This document shows, one piece after another, positions 1 to 37,117 of a stretch of 37,117 bases of DNA. Source of the DNA: a virus. The stretch is from IMG/VR virus record IMGVR_UViG_3300019477_000150; one strand, given 5' to 3'. The notes beneath the pieces were generated by a model. The model was not told the DNA's origin and did not search any database. It saw nothing but the letters and a program-made list of their open reading frames with translations. Position 1 is the first letter of the stretch. Every line of letters begins with the position of its first letter. A program made the position numbers and the translations under genes.

Positions 1-1013
1 CAAATTTAGCAAACGAGCAAAATAATATAGATAGGCTAAACGAAAACATACGTCACAATATGTCAACCGAAACTGAAACAGCGAATAACAATGCCATAAA
101 TCAAGGGCTTAAGCGTGACGAGCTTGGGATAAAAGGGCAAGAGTTAAACTTAAAAGCGAACAAATATCAAAACGACGCCTATCACAATCAACAAATGGCA
201 AATATTGCTATGCAAAACGCAAATACAAACGCAAACAGACTTAATTTTGACGTACAAAGATACAATAATGGGTTAAATAGTGATAGTTTAGAAACCAATT
301 TAGCATTTGAGAAGCTAGGGGCAAAGTTGCCTGATTGGGCAGAGAATATGTCTCCGCAAGAAGTGCAAGCTTACAAAAAAGCGGTTATAAATGTAGAGAC
401 AAATAAAGCCTTAAATGGGGCAAGTGGGTCTCTTGTGGATAGAAAACAACTAGCACAAAAATCGGTGCAAAATTTAAGCGATCTAAAAACACTGCTTGAT
501 AGCCTAAAAAGGGCGAAAGAAAAATATAGCCCTACAAACACTGGGTGGCTTGATACTGCATTGCATAGTGGGGCAAAATATTTGGGTTTTGACGGCAAGC
601 AAATGAACGATTTTAGATCTGCTCTAAACAACGCAATGCTTTTTGCAAAAGGCGTGTTTGGTGACGGTAAGATGTCGAATTTGCAATATCAGCAGCTCAT
701 AAATAGTTTTCCAACTGGGGATGAAGCAAGCGATAAGGCTTTTATTTCAAATTATGACGCCACTCTTGACGCGTTGGGGTCATACTATAAAAATACAGTT
801 GAACAAATGCAAAATGGGGGCGTTGATATGAGAGAGTTTGAAGGAATGCTCCCAGAGATACAGTCGCAGATTAACGGGCTTTACTACAACCCAAGAGGGG
901 AGCCTGAAAGACAAAAAATCTCACCTCAAGAAGGACGAAGTATTGGGGCAAACCAAAACAACTCACAAAGAAATTATATAGACGCAAAAACACTTGGCAT
1001 AAATTTTAGATAG
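1..1013 (+). CDS. Virion structural protein, 3' part of the gene that starts at 36840 and crosses the circular junction. Helical, Q/N-rich, about 387 aa in total; possibly an internal/ejection protein.
   Basis: The reading frame opened at ATG 36840 runs into the window end, and the frame continues from position 1 (because of the 127-nt terminal redundancy) to the stop at 1011..1013. The ORF track's 60..1013 lies in the same frame. Confidence 0.6.
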   Translation, partial: NLANEQNNIDRLNENIRHNMSTETETANNNAINQGLKRDELGIKGQELNLKANKYQNDAYHNQQMANIAMQNANTNANRLNFDVQRYNNGLNSDSLETNLAFEKLGAKLPDWAENMSPQEVQAYKKAVINVETNKALNGASGSLVDRKQLAQKSVQNLSDLKTLLDSLKRAKEKYSPTNTGWLDTALHSGAKYLGFDGKQMNDFRSALNNAMLFAKGVFGDGKMSNLQYQQLINSFPTGDEASDKAFISNYDATLDALGSYYKNTVEQMQNGGVDMREFEGMLPEIQSQINGLYYNPRGEPERQKISPQEGRSIGANQNNSQRNYIDAKTLGINFR

Positions 1014-1022
1014 GAAATAAGA

Positions 1023-4000
1023 ATGGCTTGGATAAAAATACCTGAAAACAAAACTGAAATGCAGATAGGCGGCAACTGGGTAAAAATACCTAATGGCATG
1101 AAAGAGGTCGAGATACCTGATAATTTATTAGGCACGCAGTCAGCAAATAGCACACCAGCTTATGCGCCGCCTGCTCCTGATATGAGTAAAGCAGTAGATG
1201 CTACACCAAAAGAAAAGACGTGGTATGACAAAGTTGGCGAGTTTGCAGATAAAATCTCTCCAATAAATGTCATAAAAGGGGTAGGTAAAGAGTTAGGGGG
1301 AATGCTTGAGCATTCTCACTATGACGGGGCTACTGGCGAAGAATTAGAAGCAAAAAAAGCTACTGAAGCGCTATCAAGAGCAAAACATGCAAGCGATGAT
1401 AGAAACATTATCTCACAGCTTGCAGGTGACGAAAGTAAAGATCAAGCAGTAAAAGAAAGAACCGAAAATTTGCTCTACAACTGGGCTAAAAAGAATAATT
1501 ATGATGACGTAAGAGAGGCTAATGGCAAGTATTATTTACAAAAAGGAGATAATTTTATCCCAGTAGATGAGCCAGGTATCGGCGATAGCGTCTCAACCTA
1601 TTTAAACGAAATGGGCGTGCCTATGGGGGCAATAACTCTAGCGTCTAATCTTTTACCAAATAAAAAACTAAGTGCAGTGCAAAAGGCGGTAACTGCTGCT
1701 CTTGGTACAGCTGGAGCATCTGGCATTGGTGCTACAATGGACGTTTTTGCCGATAAAAGAATTTTAGGCGATGATAGCATAACCACTGATGATTATTTAA
1801 AACACGCTTTGCGTGGCGCAAGCGATGATGCTTTAGTCTCGGCTCCACTAGCGGCAATGGCATCGCCAGCGGTTAAAGAAGCTCTAAAAAAAGGGGCAAA
1901 AACAGCTTCTGATCTATCACTTGTAAAACCTCTTGCAAGATACGTGATAAATGACAATATTGGTGGGGCTGAAAAAGCAATAATGGATAAATTAGGCGGA
2001 GAGGCTAACGCAGCAGCAGCTCAAAATTTATCTAAAAATGCACTTGGCGATGACCTTTATAGGACTTTACTAAACGACGACCAAGCTTATGCTTTACCAA
2101 AAGTTGGCAATGAAAAGATACAAAAAGGCATTAACTACGTAAACGACAATATCTTAGCTCCAGCTCAAAAAATAACAAGAGATATGGTAAAGGGCGAGGG
2201 GACAAGAGAGCGAGAAATGGATCTATTTTTAACTGCTCTTGGTAACGATGCTAAGGGGGCGGATATAATTGCCGATGCAGTTGCTAGAGATCCAAAAAGC
2301 TTTTCAAAAATTTACAAAATGTCAAGCGACTTAAACGCAGACGCAAAAAATGCTTTTCTTAATATGATAGAAAAGAAAAAGACAGCAGATATTTTAAGCG
2401 GATACGAAAAACGTACAAAAGATAATTTTGGCGAGGTGATAAACGCCCTTGATGATGCCTTTGTGGGCAAAGAAGCAAGCGCAAATTTGCTCCAAGCTAA
2501 ACATGAACTTGGCACTCAGGCGTTAAGACTGCCAGCAGGGTATAAAGATAGCACATTGGAGCTATTAGGAAATATCAAAGGCTTTAAAGGGCTTAACGAA
2601 GTAAGAAACGTGCTAAGTGCTGATATGGCAAGGCTAACTGCTCCTGATGCTATCACAGCAGGCACTAAAAAAACACTTGGCAAGATGATAGAAGCAGTAG
2701 ATAATGCAATAGACAATGTCGCCGAGCAAGCCTTTAGTAACCCAGCTCTTAGCCAAAAAGCAAAAGATGTTTTAAAACAAGCAAGAAGCGAATACGCTCT
2801 TTTTAAAGAACTTCAAAACTCTAAAATTTACCATGATGTAATGGGTGAGCTAAAGAGTAGTGGCGATATAACAAACTCGCTCTTAAAAGCCCTAAATGCT
2901 GAAAATGGGCTTGATTTTAAAGCTCTTACAGCTAGATTAAGCAGTAGCGAGCAAGAAGCGCTAGAAACTAACTTAATCCGTGGGGTAATAGAAAAATTTA
3001 CCAAAGATGGGATAACTGACTTTTCTAAAGTAAGCAATACTTTAAAAAATGCTCCGTTTGAGAGCAAAAGAGCGGTAGAGATAATGGGTGAGCTAAACAA
3101 AAAAGCTCCTATACTAAATAACACGTCATCACTACTTGAAAAACTAACAGCGATTAATCCAAAGGCTAAAGAGCTACAACAAGGCATAGGGCATTCAGTA
3201 ACTGGAGCACTTATGACAATGAAGAGAAATTTAGCCATTGAAAGGTTAAAATCACTACTCCCAGTATTAGGCAATGACGCATCTTTAAAAAATCATATAA
3301 GAAATGCAATTAATAATGCAGGCGATCTAAAAAGCGTCATTAATAATCTTGAAAAGATAGAGATAAAAGATGCACCAGAGAACTCAACTAAACTACTAGA
3401 GGCTTTTAAAAACGAGGTAAAGGCGTTAAGAGAAGAGGCTCAAACTGGAGAGATAAAAGGGGATGGGTTTGTAGTAAAAAATGGTGGCAAACTTACTTTT
3501 ATGGATGAAGCTAAATTTGAGCTAAGTAAAGAGCTTCAAGGCAAGACTGATCTAGGTGAAAAAATATCAACTTCTTTAGCGTGGCTTCACTCAAAACATC
3601 CTGAAATGTTTGAGAACAAAAGAGCAGTTAAAGAACTAATTGATTATGTGCTTGATGAACCAAATACTATAAAGGCTGGAAAAAGCGAAAATAGTGTTTA
3701 TCTTGGTAAAAAAGATGGCACAAAAATAAAAGATATTGTGGTAAATAAAAGTGAAAATAAAATAATTCACGCAAATAGACGCAGGATGAGTACGGATGAA
3801 ATAAAGGCTGACGGTAAGGACGCCCACATCCCCTTACACACTGATACTATGCCAGCAGGGGCGACTGGTGCAAATGCACGTTCGTCAGCTGATGAAAGCA
3901 TTATACCAAAACAAACACAAGAATTAGATAAAACTTTAGAAAATAGAAATGTTAAGCCTTATAAGAATAAAGAGGATGCTCTTGTAAAAGAGGGTTATTT

Positions 4001-5159
4001 AAACCCAACATGGGAACCACAACTAAAGACTATTGCAAAAGAGCATGCCTTAGACGAAGCAAAACTAAAAGAGATTTTTTTAGACCAAACTATCAACACA
4101 TCAAAGGGGAGAAAGCCTAACTTCTTTTTAGACTTAGGAGATATTGTACCAACTTATGGTAAAAGCAAACGCTCCCCTGAATACACTAATAATTTAAGAG
4201 AAATAGACAATAAGTTACAACAAGCATACGAGGCTTTTGTGAAACCACTAAGTGCTAGTGAAAGCAAAAAAATAAAAACCCTTTATGCTAATCCGCACAT
4301 AGCAAGCGGCTTACTTGGTGGCACAGCAAATGGTGCTGATGAAAACGGCAACGTAAGCCCTGAAGAGTTTGCAAAAGGTTTTGTATATGCATTGTTTGGG
4401 TCAAAGATAACAGCCGAGGGAGTAAAAAAAGTAAGCCCTGAACTTTATAATAAGATACTAAGCATATCAAAAAAGCCAAGCGAAGAGATAAAAAAGATAG
4501 TAGATAATGCAGGAGTGGATAAACTTGCTAAACAAGAAAAAAGGGGTATTTATAATGTTACATATAATGGCAAATTTTCAACCCCAGTTTATAAGGATTT
4601 AGAGGATGTAGAGGGAGCGGTAAGATATGCGATAGGGAATAAAAACAAAGGAGCCAAGCATATCGAGATAAAGCATTTAGAAGACACAACAAAGGAAGGT
4701 TATGTTACGAAGCAAGAACTATTAAATATGGGCGAGAATATGCGTAAATTTATAAAAGAATATAAAGAACCATTTATAAATGATCGCAAAGCAAGGCTTT
4801 ATGAGTGGGAAGATAAAGATGGTGTAAGATTTAGGCTTGTCATAAATGATATAAAAGATAAAAACGGAGGAAGCGGGATACACTCCGCAATTACTTCAAC
4901 CTCCGCTAATGATGACATTATAACCTTTTATTCTGATAGAAACTTAAAAGAGCCGATGAAGTTTGAGAACCCAAAGCTTAAGCTACTTGATGCAATAGAC
5001 ACAAGTAGCGACAAGGTAGGCTTAGTTAAAAAAGTGCTGCTAAACAAAGACGTAAGTGACGGAGTAAAAGCTAAAGCAGTAAATAGGCTAACTAAAAATA
5101 AAATTAGTCAAGGTGCAAAAACTAGCTATATATCTACTAAAAACTCAGATAACAATTAG
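1023..5159 (+). CDS. Very large (1378 aa), mostly alpha-helical virion protein. Candidate internal-core/ejection or polyvalent protein; the C-terminal roughly 300 aa form a distinct domain (GAKHIEIKH...).
   Basis: Uninterrupted ORF 10 nt after the previous gene. Composition is Ala/Lys/Glu-rich and helical. It sits between scaffold and capsid genes, and no tape-measure gene occurs elsewhere in the window. Confidence 0.5.
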   Translation: MAWIKIPENKTEMQIGGNWVKIPNGMKEVEIPDNLLGTQSANSTPAYAPPAPDMSKAVDATPKEKTWYDKVGEFADKISPINVIKGVGKELGGMLEHSHYDGATGEELEAKKATEALSRAKHASDDRNIISQLAGDESKDQAVKERTENLLYNWAKKNNYDDVREANGKYYLQKGDNFIPVDEPGIGDSVSTYLNEMGVPMGAITLASNLLPNKKLSAVQKAVTAALGTAGASGIGATMDVFADKRILGDDSITTDDYLKHALRGASDDALVSAPLAAMASPAVKEALKKGAKTASDLSLVKPLARYVINDNIGGAEKAIMDKLGGEANAAAAQNLSKNALGDDLYRTLLNDDQAYALPKVGNEKIQKGINYVNDNILAPAQKITRDMVKGEGTREREMDLFLTALGNDAKGADIIADAVARDPKSFSKIYKMSSDLNADAKNAFLNMIEKKKTADILSGYEKRTKDNFGEVINALDDAFVGKEASANLLQAKHELGTQALRLPAGYKDSTLELLGNIKGFKGLNEVRNVLSADMARLTAPDAITAGTKKTLGKMIEAVDNAIDNVAEQAFSNPALSQKAKDVLKQARSEYALFKELQNSKIYHDVMGELKSSGDITNSLLKALNAENGLDFKALTARLSSSEQEALETNLIRGVIEKFTKDGITDFSKVSNTLKNAPFESKRAVEIMGELNKKAPILNNTSSLLEKLTAINPKAKELQQGIGHSVTGALMTMKRNLAIERLKSLLPVLGNDASLKNHIRNAINNAGDLKSVINNLEKIEIKDAPENSTKLLEAFKNEVKALREEAQTGEIKGDGFVVKNGGKLTFMDEAKFELSKELQGKTDLGEKISTSLAWLHSKHPEMFENKRAVKELIDYVLDEPNTIKAGKSENSVYLGKKDGTKIKDIVVNKSENKIIHANRRRMSTDEIKADGKDAHIPLHTDTMPAGATGANARSSADESIIPKQTQELDKTLENRNVKPYKNKEDALVKEGYLNPTWEPQLKTIAKEHALDEAKLKEIFLDQTINTSKGRKPNFFLDLGDIVPTYGKSKRSPEYTNNLREIDNKLQQAYEAFVKPLSASESKKIKTLYANPHIASGLLGGTANGADENGNVSPEEFAKGFVYALFGSKITAEGVKKVSPELYNKILSISKKPSEEIKKIVDNAGVDKLAKQEKRGIYNVTYNGKFSTPVYKDLEDVEGAVRYAIGNKNKGAKHIEIKHLEDTTKEGYVTKQELLNMGENMRKFIKEYKEPFINDRKARLYEWEDKDGVRFRLVINDIKDKNGGSGIHSAITSTSANDDIITFYSDRNLKEPMKFENPKLKLLDAIDTSSDKVGLVKKVLLNKDVSDGVKAKAVNRLTKNKISQGAKTSYISTKNSDNN

Positions 5160-5190
5160 AAGCCCTATCTTTAGGGCTTACTCTCTTTTT
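5160..5190 (+). terminator. Rho-independent terminator (attenuator) between the 1378-aa gene and the capsid gene.
   Basis: Perfect 8-bp stem AAGCCCTA / TAGGGCTT with loop TCTT (5160..5179), followed by CTCTCTTTTT. Confidence 0.6.
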
Positions 5191-5290
5191 CAAAATCAAG
5201 TAAAAAATATTTTATTTTCTCAAAATTGGGTAGATTTGACACAGCGACAAATGATAAATTGCCATTAAATTGCATAAAAGGAGCAAAGAA

Positions 5291-6274
5291 ATGGCAATAA
5301 CTACAACTGGGTTTCAAGCCCCAGCTACAAAACGTGAAGGCTTAAAGCCCTCAGTCTACGAAAACATAATTTTAATAGGTGCTGACGAGACGCCTATACT
5401 AAAACTTATTGGCACTTCAAGTGTTAAAGGTATAGAGCACTCTTGGCTAACTGACAGCTTAGCTGCCCCAAAGAAAAACGCACAACTAGAGATTTCTGAC
5501 TTTGACGATCAGATCAAATCAAGCGTGCAAAAAACTTCAAATGCAGTGCAAATTTTTACTTCAAACGTTAGCGTTTCAAGAAGTATGCAAGCGGTGGCTA
5601 CTTACGGTGGTAAAGAGTTAGAGCGCGAGACAGCTAAAAGAGCGAAAGAGCATAAGCTAGATATGGAGTACGCTATCTTTGGTCTTGGTCGTGATGCTGA
5701 CGTTAAAAAGAGCGTGTTTAAAGCACCGACTGTTAGAACTGATGCAACAGCTGGCGAAATGGCAGGCTTATTTTATTTCTTGGCTAAAGGCTCAGCAGCA
5801 TTTGCAAGTGGTAAGCGTGGTAACGTTGTAGCGTTTGACAGCTCAGGTGATTGGAAAGGCACTCCAGCAGCACTAACTGAAACTGTGCTATCTCAACTAC
5901 TTCAAAATATTTGGGATGCAGGCACAACTCCAAAAGATGTGTTTATTGGTGCTGATCTAAAGCCAGCTATTAACAAAATAGCTACTAGACAATTTGGTAA
6001 CGAGAAAAACATCAACTCTAGCGTTGTTAGCCTAGACACTGACTTTGGCAGGGTAAATTTTAGACTTCACCGCTTCTTAAGCCCTAAATACGGATTAGGC
6101 GATTGTATCATTGCTGGCGACTTTGACTACATGAAAAATGGACTACTCGTGCCAACTGAACTAAAAGACGTGACTACTTCAAAAACAGCTATCCAAAAGA
6201 GATACTACACAGAAAGTTGTATCGAAGTAAGAAACGCAGACGCATTTGCAATAGGCGTTGGCTTAAAGGCTTAG
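5291..6274 (+). CDS. Major capsid protein candidate (HK97-fold MCP, about 327 aa, starting MAITTTGF...).
   Basis: Strong SD (AAGGAG) 8 nt before ATG 5291; the track's ATG 5270 has no RBS. It is preceded by a terminator and followed by a connector-like gene. The size and the separate scaffold gene fit an MCP lacking a delta domain. Confidence 0.5.
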   Translation: MAITTTGFQAPATKREGLKPSVYENIILIGADETPILKLIGTSSVKGIEHSWLTDSLAAPKKNAQLEISDFDDQIKSSVQKTSNAVQIFTSNVSVSRSMQAVATYGGKELERETAKRAKEHKLDMEYAIFGLGRDADVKKSVFKAPTVRTDATAGEMAGLFYFLAKGSAAFASGKRGNVVAFDSSGDWKGTPAALTETVLSQLLQNIWDAGTTPKDVFIGADLKPAINKIATRQFGNEKNINSSVVSLDTDFGRVNFRLHRFLSPKYGLGDCIIAGDFDYMKNGLLVPTELKDVTTSKTAIQKRYYTESCIEVRNADAFAIGVGLKA

Positions 6275-6276
6275 TA

Positions 6277-6654
6277 ATGCTTGCAACCGAAGCCAAAAAA
6301 CATTTGAGCTTTAAAACGACAGCAGGGGTTAAGCTCCCTGCTGATGATATGCTTGGCTCACTATTCTTAGAGGCTATGCTTTTTTGCTGCGATAAGTGCG
6401 TGCCAAATGTGCTTATTAGAAAACATAGTAGTGAAAAAGTATATCGAAACATTGAAGGAAACTGCTTTATTTGCGTGCCAGACGTGCCAAATTTCAGTAA
6501 CGACAAAGAGCACTTGCAAATAGACGAGAGCTTGAGTTATGCAGTGATTAACTACGTAGCTTTTTTAATAAACAAAGATACTTACTACCGCACGCTAGCA
6601 CTTGAGATAATAGCTGATTATAACGCAAATAATGGAGTGGAGTTTGGCATATGA
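6277..6654 (+). CDS. gp6-like head-tail connector / head completion protein, 125 aa.
   Basis: ATG 6277 lies 2 nt after the capsid stop, in frame with track ORF 6217..6654. The N-terminal ...ATEAKKHL... resembles the LEEaKaHLRiD signature of gp6/Phage_connect_1 proteins. Confidence 0.4.
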   Translation: MLATEAKKHLSFKTTAGVKLPADDMLGSLFLEAMLFCCDKCVPNVLIRKHSSEKVYRNIEGNCFICVPDVPNFSNDKEHLQIDESLSYAVINYVAFLINKDTYYRTLALEIIADYNANNGVEFGI

Positions 6655-6794
6655 GAGATTTAGAAAAAATAGAAGTTGTGGGATTGAAACTAAGCAATAT
6701 AGACCTTTTGCAGTTTTTTAAGGATATGGCGAAATGTTTAAAAAAATGCAATGAAGCAATCAAAAAAGCAGGGATAAAAAATGGTAAGCATTGA
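6651..6794 (+). CDS. Small hypothetical protein, 47 aa (MRDLEKIEVVGLKLSNIDLLQFFKDMAKCLKKCNEAIKKAGIKNGKH).
   Basis: ATGA overlap with the upstream stop (6651/6652..6654), and its TGA lies inside the tail-fibre start. This translational coupling on both sides supports a real gene. Not in the track because it is under 60 aa. Confidence 0.35.
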   Translation: MRDLEKIEVVGLKLSNIDLLQFFKDMAKCLKKCNEAIKKAGIKNGKH

Positions 6795-8754
6795 AGAATT
6801 AAAGCTAGGAAATGAAACATTAGAGGCATTAAAATATCTACTCCTAAATGTTAGTGAGCTTGAAGTTGAGCTAAAAACAATAGATATGGAAGAGCTAAGG
6901 CAAGCAAACACCTTAACAAAAGAGCAAATAGCGACTTTGCAAGATGTTAAAAATGCAGTTGAAACAATAAGCTCTGATTTAAGCCTAAAAAAATCAGATT
7001 TTGACGAGAAAAAACAAAATTTTGATACCAATATGAATGCTTTTAGAAACGATAAGGCAGACTTTGACGAGAAAAAGGCAGATTTTGATAGCAAGAATAA
7101 TACTGCAATAAGCAATTTTGCATTTATCGCCAGTAATATTGAAAAGATCAATAAAACAAGCGATCTACTAGTTGAGGCAAAAGCTATTTTAGAGCAAATC
7201 AAACCGATAGAGCAAAGGGCTCAAACAGTGCTTGAAACATTGGCTAATTCTCAAAGCAAATTTACTGAACTAGAAACTCTAAAAGCAACACTACTTGAAC
7301 TAAAAAGATCACTTGAAAACATAAGCACAACCGGGCTAATAAACGACACTAGCACAAGTACAACCACAACTTATTCAAGCGTAAAAATAAACACTCTAAC
7401 ACAAGGGCTACTAAGAGAAGCAGATGCTAGCGAGAACAACATAGGCGGCAAGATAGTGCGCCGTAACTCCGCTGGCAATATTTATGCCACAAATATTTAT
7501 ATAAACGAACCAACAAAGGCAGAAGTAACCACAATCAAGAACTCACTAGCCGCAGATAAATGGCGTTTTCTGGTACGCAATTCTGACGAGGGTATACTAA
7601 AATCAATGTCAATAAAAGACTTTATGGCGGGGCAAGAAGTAGACGCCTACACTAGAGCACAAAGTGATGCTAAATATGAATTAAAAAGCACGGTGTACAC
7701 AAAAACCGAGAGTGATGCAAAATACTTAAGAAAAGTAGACAAGATAGATGCTTATAGTAAAATCGAGTGCGACGCCACTTTTCTAAAAAAGACCGACAAG
7801 ATAGACGCATACACCAAAAAAGAGAGTAACGATAAATTTGCTCTAAAAACCGAACTAGCAGACGGCTTGCCAATCGGTGCATATCTAAGCTACCCAAGCC
7901 AAAAGACGATCCCTGCTGGCTTTTTGATAGCAGATGGTAGAAGTCTCAAAAAGGCAGAATACACCGAGCTTTTTGACGTGATAGGCTACACATACGGCGG
8001 CAGTGGCGATAATTTTAACTTGCCAAATTTCGCCGATGGTAAGTTCATGCGTTCTGTAGGTGGCAACGCAGCTGCCTTAGGTGTAGCTCAAGATGATGCA
8101 ATTAGGAATATCACCGGCACACTGCCTCCATACGATGCAGGAGGAATGCCTAGTGGTGGAGAGTATGGAGTTTTCAAACAACATTCGGGCGGTGGTCCAG
8201 TTGTCATTGGTGCTCAACAAACTAGATGGTACTATACGTTCGATGCTAGTAGAGTAGTACCTACAGCAAATGAGAATAGACCACTCAATATGGCAGTAGT
8301 GGTCATCATCAAGGTCAAAAATGTAAATACTCCAATAGCTGGGCAAATTGATAAAACAATACTTGCAACTGAAGCTAAATCGGGAATTGTTAAACTCAAA
8401 AACTCAATAACAGCCAAGCAAGAGGATGCAGCCGTATCCGAAAAGGCAGTTGCTGAAGCGATAGAGGCAAATAAAGGGCTAGGCATAGATCAAAGCTGGC
8501 AAGATGTGACTAGCCAAAGACGGTTTGGTGAAACATATACAAACACTACTGGCAAGCCTATATATATACAAGTAAATGTAAATAATACTGCTAATGTTTT
8601 ATTCTGGGTTGAAATAAATGGTCTAAATATAGTTCATAACGAGGACCTTAGGTGCGTTATGAACTATATTATCCCTCCAAATGCAACATACAAGGTATAT
8701 TCACAAAATGGTGCTACAAACTATGTCTATACAAAATGGTACGAATTAAGATAA
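6781..8754 (+). CDS. Tail fibre protein with phage tail-collar domain and tail-fibre repeats.
   Basis: The collar signature (...AEYTELFDVIGYTYGGSGDNFNLPNFADGKFMRS) matches the Pfam Collar LPDLRGRF region. There are tandem Y-x-T-K-x-E-x-D-A-K-Y repeats and DFDEKK repeats, with an N-terminal coiled coil. Confidence 0.85.
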   Translation: MVSIEELKLGNETLEALKYLLLNVSELEVELKTIDMEELRQANTLTKEQIATLQDVKNAVETISSDLSLKKSDFDEKKQNFDTNMNAFRNDKADFDEKKADFDSKNNTAISNFAFIASNIEKINKTSDLLVEAKAILEQIKPIEQRAQTVLETLANSQSKFTELETLKATLLELKRSLENISTTGLINDTSTSTTTTYSSVKINTLTQGLLREADASENNIGGKIVRRNSAGNIYATNIYINEPTKAEVTTIKNSLAADKWRFLVRNSDEGILKSMSIKDFMAGQEVDAYTRAQSDAKYELKSTVYTKTESDAKYLRKVDKIDAYSKIECDATFLKKTDKIDAYTKKESNDKFALKTELADGLPIGAYLSYPSQKTIPAGFLIADGRSLKKAEYTELFDVIGYTYGGSGDNFNLPNFADGKFMRSVGGNAAALGVAQDDAIRNITGTLPPYDAGGMPSGGEYGVFKQHSGGGPVVIGAQQTRWYYTFDASRVVPTANENRPLNMAVVVIIKVKNVNTPIAGQIDKTILATEAKSGIVKLKNSITAKQEDAAVSEKAVAEAIEANKGLGIDQSWQDVTSQRRFGETYTNTTGKPIYIQVNVNNTANVLFWVEINGLNIVHNEDLRCVMNYIIPPNATYKVYSQNGATNYVYTKWYELR

Positions 8755-8763
8755 GGAGCAAAG

Positions 8764-9105
8764 ATGAAACGATATAGAAATAAAAATAATGAAATTTATG
8801 CTTATGAAGATGATGTAAGTAAAGAACTACTAAATCAAAGAATAAAAGAGCTAGGGCTAACGTCAATAAGCGACGATGAGGCAAATAAACTTTTAGAGCC
8901 AAAGGTAGATGAAAAAGCTAAGCAACTAGCCGAGATCGAAGCCGAGATTGCCGAGTGTGAAAACCATATCCGCCATGCGCTAATCATAGGTAACAACGCC
9001 GTACTTGAAAATCTAAGGGCTGAATATAAAGAGCTAATCTCAGAGCGCGAAAAACTAAACGAAGCGAGCGAGCCGATAACGGTAGCGCCGACCGATCACT
9101 TGTAG
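8764..9105 (+). CDS. Hypothetical coiled-coil protein, 113 aa.
   Basis: ORF with SD AAGGAG upstream. Confidence 0.45.
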   Translation: MKRYRNKNNEIYAYEDDVSKELLNQRIKELGLTSISDDEANKLLEPKVDEKAKQLAEIEAEIAECENHIRHALIIGNNAVLENLRAEYKELISEREKLNEASEPITVAPTDHL

Positions 9106-9113
9106 GGGCAAAA

Positions 9114-9380
9114 ATGAGCTATTTTTTAATCTGTGTGCTATCCCTAATTTTAGGTATTTTGCTCTGTCCTATCGTGGTTTTTCTACGTGCTAGAAAGTGC
9201 GAAGGCTGGGATAACAGCAATATGACAAACATTATCAGGGTGTTTGCGCATTTGGCGACACACCCTGGCGACTTTGCCAAATTTCAATACGAAGATGGCA
9301 CAAAGCCGTTTTGGTATTTGAGTGGCGACGAATTCACGGATATTGTCAAAACTAGACCAAATAAAAAGGATAAAAAATGA
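9114..9380 (+). CDS. Hypothetical protein with N-terminal TM helix, 88 aa.
   Basis: ORF; hydrophobic N-terminus. Confidence 0.4.
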   Translation: MSYFLICVLSLILGILLCPIVVFLRARKCEGWDNSNMTNIIRVFAHLATHPGDFAKFQYEDGTKPFWYLSGDEFTDIVKTRPNKKDKK

Positions 9381-9517
9381 GAGTAAGAATAAAAAGATGT
9401 GAAGTGTGTGCGAGCAAGCTAGATAAAGACGGCAACTGCACTTGGGACGGATGCCCTAAAAGCCCTAAATATAAAGAAAAAGAGCAAGAAAAACCAAAAG
9501 ACAAAAAGGATGAGTGA
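9377..9517 (+). CDS. Small zinc-ribbon protein, 46 aa (MRVRIKRCEVCASKLDKDGNCTWDGCPKSPKYKEKEQEKPKDKKDE).
   Basis: CxxC...C...C pattern and SD AAAGGA 7 nt upstream. ATGA overlap with the upstream stop and TGATG overlap with the downstream start. Absent from the track because it is under 60 aa. Confidence 0.45.
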   Translation: MRVRIKRCEVCASKLDKDGNCTWDGCPKSPKYKEKEQEKPKDKKDE

Positions 9518-10143
9518 TGCTTAAATTTAAAGAGCTTTTGCAACTTCTAGCCATTGTCGTCATTGAGCTACCGCTCGAGATACTTGGCTACATAATAGTG
9601 CCGATCGCTCTAGCGTTTTGTAATAAGCAAAGCGAACACTTGCCAAAGTGGGCTAGGTATTTTGAGGACGCAAGCGACCTATATGACGGCATAAATTCAG
9701 CCATAAACGGCGATAGTGGCTGGCGAAAAGAGCACTATCCAAACGGCAAAAATAGGAAGTATTTTGCACGTCTATTATGGTTATATCGTAACCGAATAGG
9801 CTACTTTTCAAGCCGAATAAACGGCGTAAAAGTGAGCGATATAGAGCCATCAAGTGTAAGAGTGCAAGGCAATCCAAAAGTAACAAGCAATGGCGGAGCG
9901 GTTAGTGACTTTTGCAAAGTGACACTAAAACTAAAGGACGGACGCACTCGTTTTGGACTTTACAAAACGATCCGCTACAAAGGCTTTTTAAGCGGCTTTT
10001 ATTGCCGTATTTATGTAGGCTGGAAATTGCTAGACGTGGCAGAGATGAACGAATACAACAAGGCTACATTTATGCAGCCAGACGACAAGGCATTTTTAAA
10101 GAGCGCATGGGCTATCAATCCAATAAAAAGGGTAAAAAGATGA
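9517..10143 (+). CDS. Hypothetical membrane-anchored protein, 208 aa.
   Basis: ATG 9517 (SD AAAGGA 6 nt upstream) is preferred over the GTG at 9514. N-terminal hydrophobic segment. Confidence 0.45.
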   Translation: MLKFKELLQLLAIVVIELPLEILGYIIVPIALAFCNKQSEHLPKWARYFEDASDLYDGINSAINGDSGWRKEHYPNGKNRKYFARLLWLYRNRIGYFSSRINGVKVSDIEPSSVRVQGNPKVTSNGGAVSDFCKVTLKLKDGRTRFGLYKTIRYKGFLSGFYCRIYVGWKLLDVAEMNEYNKATFMQPDDKAFLKSAWAINPIKRVKR

Positions 10144-10490
10144 GCGATAAATTTTATATAGGGGCTATCTTATTTTTGAGCTTTGTTATTGGCGTGCTTT
10201 ATTGGCTAAACAATAACGCAGCGGAGAAAATCGACGAGCTAACTAAAAAGATAGCGTTAAAAGAGTCAAATAACGCAGTAATGAAAGCCGATCTTGATAC
10301 TTGCAAAGCAAAGATAGAGCTTGTAAATGTAAGCCTAAAGGCGCTAAGTGTGCCAAAACAAGACGAAGCAAAGATAAAAGAGCGTGTTATAACTAGGGTT
10401 GAGCGCGTGGCAGTGCCTATCAAAGACGCTGCGTGCGAGGAAAAGCTAAATTTTTACGAAAGGTTACTCAATGAAGCTAATAGTAAGTAG
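10140..10490 (+). CDS. Rz-like i-spanin candidate (N-terminal TM anchor plus periplasmic coiled coil), 116 aa.
   Basis: ATGA-coupled start at 10140 (MSDKFYIGAILFLSFVIGVLYWL...), the true start inside track ORF 9912..10490. Type-II membrane topology. It overlaps a downstream lipoprotein gene by 20 nt, as Rz/Rz1 pairs do. Confidence 0.5.
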   Translation: MSDKFYIGAILFLSFVIGVLYWLNNNAAEKIDELTKKIALKESNNAVMKADLDTCKAKIELVNVSLKALSVPKQDEAKIKERVITRVERVAVPIKDAACEEKLNFYERLLNEANSK

Positions 10491-10719
10491 CCTATTGGTG
10501 GCGTTTTTCATAATCGGTTGTAGCTCAAAGCCTGAAGTGATAGTAAAAACACAATATCAAGATGTATATGTGCCTATTGCGTGTATAAAAGAGATGCCAG
10601 CAAAGCCAAAGTATAGCCCTAGCGATTTGCAAAGTGCTAAAGAGTTAATGGGCTACTTTCTGACATGCGAGGAGTTGTTAAAAGGGTGTGTAAATGGAAC
10701 GAATAATAAAGAAAACTAA
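10471..10719 (+). CDS. Rz1-like o-spanin candidate (outer-membrane lipoprotein), 82 aa.
   Basis: Signal peptide with lipobox (LLVAFFIIG|C), Pro-rich, small size, and overlap with the i-spanin gene. Confidence 0.5.
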   Translation: MKLIVSSLLVAFFIIGCSSKPEVIVKTQYQDVYVPIACIKEMPAKPKYSPSDLQSAKELMGYFLTCEELLKGCVNGTNNKEN

Positions 10720-10818
10720 AGCCTTTTGGCTTAATAAGATGGTCGTAATAGAAATAATATTATCCGTCCTAATAATGTATGTTTTTACATATAAATTTTA
10801 AAAAAAAGGGGCTGGGTA

Positions 10819-11187
10819 ATGGATGACTTAATGGATAGGCTAGGCTTTTACTTTTGGGTGATAGTAGTTGGCTTTGTGGGTGGCGTGTTAAGCATTGCAG
10901 GGGGCAACGCCAAGGTTGCAAGCGATGGCAAGGCTATCATAAATTTTTTCGTTGGCACTATTAGCTCGACTTTTATATGTTGGGTGGCTTACGAGGCAGC
11001 ATTTTATTTCACAGAAAAAGGGAGCTTTAGTCTCGCAGTTGGTGGCTTTTTTGCTTGGCGTGGCACAGCTTGGGTTAGCGCCGTGATTGATAAAGCGATA
11101 GATAAAAAGATAGACAACTTAAGCGATAACAACTATGACTATCCGCCAAGACCCCCTCGTGACTACGATATAGGAGATGAAAAATGA
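10819..11187 (+). CDS. Holin candidate (3 predicted TM segments, charged C-terminus), 122 aa.
   Basis: Three hydrophobic stretches followed by a D/K-rich tail. ATGA overlap with the endolysin start. SD AAGGGG. Confidence 0.45.
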   Translation: MDDLMDRLGFYFWVIVVGFVGGVLSIAGGNAKVASDGKAIINFFVGTISSTFICWVAYEAAFYFTEKGSFSLAVGGFFAWRGTAWVSAVIDKAIDKKIDNLSDNNYDYPPRPPRDYDIGDEK

Positions 11188-11735
11188 ACTACACACAAGC
11201 TTTTAATCTTTTAATGAGTTTAGAATTTAGTCGTCCTGAGAAGGCCCTACATAAAAATCCAACAGAAAATGGGCTAACTTTTATGGGCATTTATGAAGCA
11301 GCGAACCCAAACTGGCAAGGCTGGGGGCAAGTTAGGGCAGCTATCAACGCATACGGCGATCTTGAAAAGGCTAGCGTCGCTTTGTATAACGATGATGCAC
11401 TTGTAAATTTAGTCGCAAGCTTTTACAAGAAAACATACTGGGACGCTCTATGCCTAGATGACGTAAATAGCCAACTAAAAGCAAATGAGCTTTTTTGCTT
11501 TGCGGTCAATGTTGGAGTAAAAAGTGCCGTGCGTGTACTTCAAAATATGCTAGGGCTTACAAGTGACGGCGTAATGGGGGCTAATACACTAAAAGCACTA
11601 AATGCCTATGATACGGTAGCCTTTGATAGCGATTTTGATAGAGCAGAGATCGCCTATTATCGAAATTTAATAAGAAAAAACCCACGCCTTGGCGTATATG
11701 AGCGAGGCTGGGAGAATAGAGCGAGGAGTGTGTAA
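11184..11735 (+). CDS. Endolysin: GH108-like N-acetylmuramidase with C-terminal peptidoglycan-binding domain.
   Basis: N-terminal ...LEFS...NPTENGLTFMGI resembles the GH108 EGG..DP.D.GG.T..GI block. The C-terminal VRVLQNMLGLTSDGVMGANTLKALNAY is a PG-binding (PG_binding_3-like) motif. Sits in a lysis-cassette context. Confidence 0.6.
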   Translation: MNYTQAFNLLMSLEFSRPEKALHKNPTENGLTFMGIYEAANPNWQGWGQVRAAINAYGDLEKASVALYNDDALVNLVASFYKKTYWDALCLDDVNSQLKANELFCFAVNVGVKSAVRVLQNMLGLTSDGVMGANTLKALNAYDTVAFDSDFDRAEIAYYRNLIRKNPRLGVYERGWENRARSV

Positions 11736-12001
11736 TGGCTGAAAGAAATTTAGGCGCTGAGATCGATGAAATAAAAGCACAACTACAAATAATTACGAAT
11801 AAGATCAGCAACCTAGAAAGTGAAGATAGGGCGCTAAGAAGCTTATCAGGTGATTTAAACAACGCTATTAACTCGCTTAGTTCAAGAGTTGGTGCAATAG
11901 AAACAAATGGACTAAAAACAGCCATAGGTGACATAAAAACAGACCTAAATTTACAAAAAATGAAAGTAACTAGACTGGAGAGAAAAGACAATGGACTTTA
12001 A
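11735..12001 (+). CDS. Hypothetical coiled-coil protein, 88 aa.
   Basis: ORF whose start overlaps the endolysin stop. Confidence 0.4.
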   Translation: MAERNLGAEIDEIKAQLQIITNKISNLESEDRALRSLSGDLNNAINSLSSRVGAIETNGLKTAIGDIKTDLNLQKMKVTRLERKDNGL

Positions 12002-12641
12002 AAACGCATATTTAGAAAGAACGAGAGAGTTATTAAAATTAAGCATTGGTGCTGATACACCATATCAAGAAACACTAAAATATCTTGATGGTTGTTTTGA
12101 GAAATATGAGATACCAAATCAGCACAGGATAAATGTGCTTTCTCAAATGCTCCCCCTTATTACAACGCAATTTACTATTACAGCGATGCAAACTGGGCTG
12201 GAGCTAACACAGCAGGATTTGAGCTTTGAACTATCGCTAAAAAACCTTGAAAAGCAAGCAGCCGCAATGGATGCTAACATTGAGGGTATAAAAGAACAAA
12301 CTAGAAACACAAAGCTAAAAAACGACGAGCTAGAGGCTCAAGCGGCAGATAAACTAGAAAATTTAAAAGAGCAAAACAATCTTTTACGCGCTCAAATAGC
12401 AAAACTAGCAAAAGAGCAAGCACTAGCGGAGAGCCAGCAGCGAGCAGTAGATAGACAAGTAATCGACAATAGGATAATCAAATCAATGTCAGTGATTGGA
12501 AACTTTATCCCAGAAAACCAAAATGGCGGGTTATTAGTACCGTCTGACATGATAAGATACCTATTTGATTTGATACATGCTTTTATTGCAGGTGATATAA
12601 CGGTCGATAAAATCAAAAACTTCACAATGACAAAGAAATGA
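11991..12641 (+). CDS. Hypothetical protein, 216 aa (coiled coil); possible virion or tail component.
   Basis: ORF that overlaps both neighbours. Confidence 0.4.
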   Translation: MDFKNAYLERTRELLKLSIGADTPYQETLKYLDGCFEKYEIPNQHRINVLSQMLPLITTQFTITAMQTGLELTQQDLSFELSLKNLEKQAAAMDANIEGIKEQTRNTKLKNDELEAQAADKLENLKEQNNLLRAQIAKLAKEQALAESQQRAVDRQVIDNRIIKSMSVIGNFIPENQNGGLLVPSDMIRYLFDLIHAFIAGDITVDKIKNFTMTKK

Positions 12642-14389
12642 TCGGCTTAAGTGATATATTAAATTTAACAAACTCAGACACTGGCGACGACTATGAGTTT
12701 ATGGCTGGTGGCCAGTTTGATTTTTATCAAGCAGGCAGTCTTGGCTACTCTGCTTTTAACACACCTTCGCCTGATCTAAGGAGCTTTTTTATCGCGCAAG
12801 CTGGCAACTTAAGTGGCGCAATAGTTGGGTTAAATGAAGACTTTGCTGAATACGTGCTAATGCCTATGATAATCGCTATAAACCAGCCTGACTATAATAC
12901 GAGTATAAATTTACTCTTAGACGGCGTAGAAGCAGTATCTAAAATAAAATTCTCTACTCCTAAAAACTCAAACAGAGATAATCGCTTTGGCAGAATAGAC
13001 GGCAATGGATTTGCTAGTTTGCAAAGAGGCGACTACACAAGCCTAAAAGAGTTTGTAAGCGAGCTAAGAAACGACAGCTATGCCGAAAATCTAGCTGAGG
13101 ACGTCGGCAGGATGTATGGTGGCGTAGTAGGTCAAGCTTTGGCTGGCATGCTATATGACGGCATTGTAAATGGACGCTTTAGCGCGATGAACGTAGCTGA
13201 GGCGATGTATCAAAATATGAAAAGCACGCTAACCTCGGTCGCTATCCAAAACACACTTTCAGCACTTGGCACAACTATATCTCCACTTGGTGTAGCCCCG
13301 ATAGCTGGGCTGATTAACGCTCTTGTGACCGAAGTTTTTGAGATGGCAGTAGGGCTTGATAATAGCTTTGGTTTTGGTGGTGATCTAAACGCAGTCGTTG
13401 GAAATACAGCATTTTATGATCGCCCTATGAGCTTTGGTGAGTTTATGCAAGATACGTTTAGCGGTTGGTTTGGCATACCTGACACAGTGATAGGACAAAC
13501 TGACTACAACGGCAACATAACTGGTGTAAGAGTTGGCAAACAATTATATGGATACAAAATGGAGCAAACCTTTGATGATGCACTACATGGCAGACCTGGC
13601 ACAAAAACGCTGACTAGCCTTGATCCAGCAAGAGCAGCGATGCAAAATTTCGCACGCAATAAATTAGATAGTATAAGGGTGCAAAGCTCACTAATGACAA
13701 ATATGCGCATGGATAGCCTAGGCAGGCTAAACTACGAGATAAACACTCGCACATCGCTACAAAATGCAGGTTTTGATACAACACTATCAGATGTGGCATT
13801 TAGTGCGACACAGCAAATAACAAAATCATTGCTTGATAAAGTAGTAACTTTTGATTTTAATGCCTTTAATATCGCGCCAGCTGGAGCGTCAGAAAGTGAT
13901 CACGCTAACGCTAGCACAACAGCTAGGGAAAACACATATACTGGCTCAAATGAGTGGGCAAAAACTGCCACAAAACTTGCATCAATAATGAGAAATGGCG
14001 GCAATGGGCTTGGAGTGTCAGTTGATAAAAACGGAAATTTTAGTTTTTCAAATACTCCAGCGGGCAACATGGTAGAGGCAATGGGGTTAGTTGGCTTTGG
14101 TGGGGCAAAAATAGACTATGGGCTTGCTTCAAAAGTAGCTGCTGCCCTTGCTGCTGCAAAAACGGCTATCGAAAAACAAAAAGCAGCAGAAGCTGCCGCT
14201 AGCAAAAATGGAGGAAGTGGCGGTAGCGATTTTAGTCACAGCGTTGGAAGCGCCCGCCACACTGCTTTTGATGACAGAAACTTTAGTGATAAATTTTCTG
14301 GTAGGGACTGGGGTGGAAATAAAAAACAAGCAGGTGGGCGTAGTGCTGCTAGTAGAGAAAGGCAGGCTAACAAAAACGGACGAAGATAA
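12638..14389 (+). CDS. Large structural-type protein, 583 aa (Gly/Ala-rich C-terminus); function unknown, possible tail or nozzle protein.
   Basis: Long ORF, ATGA-coupled to the upstream gene. Gly/Ala-rich, virion-protein-like composition. Confidence 0.45.
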   Translation: MIGLSDILNLTNSDTGDDYEFMAGGQFDFYQAGSLGYSAFNTPSPDLRSFFIAQAGNLSGAIVGLNEDFAEYVLMPMIIAINQPDYNTSINLLLDGVEAVSKIKFSTPKNSNRDNRFGRIDGNGFASLQRGDYTSLKEFVSELRNDSYAENLAEDVGRMYGGVVGQALAGMLYDGIVNGRFSAMNVAEAMYQNMKSTLTSVAIQNTLSALGTTISPLGVAPIAGLINALVTEVFEMAVGLDNSFGFGGDLNAVVGNTAFYDRPMSFGEFMQDTFSGWFGIPDTVIGQTDYNGNITGVRVGKQLYGYKMEQTFDDALHGRPGTKTLTSLDPARAAMQNFARNKLDSIRVQSSLMTNMRMDSLGRLNYEINTRTSLQNAGFDTTLSDVAFSATQQITKSLLDKVVTFDFNAFNIAPAGASESDHANASTTARENTYTGSNEWAKTATKLASIMRNGGNGLGVSVDKNGNFSFSNTPAGNMVEAMGLVGFGGAKIDYGLASKVAAALAAAKTAIEKQKAAEAAASKNGGSGGSDFSHSVGSARHTAFDDRNFSDKFSGRDWGGNKKQAGGRSAASRERQANKNGRR

Positions 14390-14399
14390 TTTTTTGTAA

Positions 14400-14670
14400 A
14401 ATAAAAAGCGTGTTTAAAACCAAAAATGTATAAAAAAATGTATAACTAAAAAATCTAAAGTATTTATTTATAGGGCTATATAAAGATTTTTTTGGCGTCA
14501 TTCGGGGCCACCATTACTGCTTTTTATATCAATTTATACTCATTTATTTTTATTTATAGAAGTCCTAAATTTAGCTTCTAAAAAGTATTTTTCAATTTAT
14601 ATTAATTTATAAATATTTATACTTATTTACAATCAAAGTGTATAACAAAATGTATAACCAAGGAATAAAC
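14400..14670. promoter_or_regulatory. attP-like region upstream of int. AT-rich, with direct repeats (TTTATTTATAG x2; (A/G)TGTATAAC x4) flanking a short GC-rich core (14494..14520).
   Basis: ATGTATAAAA 14426, ATGTATAACT 14438, GTGTATAACA 14638 and ATGTATAACC 14650. The GC core is GGCGTCATTCGGGGCCACCATTACTGC. Position is immediately 5' of the integrase. Confidence 0.4.
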
Positions 14671-15870
14671 ATGCCTAAAATTTTAAACATCTCGCAGGTA
14701 AAAAAACTAACCCACGATGACAAAAAGCTTAAAAATCACTCCATTGATAGCACTTGCTCACTTTACCTTGCTTGTTTTGACAATGGCACTAAAATTTATA
14801 AGATGCGCACAAAAAGTGGCTATATAACGATAGGGCGGTATGAGGATATAAGTTTAGCAGAAGCAAGGGATATGGCAAAGAGTATGCGAAAAGAAAAGCT
14901 TGGCTTAGTAGTAAAGAGCAAAGCCCTTGGCGAGTGCTTTTATGAGTGGCTAGACATAAAGATCCCGCACATTGATGACGAAAAGATAAGGCAGAAACGT
15001 CGTAAGCAGATAAATAGGGTAAATAAGCACATCTTAAAGCCACTTGGCAGCAAAAATATTAGTGAGATAACAAAGCAGGATATTTTGGATGCGACTAAGG
15101 GTGTGAGCTTGGAGAGTGCAAAGAAAATTTTAACAACGCTAAGATATGTTTTTAAATTTGCTAGGGGAAATGGTTTTGTAAAGGATATTAGTTTTTTGCT
15201 TGAAATAATAGAGGATAAAAGAGATATTTTTGTAAATAAAAAGGTCGAGCATAGAAAAGGTATAACAAGCGAGCTTAGGTTAAAAGAGATAATCACCTGC
15301 GTTCATGAAGCAAGGATAAACCAAGTGGTTAAAAATATGTTTTTCTTTAACCTTTTAACCGCACAGCGCCCCCACCAAATAAGAGAGCTTACGTGGGATA
15401 GGGTAGATTTGCAAAAAGGGCTTATCTACTTTTACGAAGAGCAAAACAAGACTGGACTAAATGTGAGACTGCCGCTATCAAAGCAAGCGATAGAAATTTT
15501 AAATTTTCAGCGCGCTATTAACGATAACGGCAAGGCAGTCTTTAAATCTCCTTTTAACTCACGTGTTAGCGGTCAAGCCTTTTGCGATGCTGTGCTTTTA
15601 AAAACGCTAAAAAGTATCGGCATAAACGACCTTCACGCACACGGCTTTCGCGCTACTTTTGCTACCTTTGCGATCCGCGCAAATGAGGGCAACAAAGCGA
15701 TGTTTGAAAAAAGAGTGATAGATGAGATATTGCTTCACACGGTAGGCAGTGACGTGGATAAGGCTTATTTTAGGGATTTTAACACGAGTGAGCAACTTCG
15801 CGTTTTGCAATGGTGGGATAATTTTTTATTTGAGCTTTGCGGTTTTAAATTTTGCCAAATCAGCCTCTAA
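14671..15870 (+). CDS. int: Tyrosine site-specific integrase (phage integrase family).
   Basis: C-terminal catalytic signature ...HAHGFRATFATFA...LLHTVGSDVDKAYFR (H-x-x-R ... Y). SD AAGGA before ATG 14671; the track's GTG 14638 lies inside the arm-type repeats. Confidence 0.85.
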   Translation: MPKILNISQVKKLTHDDKKLKNHSIDSTCSLYLACFDNGTKIYKMRTKSGYITIGRYEDISLAEARDMAKSMRKEKLGLVVKSKALGECFYEWLDIKIPHIDDEKIRQKRRKQINRVNKHILKPLGSKNISEITKQDILDATKGVSLESAKKILTTLRYVFKFARGNGFVKDISFLLEIIEDKRDIFVNKKVEHRKGITSELRLKEIITCVHEARINQVVKNMFFFNLLTAQRPHQIRELTWDRVDLQKGLIYFYEEQNKTGLNVRLPLSKQAIEILNFQRAINDNGKAVFKSPFNSRVSGQAFCDAVLLKTLKSIGINDLHAHGFRATFATFAIRANEGNKAMFEKRVIDEILLHTVGSDVDKAYFRDFNTSEQLRVLQWWDNFLFELCGFKFCQISL

Positions 15871-16035
15871 CCAATCAAGCGGATAGCGGATAACGCCGTT
15901 CATCTCGATGTATCTGGGGACAAATTCATACTTATTTTTGTTTTTTGGCATACGCATAAGGGCTAAAATGTTGCTGTTTTTAGAATAACCCAAAAACTCC
16001 GTAGCCTCTTTTTGGTTTAATAGCCTTTGGTTCAT
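15826..16035 (-). CDS. AlpA/Xis-like small DNA-binding protein (excisionase/transcriptional regulator candidate), 69 aa.
   Basis: EATEFLGYSKNS...IRYPLDWL resembles AlpA-family HTH proteins. It is convergent with int and overlaps its 3' end. Confidence 0.45.
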   Translation of the reverse strand: MNQRLLNQKEATEFLGYSKNSNILALMRMPKNKNKYEFVPRYIEMNGVIRYPLDWLEADLAKFKTAKLK

Positions 16036-16214
16036 TTTTTATCCTTTATATAATCTTTCAACTCTCGTAATGCGTGCCGTAAATAACGGACGTCGCATTT
16101 AAAGAGCAAACCTTGTATTTGCTCAACTAAATTTATTTTTTCATTGTGTGCCTCGCAAAACACCTCTAGGTTTGCAAGGGCTGCTAAATGTTTTTCTCTT
16201 TCTGGGCTACTCAT
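16032..16214 (-). CDS. Hypothetical protein, 60 aa.
   Basis: ORF overlap-coupled to its neighbours. Confidence 0.35.
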   Translation of the reverse strand: MSSPEREKHLAALANLEVFCEAHNEKINLVEQIQGLLFKCDVRYLRHALRELKDYIKDKK

Positions 16215-16563
16215 CTAATAACTCCTTATTCTCATAGATGTTGCCTAAGACTTTTAGGGCATAGACATCATCGAGATATTCAAGATAATGCCTCTCAGCT
16301 CTGACAAAAAAGCTTGCACTATCTTCGTAATATTTAACTTCTCCTATATAGTCTTCACCCCCAGATGTGCCAAAACGCACTATGTCACCCTCATATATTT
16401 CTTTGCCGTTTTTGTCTTTTAGGCCAGTGTATTGGGAGTAAGATATTTCCTCTGTATCTTTGAACTCTGTAGTTAAATCCGCTGTAACAAAGCTAAAGCT
16501 AGTCATAGGGCTGACCCATTTATTACGACGCTTACTCCACGCTCTAAATTTAATCTTTTTCAT
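16207..16563 (-). CDS. YopX-family phage protein.
   Basis: MKKIKFRAW...YTGLKDKNGKEIYEGDIV matches the YopX signature. Confidence 0.55.
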   Translation of the reverse strand: MKKIKFRAWSKRRNKWVSPMTSFSFVTADLTTEFKDTEEISYSQYTGLKDKNGKEIYEGDIVRFGTSGGEDYIGEVKYYEDSASFFVRAERHYLEYLDDVYALKVLGNIYENKELLDE

Positions 16564-16844
16564 GGCATTACCGTTTCTAAAGCACCTATTACTGTTTTTT
16601 TTATTTTTTCTTTTATAAATCCTTTAGGATCTTCTTTAAAATTATCAAACTTATACAAGATAAGAAAAGGTAAAAATATAAAAAACATGTATAAAAAGGC
16701 AAAGGCTACACCTATATAACATATTAGCCTCCCCAAAAACCCTAAAAGTAGCACGGGAACTGCCCCTATAAAACCAAGTATTATAAAAAATACTATCGCC
16801 ACCTGATCCCATATACTTATGTATCTCATTATCAATCCTTTCAA
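16560..16844 (-). CDS. Small integral membrane protein (2-3 TM), 94 aa.
   Basis: Hydrophobic ORF that overlaps its neighbours. Confidence 0.4.
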   Translation of the reverse strand: MKGLIMRYISIWDQVAIVFFIILGFIGAVPVLLLGFLGRLICYIGVAFAFLYMFFIFLPFLILYKFDNFKEDPKGFIKEKIKKTVIGALETVMP

Positions 16845-17290
16845 ATATTCTCAATATAAAAATAAGCCAGCGTTTGGCTATCCTCTGCTTCTTTGCGGTA
16901 TTTTGTATCACAACTCTTGTTCGAGATATACGCTATCTTGTCTTTATTCATCGCGTAAAAATCAGCTAGTATCGGCGCTAATCTTTGCCCTTTGCGTTCA
17001 TTTGGTGCTAAGCGCAAATAAAGCAGATCGCATGCTAGCTGTGGCGCCGTTGTGCTAAAGCTCTTTTTGGCAATGCATGCCTTGTTATCCAAAGCGTTTA
17101 TTTGAGTTTCTATCCGCCTTTTAAATGCGTGATAGTGCCCCACTATTGGCGTCATCGCCTCGATCAGCTCATCAATAAACTTGCTCGCTTTTTTGTTTAT
17201 GAATAGCCCTAGCTTCTCGGTGCTGTCCATTTGCAAGAAGCTATATGCCATTACAAAAATGGCTGCGTCTTTTAATTCAGCCGTTGTCAT
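16841..17290 (-). CDS. Hypothetical protein, 149 aa.
   Basis: ORF. Confidence 0.4.
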   Translation of the reverse strand: MTTAELKDAAIFVMAYSFLQMDSTEKLGLFINKKASKFIDELIEAMTPIVGHYHAFKRRIETQINALDNKACIAKKSFSTTAPQLACDLLYLRLAPNERKGQRLAPILADFYAMNKDKIAYISNKSCDTKYRKEAEDSQTLAYFYIENI

Positions 17291-17483
17291 TGTTGCTTCC
17301 TACATCAAGACTAGGGCTAAATGCATCTTTCCCTTTGACCCTATATTTAAACCTGCTAAAGTCAAACTCTGGGCTAAGTAAATTTCCCCAAAATTCCTCA
17401 ACAACGCTATCAATATTTGTATATTCAATATCCTCGCCGTTATCATAAGCTCGGATAACTTCTATTTTCTCTTTAATTGTCAT
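17277..17483 (-). CDS. Hypothetical protein, 68 aa.
   Basis: ORF overlap-coupled to its neighbours. Confidence 0.35.
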   Translation of the reverse strand: MTIKEKIEVIRAYDNGEDIEYTNIDSVVEEFWGNLLSPEFDFSRFKYRVKGKDAFSPSLDVGSNNDNG

Positions 17484-17718
17484 CGCTCACTCCGTTTAGA
17501 TTTTTGCCTTTTAGTATTTGCAACACATCTTGCTTTGAAAATTTAGAAGCTGGGCTTAGCTCGATTTTACTAAGCCAGTAGCGGTCTAGTTTTTCGCCGT
17601 AGTATTTCACGGCTTTATCGAAGCTCATGCGAGGTGGCAGTCGCCCGCATATCACAAAAACGCCATTTTTCATTTGCATTTTTTCTTTTTCTCTCACAAT
17701 CTTTTCGCCATAAGTCAT
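17473..17718 (-). CDS. Hypothetical protein, 81 aa.
   Basis: ORF. Confidence 0.35.
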   Translation of the reverse strand: MTYGEKIVREKEKMQMKNGVFVICGRLPPRMSFDKAVKYYGEKLDRYWLSKIELSPASKFSKQDVLQILKGKNLNGVSDDN

Positions 17719-17905
17719 TATTTATTCCTTTCTTTATTGTGTTTTAAGTTTGTAGGATGCATAATTTAAGGATAAAAAATATGCAAATCGAATTTACTCC
17801 GTTGGAGTTGGTCAAGAAATTACCAAAATTTGCATATTTACCTTATATTTTTATATAAGGTTTTGCCCGTTGGGCTTGTATTAGGGGCTTAATAGCCCCT
17901 TTCTT

Positions 17906-18202
17906 TTAAAAGCTTAATTCGCCACACTCTATATCATTATTTTCATTTTTCAATATGCCAAAAGGGTAAGCATTTAGCTCATCGATATAATATGGGTTGT
18001 CTTCGTTGCAGTGGATATAGCGACCATACCCCAAAAGATCAAAAGCGGAGTATAGATCACTTTCGTTTTCGCCAGCTTTCGCCGAAATAAAATTAATAAA
18101 ATTTTTATATGTAGGCTCTGCACCGATCTCGTTTTTTAATTTATCCCACTCATCGGCGGTAAAAAGTATCGCCTCAAATCTTTCGCTTATTGCTTCTCTC
18201 AT
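17906..18202 (-). CDS. Hypothetical protein, 98 aa.
   Basis: ORF. Confidence 0.35.
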   Translation of the reverse strand: MREAISERFEAILFTADEWDKLKNEIGAEPTYKNFINFISAKAGENESDLYSAFDLLGYGRYIHCNEDNPYYIDELNAYPFGILKNENNDIECGELSF

Positions 18203-18227
18203 TTTTAATCCTTTCTTAAAAGGGCGA

Positions 18228-18566
18228 TTATTCGCCCCTCGCTATTTTCTCAGCCCACTTTAGACCGTATGCCATTTCTTCGCCGTCTATTATTTTGCAG
18301 ATAGCCATAGGCACATAGTCAAAGCCAACAGCTGGGTTTTCTATATTGTGTCTTTGGTCAATTATGAAAGATGCATTGTCGCAGTTTCTCATGAAAGATA
18401 CAAATCTATCCCAAAGTGGCTCAAACTCGCCAACTTCATCAGCGTCAAACATAGTGGCAAAGTTTTCTTTTGCTTCTGCTTTGCCACTCTCTAGGTTTTC
18501 TTCAAATTTTGCTAGTATTTTCTCTGCCCAAGCTATTTGTTTTTCGCTTCCTTTTAGCTCTCTCAT
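18228..18566 (-). CDS. Hypothetical protein, 112 aa.
   Basis: ORF. Confidence 0.4.
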   Translation of the reverse strand: MRELKGSEKQIAWAEKILAKFEENLESGKAEAKENFATMFDADEVGEFEPLWDRFVSFMRNCDNASFIIDQRHNIENPAVGFDYVPMAICKIIDGEEMAYGLKWAEKIARGE

Positions 18567-18723
18567 CTCTTATCCTTTTTCTTTTTTATTTAAAGGTTAA
18601 TTATCTTAACCTTTATGGGAGAATTATAACAAGTATCTTATTAAAGTAAGCTTAAAAATATAAAGATAATTAATTATTTTTTGTATTTTTATAAAGATTT
18701 TTAACTTTTTTACAAAAAATATA

Positions 18724-18954
18724 TTAAGATAGGGCTTTTTTGAGCGTAGATTTGAGCAAGTGCCATTCTTCAAGCTCTGCTTTTAGGGCAATATTTTCAC
18801 GTAGTAGCTCTATTGCAGCCGCTGTTTGATCGCTTATTTTGCCGCTACCAATAGTCGCCCGAAAGCTTGCATCACCCCAGCCTATCTTTTCGGCTAGCTC
18901 GCCATACGTGAAGTCATACTCTTTACAAAACGCTTTTACTTCATCTGCTGTCAT
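18724..18954 (-). CDS. Small HTH DNA-binding protein (paralogue of the C-terminal domain of 21307..21690), 76 aa.
   Basis: ...ELAEKIGWGDASFRATIGSGKISDQTAAAIELLRENIALKAELEE aligns with ...ELAERIGMSADSLRTLSAKGQISTQTEAAINLVLENENLKKELEN. Confidence 0.5.
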   Translation of the reverse strand: MTADEVKAFCKEYDFTYGELAEKIGWGDASFRATIGSGKISDQTAAAIELLRENIALKAELEEWHLLKSTLKKALS

Positions 18955-18993
18955 TGTCTATCCTTTTTTAAGGCGATTTTATCCGATCACCCC

Positions 18994-19464
18994 TTAAAAT
19001 GGTATTTCATCGCTATCGCAATATTGGCTCACATCTATTTCATCGCTTGCACTCTCGCTAGCTTGTGGCGTGTGGGAGTTATTATTTCTTTTTGGTGCGC
19101 TCCATGTGACTTCAAACATCAGTCCGTTGGGCTCTTTTGGGCTAAATAATGCTAGATAAACACGTCCGCCAGCTACTAGAGGCGTTTCTATATGCCCTTT
19201 AAAATAATTTGTTTTTCCGTCGTTGCTTACTGCGTTCCAAATACCCCCTATAATTTGCCTTGCTCCCTCGTATTTTTTAGGCTTAAAAAGCACGATTTTA
19301 TATACTGGTGCATTTTGATTTTTAGCTAACTCCTCATCAGGAGTTGGGATCAGCCCACACTCGATAGGGCGTAAAAAGGGGATATTTATCATACCCCCTA
19401 TAAATTTTACTTCCTTGCCGTCTTGAGCTTTGAAAGTTTGATTTTTGAAATAGCCTACATTCAT
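18994..19464 (-). CDS. DUF736-like protein ending in an SSB-type acidic tail (...SDEIPF); putative ssDNA-binding partner of RecT.
   Basis: The MNVGYF...NAPVYK...IGGIWN...YF...WSAPKR pattern matches DUF736. The C-terminal D/E-rich segment ends IPF like the bacterial SSB C-terminal tip. The start is adjacent to the RecT stop at 19464. Confidence 0.5.
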   Translation of the reverse strand: MNVGYFKNQTFKAQDGKEVKFIGGMINIPFLRPIECGLIPTPDEELAKNQNAPVYKIVLFKPKKYEGARQIIGGIWNAVSNDGKTNYFKGHIETPLVAGGRVYLALFSPKEPNGLMFEVTWSAPKRNNNSHTPQASESASDEIDVSQYCDSDEIPF

Positions 19465-20459
19465 TAGTTATCCTTTAAATTTTCTATTAAATTGTCTATG
19501 CTATTTGGGTCATTTAGATAGGCAGTAGCCTCATCGATGCTTAGCCTCTCAACTAAATTTTCAGCCTCTATTTCACTAGCACCTCGTTTCACCAGCTCGC
19601 TTTGTAGTAGGTCGTGAGGCATTGCATTATCTAACACTTCGGCTTCTTGAATTGTCAACTCTTGGTTGATAGTTGGCTTGCTTGGTTTTTCCGAACTACT
19701 CAAAAGCTCATTTAGTCCAGCTTTTGGCGGTGTAATAGTTTCTTGTTTTGTTATAGGCTCGTCCTCTACACTTACGGCTTCGGCTAGGCGATCATTTATT
19801 GGCAAGCGTGAAGCAACGTATTTAAGAGCTTTGGCTTTATACATCTCCTCCGCCCAGTCTAGCCATATATACTCAAGCTTGTCTTTTTTGCTTTGGTTTT
19901 GGCTTTTTAAGCGTAATTTCTCGAGCTTTTTCTTACTGACAAACTCACTGAAAACATTATCGTTGCTGTCTTTTGCATATACGATCACACCAACTAAATG
20001 GCTAAATACCCAGTCGCCGTCATCGTCGCTTCGTTCGTCATAATTTGGCGTAAAGTGTATCTTGTCATCAAGCCCATTAAACTCTAGGCTAAAATCATCA
20101 CAATCGTAAACGGCTACTGCTCTAAATTTCCAGCCATTTTTCATACCTAAACTAATAAGCCCTTTGTAGCCTATTTGTAGTTGCGCGGTTTCGCCACCAT
20201 TTTTTAGTTTAAATGGCACTACATAAGCTTGACCGAAAAGCTTATTTGGGTTTAGTCCGATTTGGACTATCTGCATAGCTGTATTTACTATGCTTTCAAC
20301 GCTACAATTTCTTAGACCATAATCGTTCGCCATATTCGCAATAGCGCTAGCAAAAATTGAAGCCTTAGCCTTATCGTTGCCAACTATGGTTGAGATTTGG
20401 TTCATTTTTGAGCCTACTAACGCCCTCGCTTGTTGCTCTCTTGGTTGTATTTGGTTCAT
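19464..20459 (-). CDS. recT: RecT-family single-strand annealing protein.
   Basis: RecT-like core (...QLQIGYKGLISLGMKNGW...) in the size range of phage RecT/Red-beta-like recombinases, with an acidic C-terminus. Confidence 0.75.
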   Translation of the reverse strand: MNQIQPREQQARALVGSKMNQISTIVGNDKAKASIFASAIANMANDYGLRNCSVESIVNTAMQIVQIGLNPNKLFGQAYVVPFKLKNGGETAQLQIGYKGLISLGMKNGWKFRAVAVYDCDDFSLEFNGLDDKIHFTPNYDERSDDDGDWVFSHLVGVIVYAKDSNDNVFSEFVSKKKLEKLRLKSQNQSKKDKLEYIWLDWAEEMYKAKALKYVASRLPINDRLAEAVSVEDEPITKQETITPPKAGLNELLSSSEKPSKPTINQELTIQEAEVLDNAMPHDLLQSELVKRGASEIEAENLVERLSIDEATAYLNDPNSIDNLIENLKDN

Positions 20460-20462
20460 TTT

Positions 20463-21161
20463 TTATCCTTTCTTTATGAAATAATCGTCTCCGTCAGCAT
20501 ACGCCATAACTGCACCTATGGCTGTATAGCTCTTTTCTAACTCTTTTTGTATCTTTGCTAAATTTAATATGATCGTTTCGTCTTTGCTTTGTGAAAGCTT
20601 TTTGTATCTCTCTTTGTAGTAGTCACGCTCTGCCTTTATCTGTGCGTATATGGGATCGCTTGGGCGTGGGGTACTCGCCTTTTCTAGCTCGTGCTTTAAA
20701 ACAACTATCTTTTCATTATGCTGTTTTAGCTGGCTTTTGTAGCCGTTTATCTCTCTTTTGTGACGTTTTGCGTTATCGATCAAGACGGCGTTAAGGTCGG
20801 CTACTTTACTAACAAGGGATAAATTCTTTTGCCTAGTCTCTTTTGCTTGGGCTAGCTCGCTAAGTATTGTTTTTTCTAGCTCTTGCTCCGCCCAAAGCCT
20901 AAAGTATTTAGCCTCTTTGCTTCTGATAAACATGCCAAGCTTAATAATGCCACGCAAAGTCCATTTAATGAGTGGGCGGTTGCGGTCGTTTTTAACTACG
21001 ACAAAATGAATATCCTCTACTATCTCGTCTGCATGCTCTCGCTTATGATCCCTGATGTTAGTTACCGAAGTACCATAGCGCTCCGCCACATATTCTGTAG
21101 TAAAGGTTAAGAAATTTAGAATTTCGACTTGTGTTTGCTCTGTTTGAAATAAATTTTGCAT
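20463..21161 (-). CDS. Putative antirepressor/Rha/ORF6N-like N-terminal DNA-binding domain with C-terminal coiled coil, 232 aa.
   Basis: N-terminal ...VAERYGTSVTNIRDHKREHADEIVEDIHFVVV... is weakly reminiscent of ORF6N/Rha domains. The C-terminal half is heptad-rich. Confidence 0.3.
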   Translation of the reverse strand: MQNLFQTEQTQVEILNFLTFTTEYVAERYGTSVTNIRDHKREHADEIVEDIHFVVVKNDRNRPLIKWTLRGIIKLGMFIRSKEAKYFRLWAEQELEKTILSELAQAKETRQKNLSLVSKVADLNAVLIDNAKRHKREINGYKSQLKQHNEKIVVLKHELEKASTPRPSDPIYAQIKAERDYYKERYKKLSQSKDETIILNLAKIQKELEKSYTAIGAVMAYADGDDYFIKKG

Positions 21162-21306
21162 ATTTTCGCCCTTTATGTGGATATTGTTTAAATATTTGGC
21201 GAAACTATATCAATATTATTTAGATTTGTCAAGTAGTTTTGTAGATATTATTTTACAAATATCTTTAAAAGATGTGGATATTTTTAATAGACGGAATTTC
21301 CGTCCA

Positions 21307-21690
21307 TTAATCAATCATTGTTTTTATCGCGGTTCTCAATGCTTTGTAGTTTTCAAGCTCCTTTTTTAAATTTTCGTTTTCAAGCACCAAATTTATGGCG
21401 GCTTCGGTTTGCGTGCTGATTTGCCCTTTTGCGCTTAGCGTTCGCAAGCTATCCGCACTCATTCCTATCCTCTCCGCCAACTCTCTTTGAGTTATACCAA
21501 GTTCTTTACATACACGCTTTACGATGTTATCGTCCATAGCCTCTTGCAAATCCTGCTCTTGCTTTTGGCGTTTTTTGTAGCTATTGTAAGCTCTATTAGC
21601 CTTTGCTTCTTCTAGGTCTGCTTTTATCTTGCCGATATTTGCCTCTTTCTCTAGTGTATCAAGCATTGTTTTTTCTATTTCGTCACTCAT
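21307..21690 (-). CDS. HTH DNA-binding regulator, 127 aa (paralogue of 18724..18954).
   Basis: The C-terminal HTH block is shared with the 76-aa protein; the N-terminal half is a coiled coil. Confidence 0.5.
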   Translation of the reverse strand: MSDEIEKTMLDTLEKEANIGKIKADLEEAKANRAYNSYKKRQKQEQDLQEAMDDNIVKRVCKELGITQRELAERIGMSADSLRTLSAKGQISTQTEAAINLVLENENLKKELENYKALRTAIKTMID

Positions 21691-22409
21691 TATTTGTCCT
21701 TATTCGGTTTTTTATATTCTTCAACTAATGTTTTTAGGATTATTTCTATAGTTTCTTTATCTTTTGCCCCTTTTAGGAGTGTCTCCATAAAAACTATAAA
21801 TTCATAATCCTTATAATTACTATGTTCTCGTGCTTGCAAGATATTAAGTATAGTTTCTTTTGAAACTGGGGCAGGTTCGTTGTTGTCTATTTCTTGCTCG
21901 TTAAAAGAAACGTAATTGTCAGTCTCTGCTGGTAGTGTTTCTTTTTTGATGTCTTGGTCACTTATCGGTTTTTTTTGTTCTTCTATTTTATTTAAAAGAA
22001 TTTCTACCGCTTCAGTTAGTATTCTAGTTCTGCTTGCCCCTATTTGTATTCGTGCCTCATTTATTCTATTGATAATTATTTGTTCGTCCTTGTTTTTATA
22101 AAGGATAGTTATGATCACTGCTAAAAAAATAGCAAGCATAAAAGCATCATCGCCTAGCCTATAAGAAAGCTTATCGAATATAAAAAGAGTAGTAAAAAAA
22201 ACTGCAATGTATTTTATAATCGCATACGCTACAAATTTAAAACTTATTAGCTCTTGCAAAAGGGTTTTTTGGGTAATAATATCGGCTTCGTTGTAAAGAT
22301 CAAGTTTTTGTAAAAACTCCTCTTTTTTTAATGAATTTTCTTTTGGGATAAGCCACTCATCTTCTTTTTTTAGTTTTTTATTGATATACCAACATCTAAG
22401 CAGCGCCAT
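21690..22409 (-). CDS. Hypothetical membrane protein (2 TM) with coiled coil, 239 aa.
   Basis: ORF overlapping the upstream gene by 1 nt; contains hydrophobic segments. Confidence 0.4.
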   Translation of the reverse strand: MALLRCWYINKKLKKEDEWLIPKENSLKKEEFLQKLDLYNEADIITQKTLLQELISFKFVAYAIIKYIAVFFTTLFIFDKLSYRLGDDAFMLAIFLAVIITILYKNKDEQIIINRINEARIQIGASRTRILTEAVEILLNKIEEQKKPISDQDIKKETLPAETDNYVSFNEQEIDNNEPAPVSKETILNILQAREHSNYKDYEFIVFMETLLKGAKDKETIEIILKTLVEEYKKPNKDK

Positions 22410-22477
22410 TTCTTATACCTTTAGACAAAATTTTCAAATTTTATTTAAAGATTTTTAAAATAAACTTTTTCTTTAAA

Positions 22478-23326
22478 TCACGCTATATTTTCGTAAAATT
22501 TCCACGTCGGCAGGCTCAAAGTTTGTACCGCCTCTATCTTGTCGCCGTCTTTTTTTGCATAGCCCCACCACTCGTCGCGTTCTTTACAATATTTATATAG
22601 CTCTAGCAGTTCAAGATATGCTTTGCGGCCTTGTTCTATTGCTGCTGCGTCAAGCTCATAAAACCCTACAAAATAAGGGGCTTTTGTTTCAACGGCGATG
22701 AATAAGAAATAATTGACTTCTTTACCTAGGCTTCTTAAAATATCGCTGTAAAACGCTGCTTGCACGTGATAGTTAAAACTAGCTACCGATCTGGCAAAGC
22801 CACTAGCCGAAGCGTCAGAAGTTGTTTTTAAGTCAATTACTGCACCCAGTTTCTCATTGTAAAAATCAGGGCGACATTTAACCGCAACGCCGTTTATCTC
22901 GCCAAAATAGCTTTGTTCAGCCAGTCCGTCTTTTAAAAATATAGCTGTTTCGCGCATAGAATTAACAGAGTTTGCTATCTCTACGGCTGATCCAAAAGTA
23001 TCAATATCAAGCGAGGTTTTATCGCCTAAATTTTCCAAGAAGTCGCTATAAATCGCTTTGCCCTCTTTGGTGCGTTTGTCAACATCAGGCTCTACGCTAA
23101 ACTCATTTGAAAAGTCTTTTGGCTCTAATACTAGCTTATGCACCGCAGAGCCTAAAAGCAAAGCCTTTGTAGGCTCGCTCCTAAGCTCGTTTTTCATTTT
23201 TAAGTGCAATGGGCTACGCGCTAGTAGGTCGAGGTCGCTCTTTGATATTTCAGGGCGTGCGTGGTATTCTTTATTACTAATATTTTTGTTGTCTTCTAAT
23301 ACTTCATCAAAACTAATTTCAAACAT
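22478..23326 (-). CDS. PD-(D/E)XK-family nuclease (YqaJ/lambda-exo/Cas4-like); probable exonuclease partner of RecT.
   Basis: ...VIDLKTT... (D-x-K) followed by ...YHVQAAFY... (the QxxxY block typical of these nucleases). Sits in a recombination-module context. Confidence 0.55.
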   Translation of the reverse strand: MFEISFDEVLEDNKNISNKEYHARPEISKSDLDLLARSPLHLKMKNELRSEPTKALLLGSAVHKLVLEPKDFSNEFSVEPDVDKRTKEGKAIYSDFLENLGDKTSLDIDTFGSAVEIANSVNSMRETAIFLKDGLAEQSYFGEINGVAVKCRPDFYNEKLGAVIDLKTTSDASASGFARSVASFNYHVQAAFYSDILRSLGKEVNYFLFIAVETKAPYFVGFYELDAAAIEQGRKAYLELLELYKYCKERDEWWGYAKKDGDKIEAVQTLSLPTWKFYENIA

Positions 23327-24245
23327 TTAACACCTCAATTTTACTTAGATTGGTTATACCAGCCGCAGATAACATCTCCTTAATCTTGTCTATTAGCTTG
23401 TCGTGCGGAGCATTTGCTGGAGCTTTAACCTCAAACTCAGCACGGATAGTGTAGATAGCCTTGCCGTTTTCGGCTTCGCGTGGTTTTTGCAAAATTTTAC
23501 GTTGTACATCATAAAAAGCTTGTGGGGCTGGGCTTACTTGTTCGGCTTTTGTACGCTCAATAGCTTCTTGTTTTTCTCTTTCGGCTCTTGCTAGTAGTTC
23601 AGCCTCTCTTTGTGCGGCTTTTGCTTCTAGCTCCGCTTTTTCTCTAGCTGCTCGCTCCTCTGCTTCTCGTCTTGCTTGAGCTGCTATTTCGGCATCTCTA
23701 GCCGCTTTTTCTTGCTCTGCGAGCTTGGCTTGCAAGATTTCATTTTCAAGAGATTGTATTTTTACCTCTATCGCGTCTTTTGTGGCTTTTGCTAGAGTGC
23801 CAGCAGATGTTACCGCGCTTAATTTAATTAGATCGGATGTATTTATTCTTTCAAAATTTAGCCCTTTTTCATCGCAAAGAGTTTTCGTATATTCTGCTAT
23901 CCTTGCGGCGATTGCTTCAAGCTTGGCGTTTTCAAAATTTGCCACGCCGTCTGCTATCTTTTGACGACCATCTGTGATGATAGCTTCGATCTCTTTTTTC
24001 TCGGCTTTTAGTTGATTTACTGGGGCTGAAATTTTATCAATATAAAATTTATATCGCTCACCAATCTCTGTTTTGACCTTATTAAAATTTGCCATCACCT
24101 TTTTTGCTTCAGGGATGTTCTCCTCAGTTACATTGATAGAATATTTCTCTACCTGCCTGCTAGCTTCAGCTTTTAGTTCCTCAAAATTAGTAGTCAATTT
24201 TTGACTATCTGCTGTTTGTGCCTCATAAGTTACAATTAATTCCAT
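23319..24245 (-). CDS. Coiled-coil protein with an extended AEREAxxRAA-type charged helix (DUF1351-like?), 308 aa.
   Basis: ORF that overlaps the exonuclease gene by 8 nt. Confidence 0.4.
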   Translation of the reverse strand: MELIVTYEAQTADSQKLTTNFEELKAEASRQVEKYSINVTEENIPEAKKVMANFNKVKTEIGERYKFYIDKISAPVNQLKAEKKEIEAIITDGRQKIADGVANFENAKLEAIAARIAEYTKTLCDEKGLNFERINTSDLIKLSAVTSAGTLAKATKDAIEVKIQSLENEILQAKLAEQEKAARDAEIAAQARREAEERAAREKAELEAKAAQREAELLARAEREKQEAIERTKAEQVSPAPQAFYDVQRKILQKPREAENGKAIYTIRAEFEVKAPANAPHDKLIDKIKEMLSAAGITNLSKIEVLNV

Positions 24246-24348
24246 TTTTTATCCTTTTTAACGTATTTATCATTTATGTTAAAAATTTCTCAATTTTTTT
24301 ATAATTTCTAAAAACTCGCCGACAGTCATACCAGGCTCATAGTAAAAT

Positions 24349-24696
24349 TCAACAAGCCTCATCAGAATATAAGAGCGCATCTCTTTCAGCCTCCTCTCGT
24401 AGTTTTTTAAGGGTTTGTTTGTAGGTAGTTGTATAGCTTAAGACTGCCTCATTACTCATTTCAGCTTCAACGCATAGCACATAGACAAGCGCTGCGTAGG
24501 CGAAAAAGTCTTTTTTGCAATGCTCGATTAAAAGATCAACTATTTCGCCGCTGTTTTCGCCAAGTGCATTTTTAAATGTGTAGCGGTGGAGGTTATATAC
24601 ATATCTGATGTCGGTTATTAAATAGTCAAACTTTTGGTTTAAATCTATATGTGCCACGTCGCTTTCGGCACGTGCTAGGTCGTAGCTCAAACTCAT
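24349..24696 (-). CDS. Hypothetical protein, first gene of the leftward early operon, 115 aa.
   Basis: ORF; first gene downstream (leftward) of the operator-bearing spacer. Confidence 0.4.
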   Translation of the reverse strand: MSLSYDLARAESDVAHIDLNQKFDYLITDIRYVYNLHRYTFKNALGENSGEIVDLLIEHCKKDFFAYAALVYVLCVEAEMSNEAVLSYTTTYKQTLKKLREEAERDALLYSDEAC

Positions 24697-24985
24697 TTTT
24701 AACTCCTTTTGATATTTAGATAGGCGATATTCTTTATCTCGCCGCCATTGCTGAAAAGCACCCTAAAAAATTTAATTAGCTTTCTCATCTCAAGCTCCTT
24801 TTTCTAATAGAAACCTTGCTCGCCACCGCCGACTGAAAGATGTTAAAAATTAATTTAGCTTGCAAAAGCAACTTTAAAGGAAAATTTTTTGTATGAAAAA
24901 TGTTAGAGGCTTTCGCCTACTCCAAGCAAGCAAGGCTTTTATTAGAAAAAGTGGTGTTTTTCGTTTTATTAATAACCCTGTGAAA

Positions 24986-25134
24986 AACTATCCTAAATCA
25001 GGGCTGGTACTGAGTGATAGCTTTTCGCCCTATCACTGACGCTTCAGATTGAAACGTGATTAAACCTGCAAACTCGCAGGAGGCTCACTCTGTCAGCTTT
25101 CGCTTGAAGCCTACAAAACGTTTTCCGTTTTCGA
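24986..25134. ncRNA. GC-rich structured element (several hairpins) in the early-left leader; candidate regulatory RNA or antitermination (nut/put-like) site.
   Basis: Hairpins AGTGATAG/CTATCACT (25023..25047) and CCTGC/GCAGG (25075..25090). Long-range pairing GCTTCA/TGAAGC. Ends in the palindrome AAAACGTTTT. Local GC is well above the AT-rich surroundings. Confidence 0.3.
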
Positions 25135-25141
25135 TGAGAGA

Positions 25142-25195
25142 AGTATAATATTATTGAACTTAAAAGAAAATAAAAAAGCTCAATATTATTGAACT
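25142..25195. promoter_or_regulatory. O_L-like operator pair: AGTATAATATTATTGAACT (25142..25160) and AGCTCAATATTATTGAACT (25177..25195).
   Basis: The same imperfect palindrome occurs three times in the cI/cro spacer. The two sites are 35 bp apart and overlap a TATAAT. Confidence 0.5.
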
Positions 25196-25451
25196 AAAAA
25201 AATATTTTAAAATTTGTTTTTAGAAATAGGCTGTGGTATAACTTGTTTGGATAAGTGAATGATACATTATGTGTCAAAAGAGATACAGTAATAAAAATGT
25301 TTTTATGGTATAATTTTAGAAAAATGGTGGCATTAGGCTAGCAATTAGCTGGGGTTATAGTAATTTAAACATCGACGTCTTTATCGTATTACTCTTTATT
25401 GTTGTGGGCGTAATAGCTTATTTAGTATTTTTTAAAATCAAGGAGGGCAAT

Positions 25452-25532
25452 ATGAGGAAAAACATAATTGGATTTGCTAAAAAAATGGCAGAGAAGATCG
25501 GTGGCGTTGTTTTGAATAAATTACTAGCCTAA
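25452..25532 (+). CDS. Tiny ORF (26 aa, MRKNIIGFAKKMAEKIGGVVLNKLLA) with a very strong SD, convergent on the nuclease gene.
   Basis: AAGGAGGG lies 6 nt before the ATG. Amphipathic, basic peptide. No homology can be asserted. Confidence 0.2.
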   Translation: MRKNIIGFAKKMAEKIGGVVLNKLLA

Positions 25533-25534
25533 GA

Positions 25535-25984
25535 TCAGCGTTTTCTCCACTCCCACGGCGGAGTAGGATTACTACTCTGCCAAAGCCCTCGCTTGTTCTC
25601 ACGAGCCAGCTTTTCTTGATCTACATACATTCTCGAGTATTTCATGTAAGCCCAAGCATAGCTATTTAGCACCATTTGAGCGTTTATGTCTTGCCCTTTA
25701 TGATGGATAATGCCTAGTGTGCGTTTATATCTATCTTTGCCCTTTGGCTCTACTTCTACAACTTGCCCTGCGATTAGGCTAGCCAAAAATTGTTTTGATC
25801 GTTGTCCGTAGTCTTGCTTTTTCTCTGGAGCGTCAATGCCATATAGCCTTACCTTTGTTTGCTCTTTGCCGCTTAGCACAGTGATAGTGTCGCCGTCAGA
25901 TATTTTTATGACTTTGGCTGAAAAAGCAAAGAGAGATAATGGAGAAACAAAAAGAAAACCGATCAAAAAAATATTTTTTATCAA
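25535..25984 (-). CDS. Secreted staphylococcal-nuclease-like thermonuclease (SNase fold) with Sec signal peptide.
   Basis: ...DGDT...RLYGIDAPE...DRYKRTL...GLW... align with the SNase catalytic blocks. N-terminal MIKNIFLIGFLFVSPLSLFAFSA is a signal peptide. TTG start overlapping the upstream stop (TTGA). Confidence 0.75.
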   Translation of the reverse strand: MIKNIFLIGFLFVSPLSLFAFSAKVIKISDGDTITVLSGKEQTKVRLYGIDAPEKKQDYGQRSKQFLASLIAGQVVEVEPKGKDRYKRTLGIIHHKGQDINAQMVLNSYAWAYMKYSRMYVDQEKLARENKRGLWQSSNPTPPWEWRKR

Positions 25985-26484
25985 TCGTCTTTCTTCTTGA
26001 AAAGTTCTTTTTGGTTTTTTTCTATCTCGCAGACTAAGTTTATTGAGTTTTGGGTTAAATCCATTACTTTTCTGTGCTCACCGTAGTAGGTAGTCTTTTT
26101 TTTGCAAAGTTCCTTTATGTACTCAAGGATGGAAATATCCGCTTTGTATATTTGTTCCAATAATGTTTTATATTCCCCAAGCATTTGTTCTTCTGATATA
26201 GTCTTTTCATAATAATCACTAATAGCTAGAGCGAATATATTAACTCTTATATAGTTTAGTCGGATAATAGCTAAATAATTAAGGGCTTCAATATTTGATG
26301 TAAGCTCTGCAATATTACCATCATAATCTTTTTTTAAAATTTTCGAGAAACAATCTTTTAAGACTAATAAACACTCCTTTTTCTCGTTGTCGGTCCTTTG
26401 TAATATATCTTTTGTTAGCAAATATAAAAAATTAAATAGAGTAAAAAATATAGCTATTGCAGAAAGCCACGCGGGGGTACTCAT
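25981..26484 (-). CDS. Single-pass membrane protein (N-terminal TM, helical soluble domain), 167 aa.
   Basis: Hydrophobic N-terminus AWLSAIAIFFTLFNFLYLL. A 6-nt gap separates it from the upstream gene, and it overlaps the downstream nuclease gene. Confidence 0.5.
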   Translation of the reverse strand: MSTPAWLSAIAIFFTLFNFLYLLTKDILQRTDNEKKECLLVLKDCFSKILKKDYDGNIAELTSNIEALNYLAIIRLNYIRVNIFALAISDYYEKTISEEQMLGEYKTLLEQIYKADISILEYIKELCKKKTTYYGEHRKVMDLTQNSINLVCEIEKNQKELFKKKDD

Positions 26485-26490
26485 AATTTA

Positions 26491-26826
26491 CTACTTTGTT
26501 ATTGGCTTAGAAAAAGCCCTAAATTTTTCTTCTAGCTTTGGATTATCCTTGCTGAATAATTTTATTCTCCTAAAAAACTCAGTTTCCCCTAGTTTTTCAT
26601 ATAAAGGTGAAAATGCTTCAGACAAAAAAGAGGGGTTAAAAGAGGTTTTTATCCCGCTGCCGTCTATATCTATAATGTCATATTTATCCAACAAACCCTT
26701 TAATACATCTTCTCTAAATTCTTCTCCAGACTTATCGCCAAGTCTTTTGTACCTAGGTCCTGGAGCATCCGTAAAATTCTCAGCAAAATTATATATAATC
26801 TTATTTTCCATCATTCTGCTCCTCAC
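26491..26826 (-). CDS. Small STAS-like (DUF4325-like) protein, 111 aa.
   Basis: ...IIDIDGSGIKTSFNPSFLSEAF...L...G resembles the DUF4325 'LDFeGV..isSSFldE.fg' block. It overlaps the ATPase gene by 26 nt. Confidence 0.45.
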   Translation of the reverse strand: MRSRMMENKIIYNFAENFTDAPGPRYKRLGDKSGEEFREDVLKGLLDKYDIIDIDGSGIKTSFNPSFLSEAFSPLYEKLGETEFFRRIKLFSKDNPKLEEKFRAFSKPITK

Positions 26827-27883
26827 TTAAATCTCTTATGGACCATCTAATGAATGTCCCTTGTATTTTGGATTTAAGTTTTATGATTTTATCATTTTTT
26901 GTTAAATATAAAAAGCTATCAGTTGCAACCTCTAGTGAAGCACTCTTACTCATATCTTGCTGAATAATATCTATAAAATTTTTAAAAGCTATCATCCCAA
27001 ACCCCCTGTTTTTGTTTTTGTCTTTATATTTTGATAGATTAGACCTACATAAAGTTCGCAAGGTATTCCCTTTCCCAATACGTTTTAATAATCTATGCAT
27101 GGCTATTGAAAACTTATTTTTTTCACTCTCTAATGATTTAAATATCCCCATGCCTGTATCATAGAAAATAAATTCAATTTCTTTGTCATCCTTATTGTAT
27201 GCACCCATAAACCATACTTTTTTATCCCCATCAAAATCAACAAAAGCGTGCTCGCTCGAGTTTGCCATTGCCTCAAAAATTGCATCAAATAACTCATCTT
27301 TATTTTTTTCTAAAATTTTATTCTCGCCAGCAAAAAAATCTATAATTGGATAGTGAAATTCGTTGTCTATTTGCACGCCATCACGATAATCTATTTTTAG
27401 GTATTTTTGCCCTTCTTTGATTGCTTCTTTTCTTGGGTTTATACACAATGCATCCCAATACCCTATGGCAGCCAATCTTTGATCTATTGATTTTATTGGC
27501 GAAATTTTACTACTTCTTATTAACTTTTGCCCACTAAAAATATTATTAATCCCAACAGTCATTAGAAGGATAGAAGCATTGTCGATTTCTCTCATCTTTC
27601 TATGATCCATAGACATTATGCAACTATGTCTTTTGTTTTGGTAATTTTTGAGTTTATCAAGTGTAGAATTTATGAGTTTTATATCTTCAGGGAAAACTAT
27701 TTTTTCAGGCATCTCAATTTTATATAGCACCTTATTTTTATGACACAAATCATGGGGAGGGTTAAAATTGTGCTCGTGAGTGCTTTTTTTATTTTTACGC
27801 TTAATTTTTTTTCGCACTTTTCGTCTATAATTTGGCACATCCGTAACCGAAGAAACTTTACTATTCTCTATAATAATTTTCAT
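26801..27883 (-). CDS. GHKL / histidine-kinase-like ATPase with a basic, Lys-rich N-terminal region, 360 aa.
   Basis: Bergerat-fold motifs in the correct order: N-box FEAMANSSEHA, G1 DTGMGI, G2 NRGFGMIAF. The start lies 31 nt after the repressor stop. Confidence 0.5.
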   Translation of the reverse strand: MKIIIENSKVSSVTDVPNYRRKVRKKIKRKNKKSTHEHNFNPPHDLCHKNKVLYKIEMPEKIVFPEDIKLINSTLDKLKNYQNKRHSCIMSMDHRKMREIDNASILLMTVGINNIFSGQKLIRSSKISPIKSIDQRLAAIGYWDALCINPRKEAIKEGQKYLKIDYRDGVQIDNEFHYPIIDFFAGENKILEKNKDELFDAIFEAMANSSEHAFVDFDGDKKVWFMGAYNKDDKEIEFIFYDTGMGIFKSLESEKNKFSIAMHRLLKRIGKGNTLRTLCRSNLSKYKDKNKNRGFGMIAFKNFIDIIQQDMSKSASLEVATDSFLYLTKNDKIIKLKSKIQGTFIRWSIRDLSEEQNDGK

Positions 27884-27914
27884 AAGATTTTCTCGCTTTT
27901 TTAGAAAAACACCC

Positions 27915-28619
27915 TTACTTTATCCCATAATCCTCAAACGTCAGCCCTTTATACACTTCGCAATGGACTTTACCGCAGACTTTGCCAAGTATCTCACACT
28001 CGTAGCCCTCTTTATGTGGGTATATGTCGCTATATTTTGGGTTTAGGCTGATTAGTTTTATTTTATTCTGTGGCAAAAACTCAACCCTTTTGATATAGAC
28101 TACGTCGTCCATTCTGACAATATAAACGCCAGCTATACGCACGAAGTTATCCCTACCTGCTACCATATCAGCAATAGCCCAGTCACCCTCGTAAAAATCA
28201 GGCTCCATGCTATCGCCTACCACTTCGAAAATGCGTAAATTTTTAGTATCAAGCCCTTTTAGAAAAGCTTTATCAACGGCAATCTTTCGCTCGTCTTTTT
28301 GAAGCATAGCGAGATCATAAACGCCCTCGCTACCTGCGCCTATACGCATTTCGGATTTTGGGACATATACCATATTTTCTTGAGGTTTAGAAAAAAGGCT
28401 TTGTTTTACAACCTCATTTACGTCTAATTTTAACACTTTAGCTACGCCTATCATATTTTTTAAGTCAGGCACAATAGGCTCTTTCATAAACCATTTTTTA
28501 ATAGCCGATTCTGTGATAGGGTAGCCTGCATTTGTCATATCTATTGCTAAATCGGCGTATCTAATCTTTTTTTCTTTCATTTTCTCTTTTAAAAAATCAG
28601 TGTTTAGCAGAAAATCCAT
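27915..28619 (-). CDS. cI/LexA-type phage repressor (N-terminal HTH, C-terminal S24 peptidase).
   Basis: GDSM (Ser) and YIKRV (Lys) catalytic dyad. Divergent from a Cro-like gene, with operator palindromes in the spacer. Confidence 0.85.
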   Translation of the reverse strand: MDFLLNTDFLKEKMKEKKIRYADLAIDMTNAGYPITESAIKKWFMKEPIVPDLKNMIGVAKVLKLDVNEVVKQSLFSKPQENMVYVPKSEMRIGAGSEGVYDLAMLQKDERKIAVDKAFLKGLDTKNLRIFEVVGDSMEPDFYEGDWAIADMVAGRDNFVRIAGVYIVRMDDVVYIKRVEFLPQNKIKLISLNPKYSDIYPHKEGYECEILGKVCGKVHCEVYKGLTFEDYGIK

Positions 28620-28639
28620 GTTTAATCCTTTCTTAAAAA

Positions 28640-28730
28640 AGTTCAGTTTTATTATACCATTGTTTTTAAAAATAATAGTTCAATACTATTGAGCTTTTTT
28701 AACTTTTTTTAAGTTCTTTTAAATTATACT
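28640..28730. promoter_or_regulatory. O_R-like operator cluster (3 sites) with divergent P_RM/P_R-type promoters.
   Basis: AGTTCAGTTTTATTATACC (28640), AGTTCAATACTATTGAGCT (28677) and AGTTCTTTTAAATTATACT (28712), spaced about 35-37 bp apart. Confidence 0.5.
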
Positions 28731-28737
28731 TTACACT

Positions 28738-28947
28738 ATGAATAAAAAAGAATTAGGACAAATTTTAAGAAAGCACTACGGTGCTAAGTCATCAATGGTA
28801 AAAAAGGTTAGAGCAGGCATAAATAAGCCCTCTTACGAAATGATGGTTAAGTTCGACGATGATGGCGTGCCTTTTAGAGCATGGATGGATATTAAAGCAT
28901 GGCTGGCAAAGCAGACAAAAAAGGAGGCTAAGAATGATAGCAAATAA
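28738..28947 (+). CDS. Cro-like small regulator (YdaS/Cro family), 69 aa.
   Basis: Small basic protein divergent from cI. ...GVPFRAWMDIKAWL resembles the YdaS/Cro C-terminal motif. Confidence 0.5.
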   Translation: MNKKELGQILRKHYGAKSSMVKKVRAGINKPSYEMMVKFDDDGVPFRAWMDIKAWLAKQTKKEAKNDSK

Positions 28948-29098
28948 CAGCGTAGTCGAGAAAGTAAAAAACAAAAATTTTAGAAAGTCGCTTAAAAAGA
29001 TGCTTAAAGAGCTTAACAAACTTCCTATAGACGACCAAGCCAAGATGGTAAAAATGTTAGCTAGTTACTGCTCTATGAGAGCTAATTATGATCTTTGA
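28934..29098 (+). CDS. Small hypothetical protein, 54 aa (MIANNSVVEKVKNKNFRKSLKKMLKELNKLPIDDQAKMVKMLASYCSMRANYDL).
   Basis: SD AAGGAGG before ATG 28934. The track's longer 28859 start overlaps cro out of frame. Confidence 0.4.
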   Translation: MIANNSVVEKVKNKNFRKSLKKMLKELNKLPIDDQAKMVKMLASYCSMRANYDL

Positions 29099-29149
29099 GC
29101 TTGTCTAGTGCGGGCTTAATATTTTCAGCAATGGTGTTAAAAATCTTGG

Positions 29150-29173
29150 CTACCGCTTTACTTGCGGTAGCAG
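29150..29173. terminator. Perfect 8-bp GC-rich hairpin GCTACCGC-TTTACTT-GCGGTAGC; candidate (bidirectional) terminator after the cro operon.
   Basis: The stem-loop is followed by GGTTTTG on the + strand and by ATTTTT on the - strand. Confidence 0.3.
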
Positions 29174-29341
29174 GGTTTTGAAAAACATCGCTAATTTGCG
29201 ATTGCTTTTCTAGTAAAGCTTTTGTGAGTTCTAAAACTATCTCTTTATCTGTCATATAAGTCCTTTTTATGGATTTCTTGGTTTGGTCGCTTAGAAATTT
29301 TAAAAGGGCTTATCTGAAAGATAGCTTTAAGGAGCGTTTTA

Positions 29342-29611
29342 ATGGTAGCTAATAATAGCCTAGAGGCATATAACAAAATAAAACCTGAGCTAAGCGGCAA
29401 ACGTAGGGCCGTATATGAAATGTTTTGCCAGCACAAAGAGGGTGCGACAAGGCAAGAAATAGCACGCTGGTATAACGTAGCAATAAACAGCGTCTGCGGA
29501 CGTGTAAATGAGCTAGTAGAGCGTGGCTATTTGATCGAAATCGGATCAAAAAAAGACGTAATAAGTGGGTGCAGCACGTCGATATTAAAGCCCACTGAAA
29601 GGATAGCATAA
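29342..29611 (+). CDS. Winged-helix DNA-binding protein, 89 aa.
   Basis: SD AAGGAG. ...ATRQEIARWYNVAINSVCGRVNELVERGYL... is HTH-like. Confidence 0.45.
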   Translation: MVANNSLEAYNKIKPELSGKRRAVYEMFCQHKEGATRQEIARWYNVAINSVCGRVNELVERGYLIEIGSKKDVISGCSTSILKPTERIA

Positions 29612-29690
29612 TGAGCCAAATGTATATAGGCTATATACTCTGCGCGTTATTAATACTTGACGCAGTTTATCAAACTTGGAGGGGGTTTAG

Positions 29691-30524
29691 ATGAGTATAA
29701 GAATAATGAGCCAAGTTTGGAATATGGAGATCGAGGATAGCACCACAAAGCTAACGCTTATGGCTTTGGCTGACTTTTCAGATGATGAGGGCTATTGCTA
29801 CCCTAGCTATGAAGTCTTAGCCAAAAAAATATCAAAATCTAAAAGAACAGCAATAAGGGCAGTCGAAAAGTTGGCTGAGCTTGGATTTTTACAAAAAGAA
29901 AAAAGAGAATTAAAAGACGGAACAAGTAGTGCAAATCTATACAAAATTTTAAGCGAAAAGGATAGGGTGACACAGACGCACCCTAGGGTGACAAACGAAA
30001 AAGAGAGGGTGACAAGTATGACACTACCTAGTGACACAGATGACACCCCTAGGGTGACAAGTATGACACCGTGTAGTGACAAGGGTGTCACCCCTATTAA
30101 TATAACCACCAATAGAACCGTCAGTAGAACCATCAAAGAACCGTCAATTAACCCCCTACCCCCTAAGGACGTTTCACTACCTGACTTCATTGATCCAAAC
30201 CTTTGGCAAGAATATCTAGCCTACAAAAAAGAACGACGAGAAAAATTAAGCTCTAAGGGTATCGAGATGAAATTTAGCGAGTGGGCTAAATGGGCAAGCG
30301 AGGGCATAGACGTCAATGAGTGCCTTAGAGAAGCAATGCGTAACGAGTGGCAAGGGGTATTTAAGCCAAAGCCAACCTACAAGGCACAAAACGGCTTAAG
30401 CCTAAGCGTAGAGGACGTAAGACGCTTTGGTGGTGACGTAAGCTACTACATCGAAAGCACAAGAGAAACGAACGCCATAGCAAATCAAAACGTGGCATAT
30501 ATCGAAAACAAGGAGCCGTTTTAA
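29691..30524 (+). CDS. Replication initiator (O-like/HTH_36-type N-terminal domain) with an iteron-containing origin inside the gene.
   Basis: N-terminal ...LTLMALADFSDDEGYCYPSYEVLAKKISKSKRTAIRAVEKLAELGFL resembles phage replication-initiator HTH domains. Internal DNA repeats are listed separately. Confidence 0.55.
   Translation: MSIRIMSQVWNMEIEDSTTKLTLMALADFSDDEGYCYPSYEVLAKKISKSKRTAIRAVEKLAELGFLQKEKRELKDGTSSANLYKILSEKDRVTQTHPRVTNEKERVTSMTLPSDTDDTPRVTSMTPCSDKGVTPINITTNRTVSRTIKEPSINPLPPKDVSLPDFIDPNLWQEYLAYKKERREKLSSKGIEMKFSEWAKWASEGIDVNECLREAMRNEWQGVFKPKPTYKAQNGLSLSVEDVRRFGGDVSYYIESTRETNAIANQNVAYIENKEPF
29963..30096. repeat. Iteron array: TAGGGTGACA x4 plus degenerate copies, two roughly 46-bp tandem units (18-bp exact repeat GGGTGACAAGTATGACAC x2) and the inverted GGGTGTCACCC; followed by AGAACC(G/A)TCA x3.
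   Basis: Direct reading of the repeats at 29963, 29984, 30004, 30050 and 30083. Confidence 0.65.
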
Positions 30525-31165
30525 TGAACCGCATACAAACGATCAAAGAAGCGCTTGGCGCAAATGAAACACAAGCACTAATCACAGCAGAATTGCTTAA
30601 GCCGCTAAAAGATGAGGATATTATCCCATTTTTTGCATATAGGACAAACTTTATCCAACCAAAGCAGTCAAGCGAGCTAATCACAAAAAACGCCGTAGCA
30701 GCTTTTAGAAAACAAAAAGCACTAGAGATGATCAGCGAGGGAAAATTTAGCTTTAAAAATATCGAGCAGCTAGTAGAGTTTGTAAAAACATTTTTTCGCA
30801 ATGAGAGGCTTTGTTATGGCACAGTCTATAAAGATTTTGTAATTATCGGCGTTGATGAATACGGCAACTTGATCAACCACTACCAAATCAACCAAGCAGG
30901 CAAGCCAGTACAGCTAAGCAGCGATAGCGAAGCAGAAGTTTATGCGTGGCTCTTTGAAAACCAAAAACGTATCGGTGTGATCAAATACGTAAGCGAAAGA
31001 GAAGTAAAAGAAAAAGAGAAAGAGCAGGCAAAAATAGAGGTGGCGAATAACGTAAATTTGCTCCCAGCTGACCCAGACGCACCGATAGAAATGAGCGACG
31101 AGGCAAGAGCAAGACTAAGGGTTGGACTATCTGCCCTTGCGGCGAATATGGCAAAGAGAGCGTGA
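30524..31165 (+). CDS. Hypothetical replication-module protein, 213 aa.
   Basis: ORF whose ATG overlaps the initiator stop. Confidence 0.4.
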   Translation: MNRIQTIKEALGANETQALITAELLKPLKDEDIIPFFAYRTNFIQPKQSSELITKNAVAAFRKQKALEMISEGKFSFKNIEQLVEFVKTFFRNERLCYGTVYKDFVIIGVDEYGNLINHYQINQAGKPVQLSSDSEAEVYAWLFENQKRIGVIKYVSEREVKEKEKEQAKIEVANNVNLLPADPDAPIEMSDEARARLRVGLSALAANMAKRA

Positions 31166-31166
31166 G

Positions 31167-31349
31167 ATGAAAGCCGTATATATCACAATAGCCGAAAGCG
31201 GAGCTAGCATAATCGCAAAGGTAGCAGACGAAAATAAAAAAATACTTGATAGCTTCGAGGTAAGTCGCAAGGACGCAAGCGGTGTGCTTGAAATAATGAG
31301 AAAGTGGAACGAGAAGCACAAGGACGAGGAAACAAGGGGGCTATTTTGA
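31167..31349 (+). CDS. Hypothetical protein, 60 aa.
   Basis: ATG lies 1 nt after the upstream stop. Confidence 0.35.
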   Translation: MKAVYITIAESGASIIAKVADENKKILDSFEVSRKDASGVLEIMRKWNEKHKDEETRGLF

Positions 31350-31603
31350 GATTAACTCGAAGCGAAAATAAAGCCTACCAACTAAGGCTACTTGAAGCCT
31401 ACCCACTTTGTCAAATATGCGAGGAGCAACAAAGCATAGAGTGTCATCACGTACGCTATGGCAAATTTGGGGCAGATAAGGACGACAGCAAACAAATAGC
31501 CGTTTGTAGAGAGTGTCATCAATGGTGTCACGCTCACAAACACGAAAGCATAGAAAAATACGAGGAGGTAGCAGATGAGAATTGGCAACGTTTTGGCGAG
31601 TAA
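31346..31603 (+). CDS. DUF968-like HNH-type zinc-binding protein (putative HNH nuclease).
   Basis: ...PLCQICEE...ECHHVRYGKFGADKDD...AVCRECHQWCHAHKH. TTG start with SD AAGGGGG 5 nt upstream and a TTGA overlap with the upstream stop. The track's ATG 31304 is in frame but has no RBS. Confidence 0.45.
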   Translation: MRLTRSENKAYQLRLLEAYPLCQICEEQQSIECHHVRYGKFGADKDDSKQIAVCRECHQWCHAHKHESIEKYEEVADENWQRFGE

Positions 31604-31946
31604 ATACCACAACCGCAAGACCAAAGGCTTTGATAGTGCAAAGGAGTGGAGGCGTAACCAAGAGCTAGAAACCTTACAACGAGCTGGTGAGATAAGCGAA
31701 CTAAACCGCCAAGTGCCGTTTGTGTTAATGCCTAGCTACACCATAGCAGACGAAACAACAAGACAAGGCTTTAGAACTGTGCGCGAGATCAGATATATAG
31801 CGGATTTTACCTATCGCTTAAAAAATGGTACACGCATCATTGAGGACGTAAAGGGAATGCAAACAGATGTTTTCAAAATAAAGCGAAAATTACTAGAGAG
31901 AAAAATAGCCCTTGGAGCAATAGAGGGCGAGTTTAGGATTTATTGA
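31575..31946 (+). CDS. DUF1064-like putative PD-(D/E)XK nuclease/resolvase.
   Basis: ...FDSAKEWRRNQELETLQRAGEISEL...IRYIADFTY...IEDVKG...FKIKRKL. Strong SD GAGGAGG. Confidence 0.4.
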   Translation: MRIGNVLASKYHNRKTKGFDSAKEWRRNQELETLQRAGEISELNRQVPFVLMPSYTIADETTRQGFRTVREIRYIADFTYRLKNGTRIIEDVKGMQTDVFKIKRKLLERKIALGAIEGEFRIY

Positions 31947-32413
31947 TGGCGAAGCTCACAGAGGCAATAAAAGAGAAAATTTTAGCGGATTTTCATACTG
32001 GAGCATATACGGTTAGGCAGTTAGCGGATAAATACGACGTAAGCCATGTAACTATTGTAAAGATGACCAAGGGGCTAACACCTAAAAATAAAGAAAAAGT
32101 TACCACTTTAGTTGCGGTAAAAACGGAATTGGCAGAGCAAAGTTACCAAGAAGTTACCAGCGTTAATGAAGTGGTAAACGAGAAGACAAAACATTTGCTC
32201 TATTTTCAAAACGCAGCGCTAAGAAACCAAAAGAAAGCGGACGAGATGCTAGAAATGAGCGATAGGATAGCAGACGTTGAAGCACACAGCAGGATAACCG
32301 CTAGAAATAAAGAGACTGTGCTAGGTCGTGAGGCTGATACTGTGATCAACAATGCAAACGTGCAAAGCGAGCAAAAGATCATAATTGAGCGAAAGGAGTT
32401 AAAGGGTGAATAA
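31946..32413 (+). CDS. Terminase small subunit candidate (N-terminal HTH).
   Basis: Position immediately 5' of terL. ...YTVRQLADKYDVSHVTIVKM is an HTH. TGATG overlap with the upstream stop. Confidence 0.4.
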   Translation: MAKLTEAIKEKILADFHTGAYTVRQLADKYDVSHVTIVKMTKGLTPKNKEKVTTLVAVKTELAEQSYQEVTSVNEVVNEKTKHLLYFQNAALRNQKKADEMLEMSDRIADVEAHSRITARNKETVLGREADTVINNANVQSEQKIIIERKELKGE

Positions 32414-32518
32414 AATCACTTGGGCAGATATTGTCTTTTGTGTAGTTGTAAGCATTGCTATTGCAAGCGTGATCTGCGTTTGGCTCTTTATCGAGGCGAT
32501 ATTTGAAAAGGTAGCAGG

Positions 32519-33808
32519 GTGAGCGATATAAATCTAAGTCTAACCTATACACCGTGGCAAAAAGAAGTCTTTTTTGAGAATACTGCACGCTTTACCACGA
32601 TAGAGAAAGGGCGCCGTGTAGGATTTACCAAGGGCATAGCAAACGCTACGATTGAGTGGCTACTAGAAGGCAAAAAAGTGCTTTGGGTAGATACTATCAC
32701 GTCAAACCTACAAAGATATTATGAACGCTATTTTTTGCCTGAGCTAAAAGCCTTGCCAAAAGAGCTATATAAATTTCACGCTCAGGATAAAAAGCTAAGC
32801 ATCGGTGAGGGCTATCTTGATATGAGAAGTGCAGAACGCCCAGAAAACATTGAGGGCTTTGGGTACGATATAGTGATACTAAACGAGGCAGGCATAATTT
32901 TAAAAGATGCCTATCTTTGGGACAACGCCATAAGAGCAATGTTGCTCGATAATCCAAAATCAAGAGCATTTATAGGCGGCGTACCAAAAGGCAAGAACCG
33001 CTTTTATGACCTTGCAAAGCGCGGCATGAGTGGGGATAAAGACTGGAAAAACTATCAAATATCAAGCTTTAATAATCCACTGCTCAAAAAAGAGCAGATA
33101 GACGAAATGGTGGCAGAGCTTGGCGGTATAGATAGCGACGTAGTGCGACAAGAGATATACGGCGAGTTTTTGGATACCACCTCAAACGCGTTATTCAACC
33201 TTGCGCTCATTGAAAACGCATTTAGTACGCAGATGTCAAACGAAAAAGCTAGCATTGTTTGGGGACTAGACGTGGCACGTGAGGGAGATGATGAAAGCGT
33301 ACTTTGTATTAGGCAAGGATACGGCGTCACAAACTTTTATACTTTTCGGCTTGATAGTGTGACAGCTTTAGCAAGGGAGATTTTTGGAATATATGAGAGA
33401 AGTGAGGATAAGCCAGACGCTATTTTTATTGATAGTGTTGGTGTTGGTGCTGGTGTGTTTGATACTCTAGTGGATTTTGGCTTGCGTGGTATAGCGAGAG
33501 AGGCAAAATTTTCATACAAAGCTACAAACGAAAAGCTTTATGCTAACAAGAGAGCAGAGGCTTATTTCACACTCAAAGAGAAATTTAGGCTACTTAGTAT
33601 CGTGCCAAACGACAAGCTCAAAAAGCAACTTAGCACTATTAGCTTTTATTACGATAAGAAAGAGCGTTACTTACTCTTGCCAAAAGAAAATATCAAAAAA
33701 GAATTTGGCTTTAGCCCTGACCTTGCAGACGCGCTTGCTCTTACCTTTTTTGATCCATTGCCAGCAAAAATGAACACGATCAACTACGATGACGGAGATA
33801 TTTGGTGA
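32519..33808 (+). CDS. Terminase large subunit.
   Basis: ATPase block ...GRRVGFTKG...VILNEAG... and a C-terminal nuclease-like region. Size and position fit terL. Confidence 0.8.
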   Translation: MSDINLSLTYTPWQKEVFFENTARFTTIEKGRRVGFTKGIANATIEWLLEGKKVLWVDTITSNLQRYYERYFLPELKALPKELYKFHAQDKKLSIGEGYLDMRSAERPENIEGFGYDIVILNEAGIILKDAYLWDNAIRAMLLDNPKSRAFIGGVPKGKNRFYDLAKRGMSGDKDWKNYQISSFNNPLLKKEQIDEMVAELGGIDSDVVRQEIYGEFLDTTSNALFNLALIENAFSTQMSNEKASIVWGLDVAREGDDESVLCIRQGYGVTNFYTFRLDSVTALAREIFGIYERSEDKPDAIFIDSVGVGAGVFDTLVDFGLRGIAREAKFSYKATNEKLYANKRAEAYFTLKEKFRLLSIVPNDKLKKQLSTISFYYDKKERYLLLPKENIKKEFGFSPDLADALALTFFDPLPAKMNTINYDDGDIW

Positions 33809-34104
33809 AAGAGTGTCAAAATTGGGTAGATTTGAGAAAACAAATCGAGTATATTTTTGAGCGTATTGATGTGGAGCTAATTAGAAAGGTGGCAACGCTT
33901 GATGATGAGGCTTTGCGTCTTTGTTTTTGTGTGATGATTTGTGAGTGGCTAAAGGGAGCAAAATTTATCCCTACAAAGCAAGCTAGAGTAAAACTTGCAA
34001 CGGCTCTAAAAGAAAAAGGGGTTGATAAAAAACGAGTGAAAGAGCTAACAAATGTCAGCAGAAGCACAATTTACAGAGTAGGACACGAAAATGACGAACG
34101 ATGA
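33802..34104 (+). CDS. Small protein with C-terminal HTH, 100 aa.
   Basis: Overlap-coupled between terL and the portal gene. Confidence 0.4.
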   Translation: MVKECQNWVDLRKQIEYIFERIDVELIRKVATLDDEALRLCFCVMICEWLKGAKFIPTKQARVKLATALKEKGVDKKRVKELTNVSRSTIYRVGHENDER

Positions 34105-35665
34105 AAGAATAAGCTATCTCGAGGAGCTAGTGCAAACAGCATACAATGGCTATGCGGAGTACAAGCTTTTTTTTGACAAACTAAATGATGCGTATTTGCT
34201 CTTGCTGGAAAGCGAGCAGTATCACAGCCTAAAAGAGCGAAACAAAAGCAAAAACTACATACCAAAACTAAACTCAAAAGCTAAAAGGATATATGACGGC
34301 TTAACCGAAACATACTTTAACAATGACACATTTGCCAAGCTAGAGCCGTATATAAACTCAACGCATGATGTGATCGACAAGTGGCAAGAGGCACTAAATT
34401 TCTATTGTGACAAGATCAATCTATACAAAGTTTTTGCACCGATTTTTTTAAAATCTGCCTTTTCGGCAAGCTCGGTGGTAAAAGTATTTTGGGCTAAAGA
34501 CGAGGCAAAGATAGAGGAAGTAGATATAAATGACATCTATTTTGACCCTGATGCAAAAAACACGGACGACATCCGCTATATCGTGCATAGAATTTACCTC
34601 ACTACAAACGACATAAAGAAGTTAATCAAGAATAAAACTTTTAAACAAATCGACCTAAGTGAGAATAGACCTTATGAGAGAATTTGCCTAAATGAAATTT
34701 ATGAGCTAGACGATGATAAATGGAGCGTTAGCACGCTTTACAATAGCGAGTTGCTAAGAGATAAAATAGAGTTAAAAGACGGACAGCCTTTTGTTTTTGG
34801 ATATATGCTACCACAAACAAGAAGAAATATAGACCAAACTTTTGTCTGCGCTTATGGGGAGCCTGCGCTTGCTTCACTTTTGCCGTTGCAAGACGAGTTA
34901 AACGCTATCAGAAACTCAATCACAGACGTGACAAGAAACCAAGCAATGCCAAAAATCATCTTTAACCGTAGCGCTAGCATATCAAGAGCTGATTTAGAGC
35001 GCCCAAGCGGTGCAATTTTTACCGATAGCCCAGCTGACATAAAGATCGTGCCACCTGGCGACATCAACGCTTCAATGGCAACAATACAAGTGATCGAGCA
35101 AGAGATGAGCGAGGTAAGCGGTGTTAGCCCTCAACAAAATGGAGCGCCTACAACTAGGCAAGAAACAGCAACAATGGCGTCAATTATGGCAAATGAGGGA
35201 AGTGTCAGACTTCAAGGCTACATAAGAACTTACAATGAGACCTTTTTTGAGCCTATATTTGAACGCCTTGCATTTTTAGTTTGGAAATACGGCGATCCCT
35301 TATTTTTTGCAGGCTTTAACCGCGGTGAAGTGCCAAGTTTTAATATTAATCTAAACACTGGTATAGGAGCGCTAAACAAAGAGGTGCAAAAGAAAAGCCT
35401 AATGGATGCTAGCCAAGTAATAGCGGCGCAATTTGGCATGTGCTTGCAACTTCAAGACGGCGAGGGTGCAAATAGAATGAAAGAGGCAAACGAGAAAATC
35501 TTACTCGAGCTTCTACCCCTATATGGGATAAAAGACCCAGAGAATTTTATCGGAAAGGAGAGTGAGCTTGCTAAACAACTTAAGCCACAGGCTATTTTGC
35601 CAAGCGTGGCAGAGCCTATCGCAGAAGCAGGAGCTTTACCAGCTGACGCAATGCCGAGCGTTTAG
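34091..35665 (+). CDS. Portal protein candidate, 524 aa.
   Basis: Size and position immediately after terL and before scaffold; no specific motif could be verified. Confidence 0.45.
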   Translation: MTNDERISYLEELVQTAYNGYAEYKLFFDKLNDAYLLLLESEQYHSLKERNKSKNYIPKLNSKAKRIYDGLTETYFNNDTFAKLEPYINSTHDVIDKWQEALNFYCDKINLYKVFAPIFLKSAFSASSVVKVFWAKDEAKIEEVDINDIYFDPDAKNTDDIRYIVHRIYLTTNDIKKLIKNKTFKQIDLSENRPYERICLNEIYELDDDKWSVSTLYNSELLRDKIELKDGQPFVFGYMLPQTRRNIDQTFVCAYGEPALASLLPLQDELNAIRNSITDVTRNQAMPKIIFNRSASISRADLERPSGAIFTDSPADIKIVPPGDINASMATIQVIEQEMSEVSGVSPQQNGAPTTRQETATMASIMANEGSVRLQGYIRTYNETFFEPIFERLAFLVWKYGDPLFFAGFNRGEVPSFNINLNTGIGALNKEVQKKSLMDASQVIAAQFGMCLQLQDGEGANRMKEANEKILLELLPLYGIKDPENFIGKESELAKQLKPQAILPSVAEPIAEAGALPADAMPSV

Positions 35666-35822
35666 GGATTTTTTAGAATATCTATTAGGGCTTTATGCGG
35701 CAAGTGTTACCGCTAGCCAAAATGAGAAAAATAGCGATGAAATGAGGTTAAGGGCGATTGAGAACATTAAAACTCTCGAAAGCCTTTTAAGTTTTTTTGA
35801 AAATTACAAAGAGGAGTAATAA

Positions 35823-36476
35823 ATGACAGAGCAAGAAGCACTAAACGAGCTAACAGCCATAGTAAATGGGAACGAGCAGGCAGAGCCTGAAACAAACGAA
35901 GTGGTAGAACAGCCAGCAGAGGAAGCAAAGACTGAGCCAGTGGCAGTGTCAGAAGAGCCAAAGAAAGAGGAGCTAAATATAAATGCTATTAAGCAAGCAC
36001 TAACTGAGGCACTAGCAGCAAAAGAGCAATCAGCACAAGGGGCAAAACCACAACTTGAACCTGAAAAACAAGCTTTGCTTGATAGTCTAGGGCTTGGAAA
36101 TCTTGACGCGCTAAAAGCTCAAATGGATCAAATCACACAAACACAAGCAGCTCAAGCAGAGGAAGCTAGACGCCAAGCAGTCTTTGACAAAAATCTAGCA
36201 GAGTTTAAAAAGGACTATCCAACAATACGCCCTGATGATCTAGCAGAGTTTGCAAAAGCTCACGGCATGAGTGATCTACTAGGCGAAAACTACGTAGGCT
36301 GGAAAGCAGTAGCAATGGGAATGATCAATGTAGCAAAAAGCAAAGAGAAGCCAGACGAAATTTTAAGTGGTTCAAATGCAAGCAGTGAGCTATCAGCTTT
36401 TGATAGAGCCAAAAAAGGCGAGAACGTGAGCGATGTGGAATATGGCGCAGAGCTTTTGAAATTAGCAGGGTTATAA
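35823..36476 (+). CDS. Scaffolding protein candidate (acidic, Ala/Glu/Gln-rich helical), 217 aa.
   Basis: Strong SD GAGGAG; composition; position after the portal gene. Confidence 0.45.
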   Translation: MTEQEALNELTAIVNGNEQAEPETNEVVEQPAEEAKTEPVAVSEEPKKEELNINAIKQALTEALAAKEQSAQGAKPQLEPEKQALLDSLGLGNLDALKAQMDQITQTQAAQAEEARRQAVFDKNLAEFKKDYPTIRPDDLAEFAKAHGMSDLLGENYVGWKAVAMGMINVAKSKEKPDEILSGSNASSELSAFDRAKKGENVSDVEYGAELLKLAGL

Positions 36477-36486
36477 GGAGTAAAAA

Positions 36487-36813
36487 ATGGCAGGATTTTT
36501 TGACTGGGGTGGAAGCAATATAGCACAAGGGGCTGGCAAAAATGGCGGTGGCTTTTTAAGTTGGCTTGGTGGTGGTGACGCTGGAGGCACACCTAACTGG
36601 CTAACAGCTTTAGGAACTGGTGGCGCGTTATGGAGCGCTTATAACCAAAACAAAGTAGCAAAACAAGCGTTTAAACTAAATAAAGATGCTTACGACTTTA
36701 ACAAGATGCTTTCACAAAGACAGCTACAAAGAGAAAATCAAGCAAATCAAAATTTAGTCAATGCTTGGAACGCATCAAACTTTCATAAACAACAAGAGGA
36801 AGAGGCTTATTAA
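36487..36813 (+). CDS. Gly-rich small structural protein, 108 aa.
   Basis: ORF 10 nt after the scaffold gene. Confidence 0.4.
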   Translation: MAGFFDWGGSNIAQGAGKNGGGFLSWLGGGDAGGTPNWLTALGTGGALWSAYNQNKVAKQAFKLNKDAYDFNKMLSQRQLQRENQANQNLVNAWNASNFHKQQEEEAY

Positions 36814-36839
36814 TTTAAGCCTCACAAAAAGGAGCAAAA

Positions 36840-37117
36840 ATGCCATATTTTAACCCTAACAAGGTAGATTTTAACTATAACACCAACACAATAGACGCAG
36901 TAGGCGCAACTGGTAGAGCTTTATGGGATATTTATCAAGATAGCGTAAGAAACAACTTCACAAAACAAAGGCTAGCAGAGGAGAATAGATCAAATTTAGC
37001 AAACGAGCAAAATAATATAGATAGGCTAAACGAAAACATACGTCACAATATGTCAACCGAAACTGAAACAGCGAATAACAATGCCATAAATCAAGGGCTT
37101 AAGCGTGACGAGCTTGG
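36840..37117 (+). CDS. 5' part of the junction-spanning virion protein (continues at 1..1013).
   Basis: SD AAGGAG 8 nt before ATG 36840. Open to the window end and in frame with 60..1013. Confidence 0.6.
   Translation, partial: MPYFNPNKVDFNYNTNTIDAVGATGRALWDIYQDSVRNNFTKQRLAEENRSNLANEQNNIDRLNENIRHNMSTETETANNNAINQGLKRDEL
36991..37117. repeat. 127-nt terminal redundancy, identical to 1..127 (circular or circularly permuted sequence).
   Basis: Exact identity of the first and last 127 nt. Confidence 0.9.

Follow-up and report, generated by a model that had tools for sequence, protein, structure and literature searches.

Directly downstream of the cI-like repressor of a Campylobacter prophage with lambdoid gene order, three co-oriented genes (A, B and C) encode a STAS–GHKL kinase, a DUF4325 STAS-like protein and a small membrane protein, a conserved, unnamed set that is a remote relative of VapKSC with a different effector, a role for which C is proposed. 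On balance, and with slightly more confidence than doubt, A–B–C is read as a lysogen-expressed defence module occupying the position of lambda rexAB, in which a kinase and a STAS protein would gate a membrane effector by phosphorylation, and the adjacent gene D as an independent moron encoding a secreted nuclease.

Organization of the locus

The DNA analysed (the window; 37,117 nucleotides, IMG/VR record IMGVR_UViG_3300019477_000150) contains, in order, genes for an integrase, RecT and an exonuclease VIII-like protein, operator-like sites with a putative leftward promoter, the block D, C, B, A and cI, a cro-like gene and an O-like replication gene (Table 1). The four minus-strand open reading frames described in the initial annotation were all found in place, as was the 31-nt spacing that it had reported between the cI-like frame and A; no terminator-like site lies in this spacer and, with the distance this short and no terminator predicted, co-transcription of A–B–C with cI is plausible. 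The remaining junctions were upheld in part: the 6-nt gap between B and C and the 4-nt overlap of C and D (gaTTGAta) are as described, but the 26-nt overlap of A and B is not, since B probably starts at ATG 26814 or 26811, just 3′ of the SD sequence GAGGAG and in agreement with homologues that begin with MEDKIIY or MKEKIIY, which shortens the overlap to 14 or 11 nt. Similarly, the AT-richness attributed to the entire operon holds for A–B–C, the GC content of which (31.0%) belongs to the bottom 0.4% for windows of that size (window mean 38.4%, sd 2.5%), but not for D, which at 41.3% exceeds the mean.

The rexAB-like placement was also borne out, the block lying directly 3′ of cI and between operator-like palindromes. 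These flanking sites are real features of the sequence but do not amount to the operator 'clusters' previously described, as there is a single full palindrome on each side and one partial copy; a motif search with up to three mismatches recovers both the O_L-like sites and the O_R site. A leftward promoter-like sequence, TATTATACT, which was read by eye and is missing from the promoter-scan list, overlaps the O_L-like sites (25144..25195). The scan itself performed at chance level across its output (16 sites, 18.8 expected), and the leader RNA 3′ of the putative promoter folded no better than shuffled sequences (z = -1.6). No Rfam family was matched anywhere in the window, and nothing was matched when the locus and the 24700-25540 intergenic region were searched at the nucleotide level against phage records.

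Table 1. Features of the repressor-linked block and its flanking sites
Feature	Position	Strand	Remarks
Partial O_L-like copy	25144-25160	.	Direct sequence reading and motif search
O_L-like operator palindrome AGCTCAATATTATTGAACT	25177-25195	.	Direct sequence reading and motif search
Gene D, signal-peptide staphylococcal-type thermonuclease	25535..25984	-	149 aa, TTG start
Gene C, small membrane protein	25981..26484	-	167 aa, ATG start
C, N-terminal TM helix	26413-26472	-	aa ~5-24
Gene B, DUF4325 STAS-like	26491..26814	-	106-107 aa from ATG 26811/26814; 111 aa from GTG 26826
B, candidate phospho-acceptor Ser of PSFLSEAF	26629-26631 (codon)	-	S66, GTG numbering
Gene A, STAS-like domain and SpoIIAB/RsbW-type GHKL kinase domain	26801..27883	-	360 aa, ATG start
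A, SpoIIAB/RsbW-type GHKL kinase domain	26828-27316	-	aa ~190-352
A, STAS-like domain	27374-27730	-	aa ~52-170
A, K/R-rich disordered tail	27734-27883	-	aa 1-50; pLDDT below 50
cI-like repressor (HTH and S24 autopeptidase)	27915..28619	-	Peptidase_S24 (Pfam), E 1.7e-16; phrog_4 'transcriptional repressor' (PHROG), E 4.8e-30
O_R-like operator palindrome AGTTCAATACTATTGAGCT	28677-28695	.	cI/cro divergent intergenic region; inverted relative of the O_L site

Proteins A, B and C

Kinase–STAS sensor pairs of the VapK–VapS and CapK–CapS type were characterized only in 2026, their outputs being the PIN toxin VapC and the repressor CapS, respectively (PMC13373217); the coupling of PIN genes to DUF4325 genes had already been reported by Matelska et al. 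(2017). In VapKSC, phosphorylation releases a toxin, and the system confers protection against phage Bas42 (Chambers et al., EMBO J 2026, PMC13373217); CapK–CapS are activated by DNA damage and regulate the transcription of CBASS, Bub and Thoeris operons (PMC13373217).

The annotation of A as a GHKL ATPase, of B as its STAS-like partner of 111 aa and of C as a membrane protein was in each case sustained. A possesses a kinase domain of the SpoIIAB/RsbW type, whose ExxxN, DxGxG, RGxG and GT motifs are invariant across 47 divergent homologues, and belongs to a large family, for which a full scan of a 50%-identity representative library gave no fewer than 360 clusters at E ≤ 1e-10 and 1,636 with the cutoff relaxed to E ≤ 1e-3. 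The family aligns with VapK over both domains (hhalign 97.3%, E 2e-11), the identity being only ~14%, and with CapK over most of its length (hhalign 97.4%, E 1.3e-11), and on these profile alignments A is a remote homologue of both kinases. VapK and CapK depend on a conserved aromatic residue (VapK F54, CapK W68; PMC13373217) for activation by ssDNA; the F54 position corresponds, in a sequence alignment only, to an E/K/N column in the A family.

B matches DUF4325 (PF14213) at E 1.2e-9, the same family being matched by VapS at E 2.7e-17, and consists of a single 106-aa STAS domain with neither a wHTH nor any other DNA-binding domain; its predicted model (pLDDT 95) is most similar to STAS antagonists. 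The serine of the PSFLSEAF motif, the candidate phospho-acceptor, is kept in 116 of 117 homologues and is located in the first turn of helix α2. It falls within two residues of VapS S48 in all of the alignments tried, with a register uncertain by 1-2 residues; in one of them an Asn occupies the S48 position and the conserved serine follows two residues further on. Direct hhalign comparison of the B family with VapS was not significant (probability 1-14%), and profile searches with B or the B-family profile retrieved neither VapS nor CapS from a PDB sequence copy, which does contain the VapS sequence. Foldseek likewise found no significant match of the B model in the PDB (entries released by 8 April 2026), VapS (9Z7O), which may postdate that library, being absent from the matches listed. 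Given the weakness of the direct alignment, the link between B and VapS is drawn from their shared Pfam membership together with the homology of A and VapK.

In all 12 related loci scored, C has an N-terminal TM helix, and the helical, K-rich domain that follows this helix is probably on the cytoplasmic side. C matched no family in Pfam, NCBIfam or PHROG and bears no similarity to known toxins or pores, and a PIN domain was not found. Its residues N18, Y21, K25 and D26 are invariant among six Campylobacterota homologues. Identity among homologues ranges from 57 to 87% for B and from 26 to 74% for C; so marked a difference in conservation is unexpected if the two proteins were to contact each other through a large co-evolving surface.

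Neither A nor B matched NCBIfam or PADLOC-DB v2.0.0, a release dating from 2023, in which C gave weak, spurious matches only (E 0.003-0.006) and D matched a generic SNc+LTD model. The view that the locus is not a recognized named defence system is therefore accurate in that no PADLOC-DB v2.0.0 model covers A, B or C, but needs qualification, as A–B is a sister of the named VapK–VapS/CapK–CapS family.

Distribution of the triad

In 32 of 34 evaluable related loci, the gene after A and B encodes a homologue or a positional analogue of C, likewise small and with a TM helix at its N-terminus; a PIN gene occupies the third position in none of the 34. B lies directly 3′ of A wherever both occur, and the order of the triad is kept even in A-family relatives as distant as E ~1e-14. 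The sources comprise Campylobacter, Helicobacter, Wolinella, Aliarcobacter, Marinobacter phage AS1 and contigs from soil and wastewater; a genome scan with a narrow A alignment did not extend beyond Campylobacter and Wolinella. A cI-type repressor is encoded directly upstream on the same strand in 16 loci, which represent at least four unrelated lineages, including Campylobacter prophages, locus L014 and Marinobacter phage AS1; loci L006, L008-L010, L023 and L025 have a homologous repressor immediately before A. The same gene order is found in Francisella phage KIRK, according to its published gene table. Several other triads reside in ordinary chromosomal surroundings, where defence genes were not found nearby, and one chromosomal copy adjoins DarT, a Macro-domain gene and a SocA_Panacea gene.

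The tight linkage to cI in at least four phage lineages, together with the remote homology of A–B to the DNA-damage-activated CapK–CapS, would also suit a partner switch by which the prophage regulates itself, relaying DNA damage or the state of the envelope to induction, lysis timing or repressor activity, rather than an anti-phage effector system. Such a role is nevertheless unlikely: as a bare STAS domain B cannot act in the manner of CapS, triads exist with neither a repressor nor phage genes nearby (L012, L015 and L021) and the cI repressor already contains an S24 autocleavage domain of its own.

Comparison with known systems

The closest parallel is with VapKSC, which has the same arrangement of three co-oriented genes: in the first protein a STAS domain precedes a GHKL kinase domain, the second, encoded immediately after the kinase, is a DUF4325 STAS protein of ~110 aa, and the third is a small effector, the role proposed for C. 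The conserved serine at the start of helix α2 of B, a candidate counterpart of VapS S48, lies near the position of that residue. The differences are nonetheless substantial, since C, with its N-terminal TM helix, is a small membrane protein and not a PIN/VapC RNase, A carries an N-terminal K/R-rich tail of ~50 aa that is missing from VapK, B has an extra N-terminal 'PGPRY...SGEEFR' loop and A–B–C is typically tied to a prophage repressor. CapK–CapS shares the combination of a STAS–GHKL kinase and a STAS substrate; however, CapK has an N-terminal HTH where A has a disordered basic tail, CapS is a DNA-binding repressor with a C-terminal wHTH, a kind of domain that B lacks, and B is followed by C alone and not by a multi-gene immune operon.

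The kinase and STAS folds are also those of RsbW–RsbV and SpoIIAB–SpoIIAA, from which A–B differs in lacking a sigma-factor target, in the STAS-like domain carried by A itself and in its setting, where a membrane-protein partner accompanies it on a prophage or mobile element. C could act as the input or as an anchor and not as the output: it would either tether the complex or perceive the adsorption of phage or the entry of DNA, A would act on other host or phage proteins and B would serve as a buffer or antagonist in the way of RsbW/RsbV. The rapid evolution of C relative to the conserved B is what would be expected of a sensor of variable phage determinants, GHKL anti-sigma kinases have further protein targets besides their STAS partners and the conserved basic tail of A could bind membrane lipids. 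An input role for C is, however, also improbable, to about the same degree as self-regulation of the prophage, given that no candidate target is encoded nearby (no sigma factor gene was seen in or beside the triads examined) and that the third gene encodes a toxin in VapKSC, the only characterized relative with such a three-gene layout.

That same toxin–antitoxin-like architecture, along with the toxin–antitoxin-like pairs that neighbour the triad in sister prophages, could be taken to indicate a plain addiction module that stabilizes the prophage or island and has no anti-phage role. This is regarded as distinctly improbable, as a sensor kinase of ~350 aa with a conserved tail resembling a nucleic-acid-binding segment exceeds the needs of simple addiction and VapKSC itself protects against phage.

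Lambda RexA–RexB is comparable in map position, directly 3′ of cI on the same strand and before the leftward operator/promoter, in the logic of a cytoplasmic sensor coupled to a membrane protein and in presumed expression in the lysogen. RexB has four TM helices, whereas C has one, and A–B–C differs further in having three components that include an ATP-dependent kinase and a STAS switch; no match of A, B or C to the Pfam RexA/RexB families was obtained at E values up to 1, and the two sets are unrelated in sequence and family.

Proposed mechanism and significance

For the favoured reading of A–B–C as a defence module, a mechanism can be modelled on the analogy with VapK–VapS–VapC. A would be a cytoplasmic sensor kinase and B its small STAS substrate, as well as the antagonist that, unphosphorylated, would keep C inactive in the resting lysogen. 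An infection cue, possibly nucleic acid bound at the basic tail or in the STAS/GHKL groove, would activate A, which would then phosphorylate the conserved serine at the start of helix α2 of B and thereby set C free. The freed C may perturb the membrane, leading to abortive infection or to exclusion of the superinfecting phage, in a functional parallel to RexA/RexB at the same map position. The wider proposition, that A–B–C is a widespread anti-phage triad of a nucleic-acid-sensing kinase, a DUF4325 switch and a membrane effector that replaces RexAB in the repressor operons of temperate phages from several phyla, is more tentative, and its likelihood is put a little below even.

If this is true, the CapK/VapK sensor pair would be a general trigger with exchangeable effectors that phages use for superinfection immunity. 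The present locus would add a third output, a membrane protein, to the kinase–STAS pair, and the triad is repeatedly wired into temperate-phage repressor operons at the classical rexAB position. With a length of ~1.9 kb the triad is easily cloned, which makes it a candidate for studying how prophages protect their hosts; it could tell whether STAS switches gated by phosphorylation serve generally as defence triggers and which signal the basic-tailed kinase senses. For annotation purposes, the DUF4325 genes of Campylobacter and Helicobacter prophages become readable as one module with the 'hypothetical' genes beside them.

Gene D, an accessory secreted nuclease

The prediction that D is a secreted thermonuclease is well founded: it matches the Pfam SNase family (PF00565) at E 1.4e-21 (77.3 bits, cutoff 21), retains the equivalents of the S. 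aureus nuclease residues D21, R35, D40, E43 and R87 and begins with a hydrophobic leader, MIKNIFLIGFLFVSPLSLFA, recognized by sequence reading. Its assignment to a single four-gene unit did not survive the comparison with related loci, in which the conserved module is A–B–C: D is present in three loci only (the window, L002 and L025) and absent from 31 of the 34 evaluable triads, among them the nearest cI-linked relatives. Its slot is variable, being filled in sister prophages by HigBA-like, HicAB-like or Panacea-type toxin–antitoxin-like pairs. The 4-nt C/D overlap recurs in L025, which implies, at the least, joint expression of D and the triad wherever D occurs, and the order A–B–C–D is also found in a different element of Campylobacter sp. 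RM16192. Although these two observations are what would be predicted for a single device, with both the membrane protein and an SNase that destroys incoming or host DNA under the control of the GHKL/STAS pair, such a device is very improbable in view of the rarity of D, its divergent GC content (41% versus 31% for A–B–C), the replacement of its slot and a signal peptide that would place its action outside the cytoplasm, where A and B reside, so that a cytoplasmic kinase/STAS switch is unlikely to have D as its output.

The best reading of its few occurrences, different GC content and variable slot is that D is a separate, optional accessory moron outside the conserved triad. It would have been acquired independently, as a secreted or periplasmic SNase degrading extracellular or incoming DNA. 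When expressed, signal-peptide DNases of Campylobacter prophages prevent natural competence and break down biofilm eDNA (PMC4372405). The C. jejuni enzymes dns of CJIE1, cje0566 of CJIE2 and cje1441 of CJIE4 are, like D, prophage-borne DNases with signal peptides, and D, which has the SNase fold, is set beside them by description and not by homology. Treated as a moron in its own right, D may affect natural transformation and the eDNA of biofilms.

A conserved triad with an accessory nuclease

The initial annotation had treated the genes following the cI-like repressor as a single four-gene unit, but comparison with numbered related loci (L002–L038), drawn from public assemblies, species genomes, phage records and IMG/VR, indicates that two parts have to be separated in it: a conserved triad, formed by A (a STAS-like and GHKL kinase-type protein), B (a DUF4325 STAS-like protein) and C (a small membrane protein), and an accessory nuclease, D. 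Protein searches placed the locus in Campylobacter (C. showae, C. concisus and related species). Wherever A and B are both present B comes directly after A. Of the 34 evaluable loci, 32 have, next after B, a small ORF that encodes an N-terminal hydrophobic helix, and this order extends to relatives of A as remote as E ~1e-14, found in metagenomes of soil and wastewater. Marinobacter phage AS1 also carries the triad (AS1_41, matching A with E 1e-58; AS1_40, corresponding to B; and the TM protein AS1_39). Three loci alone carry an SNase: the window, L025 and L002. The 4-nt C/D overlap of the window recurs in L025, which shows that D, where present, would be co-expressed with C.

The variability of cargo in related prophages, suggested earlier as a check, was evident in sister Campylobacter prophages with cI-A-B-C intact, which differ in the genes just after C: L010 has a Gp49/HigB gene and an HTH_3 gene, both Pfam-confirmed (9883–10471), and, as assigned by eye, L023 has a HicA/HicB-like pair (6876–7450), L024 a Panacea-like pair (6828–7854) and L008 unrelated small genes for secreted or membrane proteins (10176–11008). 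Judging from these prophages, the stretch that separates the triad from the leftward promoter is a cargo hotspot in which D is one of several interchangeable morons.

A full A-B-C-D set is found in a different mobile element of Campylobacter sp. RM16192 (L002; CP012552.1, 844617–861687), with 65, 79, 51 and 63% identity, respectively, to the window proteins. In this element, which has a D5-type primase and SU10-type portal and capsid proteins, the A-B-C-D genes follow a weak Phage_CI_repr gene plus four small ORFs and adjoin a ParE-like toxin gene.

Gene organization and link to prophage repressors

All four minus-strand ORFs were found where the initial annotation had placed them. The 31-nt gap between cI and A, the 6-nt gap between B and C and the 4-nt C/D overlap (gaTTGAta) were also as described, whereas the reported 26-nt A/B overlap was not upheld: the most likely start codon of B is ATG 26814 or 26811, with the Shine–Dalgarno sequence GAGGAG just upstream and homologues beginning with MEDKIIY or MKEKIIY, and the overlap is therefore 11–14 nt.

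Features of the locus and its surroundings
Feature	Coordinates	Strand	Description
Integrase	14638-15870
Leader	24697-25140	-	~440 nt, putative leftward promoter to first leftward early gene (ATG 24696)
Upstream ORF	24699-24788		29 aa, within leader
Palindrome, partial copy	25144-25160
Operator-like palindrome, leftward side	25177-25195		Near-identical to 28677-28695, inverted
Small ORF	25404-25532	+	ATG 25452; convergent with D
Gene D	25535-25984	-	149-aa ORF, TTG start
Terminator-like hairpin	25591-25606	+	For small plus-strand ORF; within 3' end of D
Gene C	25981-26484	-	167-aa ORF
Gene B	26491-26826	-	111-aa ORF counted from GTG
Gene A	26801-27883	-	360-aa ORF
cI-like repressor	27915-28619	-	ORF
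Operator-like palindrome, other flank	28677-28695		Near-identical to 25177-25195, inverted

Near-identical inverted palindromes on both flanks agree with the proposed location of the block between operator-like sites. The gene order around it (integrase, RecT, exonuclease VIII-like, leftward operator-like sites with the putative leftward promoter, D-C-B-A-cI, cro-like and O-like replication gene) is lambdoid, and the block occupies the rexAB position, as had been claimed. No stretch of the window is more AT-rich than A-B-C (GC 31.0%, lowest 0.4% of equal-sized windows), but the AT-richness previously ascribed to the entire block does not extend to D, the GC content of which (41.3%) exceeds the window mean of about 38.5%. 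There is no terminator-like site in the cI-A interval, but the promoter scan gave chance-level results; cI and A-B-C could therefore plausibly be transcribed together.

In 16 loci the gene immediately upstream of A, on the same strand, encodes a cI-type repressor. These are the Campylobacter prophages (the window, L006, L008–L010, L023 and L025), a second group (L027–L031), L033 and L038, the distant L014 (B 39% identical) and phage AS1, in which AS1_42 matches Phage_CI_repr (E 1.4e-7). The same order, with a CI repressor, a 293-aa protein, a 112-aa DUF4325 protein and a 125-aa TM protein, appears in the gene table published for Francisella phage KIRK (PMC7924643). Other copies of the triad are chromosomal, some in housekeeping contexts. 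One of these (L012 1600–4646, Aliarcobacter sp., JBOEJB010000003.1), just downstream of Macro-domain and DarT genes (DarTG-like) and a SocA_Panacea gene, is in what looks like a defence or toxin–antitoxin island.

Relation to known kinase–STAS systems

In the literature searched, a single study bears directly on the locus (Chambers et al., EMBO J 2026, PMC13373217), and none of the other papers describes the A-B-C triad. In that study, CapK (HTH-STAS-GHKL), once activated by ssDNA, phosphorylates CapS (STAS-wHTH); the related VapKSC operon, which encodes VapK (STAS-GHKL), VapS (a STAS antitoxin of 116 aa, with S48 as its phosphorylated residue) and the PIN toxin VapC, gives Escherichia coli protection against phage Bas42. 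Using the VapK, VapS and CapK sequences from its supplementary files, the A family matched VapK with 97.3% probability (E 2e-11, 270 columns, both domains spanned) and CapK with 97.4% probability; the A-family column aligned with VapK F54 is non-aromatic. VapS matches DUF4325 (E 2.7e-17) and therefore belongs to the same Pfam family as B, a match that fits the coupling of one PIN clade to DUF4325 genes observed in 2017 (Matelska et al.); pairwise comparison of B and VapS gave no significant alignment.

The PIN-domain toxin that defines VapKSC is absent here, and membership of the triad in VapKSC was therefore rejected. In contrast to CapK-CapS, the triad lacks the CapK HTH and CapS wHTH domains, and no PADLOC v2.0.0 model matched A, B or C. 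On sequence grounds, the triad is assigned to the recently defined kinase–STAS switch family, with a putative membrane-protein output and a recurrent prophage-repressor link as its new features.

Features of the encoded proteins

The domain calls made initially for the four proteins were correct. Although the only Pfam match of A (HATPase_c_2, E 0.076) is sub-threshold, its predicted fold is clear. In an alignment of 47 homologues (16–65% identity), the GHKL motif residues E204 and N208 (N-box), D242 and G244 (G1), G294 and G296 (G2), as well as G342 and W347, are invariant, and G246, R293 and T343 are kept in at least 44. Residues 1–50 are disordered, with a Lys+Arg content of 27–55% in all 47 family members. 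Residue 101 (window ~27581–27583), at the start of a helix of the STAS-like domain of A aligned with helix α2 of the VapK STAS domain, occupies the position of the phosphoserine of STAS antagonists. Among the 47 homologues, 22 have Ser/Thr and 19 have Asp/Glu at this position (Asp in the window), and the residue after it is Pro in 19 and Asn in nine. One possibility is that some members autophosphorylate in cis and others carry a built-in phosphomimic.

The serine of 'PSFLSEAF' in B, kept in 116 of 117 homologues and located in the first turn of helix α2, is a candidate phosphorylation site, of uncertain register as it lies one or two residues from VapS S48 depending on the alignment. B also matches PHROG family phrog_5816, exclusively at positions 335–432 of the 441-position profile; therefore, phage proteins exist with DUF4325 fused to an N-terminal part of ~330 aa, which could be kinase–STAS fusions.

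In C, a hydrophobic N-terminal helix precedes a K-rich helical domain, which should be cytoplasmic according to the positive-inside rule; no family was found in Pfam, NCBIfam or PHROG. D is an SNase (E 1.4e-21) that keeps residues D21, R35, D40, E43 and R87 of the Staphylococcus aureus nuclease and has an N-terminus that reads as a signal-peptide-like leader.

Proposed mechanism

By analogy with VapKSC and SpoIIAB/SpoIIAA, A would be a serine kinase and B its substrate. Unphosphorylated B would keep the cytoplasmic domain of C inactive until an infection cue, perhaps nucleic acid on the basic tail of A, turned A on; B would then be phosphorylated and C released to damage the membrane, aborting or excluding the infection. 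The prophage would express the triad together with its repressor, matching lambda rexAB, with which the triad has its map position in common. Within Campylobacterota, B is the most conserved (57–87% identity) and C the least conserved (26–74%) of the triad, a pattern that a sensor or anchor role of C fits about as well as the effector role. D would have a role of its own beyond the cytoplasm, with extracellular or incoming DNA as its target; in C. jejuni, prophage-encoded DNases with signal peptides prevent natural competence and break down biofilm eDNA (PMC4372405).

Features between D and the leftward early genes

The leader preceding the first leftward early gene, which holds a short upstream ORF, has no counterpart in Rfam or in phage DNA, and folding of 24940–25140, the sole part folded, was no better than that of shuffled sequences (z -1.6). 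Counted from an ATG with a strong AAGGAGG before it, the small plus-strand ORF encodes 26 aa; counted from a GTG, it encodes 42 aa (MGVIAYLVFFKIKEGNMRKNIIGFAKKMAEKIGGVVLNKLLA). Its product may be a small membrane peptide, or the ORF may be a type-I-toxin-like gene.

Follow-up and report, generated by a model that had tools for sequence, protein, structure and literature searches.

What does an apparently exported DNase do when its gene overlaps that of a membrane protein? The immunity region of IMG/VR virus record IMGVR_UViG_3300019477_000150 poses this question directly, as a thermonuclease-family gene there begins within the last codons of a gene for a single-pass membrane protein. We analysed the whole 37,117-nucleotide stretch (the window), which is a complete 37-kb temperate Campylobacter concisus phage genome that encodes an integrase and a cI repressor and has a terminal repeat of 127 bp; the initial annotation had rightly taken it for a temperate-phage element. 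That annotation also described the nuclease as co-translated with the membrane protein and as, alternatively, the effector arm of the sensor pair upstream. We favour a different answer. The two are neighbours by gene packing and probably belong to two independent modules in the phage immunity region: a conserved, apparently exported nuclease with presumed expression in lysogens, and a mobile cassette encoding a kinase, a STAS-like protein and a single-transmembrane protein.

Table 1. Features of the immunity region, with positions in the window
Feature	Position	Strand	Basis or remark
O_L-like operator repeats and leftward TATACT -10-like element, downstream of the nuclease; end of the immunity region	25142..25195	.	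shared 25-mer, half-palindromes
SNase-family (thermonuclease) gene, 149 aa, TTG start	25535..25984	minus	Pfam, structure alignment, homologues; closes the cI operon as its conserved last gene
Signal-peptide-like N-terminus of the nuclease, residues 1-20	25925..25984	minus	hydropathy and motif analysis
Single-pass membrane protein, 167 aa, ATG start	25981..26484	minus	third gene of the kinase/STAS/membrane trio; putative effector
DUF4325 STAS-like protein, 107 aa, VapS-like	26491..26814	minus	ATG at 26814; alternative GTG at 26826
VapK-like protein, 360 aa, C-terminal GHKL (SpoIIAB/RsbW-type) kinase domain	26801..27883	minus	motifs, homologue profiles, AF2, Foldseek, hhalign
cI-like repressor, S24 autopeptidase domain, first gene of the operon	27915..28619	minus	Pfam Peptidase_S24, E 1.7e-16; PHROG transcriptional repressor, E 4.8e-30
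O_R-like operator repeats, cI/cro intergenic	28640..28701	.	shared 25-mer, half-palindrome cluster

An intact nuclease with a signal-peptide-like N-terminus

The nuclease matches Pfam SNase (PF00565) over profile positions 1-106 of 107, with an E of 1.4e-21 and 77.3 bits against a curated cut-off of 21 bits, and S. aureus nuclease structures align with it at an E of about 4e-8. All of the SNase catalytic blocks named in the initial annotation are present: DGDT at residues 30-33, RLYGIDAPE at 46-54, DRYKRTLG at 84-91 and GLW at 133-135. In the alignment, S. aureus D21, R35, D40, E43 and R87 correspond to D32, R46, D51, E54 and R88, and A52 takes the place of T41, which in the S. aureus enzyme serves as a ligand through its backbone carbonyl. 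In the set of 120 closest homologues, conservation at the Ca2+-ligand and catalytic positions is 90% or higher. Judged by its sequence, the 149-aa protein is an SNase-family nuclease with its catalytic residues intact.

More than 3600 homologues were found, the closest of them named as a C. concisus thermonuclease family protein, and some were located in C. concisus chromosomes. The mature domain is small and basic (about 127-129 aa, pI 9.8), more than 90% conserved across the 120 closest homologues, and shows dN/dS values of 0.06-0.19. A Pfam scan of the nuclease at E up to 0.01 gave no family other than SNase; the top NCBIfam match was EcnA, and the literature on EcnA and on thermonuclease, prophage and periplasm gave no lead.

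The N-terminus diverges where the domain does not. By heuristics, residues 1-20 comprise K3, a hydrophobic core at 5-19 interrupted by the helix breaker S14-P15, and then L18-F19-A20, and the alignment places the start of the folded domain at about residue 21. Over roughly their first 15 residues the 120 closest homologues have hardly any sequence in common, but the basic start, the hydrophobic run and the x-[LV]-x-A pattern are kept throughout, which fits the suggestion of a signal peptide in the initial annotation. Distant chromosomal and phage homologues likewise carry an N-terminal signal sequence in all cases inspected. The nuclease is thus apparently exported by a Sec-type signal peptide, to the periplasm or the medium, where, by homology to S. 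aureus nuclease, it would cleave DNA non-specifically and in a Ca2+-dependent manner.

The nuclease closes the cI operon

The 25-mer AGTTCAATA[A/C]TATTGAGCTTTTTTA is restricted to 25171-25195 and 28677-28701 (0 expected by chance), and half-palindromes cluster at these O_L-like and O_R-like sites only. Between the two sets of repeats lie five genes, cI, the trio and the nuclease, separated in the order cI, 360-aa, DUF4325, membrane protein and nuclease by 31 nt, a 14-nt overlap, 6 nt and a 4-nt overlap. Given its place in the interval from O_R to O_L, its shared direction with cI and its tight packing, the nuclease gene is most likely active in lysogens, with transcription from a P_RM-like promoter, and would be a lysogenic-conversion gene. 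A sigma-70 promoter scan performed no better than on shuffled sequence (16 sites versus 19 expected), and a terminator scan returned none after the nuclease. Rfam gave no match in the window, a tRNA search found none, and megablast of 24300-28700 against INPHARED phages gave no match.

What an exported phage nuclease might do

Exported DNases encoded by mobile genetic elements (MGEs) block transformation in C. jejuni (PMC4372405, PMC12378983), a precedent that the initial annotation had correctly invoked, and the known C. jejuni enzymes both block transformation and remove extracellular DNA (eDNA) (PMC4372405). For the phage nuclease, the likely outcome would be that transforming DNA is destroyed on its way in, that eDNA is degraded or both, and by analogy each is plausible. 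In C. concisus, transformation is documented only with DNA that was methylated in vitro beforehand (PMC6155014).

A possible, if somewhat unlikely, alternative is that the enzyme mainly serves the ecology of the lysogen and has no meaningful effect on transformation, degrading eDNA for biofilm remodelling or dispersal, for escape from neutrophil extracellular traps or for nucleotide scavenging in the oral/gut niche. Signal-peptide SNase homologues indeed occur in ordinary chromosomal contexts in Rodentibacter, Orbaceae and oral Flavobacteriaceae; the SNase-family Nuc of non-typeable H. influenzae is tied to eDNA biofilms (PMC5944969); the C. jejuni prophage enzyme CJE1441 clears biofilm eDNA (PMC4372405); and C. 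concisus is a biofilm-forming oral bacterium (PMC10820981). However, such a role is compatible with a transformation block, as the C. jejuni enzymes do both, and alone it does not account for the constant presence of the gene in the immunity region, in relatives of at least three immunity types.

That the nuclease instead acts in superinfection exclusion, degrading incoming phage DNA or DNA stalled in the periplasm, seems improbable. It adjoins a defence hotspot (see below) in an immunity region presumably expressed during lysogeny, and its presumed location outside the cytoplasm would suit the task, but a non-specific nuclease has no means of telling self from non-self, and the PADLOC scan of the nuclease returned no defence model except the generic SNc domain (E 1.5e-12). 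Injected phage DNA, moreover, is normally shielded while crossing the periplasm.

We give still less credence to the idea that the N-terminus is an uncleaved membrane anchor, or no targeting signal at all, so that the enzyme would serve as an inner-membrane entry nuclease aiding DNA uptake or, within the cytoplasm, would attack phage or host DNA in the lytic cycle. An uncleaved anchor is conceivable, as the hydrophobic stretch runs to about 17 residues, a considerable length, with a single lysine in the n-region, and there are precedents in the competence entry nuclease NucM of M. catarrhalis (PMC6384898) and in pneumococcal EndA, which is membrane-bound and needed for transformation (reviewed in PMC12378983). 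Against an anchor, otherwise very diverse N-termini keep an alanine at -1 and a small or aliphatic residue at -3, and a signal-like N-terminus is present in every homologue inspected. In the cytoplasm a non-specific nuclease would be toxic, as no immunity protein is visible, and the gene has its place upstream of P_L and not in the early lytic operon.

Nuclease and cassette occur independently

The overlap of the two genes is real. The TTG start of the nuclease (25984-25982) and the TGA stop of the single-pass membrane protein (25983-25981) lie together in a shared tetranucleotide, TTGA, just as the initial annotation described. This junction recurs in diverged relatives with the same cassette (L053, L054, L056-L059 and L066) and is conserved wherever a window-type trio abuts the nuclease. 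It probably reflects operon compaction, possibly with translational coupling at the cassette/nuclease junction, and through it there may be some functional coupling of nuclease and trio expression.

Comparison with relatives separates the two modules. Between 45 and 30 nt upstream of the D30 codon, DNA identity to relatives rises abruptly from the background level to 90% or more, which places the cassette breakpoint at about 25927-25942, in nuclease codons 15-20. The breakpoint lies inside the signal-peptide coding region, and each cassette therefore supplies its own signal-peptide N-terminus. Base composition differs as well, with a GC content of 30-34% in the trio and 41% in the nuclease (genome 38.5%).

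The order cI, a variable stretch of 1.0-2.3 kb, nuclease and phrog_35190 is found in nine C. concisus genome loci and 29 IMG/VR contigs. None of these 38 loci holds the window-type trio, and the two that hold a divergent trio have 140-200 nt between it and the nuclease; unrelated cassettes in relatives abut the nuclease as tightly as the trio does in the window. In these relatives the slot holds recognised candidate defence genes, among them PDC-M24A/B (E 9e-23 and 2e-67), PDC-S25 SIR2 (E 4e-142), ImmA/IrrE with a DUF4411 PIN protein, and an ATPase with a PD-Lambda-5_B-like methylase (E 7.5e-105). The cI-to-nuclease interval is a variable defence hotspot in related C. concisus prophages, and the nuclease is its conserved flank. 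Similar arrangements occur further afield: in Moraxella phage Mcat8 an S24 repressor is followed directly by an SNase gene, and in Curvibacter phage TJ1 a Cro/CI gene is followed by a 154-aa hypothetical protein and then an SNase gene.

The trio, for its part, travels as a unit. At all ten informative loci found through the membrane protein, its gene is preceded by the 360-aa and DUF4325 genes to give the full trio, and four of these, of C. showae type, are without the nuclease. Trios lacking the nuclease likewise occur in a Helicobacter prophage, in Marinobacter phage AS1 and in several IMG/VR contigs; Francisella phage KIRK has the trio gene order too, according to its annotation table.

These observations make it very unlikely that the nuclease is a fourth component or effector arm of the kinase/STAS/membrane system, co-translated with a membrane protein that delivers or activates it: the conserved TTGA overlap and the shared strand and operon would fit, but the nuclease stands without the trio in about 36 of the 38 related loci, often tight against other cassettes, the trio stands without the nuclease in several phage lineages, a gap separates the nuclease from both divergent trios, GC content and the homology breakpoint set the modules apart, and in the VapKSC precedent the third gene is already the effector. 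Since nuclease and trio occur independently, the oddity of an exported nuclease inside an abortive infection (Abi) module, to which the initial annotation had drawn attention, disappears.

A kinase/STAS/membrane cassette resembling VapKSC

If the nuclease is a separate module, what is the trio? VapKSC is a kinase-STAS-toxin anti-phage system whose third gene encodes the effector, the PIN nuclease VapC; CapK/CapS are transcriptional regulators (Chambers et al., EMBO J 2026, PMC13373217).

The 360-aa protein begins with a basic N-terminus that is predicted to be disordered, followed by an alpha/beta domain and, at the C-terminal end, a GHKL domain. Its AF2 model (pLDDT 75.7) places the alpha/beta domain at residues 50-170, and Foldseek with this model returned SpoIIAB as its top matches with a probability of 1.00. 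The N-box, G1 and G2 motifs are invariant in the family, and 10 of 13 homologues match HATPase_c_2 (best E 6.5e-7); the protein itself gave nothing significant in PADLOC, NCBIfam or Pfam, and a DsrE match below threshold (E 5e-4) was set aside as chance. Alignment by hhalign with VapK, in which a STAS domain precedes the kinase domain, gave an E of 9.4e-5 over the GHKL region, with the alpha/beta domain outside the alignment; this likeness is weak (probability 59%), as is that of the STAS-like protein to VapS (10%).

The STAS-like protein matches Pfam DUF4325 at an E of 1.2e-9, over residues 33-96 of the scanned 111-aa translation from the GTG start (about 29-92 in 107-aa numbering), and published VapS matches the same family (E 2.7e-17). 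S62, F63 and E66 are invariant in the alignment, with Ser62 kept in nine diverse trio members; in the hhalign alignment it falls one position off VapS Ser48. Pfam gave no HTH match in this protein, and profile searches of the 360-aa and DUF4325 families against PDB sequences returned nothing meaningful.

The third protein has one hydrophobic segment at residues 4-28 or so, an N-terminal transmembrane helix, and a helical soluble part; its AF2 model is all-helical at low confidence (pLDDT 54.7). Searches of Pfam, PHROGs, NCBIfam and PADLOC gave no family match for it, weak PADLOC 'protease' matches (E about 3e-3) being set aside as chance. Its 21 homologues are all from Campylobacter, and no relative was detected beyond Campylobacter and Helicobacter. 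A third gene encoding a single-transmembrane protein with no PIN or other family match also occurs in the Helicobacter prophage, in Marinobacter phage AS1 and in the IMG/VR trios inspected.

If the cassette works as VapKSC does, its kinase would phosphorylate the invariant serine of the DUF4325 protein and so free the membrane protein as a toxic effector. We tentatively extend this to a larger proposal, in which our confidence is limited: the cassette could be a new, membrane-acting variant of VapKSC carried in the rexAB position by temperate phages of Campylobacter, Helicobacter, Marinobacter and probably Francisella. Its GHKL kinase, possibly sensing single-stranded DNA or DNA damage, would phosphorylate the DUF4325 serine, whereupon the single-transmembrane protein would collapse the membrane and abort superinfection; the adjoining nuclease would be the first transformation-blocking MGE DNase of the SNase fold, its signal peptide rebuilt with each cassette swap. 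The text of PMC13373217 mentions no transmembrane variant of VapKSC. We also considered the kinase/STAS pair as a CapK/CapS-type transcriptional regulator of the nuclease and rejected this, as the STAS-like protein has no DNA-binding domain and the pair also occurs where the nuclease is absent.

Implications

On its own, the nuclease is fairly ordinary, as secreted DNases from prophages form a known class and the C. concisus protein is already annotated as a 'thermonuclease family protein'. What its context offers is of wider use. First, splitting the apparent nuclease/membrane-protein pair into two modules removes a misleading hypothesis, that of an exported Abi nuclease. Second, the interval from cI to the nuclease is a well-delimited defence hotspot in a common prophage family of human oral/gut Campylobacter, with the nuclease as an anchor for mining new systems. 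Third, the cassette in the window would carry the kinase-STAS logic of VapKSC and CapKS over to a membrane effector and to phage genomes. Finally, should the nuclease curb DNA uptake, the MGE-encoded suppressors of transformation would gain a third nuclease fold, and the poor transformability of C. concisus might be explained in part.

Comparison with known systems

The phage nuclease shares its fold family with the staphylococcal nucleases (PF00565), including exported Gram-negative members such as Nuc of non-typeable H. influenzae, and its mature domain is likewise small and basic, with catalytic and Ca2+-ligand residues conserved and a signal-peptide-like segment in front. It departs from staphylococcal nuclease in having alanine at the T41 position, and its gene belongs to a phage immunity region and is not a chromosomal housekeeping or virulence gene. 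With Dns (CJIE1), CJE0566 (CJIE2) and CJE1441 (CJIE4) of C. jejuni, and with IdeA and SxnA of V. cholerae ICEs, it has in common a location on an integrated element, an apparent signal peptide, a predicted non-specific action outside the cytoplasm and the plausible pay-offs. Published descriptions set it apart: Dns, IdeA, SxnA, CJE0566 and CJE1441 are Endonuclease-I or DNA/RNA non-specific endonucleases (the family of the C. jejuni enzymes being taken from secondary sources), whereas the phage nuclease matches SNase only.

The trio shares with VapKSC a three-gene operon, a first gene resembling a GHKL anti-sigma kinase and a DUF4325 second gene of about 110 aa with a conserved serine. In place of the PIN nuclease, however, its third gene encodes a single-transmembrane helical protein with no PIN match; its kinase differs from VapK in the disordered, basic N-terminus; and the cassette is phage-borne and directly follows cI, its sequence likeness to VapK and VapS being weak. 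CapS has a C-terminal wHTH, which the 107-aa STAS protein lacks, hence the latter is not CapS-like. As for SpoIIAB-SpoIIAA and RsbW-RsbV, the C-terminal domain of the 360-aa protein finds its closest structural counterpart in SpoIIAB and a STAS-like partner gene is adjacent, but the trio has no sigma factor, has an extra N-terminal domain and occupies a phage defence slot.

In Pfam, PHROGs, NCBIfam and PADLOC, the accessory genes gave no match that would indicate homology to RexA or RexB. Their arrangement nonetheless recalls lambda rexA-rexB, with which they share a position between O_R and O_L, just downstream of and co-directional with cI, the inclusion of a membrane protein and presumed expression in lysogens; where lambda has two genes, this phage has three and a nuclease.

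The nuclease and its setting in the phage genome

The nuclease gene belongs to the SNase family, is intact and under selective maintenance, and is a fixed part of the immunity region in a whole family of Campylobacter concisus prophages, whatever cassette precedes it. Its product matches virtually the full Pfam SNase profile (PF00565; E 1.4e-21, 77.3 bits) as well as PHROG endonuclease families, and aligns with crystal-structure sequences of Staphylococcus aureus nuclease (E ~4e-8); the closest named homologues are annotated 'thermonuclease family protein [Campylobacter concisus]'. All catalytic blocks quoted in the initial annotation are present (DGDT at residues 30-33, RLYGIDAPE at 46-54, DRYKRTLG at 84-91 and GLW at 133-135), in which D32, R46, D51, E54 and R88 match D21, R35, D40, E43 and R87 of the S. 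aureus enzyme. Ala52 lies at the position of S. aureus T41, a backbone ligand. Against 10 relatives, the mature domain is under purifying selection (dN/dS 0.06-0.19).

Export, judged by sequence heuristics and homologue comparison, is very likely. Residues 1-20 (MIKNIFLIGFLFVSPLSLFA) carry a single lysine and a hydrophobic core (Kyte-Doolittle 2.2-2.4), together with a Ser-Pro break and the motif L-x-A, and alignment with mature S. aureus nuclease starts the folded domain at about residue 21. Stronger evidence comes from the 120 nearest homologues (82-94% overall identity), whose opening ~15 residues show essentially no sequence relationship. Every one has a basic start, then 10-16 hydrophobic residues and x-[LV]-x-A, then [FLHY][SPN][AG]K; conservation exceeds 90% from residue 17 on. 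Signal-like or lipoprotein-like N-termini also occur in distant homologues from Rodentibacter, Orbaceae, Crenothrix, oral Flavobacteriaceae and Moraxella phage Mcat8. The homologues keep the signal-peptide character first proposed for this N-terminus; cleavage is probable after Ala20, or after Ser22 in the window allele, although the segment may be an uncleaved anchor. The upstream protein does have the single hydrophobic segment ascribed to it, and the nuclease TTG start (25984-25982) shares the bases TTGA with its TGA stop (25983-25981), both on the minus strand. The initial observation is confirmed; its interpretation is partly supported.

A 127-bp direct terminal repeat, together with genes for an SU10-type capsid and portal, terminase, integrase, RecT and a PDDEXK exonuclease, identifies the window as a complete temperate phage genome of ~37 kb (about 36,990 bp), circularly closed or terminally redundant. 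One 1378-aa ORF in the structural region had no Pfam match at E up to 0.001. Gene order along the minus strand runs from the cI-like repressor through a trio of genes (360-aa protein, DUF4325 protein and membrane protein) to the nuclease. The repressor and 360-aa genes are 31 nt apart, the 360-aa and DUF4325 genes overlap by 14 nt, 6 nt separate the DUF4325 and membrane-protein genes, and the nuclease overlaps the latter by 4 nt. The window contains exactly two copies of the 25-mer AGTTCAATA[A/C]TATTGAGCTTTTTTA, against 0 expected by chance, and half-palindromes cluster at these two sites only. We read the sites as putative O_R and O_L operators, which would place all five genes inside the immunity region, in the position of lambda rexA-rexB. 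The five genes are probably transcribed with cI in lysogens; a promoter scan of the region was uninformative.

Features of the window discussed in the text
Feature	Position	Strand	Details
Direct terminal repeat	1-127; 36991-37117		
1378-aa ORF	1023-5159	+	
G+C-rich stretch	24885-25135	-	just downstream of putative P_L
25-mer copy 2	25171-25195		just downstream of nuclease, inverted; then leftward TATACT element
cI-to-nuclease interval	25196-28676	-	
Small ORF	25404-25532	+	likely ATG 25452 after AGGAGG
Nuclease	25535-25984	-	149 aa, TTG start
Terminator-like hairpin	25591-25606		inside nuclease gene
Antisense ORF	25836-26000	+	54 aa
Start of inter-phage homology	25927-25942		nuclease codons 15-20
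Membrane protein	25981-26484	-	167 aa, ATG start; one hydrophobic segment, residues ~4-28
Trio	25981-27883	-	
Antisense ORF	26387-26830	+	147 aa
DUF4325 protein	26491-26814	-	
360-aa protein	26801-27883	-	
cI-like S24 repressor	27915-28619	-	
25-mer copy 1	28677-28701		cI/cro intergenic region

Several smaller elements surround these genes. The G+C-rich stretch has an unusually stable predicted fold (MFE -71.4 kcal/mol, z -3.8), which 0 of 200 shuffles equalled. Spurious ORFs recur from apparently the same stretch in related loci L003-L006, which suggests that it is conserved; Rfam gave no match for it, and in L059, one of the relatives, the corresponding position is occupied by an N-antiterminator-family gene. 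The stretch is possibly a leader or antitermination-type RNA. The small ORF (26 aa, MRKNIIGFAKKMAEKIGGVVLNKLLA) converges on the nuclease gene, its stop 2 nt from the nuclease stop codon and its terminator-like hairpin within that gene; it is conserved (97% in related loci L001 and L009, partly in L033), and its product could be a small amphipathic peptide or toxin. Two antisense ORFs over the DUF4325, membrane-protein and nuclease genes are treated as by-products of AT-rich sequence.

A variable slot in front of the nuclease

A scan of species-representative genomes yielded nine C. concisus prophage loci (L002-L009, L023), all with the nuclease in the same slot and the layout cI, variable DNA, nuclease, variable DNA, phrog_35190, DUF1351 and PDDEXK. 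The three trio proteins are absent from all nine. An IMG/VR scan added 29 contigs of the same layout with at least three cI immunity types, none with the window-type trio and two with a divergent one. The slot in relatives holds recognisable defence candidates, including PDC-M24 A+B (E 9e-23 and 2e-67), PDC-S25 SIR2 (E 4e-142), a pair made up of an ImmA/IrrE peptidase and a DUF4411 PIN protein, and an ATPase with a PD-Lambda-5_B-like Dam methylase (E 7.5e-105), and also a 315-aa membrane protein; the cI-to-nuclease interval is therefore a variable defence hotspot of this prophage family. About 20 of the IMG/VR contigs (L079-L107) carry other cassettes, none assigned to a named system.

At nearly all of them, the nuclease start is packed just as closely against the cassette, touching or overlapping its last gene. 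The phages share DNA homology only from 30-45 nt ahead of the D30 codon onward. This breakpoint falls within the signal-peptide coding part, so each cassette brings its own nuclease signal-peptide N-terminus. The n- and h-regions are swapped with each cassette around a constant c-region and mature enzyme, a natural signal-peptide swapping experiment. The trio also stands apart in composition, its G+C content being 30-34%, compared with 41% in the nuclease and 38.5% genome-wide. The nuclease gene is occasionally lost, as a few prophages have frameshifted or truncated copies: it is split into 58-aa and 85-aa pieces in L023 (6004-6391), reduced to fragments in L033 (3800-4003, 5830-5916) and also frameshifted or truncated in L107.

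The suggestion that the nuclease is the partner of the membrane protein, or the effector arm of the upstream pair, is not supported by these comparisons: all nine C. concisus loci have the nuclease without the trio, and four C. showae-type prophages have the trio without the nuclease. The overlap is best read as a by-product of cassette insertion beside a conserved gene.

The three-gene cassette

The membrane protein has 21 detectable homologues, all from Campylobacter, and searches of Pfam, NCBIfam, PHROGs and PADLOC gave nothing above noise. In 10 of 10 informative loci reached through these homologues, the four C. showae-type prophages among them, a cI-type repressor is followed directly by the 360-aa and DUF4325 genes and then the membrane-protein gene. 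This architecture recurs in a Helicobacter prophage (BK070146), in Marinobacter phage AS1, where the genes overlap by 4 nt, and in IMG/VR contigs. The proteins there are 276-384 aa, 105-139 aa (DUF4325-like) and 134-167 aa with an N-terminal hydrophobic helix, and most of these phages have no nuclease. Francisella phage KIRK shows an identical gene order in its published annotation table. Besides the window, the trio loci compared were L049-L059, L063, L064 and L065-L078. None of the PADLOC v2 models matches the trio.

The 360-aa family has invariant Bergerat-fold motifs (N-box EAMANSxEHA, G1 YDxGxGI, G2 RGxG), and 10 of 13 members match HATPase_c_2 (best E 6.5e-7). The best PDB hits of the AF2 model (pLDDT 75.7, pTM 0.77) are to SpoIIAB, an anti-sigma-factor kinase (probability 1.00, target TM-score 0.61-0.69). 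Residues 1-50 form a very basic, predicted-disordered tail (RRKVRKKIKRKNKK) whose character is kept across the family and which could bind nucleic acid. DUF4325, a 'STAS-like' domain, makes up the second protein (E 1.2e-9), in which Ser62-Phe63 and Glu66 are invariant across nine diverse members.

Discussion

Our comparisons leave two useful outcomes, a defence hotspot cleanly delimited by its nuclease anchor and a candidate VapKS-TM cassette. The nuclease itself would be exported, expressed in lysogens and degrade DNA in the periplasm or medium. The precedent invoked for it, transformation-blocking DNases on integrated Campylobacter elements, is documented: C. jejuni prophage Dns, CJE0566 and CJE1441 have signal peptides, block natural competence and clear biofilm eDNA (PMC4372405; PMC12378983), and V. 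cholerae ICE nucleases IdeA and SxnA have the same effects (PMC7693049). Published accounts class those enzymes as Dns/Endonuclease-I homologues or DNA/RNA non-specific endonucleases, whereas the window nuclease is SNase-fold, so the likeness is one of function by analogy and not of family membership. A target process exists, because C. concisus can be naturally transformed once DNA is methylated (PMC6155014). A transformation block and a role involving eDNA, biofilm or NETs are both plausible and would not exclude each other. Similar arrangements occur in Moraxella phage Mcat8, where an S24 repressor is directly followed by an SNase with a signal peptide, and in Curvibacter phage TJ1 (Cro/CI gene, 154-aa hypothetical protein, SNase).

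For the trio, the closest parallels are CapK/CapS and the three-gene anti-phage system VapKSC (Chambers et al., 2026, EMBO J; PMC13373217). There, VapK is a STAS-GHKL kinase, predicted to be activated by ssDNA on the basis of CapK and an AF3 model; by phosphorylating the small STAS antitoxin VapS at Ser48, it frees the PIN toxin VapC (PMC13373217). Using the VapS and VapK sequences from the supplementary AF3 model of that paper, we found that VapS matches Pfam DUF4325 (E 2.7e-17) and that hhalign pairs the VapK GHKL domain with the 360-aa family (E 9.4e-5, probability 59%); VapS Ser48 aligns one residue from the invariant serine of the DUF4325 family, at a probability of only 10%. CapK has an HTH where the 360-aa protein has its basic tail, and a CapS-like identity for the STAS protein was rejected because it lacks the wHTH domain of CapS. 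Strict VapKSC membership is likewise excluded, as the third gene encodes a single-TM helical protein in place of the PIN nuclease VapC; the text of PMC13373217 makes no mention of a transmembrane variant. We regard the trio as a putative VapKS-like pair with a membrane effector, which would work like VapKSC. The nuclease looks like another prophage-borne exported DNase of an already known kind, and the membrane protein appears to represent a new variant of the kinase-STAS-toxin systems described recently, one with a membrane effector.

What the first reader, a model, noticed from the sequence alone, without database searches (positions are those of the whole stretch)
26491..27883. GHKL ATPase motifs and a DUF4325-like partner: partner-switching-like pair carried by a phage
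The 360-aa protein shows the three Bergerat-fold motifs in canonical order and spacing: N-box FEAMANSSEHA, G1 box DTGMGI about 20 residues after a conserved acidic patch, and G2 NRGFGMIAF about 50 residues later. They follow a Lys/Arg-rich N-terminal segment (KVRKKIKRKNKK) and a roughly 180-aa uncharacterised domain. The overlapping 111-aa gene carries a ...IIDIDGSGIKTSFNPSFLSEAF... block like the STAS-like DUF4325 family. By analogy to RsbW/RsbV or SpoIIAB/SpoIIAA (GHKL kinase plus STAS antagonist; established), the pair could form a phosphorylation or ATP-dependent switch controlling the downstream membrane and nuclease effectors.
Basis: partly seen in the sequence, partly recalled or inferred. 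Interest (0 to 1): 0.7.

Follow-up and report, generated by a model that had tools for sequence, protein, structure and literature searches.

The report
Prophage kinase–STAS–membrane protein cassette

Summary

1. The "uncharacterised" N-terminal domain is itself a STAS fold, preceded by a family-wide, highly basic ~50-residue tail.
2. The unit is three genes. The downstream TM-anchored 167-aa protein belongs to a family found only in this position. Trios occur in prophages and chromosomes of many phyla (at least 360 kinase cluster representatives at E ≤ 1e-10).
3. The closest known relative is VapK/VapS of VapKSC (Chambers et al., EMBO J 2026). The kinase family aligns to VapK over both domains (hhalign 97.9%), VapS is DUF4325, and its phospho-Ser48 maps within one residue of the near-invariant S66 here.

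Differences from VapKSC: no PIN toxin, no conserved ssDNA-stacking aromatic residue, and an added basic tail. The SNase is a Campylobacter-only, signal-peptide-bearing add-on.

Best model (inferred): the kinase phosphorylates S66 of the small protein, which releases or activates the membrane protein, giving Rex-like superinfection defence. This is a new variant of a known kind.

The parts
26801..27883 (-). K: 360-aa STAS + GHKL serine-kinase-like protein (VapK/CapK-like) with a basic N-terminal tail
27737..27883 (-). Basic, predicted-disordered N-terminal tail of K (res 1-49; KVRKKIKRKNKK at 22-33)
   Evidence: pLDDT below 50. Family-wide feature: median 54 aa, 34.5% K+R, median net charge +16, and 62 of 62 members at +5 or more. 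Absent from VapK, whose alignment starts at K residue 52.
27374..27736 (-). STAS-like domain of K (about res 50-170)
26828..27361 (-). GHKL (Bergerat) ATP-binding domain of K (about res 175-352)
27245..27277 (-). N-box FEAMANSSEHA (res 203-213; E204, N208, H212 invariant)
   Evidence: Aligned to RsbW EACTNAVQHAY and SpoIIAB EAVTNAIIHGY.
27143..27160 (-). G1 box DTGMGI (res 242-247; D242, G244 invariant, G246 nearly invariant)
   Evidence: Aligned to SpoIIAB DEGVGIP and VapK DFGVGIP.
26984..27010 (-). G2 / ATP-lid motif NRGFGMIAF (res 292-300; G294, G296 invariant, R293 nearly invariant)
   Evidence: Aligned to VapK PRGLGLHLL.
26843..26860 (-). G3-like motif GTFIRW (res 342-347; G342, W347 invariant, T343 nearly invariant)
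   Evidence: Aligned to VapK EGTILNI.
26491..26814 (-). S: 107-aa DUF4325 (STAS-like) protein, the predicted kinase substrate (the ORF also opens at GTG 26826, giving 111 aa)
   Evidence: Pfam PF14213, 38.2 bits against a cut-off of 23. Homologues are 105-107 aa. Gene callers use this start. VapS belongs to the same Pfam family at 62.7 bits. AF2 model pLDDT 81.3. Structural STAS matches are weak only.
26819..26824 (-). GAGGAG Shine-Dalgarno for S, inside the 3' end of K (translational coupling; 14-nt gene overlap)
   Evidence: Read from the sequence.
26629..26631 (-). Codon of S66 (numbered from the GTG; S62 from the ATG), the predicted phospho-acceptor at the N-cap of helix alpha2
   Evidence: Ser in 68 of 72 family members, within S-F-L-x-E-x-F (F67 72/72, E70 71/72). 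Helix 65-79 in the model. Within one residue of VapS S48 in hhalign.
25981..26484 (-). T: 167-aa protein with an N-terminal TM helix and a helical domain; third conserved gene of the cassette and the inferred effector
   Evidence: Homologous third gene in 7 of 7 first loci. The window-seeded HMM hits only third-gene positions: 56 of 56 hits among 2,385 ORFs. 42 of 53 genome loci hold K+S+T. No Pfam, PADLOC or PDB match.
26413..26472 (-). Predicted TM helix of T (about res 5-24)
   Evidence: Kyte-Doolittle 19-residue window maximum of 1.97 at residues 5-23. The same N-terminal position is hydrophobic in homologues.
25535..25984 (-). SNase-family nuclease with a signal-peptide-like N-terminus; a Campylobacter-clade add-on whose TTG start overlaps T's stop (TTGA). 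Probably not a core part
   Evidence: Pfam SNase E 1.4e-21. Present in L007-L011 only and absent in L001-L006 and L012-L064. Junction read.
27915..28619 (-). CI/LexA-like S24 repressor immediately upstream on the same strand (31-nt gap): genomic context, the lysogeny-side operon
   Evidence: Peptidase_S24 E 1.7e-16. phrog_4 transcriptional repressor E 4.8e-30. Junction read.

Best explanation
The finding is the first two genes of a three-gene cassette, K-S-T, carried in the accessory slot downstream of a Campylobacter prophage's CI-like repressor.

- K is a VapK/CapK-like serine kinase: a basic disordered tail, a STAS sensor domain, and a SpoIIAB/RsbW-type GHKL domain.
- S is a DUF4325 STAS-like protein homologous to VapS.
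- T is a small protein anchored by one N-terminal TM helix, with a helical and probably cytoplasmic domain.

Proposed mechanism, by analogy with VapKSC. In the resting lysogen, unphosphorylated S holds T inactive. An infection or stress cue, possibly a nucleic acid bound by the basic tail or the STAS-GHKL groove, activates K. K then phosphorylates S on the conserved Ser at the N-cap of helix alpha2 (S66). Phospho-S lets go of T, and T damages or depolarises the membrane. The outcome is abortive infection or superinfection exclusion that protects the lysogen population, much as lambda rexAB does from the same genomic position.

Shown here: the folds and domain architecture; conservation of the catalytic motifs; homology of K to VapK; S and VapS belonging to one Pfam family; the conserved Ser; the strict K-S-T gene linkage across phyla; and the tight, overlapping operon structure.

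Inferred: kinase activity, S66 as the acceptor, S-T binding, T as a toxic effector, the trigger, and the defence phenotype.
For: - K fold and motifs.
- K is homologous to VapK across STAS and GHKL: hhalign 97.9%, E 4.9e-13, 268 columns.
- S is DUF4325 and VapS is DUF4325. S66 is Ser in 68 of 72 members, at a helix N-cap, and in register with VapS S48, give or take one residue.
- In VapKSC, phosphomimetic S48E abolishes toxin binding and S48A abolishes defence (PMC13373217). In CapKS, S54 is phosphorylated by CapK.
- Linkage: a DUF4325-like gene directly follows K in 51 of 52 genome loci. T-family genes are found only at the third position, 56 of 56 HMM hits among 2,385 ORFs. The same trio occurs in a Helicobacter prophage, Marinobacter phage AS1 and four metagenomic loci, and a matching layout is tabulated for Francisella phage KIRK.
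- Flanks are unrelated between loci and include integrases, IS elements and some RM/RT/MADS genes, so the cassette is autonomous and mobile.
- Overlapping or adjacent genes with an internal SD indicate co-translation and fixed stoichiometry, as in toxin-antitoxin operons.
- Position directly after cI on the same strand in several different Campylobacter prophage backbones.
Against: - No experiment and no co-fold.
- T has no similarity to any known toxin or pore-former, so its toxicity is pure inference. About a third of the d2 proteins do not reach my TM threshold, partly because their starts are uncertain.
- The direct S-to-VapS profile match is weak (E 0.032). Their kinship rests on shared Pfam membership.
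- The aromatic residue needed for ssDNA activation in CapK (W68) and VapK (F54) is not conserved here (window E99), so the trigger may differ.
- PADLOC has no model for any of the three proteins. The immediate flanks are mostly housekeeping genes, so enrichment in defence islands is not demonstrated.
Confidence: 0.55

Rival explanations
1. Classical partner-switching. K would be an anti-sigma factor/kinase that sequesters a host or phage sigma factor, S would be its antagonist, and the output would be transcription of downstream genes.
For: The best fold matches are SpoIIAB, UsfX and RsbW. Family members hit the NCBIfam SpoIIAB and RsbW models. The partner is STAS-like.
Against: There is no sigma factor or PP2C phosphatase gene in the cassette in any of about 60 loci. 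The only conserved third gene is the TM protein T. K carries its own STAS domain and a basic tail, unlike the ~140-aa anti-sigma factors. The homology to VapK is full length. Flanking genes are not conserved.
Confidence: 0.08
2. T is the sensor or anchor rather than the effector. T would tether K-S at the inner membrane and report an envelope event such as phage DNA injection or membrane stress. The kinase output, via S or other substrates, would act on an unidentified target or on prophage induction or lysis timing.
For: T has no recognisable toxin domain. The basic tail of K could bind acidic phospholipids as well as nucleic acid. The cassette lies next to the lysis-lysogeny switch in several phages.
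Against: The cassette is just as common in non-prophage chromosomal sites in many phyla. A self-contained three-gene unit with no conserved fourth gene fits a sensor-antitoxin-effector logic better. The characterised homologue uses the third gene as the effector.
Confidence: 0.17
3. A CapKS-like transcriptional regulator pair. K would phosphorylate S to de-repress the downstream genes (T, SNase).
For: CapK/CapS are homologous in architecture and sit upstream of effector operons.
Against: S is only 107 aa: a STAS core plus one short helix, with no wHTH or other DNA-binding domain. The gene after S is always the same family (T) rather than variable immune operons. The genes overlap or abut, leaving no promoter or operator space between S and T (6 nt).
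Confidence: 0.04
4. K is a non-kinase GHKL ATPase (a MORC-, Hsp90- or MutL-style clamp or chaperone) that uses ATP hydrolysis to remodel S/T or nucleic acid, with no phosphotransfer.
Confidence: 0.06

Closest known systems
VapKSC toxin-antitoxin/anti-phage system (VapK STAS-GHKL kinase, VapS STAS antitoxin, VapC PIN toxin); Chambers et al., EMBO J 2026, PMC13373217
   Same: - A three-gene operon in the order kinase, small STAS protein, third gene.
- K aligns to VapK over both the STAS and GHKL domains (hhalign 97.9%).
- S and VapS are both Pfam DUF4325, of similar size (107 and 116 aa), with a conserved Ser at the alpha2 N-cap (S66 and S48).
- Mobile, with a patchy phylogenetic distribution.
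   Different: - The third gene is a TM-anchored helical protein of an orphan family, not a PIN nuclease.
- K has a ~50-residue, highly basic N-terminal tail that VapK lacks.
- The ssDNA-stacking aromatic residue (VapK F54) is not conserved.
- S has an extra conserved F..PGxR..SGxxFR N-terminal motif.
- The window copy is prophage-borne, next to cI.
- No function has been tested.
CapK/CapS regulators of CBASS, Bub and Thoeris operons (same paper)
   Same: A STAS-GHKL kinase followed immediately by a STAS-domain substrate gene, with phospho-Ser on STAS helix alpha2.
   Different: CapK has an N-terminal HTH and CapS has a C-terminal wHTH and is a repressor. Here S has no DNA-binding domain, and the downstream gene is always T rather than variable immune operons.
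SpoIIAB/SpoIIAA and RsbW/RsbV partner-switching modules (also SiaB/SiaC)
   Different: There is no sigma factor and no PP2C phosphatase. The kinase is fused to its own STAS domain and a basic tail. The output is apparently a membrane protein.
Phage lambda RexA/RexB (own knowledge: an exclusion system co-transcribed with cI; RexB is a membrane protein that depolarises the cell when RexA is triggered)
   Same: Same genomic logic: genes expressed in the lysogen immediately downstream of the repressor gene, with a cytoplasmic sensor plus a membrane protein.
   Different: No sequence or fold relationship was detected. Rex has no kinase or STAS component. The resemblance is positional and functional only.

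Membership tests
GHKL / Bergerat-fold ATPases and kinases | N-box (E...N), G1 (DxGxG) and G2 (GxG lid) motifs in order, conserved in relatives | tested here: met
   E204, N208, D242, G244, G294 and G296 are invariant and G246 and R293 nearly invariant in 62 diverse members. 30 of 62 hit HATPase_c_2 and 22 of 62 hit HATPase_c. The window protein alone is sub-threshold (E 0.076).
GHKL / Bergerat-fold ATPases and kinases | Alpha/beta sandwich fold superposable on solved GHKL domains | tested here: met
GHKL / Bergerat-fold ATPases and kinases | ATP binding and hydrolysis or phosphotransfer | not testable with these tools
   Needs biochemistry. No ligand-aware prediction was available.
VapK/CapK-type STAS-GHKL kinases with a STAS substrate (PMC13373217) | Kinase with a STAS domain N-terminal to the GHKL domain | tested here: met
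VapK/CapK-type STAS-GHKL kinases with a STAS substrate (PMC13373217) | A small STAS-domain protein gene immediately downstream | tested here: met
   51 of 52 loci. Both the window S and VapS are PF14213.
VapK/CapK-type STAS-GHKL kinases with a STAS substrate (PMC13373217) | Absolutely conserved Ser/Thr on STAS helix alpha2 of the substrate | tested here: met
   S66 is Ser in 68 of 72 members at the N-cap of helix 65-79, within one residue of VapS S48.
VapK/CapK-type STAS-GHKL kinases with a STAS substrate (PMC13373217) | Conserved aromatic residue in the STAS domain that stacks on activating ssDNA (CapK W68, VapK F54) | tested here: not met
   The aligned column is E99 in the window and K/E/T/R/Y across the family. 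An alignment error of one or two residues is possible, but no neighbouring column is conserved-aromatic except position 94 (H or F).
VapKSC operon | Third gene encodes a VapC-like PIN nuclease toxin | tested here: not met
   The third gene is a TM-anchored orphan protein. No PIN or other Pfam hit in 54 members.
VapKSC operon | S binds and neutralises the third protein, and phosphorylation releases it | not testable with these tools
Needs AF3 or AF-multimer and toxicity-rescue assays.
Anti-sigma partner-switching modules (SpoIIAB/AA, RsbW/V) | Cognate sigma factor and PP2C phosphatase encoded with, or functionally tied to, the pair | tested here: not met
   The cassette has only K, S and T. Flanks are not conserved, and neither a sigma factor nor PP2C is among the recurrent flanking families. 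Only the top 25 of 165 flanking families were displayed, so isolated cases cannot be excluded.
DUF4325 (PF14213, STAS-like) | Score above the Pfam gathering threshold | tested here: met
   38.2 bits against 23. Precomputed PF14213 is recorded on most homologues.
DUF4325 (PF14213, STAS-like) | STAS fold by structure comparison | tested here: inconclusive
Known anti-phage defence systems (PADLOC-DB v2.0.0) | Match to any PADLOC protein model | tested here: not met
   No consistent hit for K, S or T.

The most novel reading that the evidence does not exclude
K-S-T is a widespread, previously unrecognised anti-phage or exclusion system in which a basic-tailed STAS-GHKL kinase senses an infection cue different from the ssDNA sensed by CapK/VapK. 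Candidates are incoming phage nucleic acid or an event at the membrane. The kinase would then use phosphorylation of a DUF4325 antitoxin to unleash a new class of single-pass membrane effector. In temperate phages of Campylobacter, Helicobacter, Francisella and Marinobacter it would occupy the rexAB-like slot beside the repressor, as a lysogen-protecting module.
Probability: 0.4. Interest if true: 0.75.

Novelty: new variant of a known kind. Interest (0 to 1): 0.62.

Why it matters
The kinase–STAS logic for gating bacterial immune effectors was described only in 2026, for a repressor output (CapKS) and a PIN-toxin output (VapKSC). This finding adds a third output class, a membrane protein of an orphan family. 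It also comes with a distinct kinase clade marked by a very basic tail.

The clade seems at least as abundant as the two published ones: 360 cluster representatives at E ≤ 1e-10 and 1,636 at E ≤ 1e-3, against 289 vapKSC and 443 capKS instances reported. It spans many phyla and several temperate phages.

If the model is right, three things follow:
1. It would extend the evidence that the K–S pair is a modular sensor-switch that can be wired to different effectors.
2. It would give a function to a large share of DUF4325 proteins and to phrog_3364.
3. It would identify a new prophage-encoded superinfection-exclusion module in Campylobacter and Helicobacter, where few such systems are known.

Copies in Pantoea, Vibrio, Pseudomonas and Shewanella make it directly testable.

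Tried and rejected
- Nucleotide search of the region against GenBank phages found nothing.
- Single-sequence PDB searches for K and S gave only chance hits.
- PADLOC and NCBIfam on the window proteins gave nothing for K or S.
- The DsrE Pfam hit in K (E 5e-4, below cut-off) was rejected as a reflection of the Rossmann-like STAS fold.
- The weak PADLOC 'aspartyl protease' hits of T (E about 0.003-0.006) were seen in only one member and rejected.
- A profile scan of genomes with the very diverse alignment A3 failed for lack of a conserved stretch. A subgroup alignment (A5) worked.
- The third word-indexed homologue search, with profile A3, added only three new proteins.
- Fold searches for S were weak or negative. 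The PDB copies predate release of the CapS and VapS-VapC entries (9Z71-9Z73 and 9Z7O), so no direct structural comparison was possible.
- Promoter and terminator scans gave no more hits than shuffled sequence.
- Rfam found nothing in the window.
- The idea that K's own STAS domain carries the phospho-acceptor was rejected. The equivalent position is Pro or Asn (column 102).
Full report

Both ORFs are on the minus strand as described: 26801..27883 (360 aa) and 26491..26826 (111 aa from a GTG). Every quoted peptide is present at the stated relative positions: the basic stretch at residues 22-33, FEAMANSSEHA at 203-213, DTGMGI at 242-247 and NRGFGMIAF at 292-300.

On its own the 360-aa protein only grazes Pfam HATPase_c_2 (E 0.076, below threshold). 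The small protein passes the DUF4325 gathering score (38.2 bits against 23). PHROGs places the large protein in phrog_3364, of unknown function (E 1.7e-34). PADLOC and NCBIfam have nothing for either protein.

**2. The GHKL call stands up.**

Close homologues come from Campylobacter species. An exhaustive profile search found 1,636 cluster representatives at E ≤ 1e-3 and 360 at E ≤ 1e-10. Nearly all are 340-390 aa and match full length.

In an alignment of 62 members that are only ~17-25% identical to the window protein, the invariant residues are E204, N208, H212, D242, G244, G294, G296, G342 and W347. A213, G246, R293 and T343 are nearly invariant. That is the N-box, G1, G2 and a G3-like GT box. 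The N-box has the SpoIIAB/RsbW flavour (E-x-x-x-N-x-x-x-H-A-Y).

Thirty of 62 members reach HATPase_c_2 and 22 reach HATPase_c individually. Eleven hit the NCBIfam SpoIIAB model and nine hit RsbW. The family profile aligns its N-box and G1 to those of RsbW and SpoIIAB in the PDB.

**3.

So the architecture is a basic tail, then a STAS domain, then a GHKL domain. The tail is a hallmark of the family. Its median length is 54 residues, with 34.5% K+R and a median net charge of +16, and all 62 members have a net charge of at least +5.

**4. The small protein.**

Homologues are 105-107 aa, and most carry a precomputed PF14213. A GAGGAG Shine-Dalgarno lies 4 nt before the ATG at 26814, inside the last codons of the kinase gene. 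The real product is therefore most likely 107 aa, with a 14-nt overlap.

The AF2 model (pLDDT 81.3) is beta-alpha-beta-alpha-beta-alpha, and the invariant S66 caps helix alpha2 (residues 65-79). Across 72 family members this position is Ser in 68, inside a near-invariant S-F-L-x-E-x-F motif.

**5. The unit is three genes, not two.**

In every locus I could examine, the kinase gene is followed by a DUF4325 gene and then by a 130-260-aa gene with no Pfam hit. The loci were:
- a Helicobacter prophage and Marinobacter phage AS1;
- four metagenomic or genomic loci, comprising a P2-like prophage, an IS110-flanked Bacteroidota-like chromosome, a polysaccharide locus and a housekeeping region;
- five Campylobacter prophage variants.

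The Francisella phage KIRK gene table shows the same layout: CI repressor, a 293-aa hypothetical protein, a 112-aa DUF4325 protein and a 125-aa TM protein (PMC7924643).

The third proteins share an N-terminal TM helix and helical-domain motifs.

A genome scan with a distant subgroup returned 53 loci. They come from Verrucomicrobiota, Planctomycetota, Bdellovibrionota, Desulfobacterota, Nitrospinota and many Proteobacteria, including Vibrio, Pseudomonas, Shewanella and Pantoea. Of these loci:
- 51 of 52 have a DUF4325-like gene directly downstream (E from 1e-31 to 5e-5);
- an HMM iterated from the window-type third genes reaches 44 of 52 third genes;
- in a control against all 2,385 ORF segments of all loci, that HMM hits only third-gene positions, 56 of 56;
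- 42 of 53 loci score for all three genes. The rest are cut by contig ends, degraded (one locus), or carry a divergent third gene linked only through a second, less stringent iteration.

Flanking genes are unrelated between loci. Most are housekeeping, with four integrases, an IS66 transposase, a phage GPA gene and a few RM, RT or MADS genes. The trio therefore behaves as an autonomous mobile cassette.

The third protein has no match in Pfam, PADLOC or the PDB.

**6. The nuclease is not core.**

The SNase-family gene (E 1.4e-21) follows the trio in all Campylobacter copies but in no other lineage. It begins with a signal-peptide-like hydrophobic segment, so it is probably exported. A cytoplasmic kinase switch is unlikely to gate it.

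**7. Closest known system.**

A literature search led to Chambers et al., EMBO J 2026 (PMC13373217). That paper describes two systems.
- **CapK/CapS.** CapK (HTH-STAS-GHKL) phosphorylates CapS (STAS-wHTH) on a conserved alpha2 serine when ssDNA activates it, which de-represses immune operons.
- **VapKSC.** VapK (STAS-GHKL), VapS (a 116-aa STAS antitoxin; S48E abolishes toxin binding) and the VapC PIN toxin form a three-gene anti-phage toxin-antitoxin system.

I recovered the VapK and VapS sequences from the paper's AF3 model file and compared them:
- VapS is a DUF4325 protein (62.7 bits). This also explains the older remark that the PIN.4 group is 'transcriptionally coupled to DUF4325' (PMC5499597).
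- The kinase family aligns to VapK over 268 columns spanning both domains (probability 97.9%, E 4.9e-13).
- The direct S-to-VapS profile alignment is weak (E 0.032) but in register, putting VapS S48 within one residue of S66.

The differences are these:
- the third gene is a membrane protein, not a PIN nuclease;
- VapK lacks the basic tail;
- the aromatic residue required for ssDNA activation (CapK W68, VapK F54) aligns to a non-conserved, non-aromatic column (E99 here).

The paper does not mention membrane-protein variants, prophage copies or this clade. No other paper in the library uses these names. Three other papers in the library mention DUF4325; in the two I read it appears only in a table.

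**8. Mechanism.**

Best-supported model (inferred, by homology and gene linkage):
1. S keeps T inactive.
2. A cue activates K.
3. K phosphorylates S at S66.
4. T is released and compromises the membrane.
5. The result is abortive infection or exclusion that benefits the lysogen.

The tight packing supports co-expression with the repressor and fixed stoichiometry, although promoter and terminator scans were uninformative. The spacing is: cI, a 31-nt gap, K, a 14-nt overlap, S, a 6-nt gap, T, then a 4-nt overlap with the SNase.

The position mirrors lambda rexAB (own knowledge). The trigger is open. The basic tail suggests nucleic acid or acidic lipid binding, and the published ssDNA contact is not conserved.

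Rival readings are listed with their weights: a classical anti-sigma switch, T as a sensor, a CapKS-like regulator, and a non-kinase ATPase. None is excluded by experiment, but each fits the gene-linkage data less well.

**9. Verdict.**

The enzymology class and the pairing are right. The closest analogue, the acceptor site and the role of the nuclease are wrong, and the N-terminal STAS domain and the three-gene unit were missed.
- It is a new variant of a very recently described kind: abundant and phylogenetically broad, with an orphan membrane partner.
- The key mechanistic steps are untested, and the co-fold could not be run here.

Noticed in passing
window 25535..25984 (-): An SNase-family nuclease with an N-terminal signal-peptide-like segment (MIKNIFLIGFLFVSPLSLFAFSA). 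Its TTG start overlaps the stop codon of the membrane protein (TTGA). It follows the cassette in all Campylobacter prophage copies but in no other lineage. From my own knowledge, prophage-encoded DNases of C. jejuni integrated elements inhibit natural transformation, so this could be a comparable lysogenic-conversion gene.
   Followed up: partly
window 24697..25534: An ORF-poor gap of about 840 bp downstream of the nuclease (no ORF of 50 aa or more), with no Rfam match. In related prophages the same slot holds different cargo: DUF7424 plus HSDR_N-domain genes in L009, and a 190-aa gene in L010. It looks like a variable accessory-gene hotspot.
   Followed up: partly
L006:3118-3468 (and protein P0037): The DUF4325 gene as called by the source (116 aa) reads through an in-frame TGA (…ANS*YLQ… under table 11). 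P0037 shows …ANSWYLL…, as if TGA had been read as Trp. Either the caller used an alternative code or the true protein ends at 104 aa.
   Followed up: no
L020 (and L013), same Verrucomicrobiae MAG: One MAG carries two copies of the cassette. L013 looks intact. L020 has a shortened kinase ORF and no detectable DUF4325 gene, yet its third gene is intact (HMM E 4e-15). If T is a toxin, an S-less T is unexpected unless the intact copy supplies S in trans or the locus is silent.
   Followed up: partly
window 27915..28619 (-) and L007-L011: The cassette sits directly downstream of an S24 (LexA/CI-type) repressor in most Campylobacter copies. In Campylobacter sp. RM16192 (L011) it lies a few small genes downstream of a Phage_CI_repr-type gene instead. 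The cassette has moved between different prophage backbones with different portal and terminase types.
   Followed up: partly
phrog_5816 (profile positions 335-432 of 441) against window 26491..26826: The small protein matches the C-terminal ~100 positions of a 441-residue PHROG profile (E 1.2e-9). This suggests that some phages encode DUF4325 fused to a larger N-terminal region, possibly a natural kinase-substrate fusion. I could not retrieve members to check.
   Followed up: no
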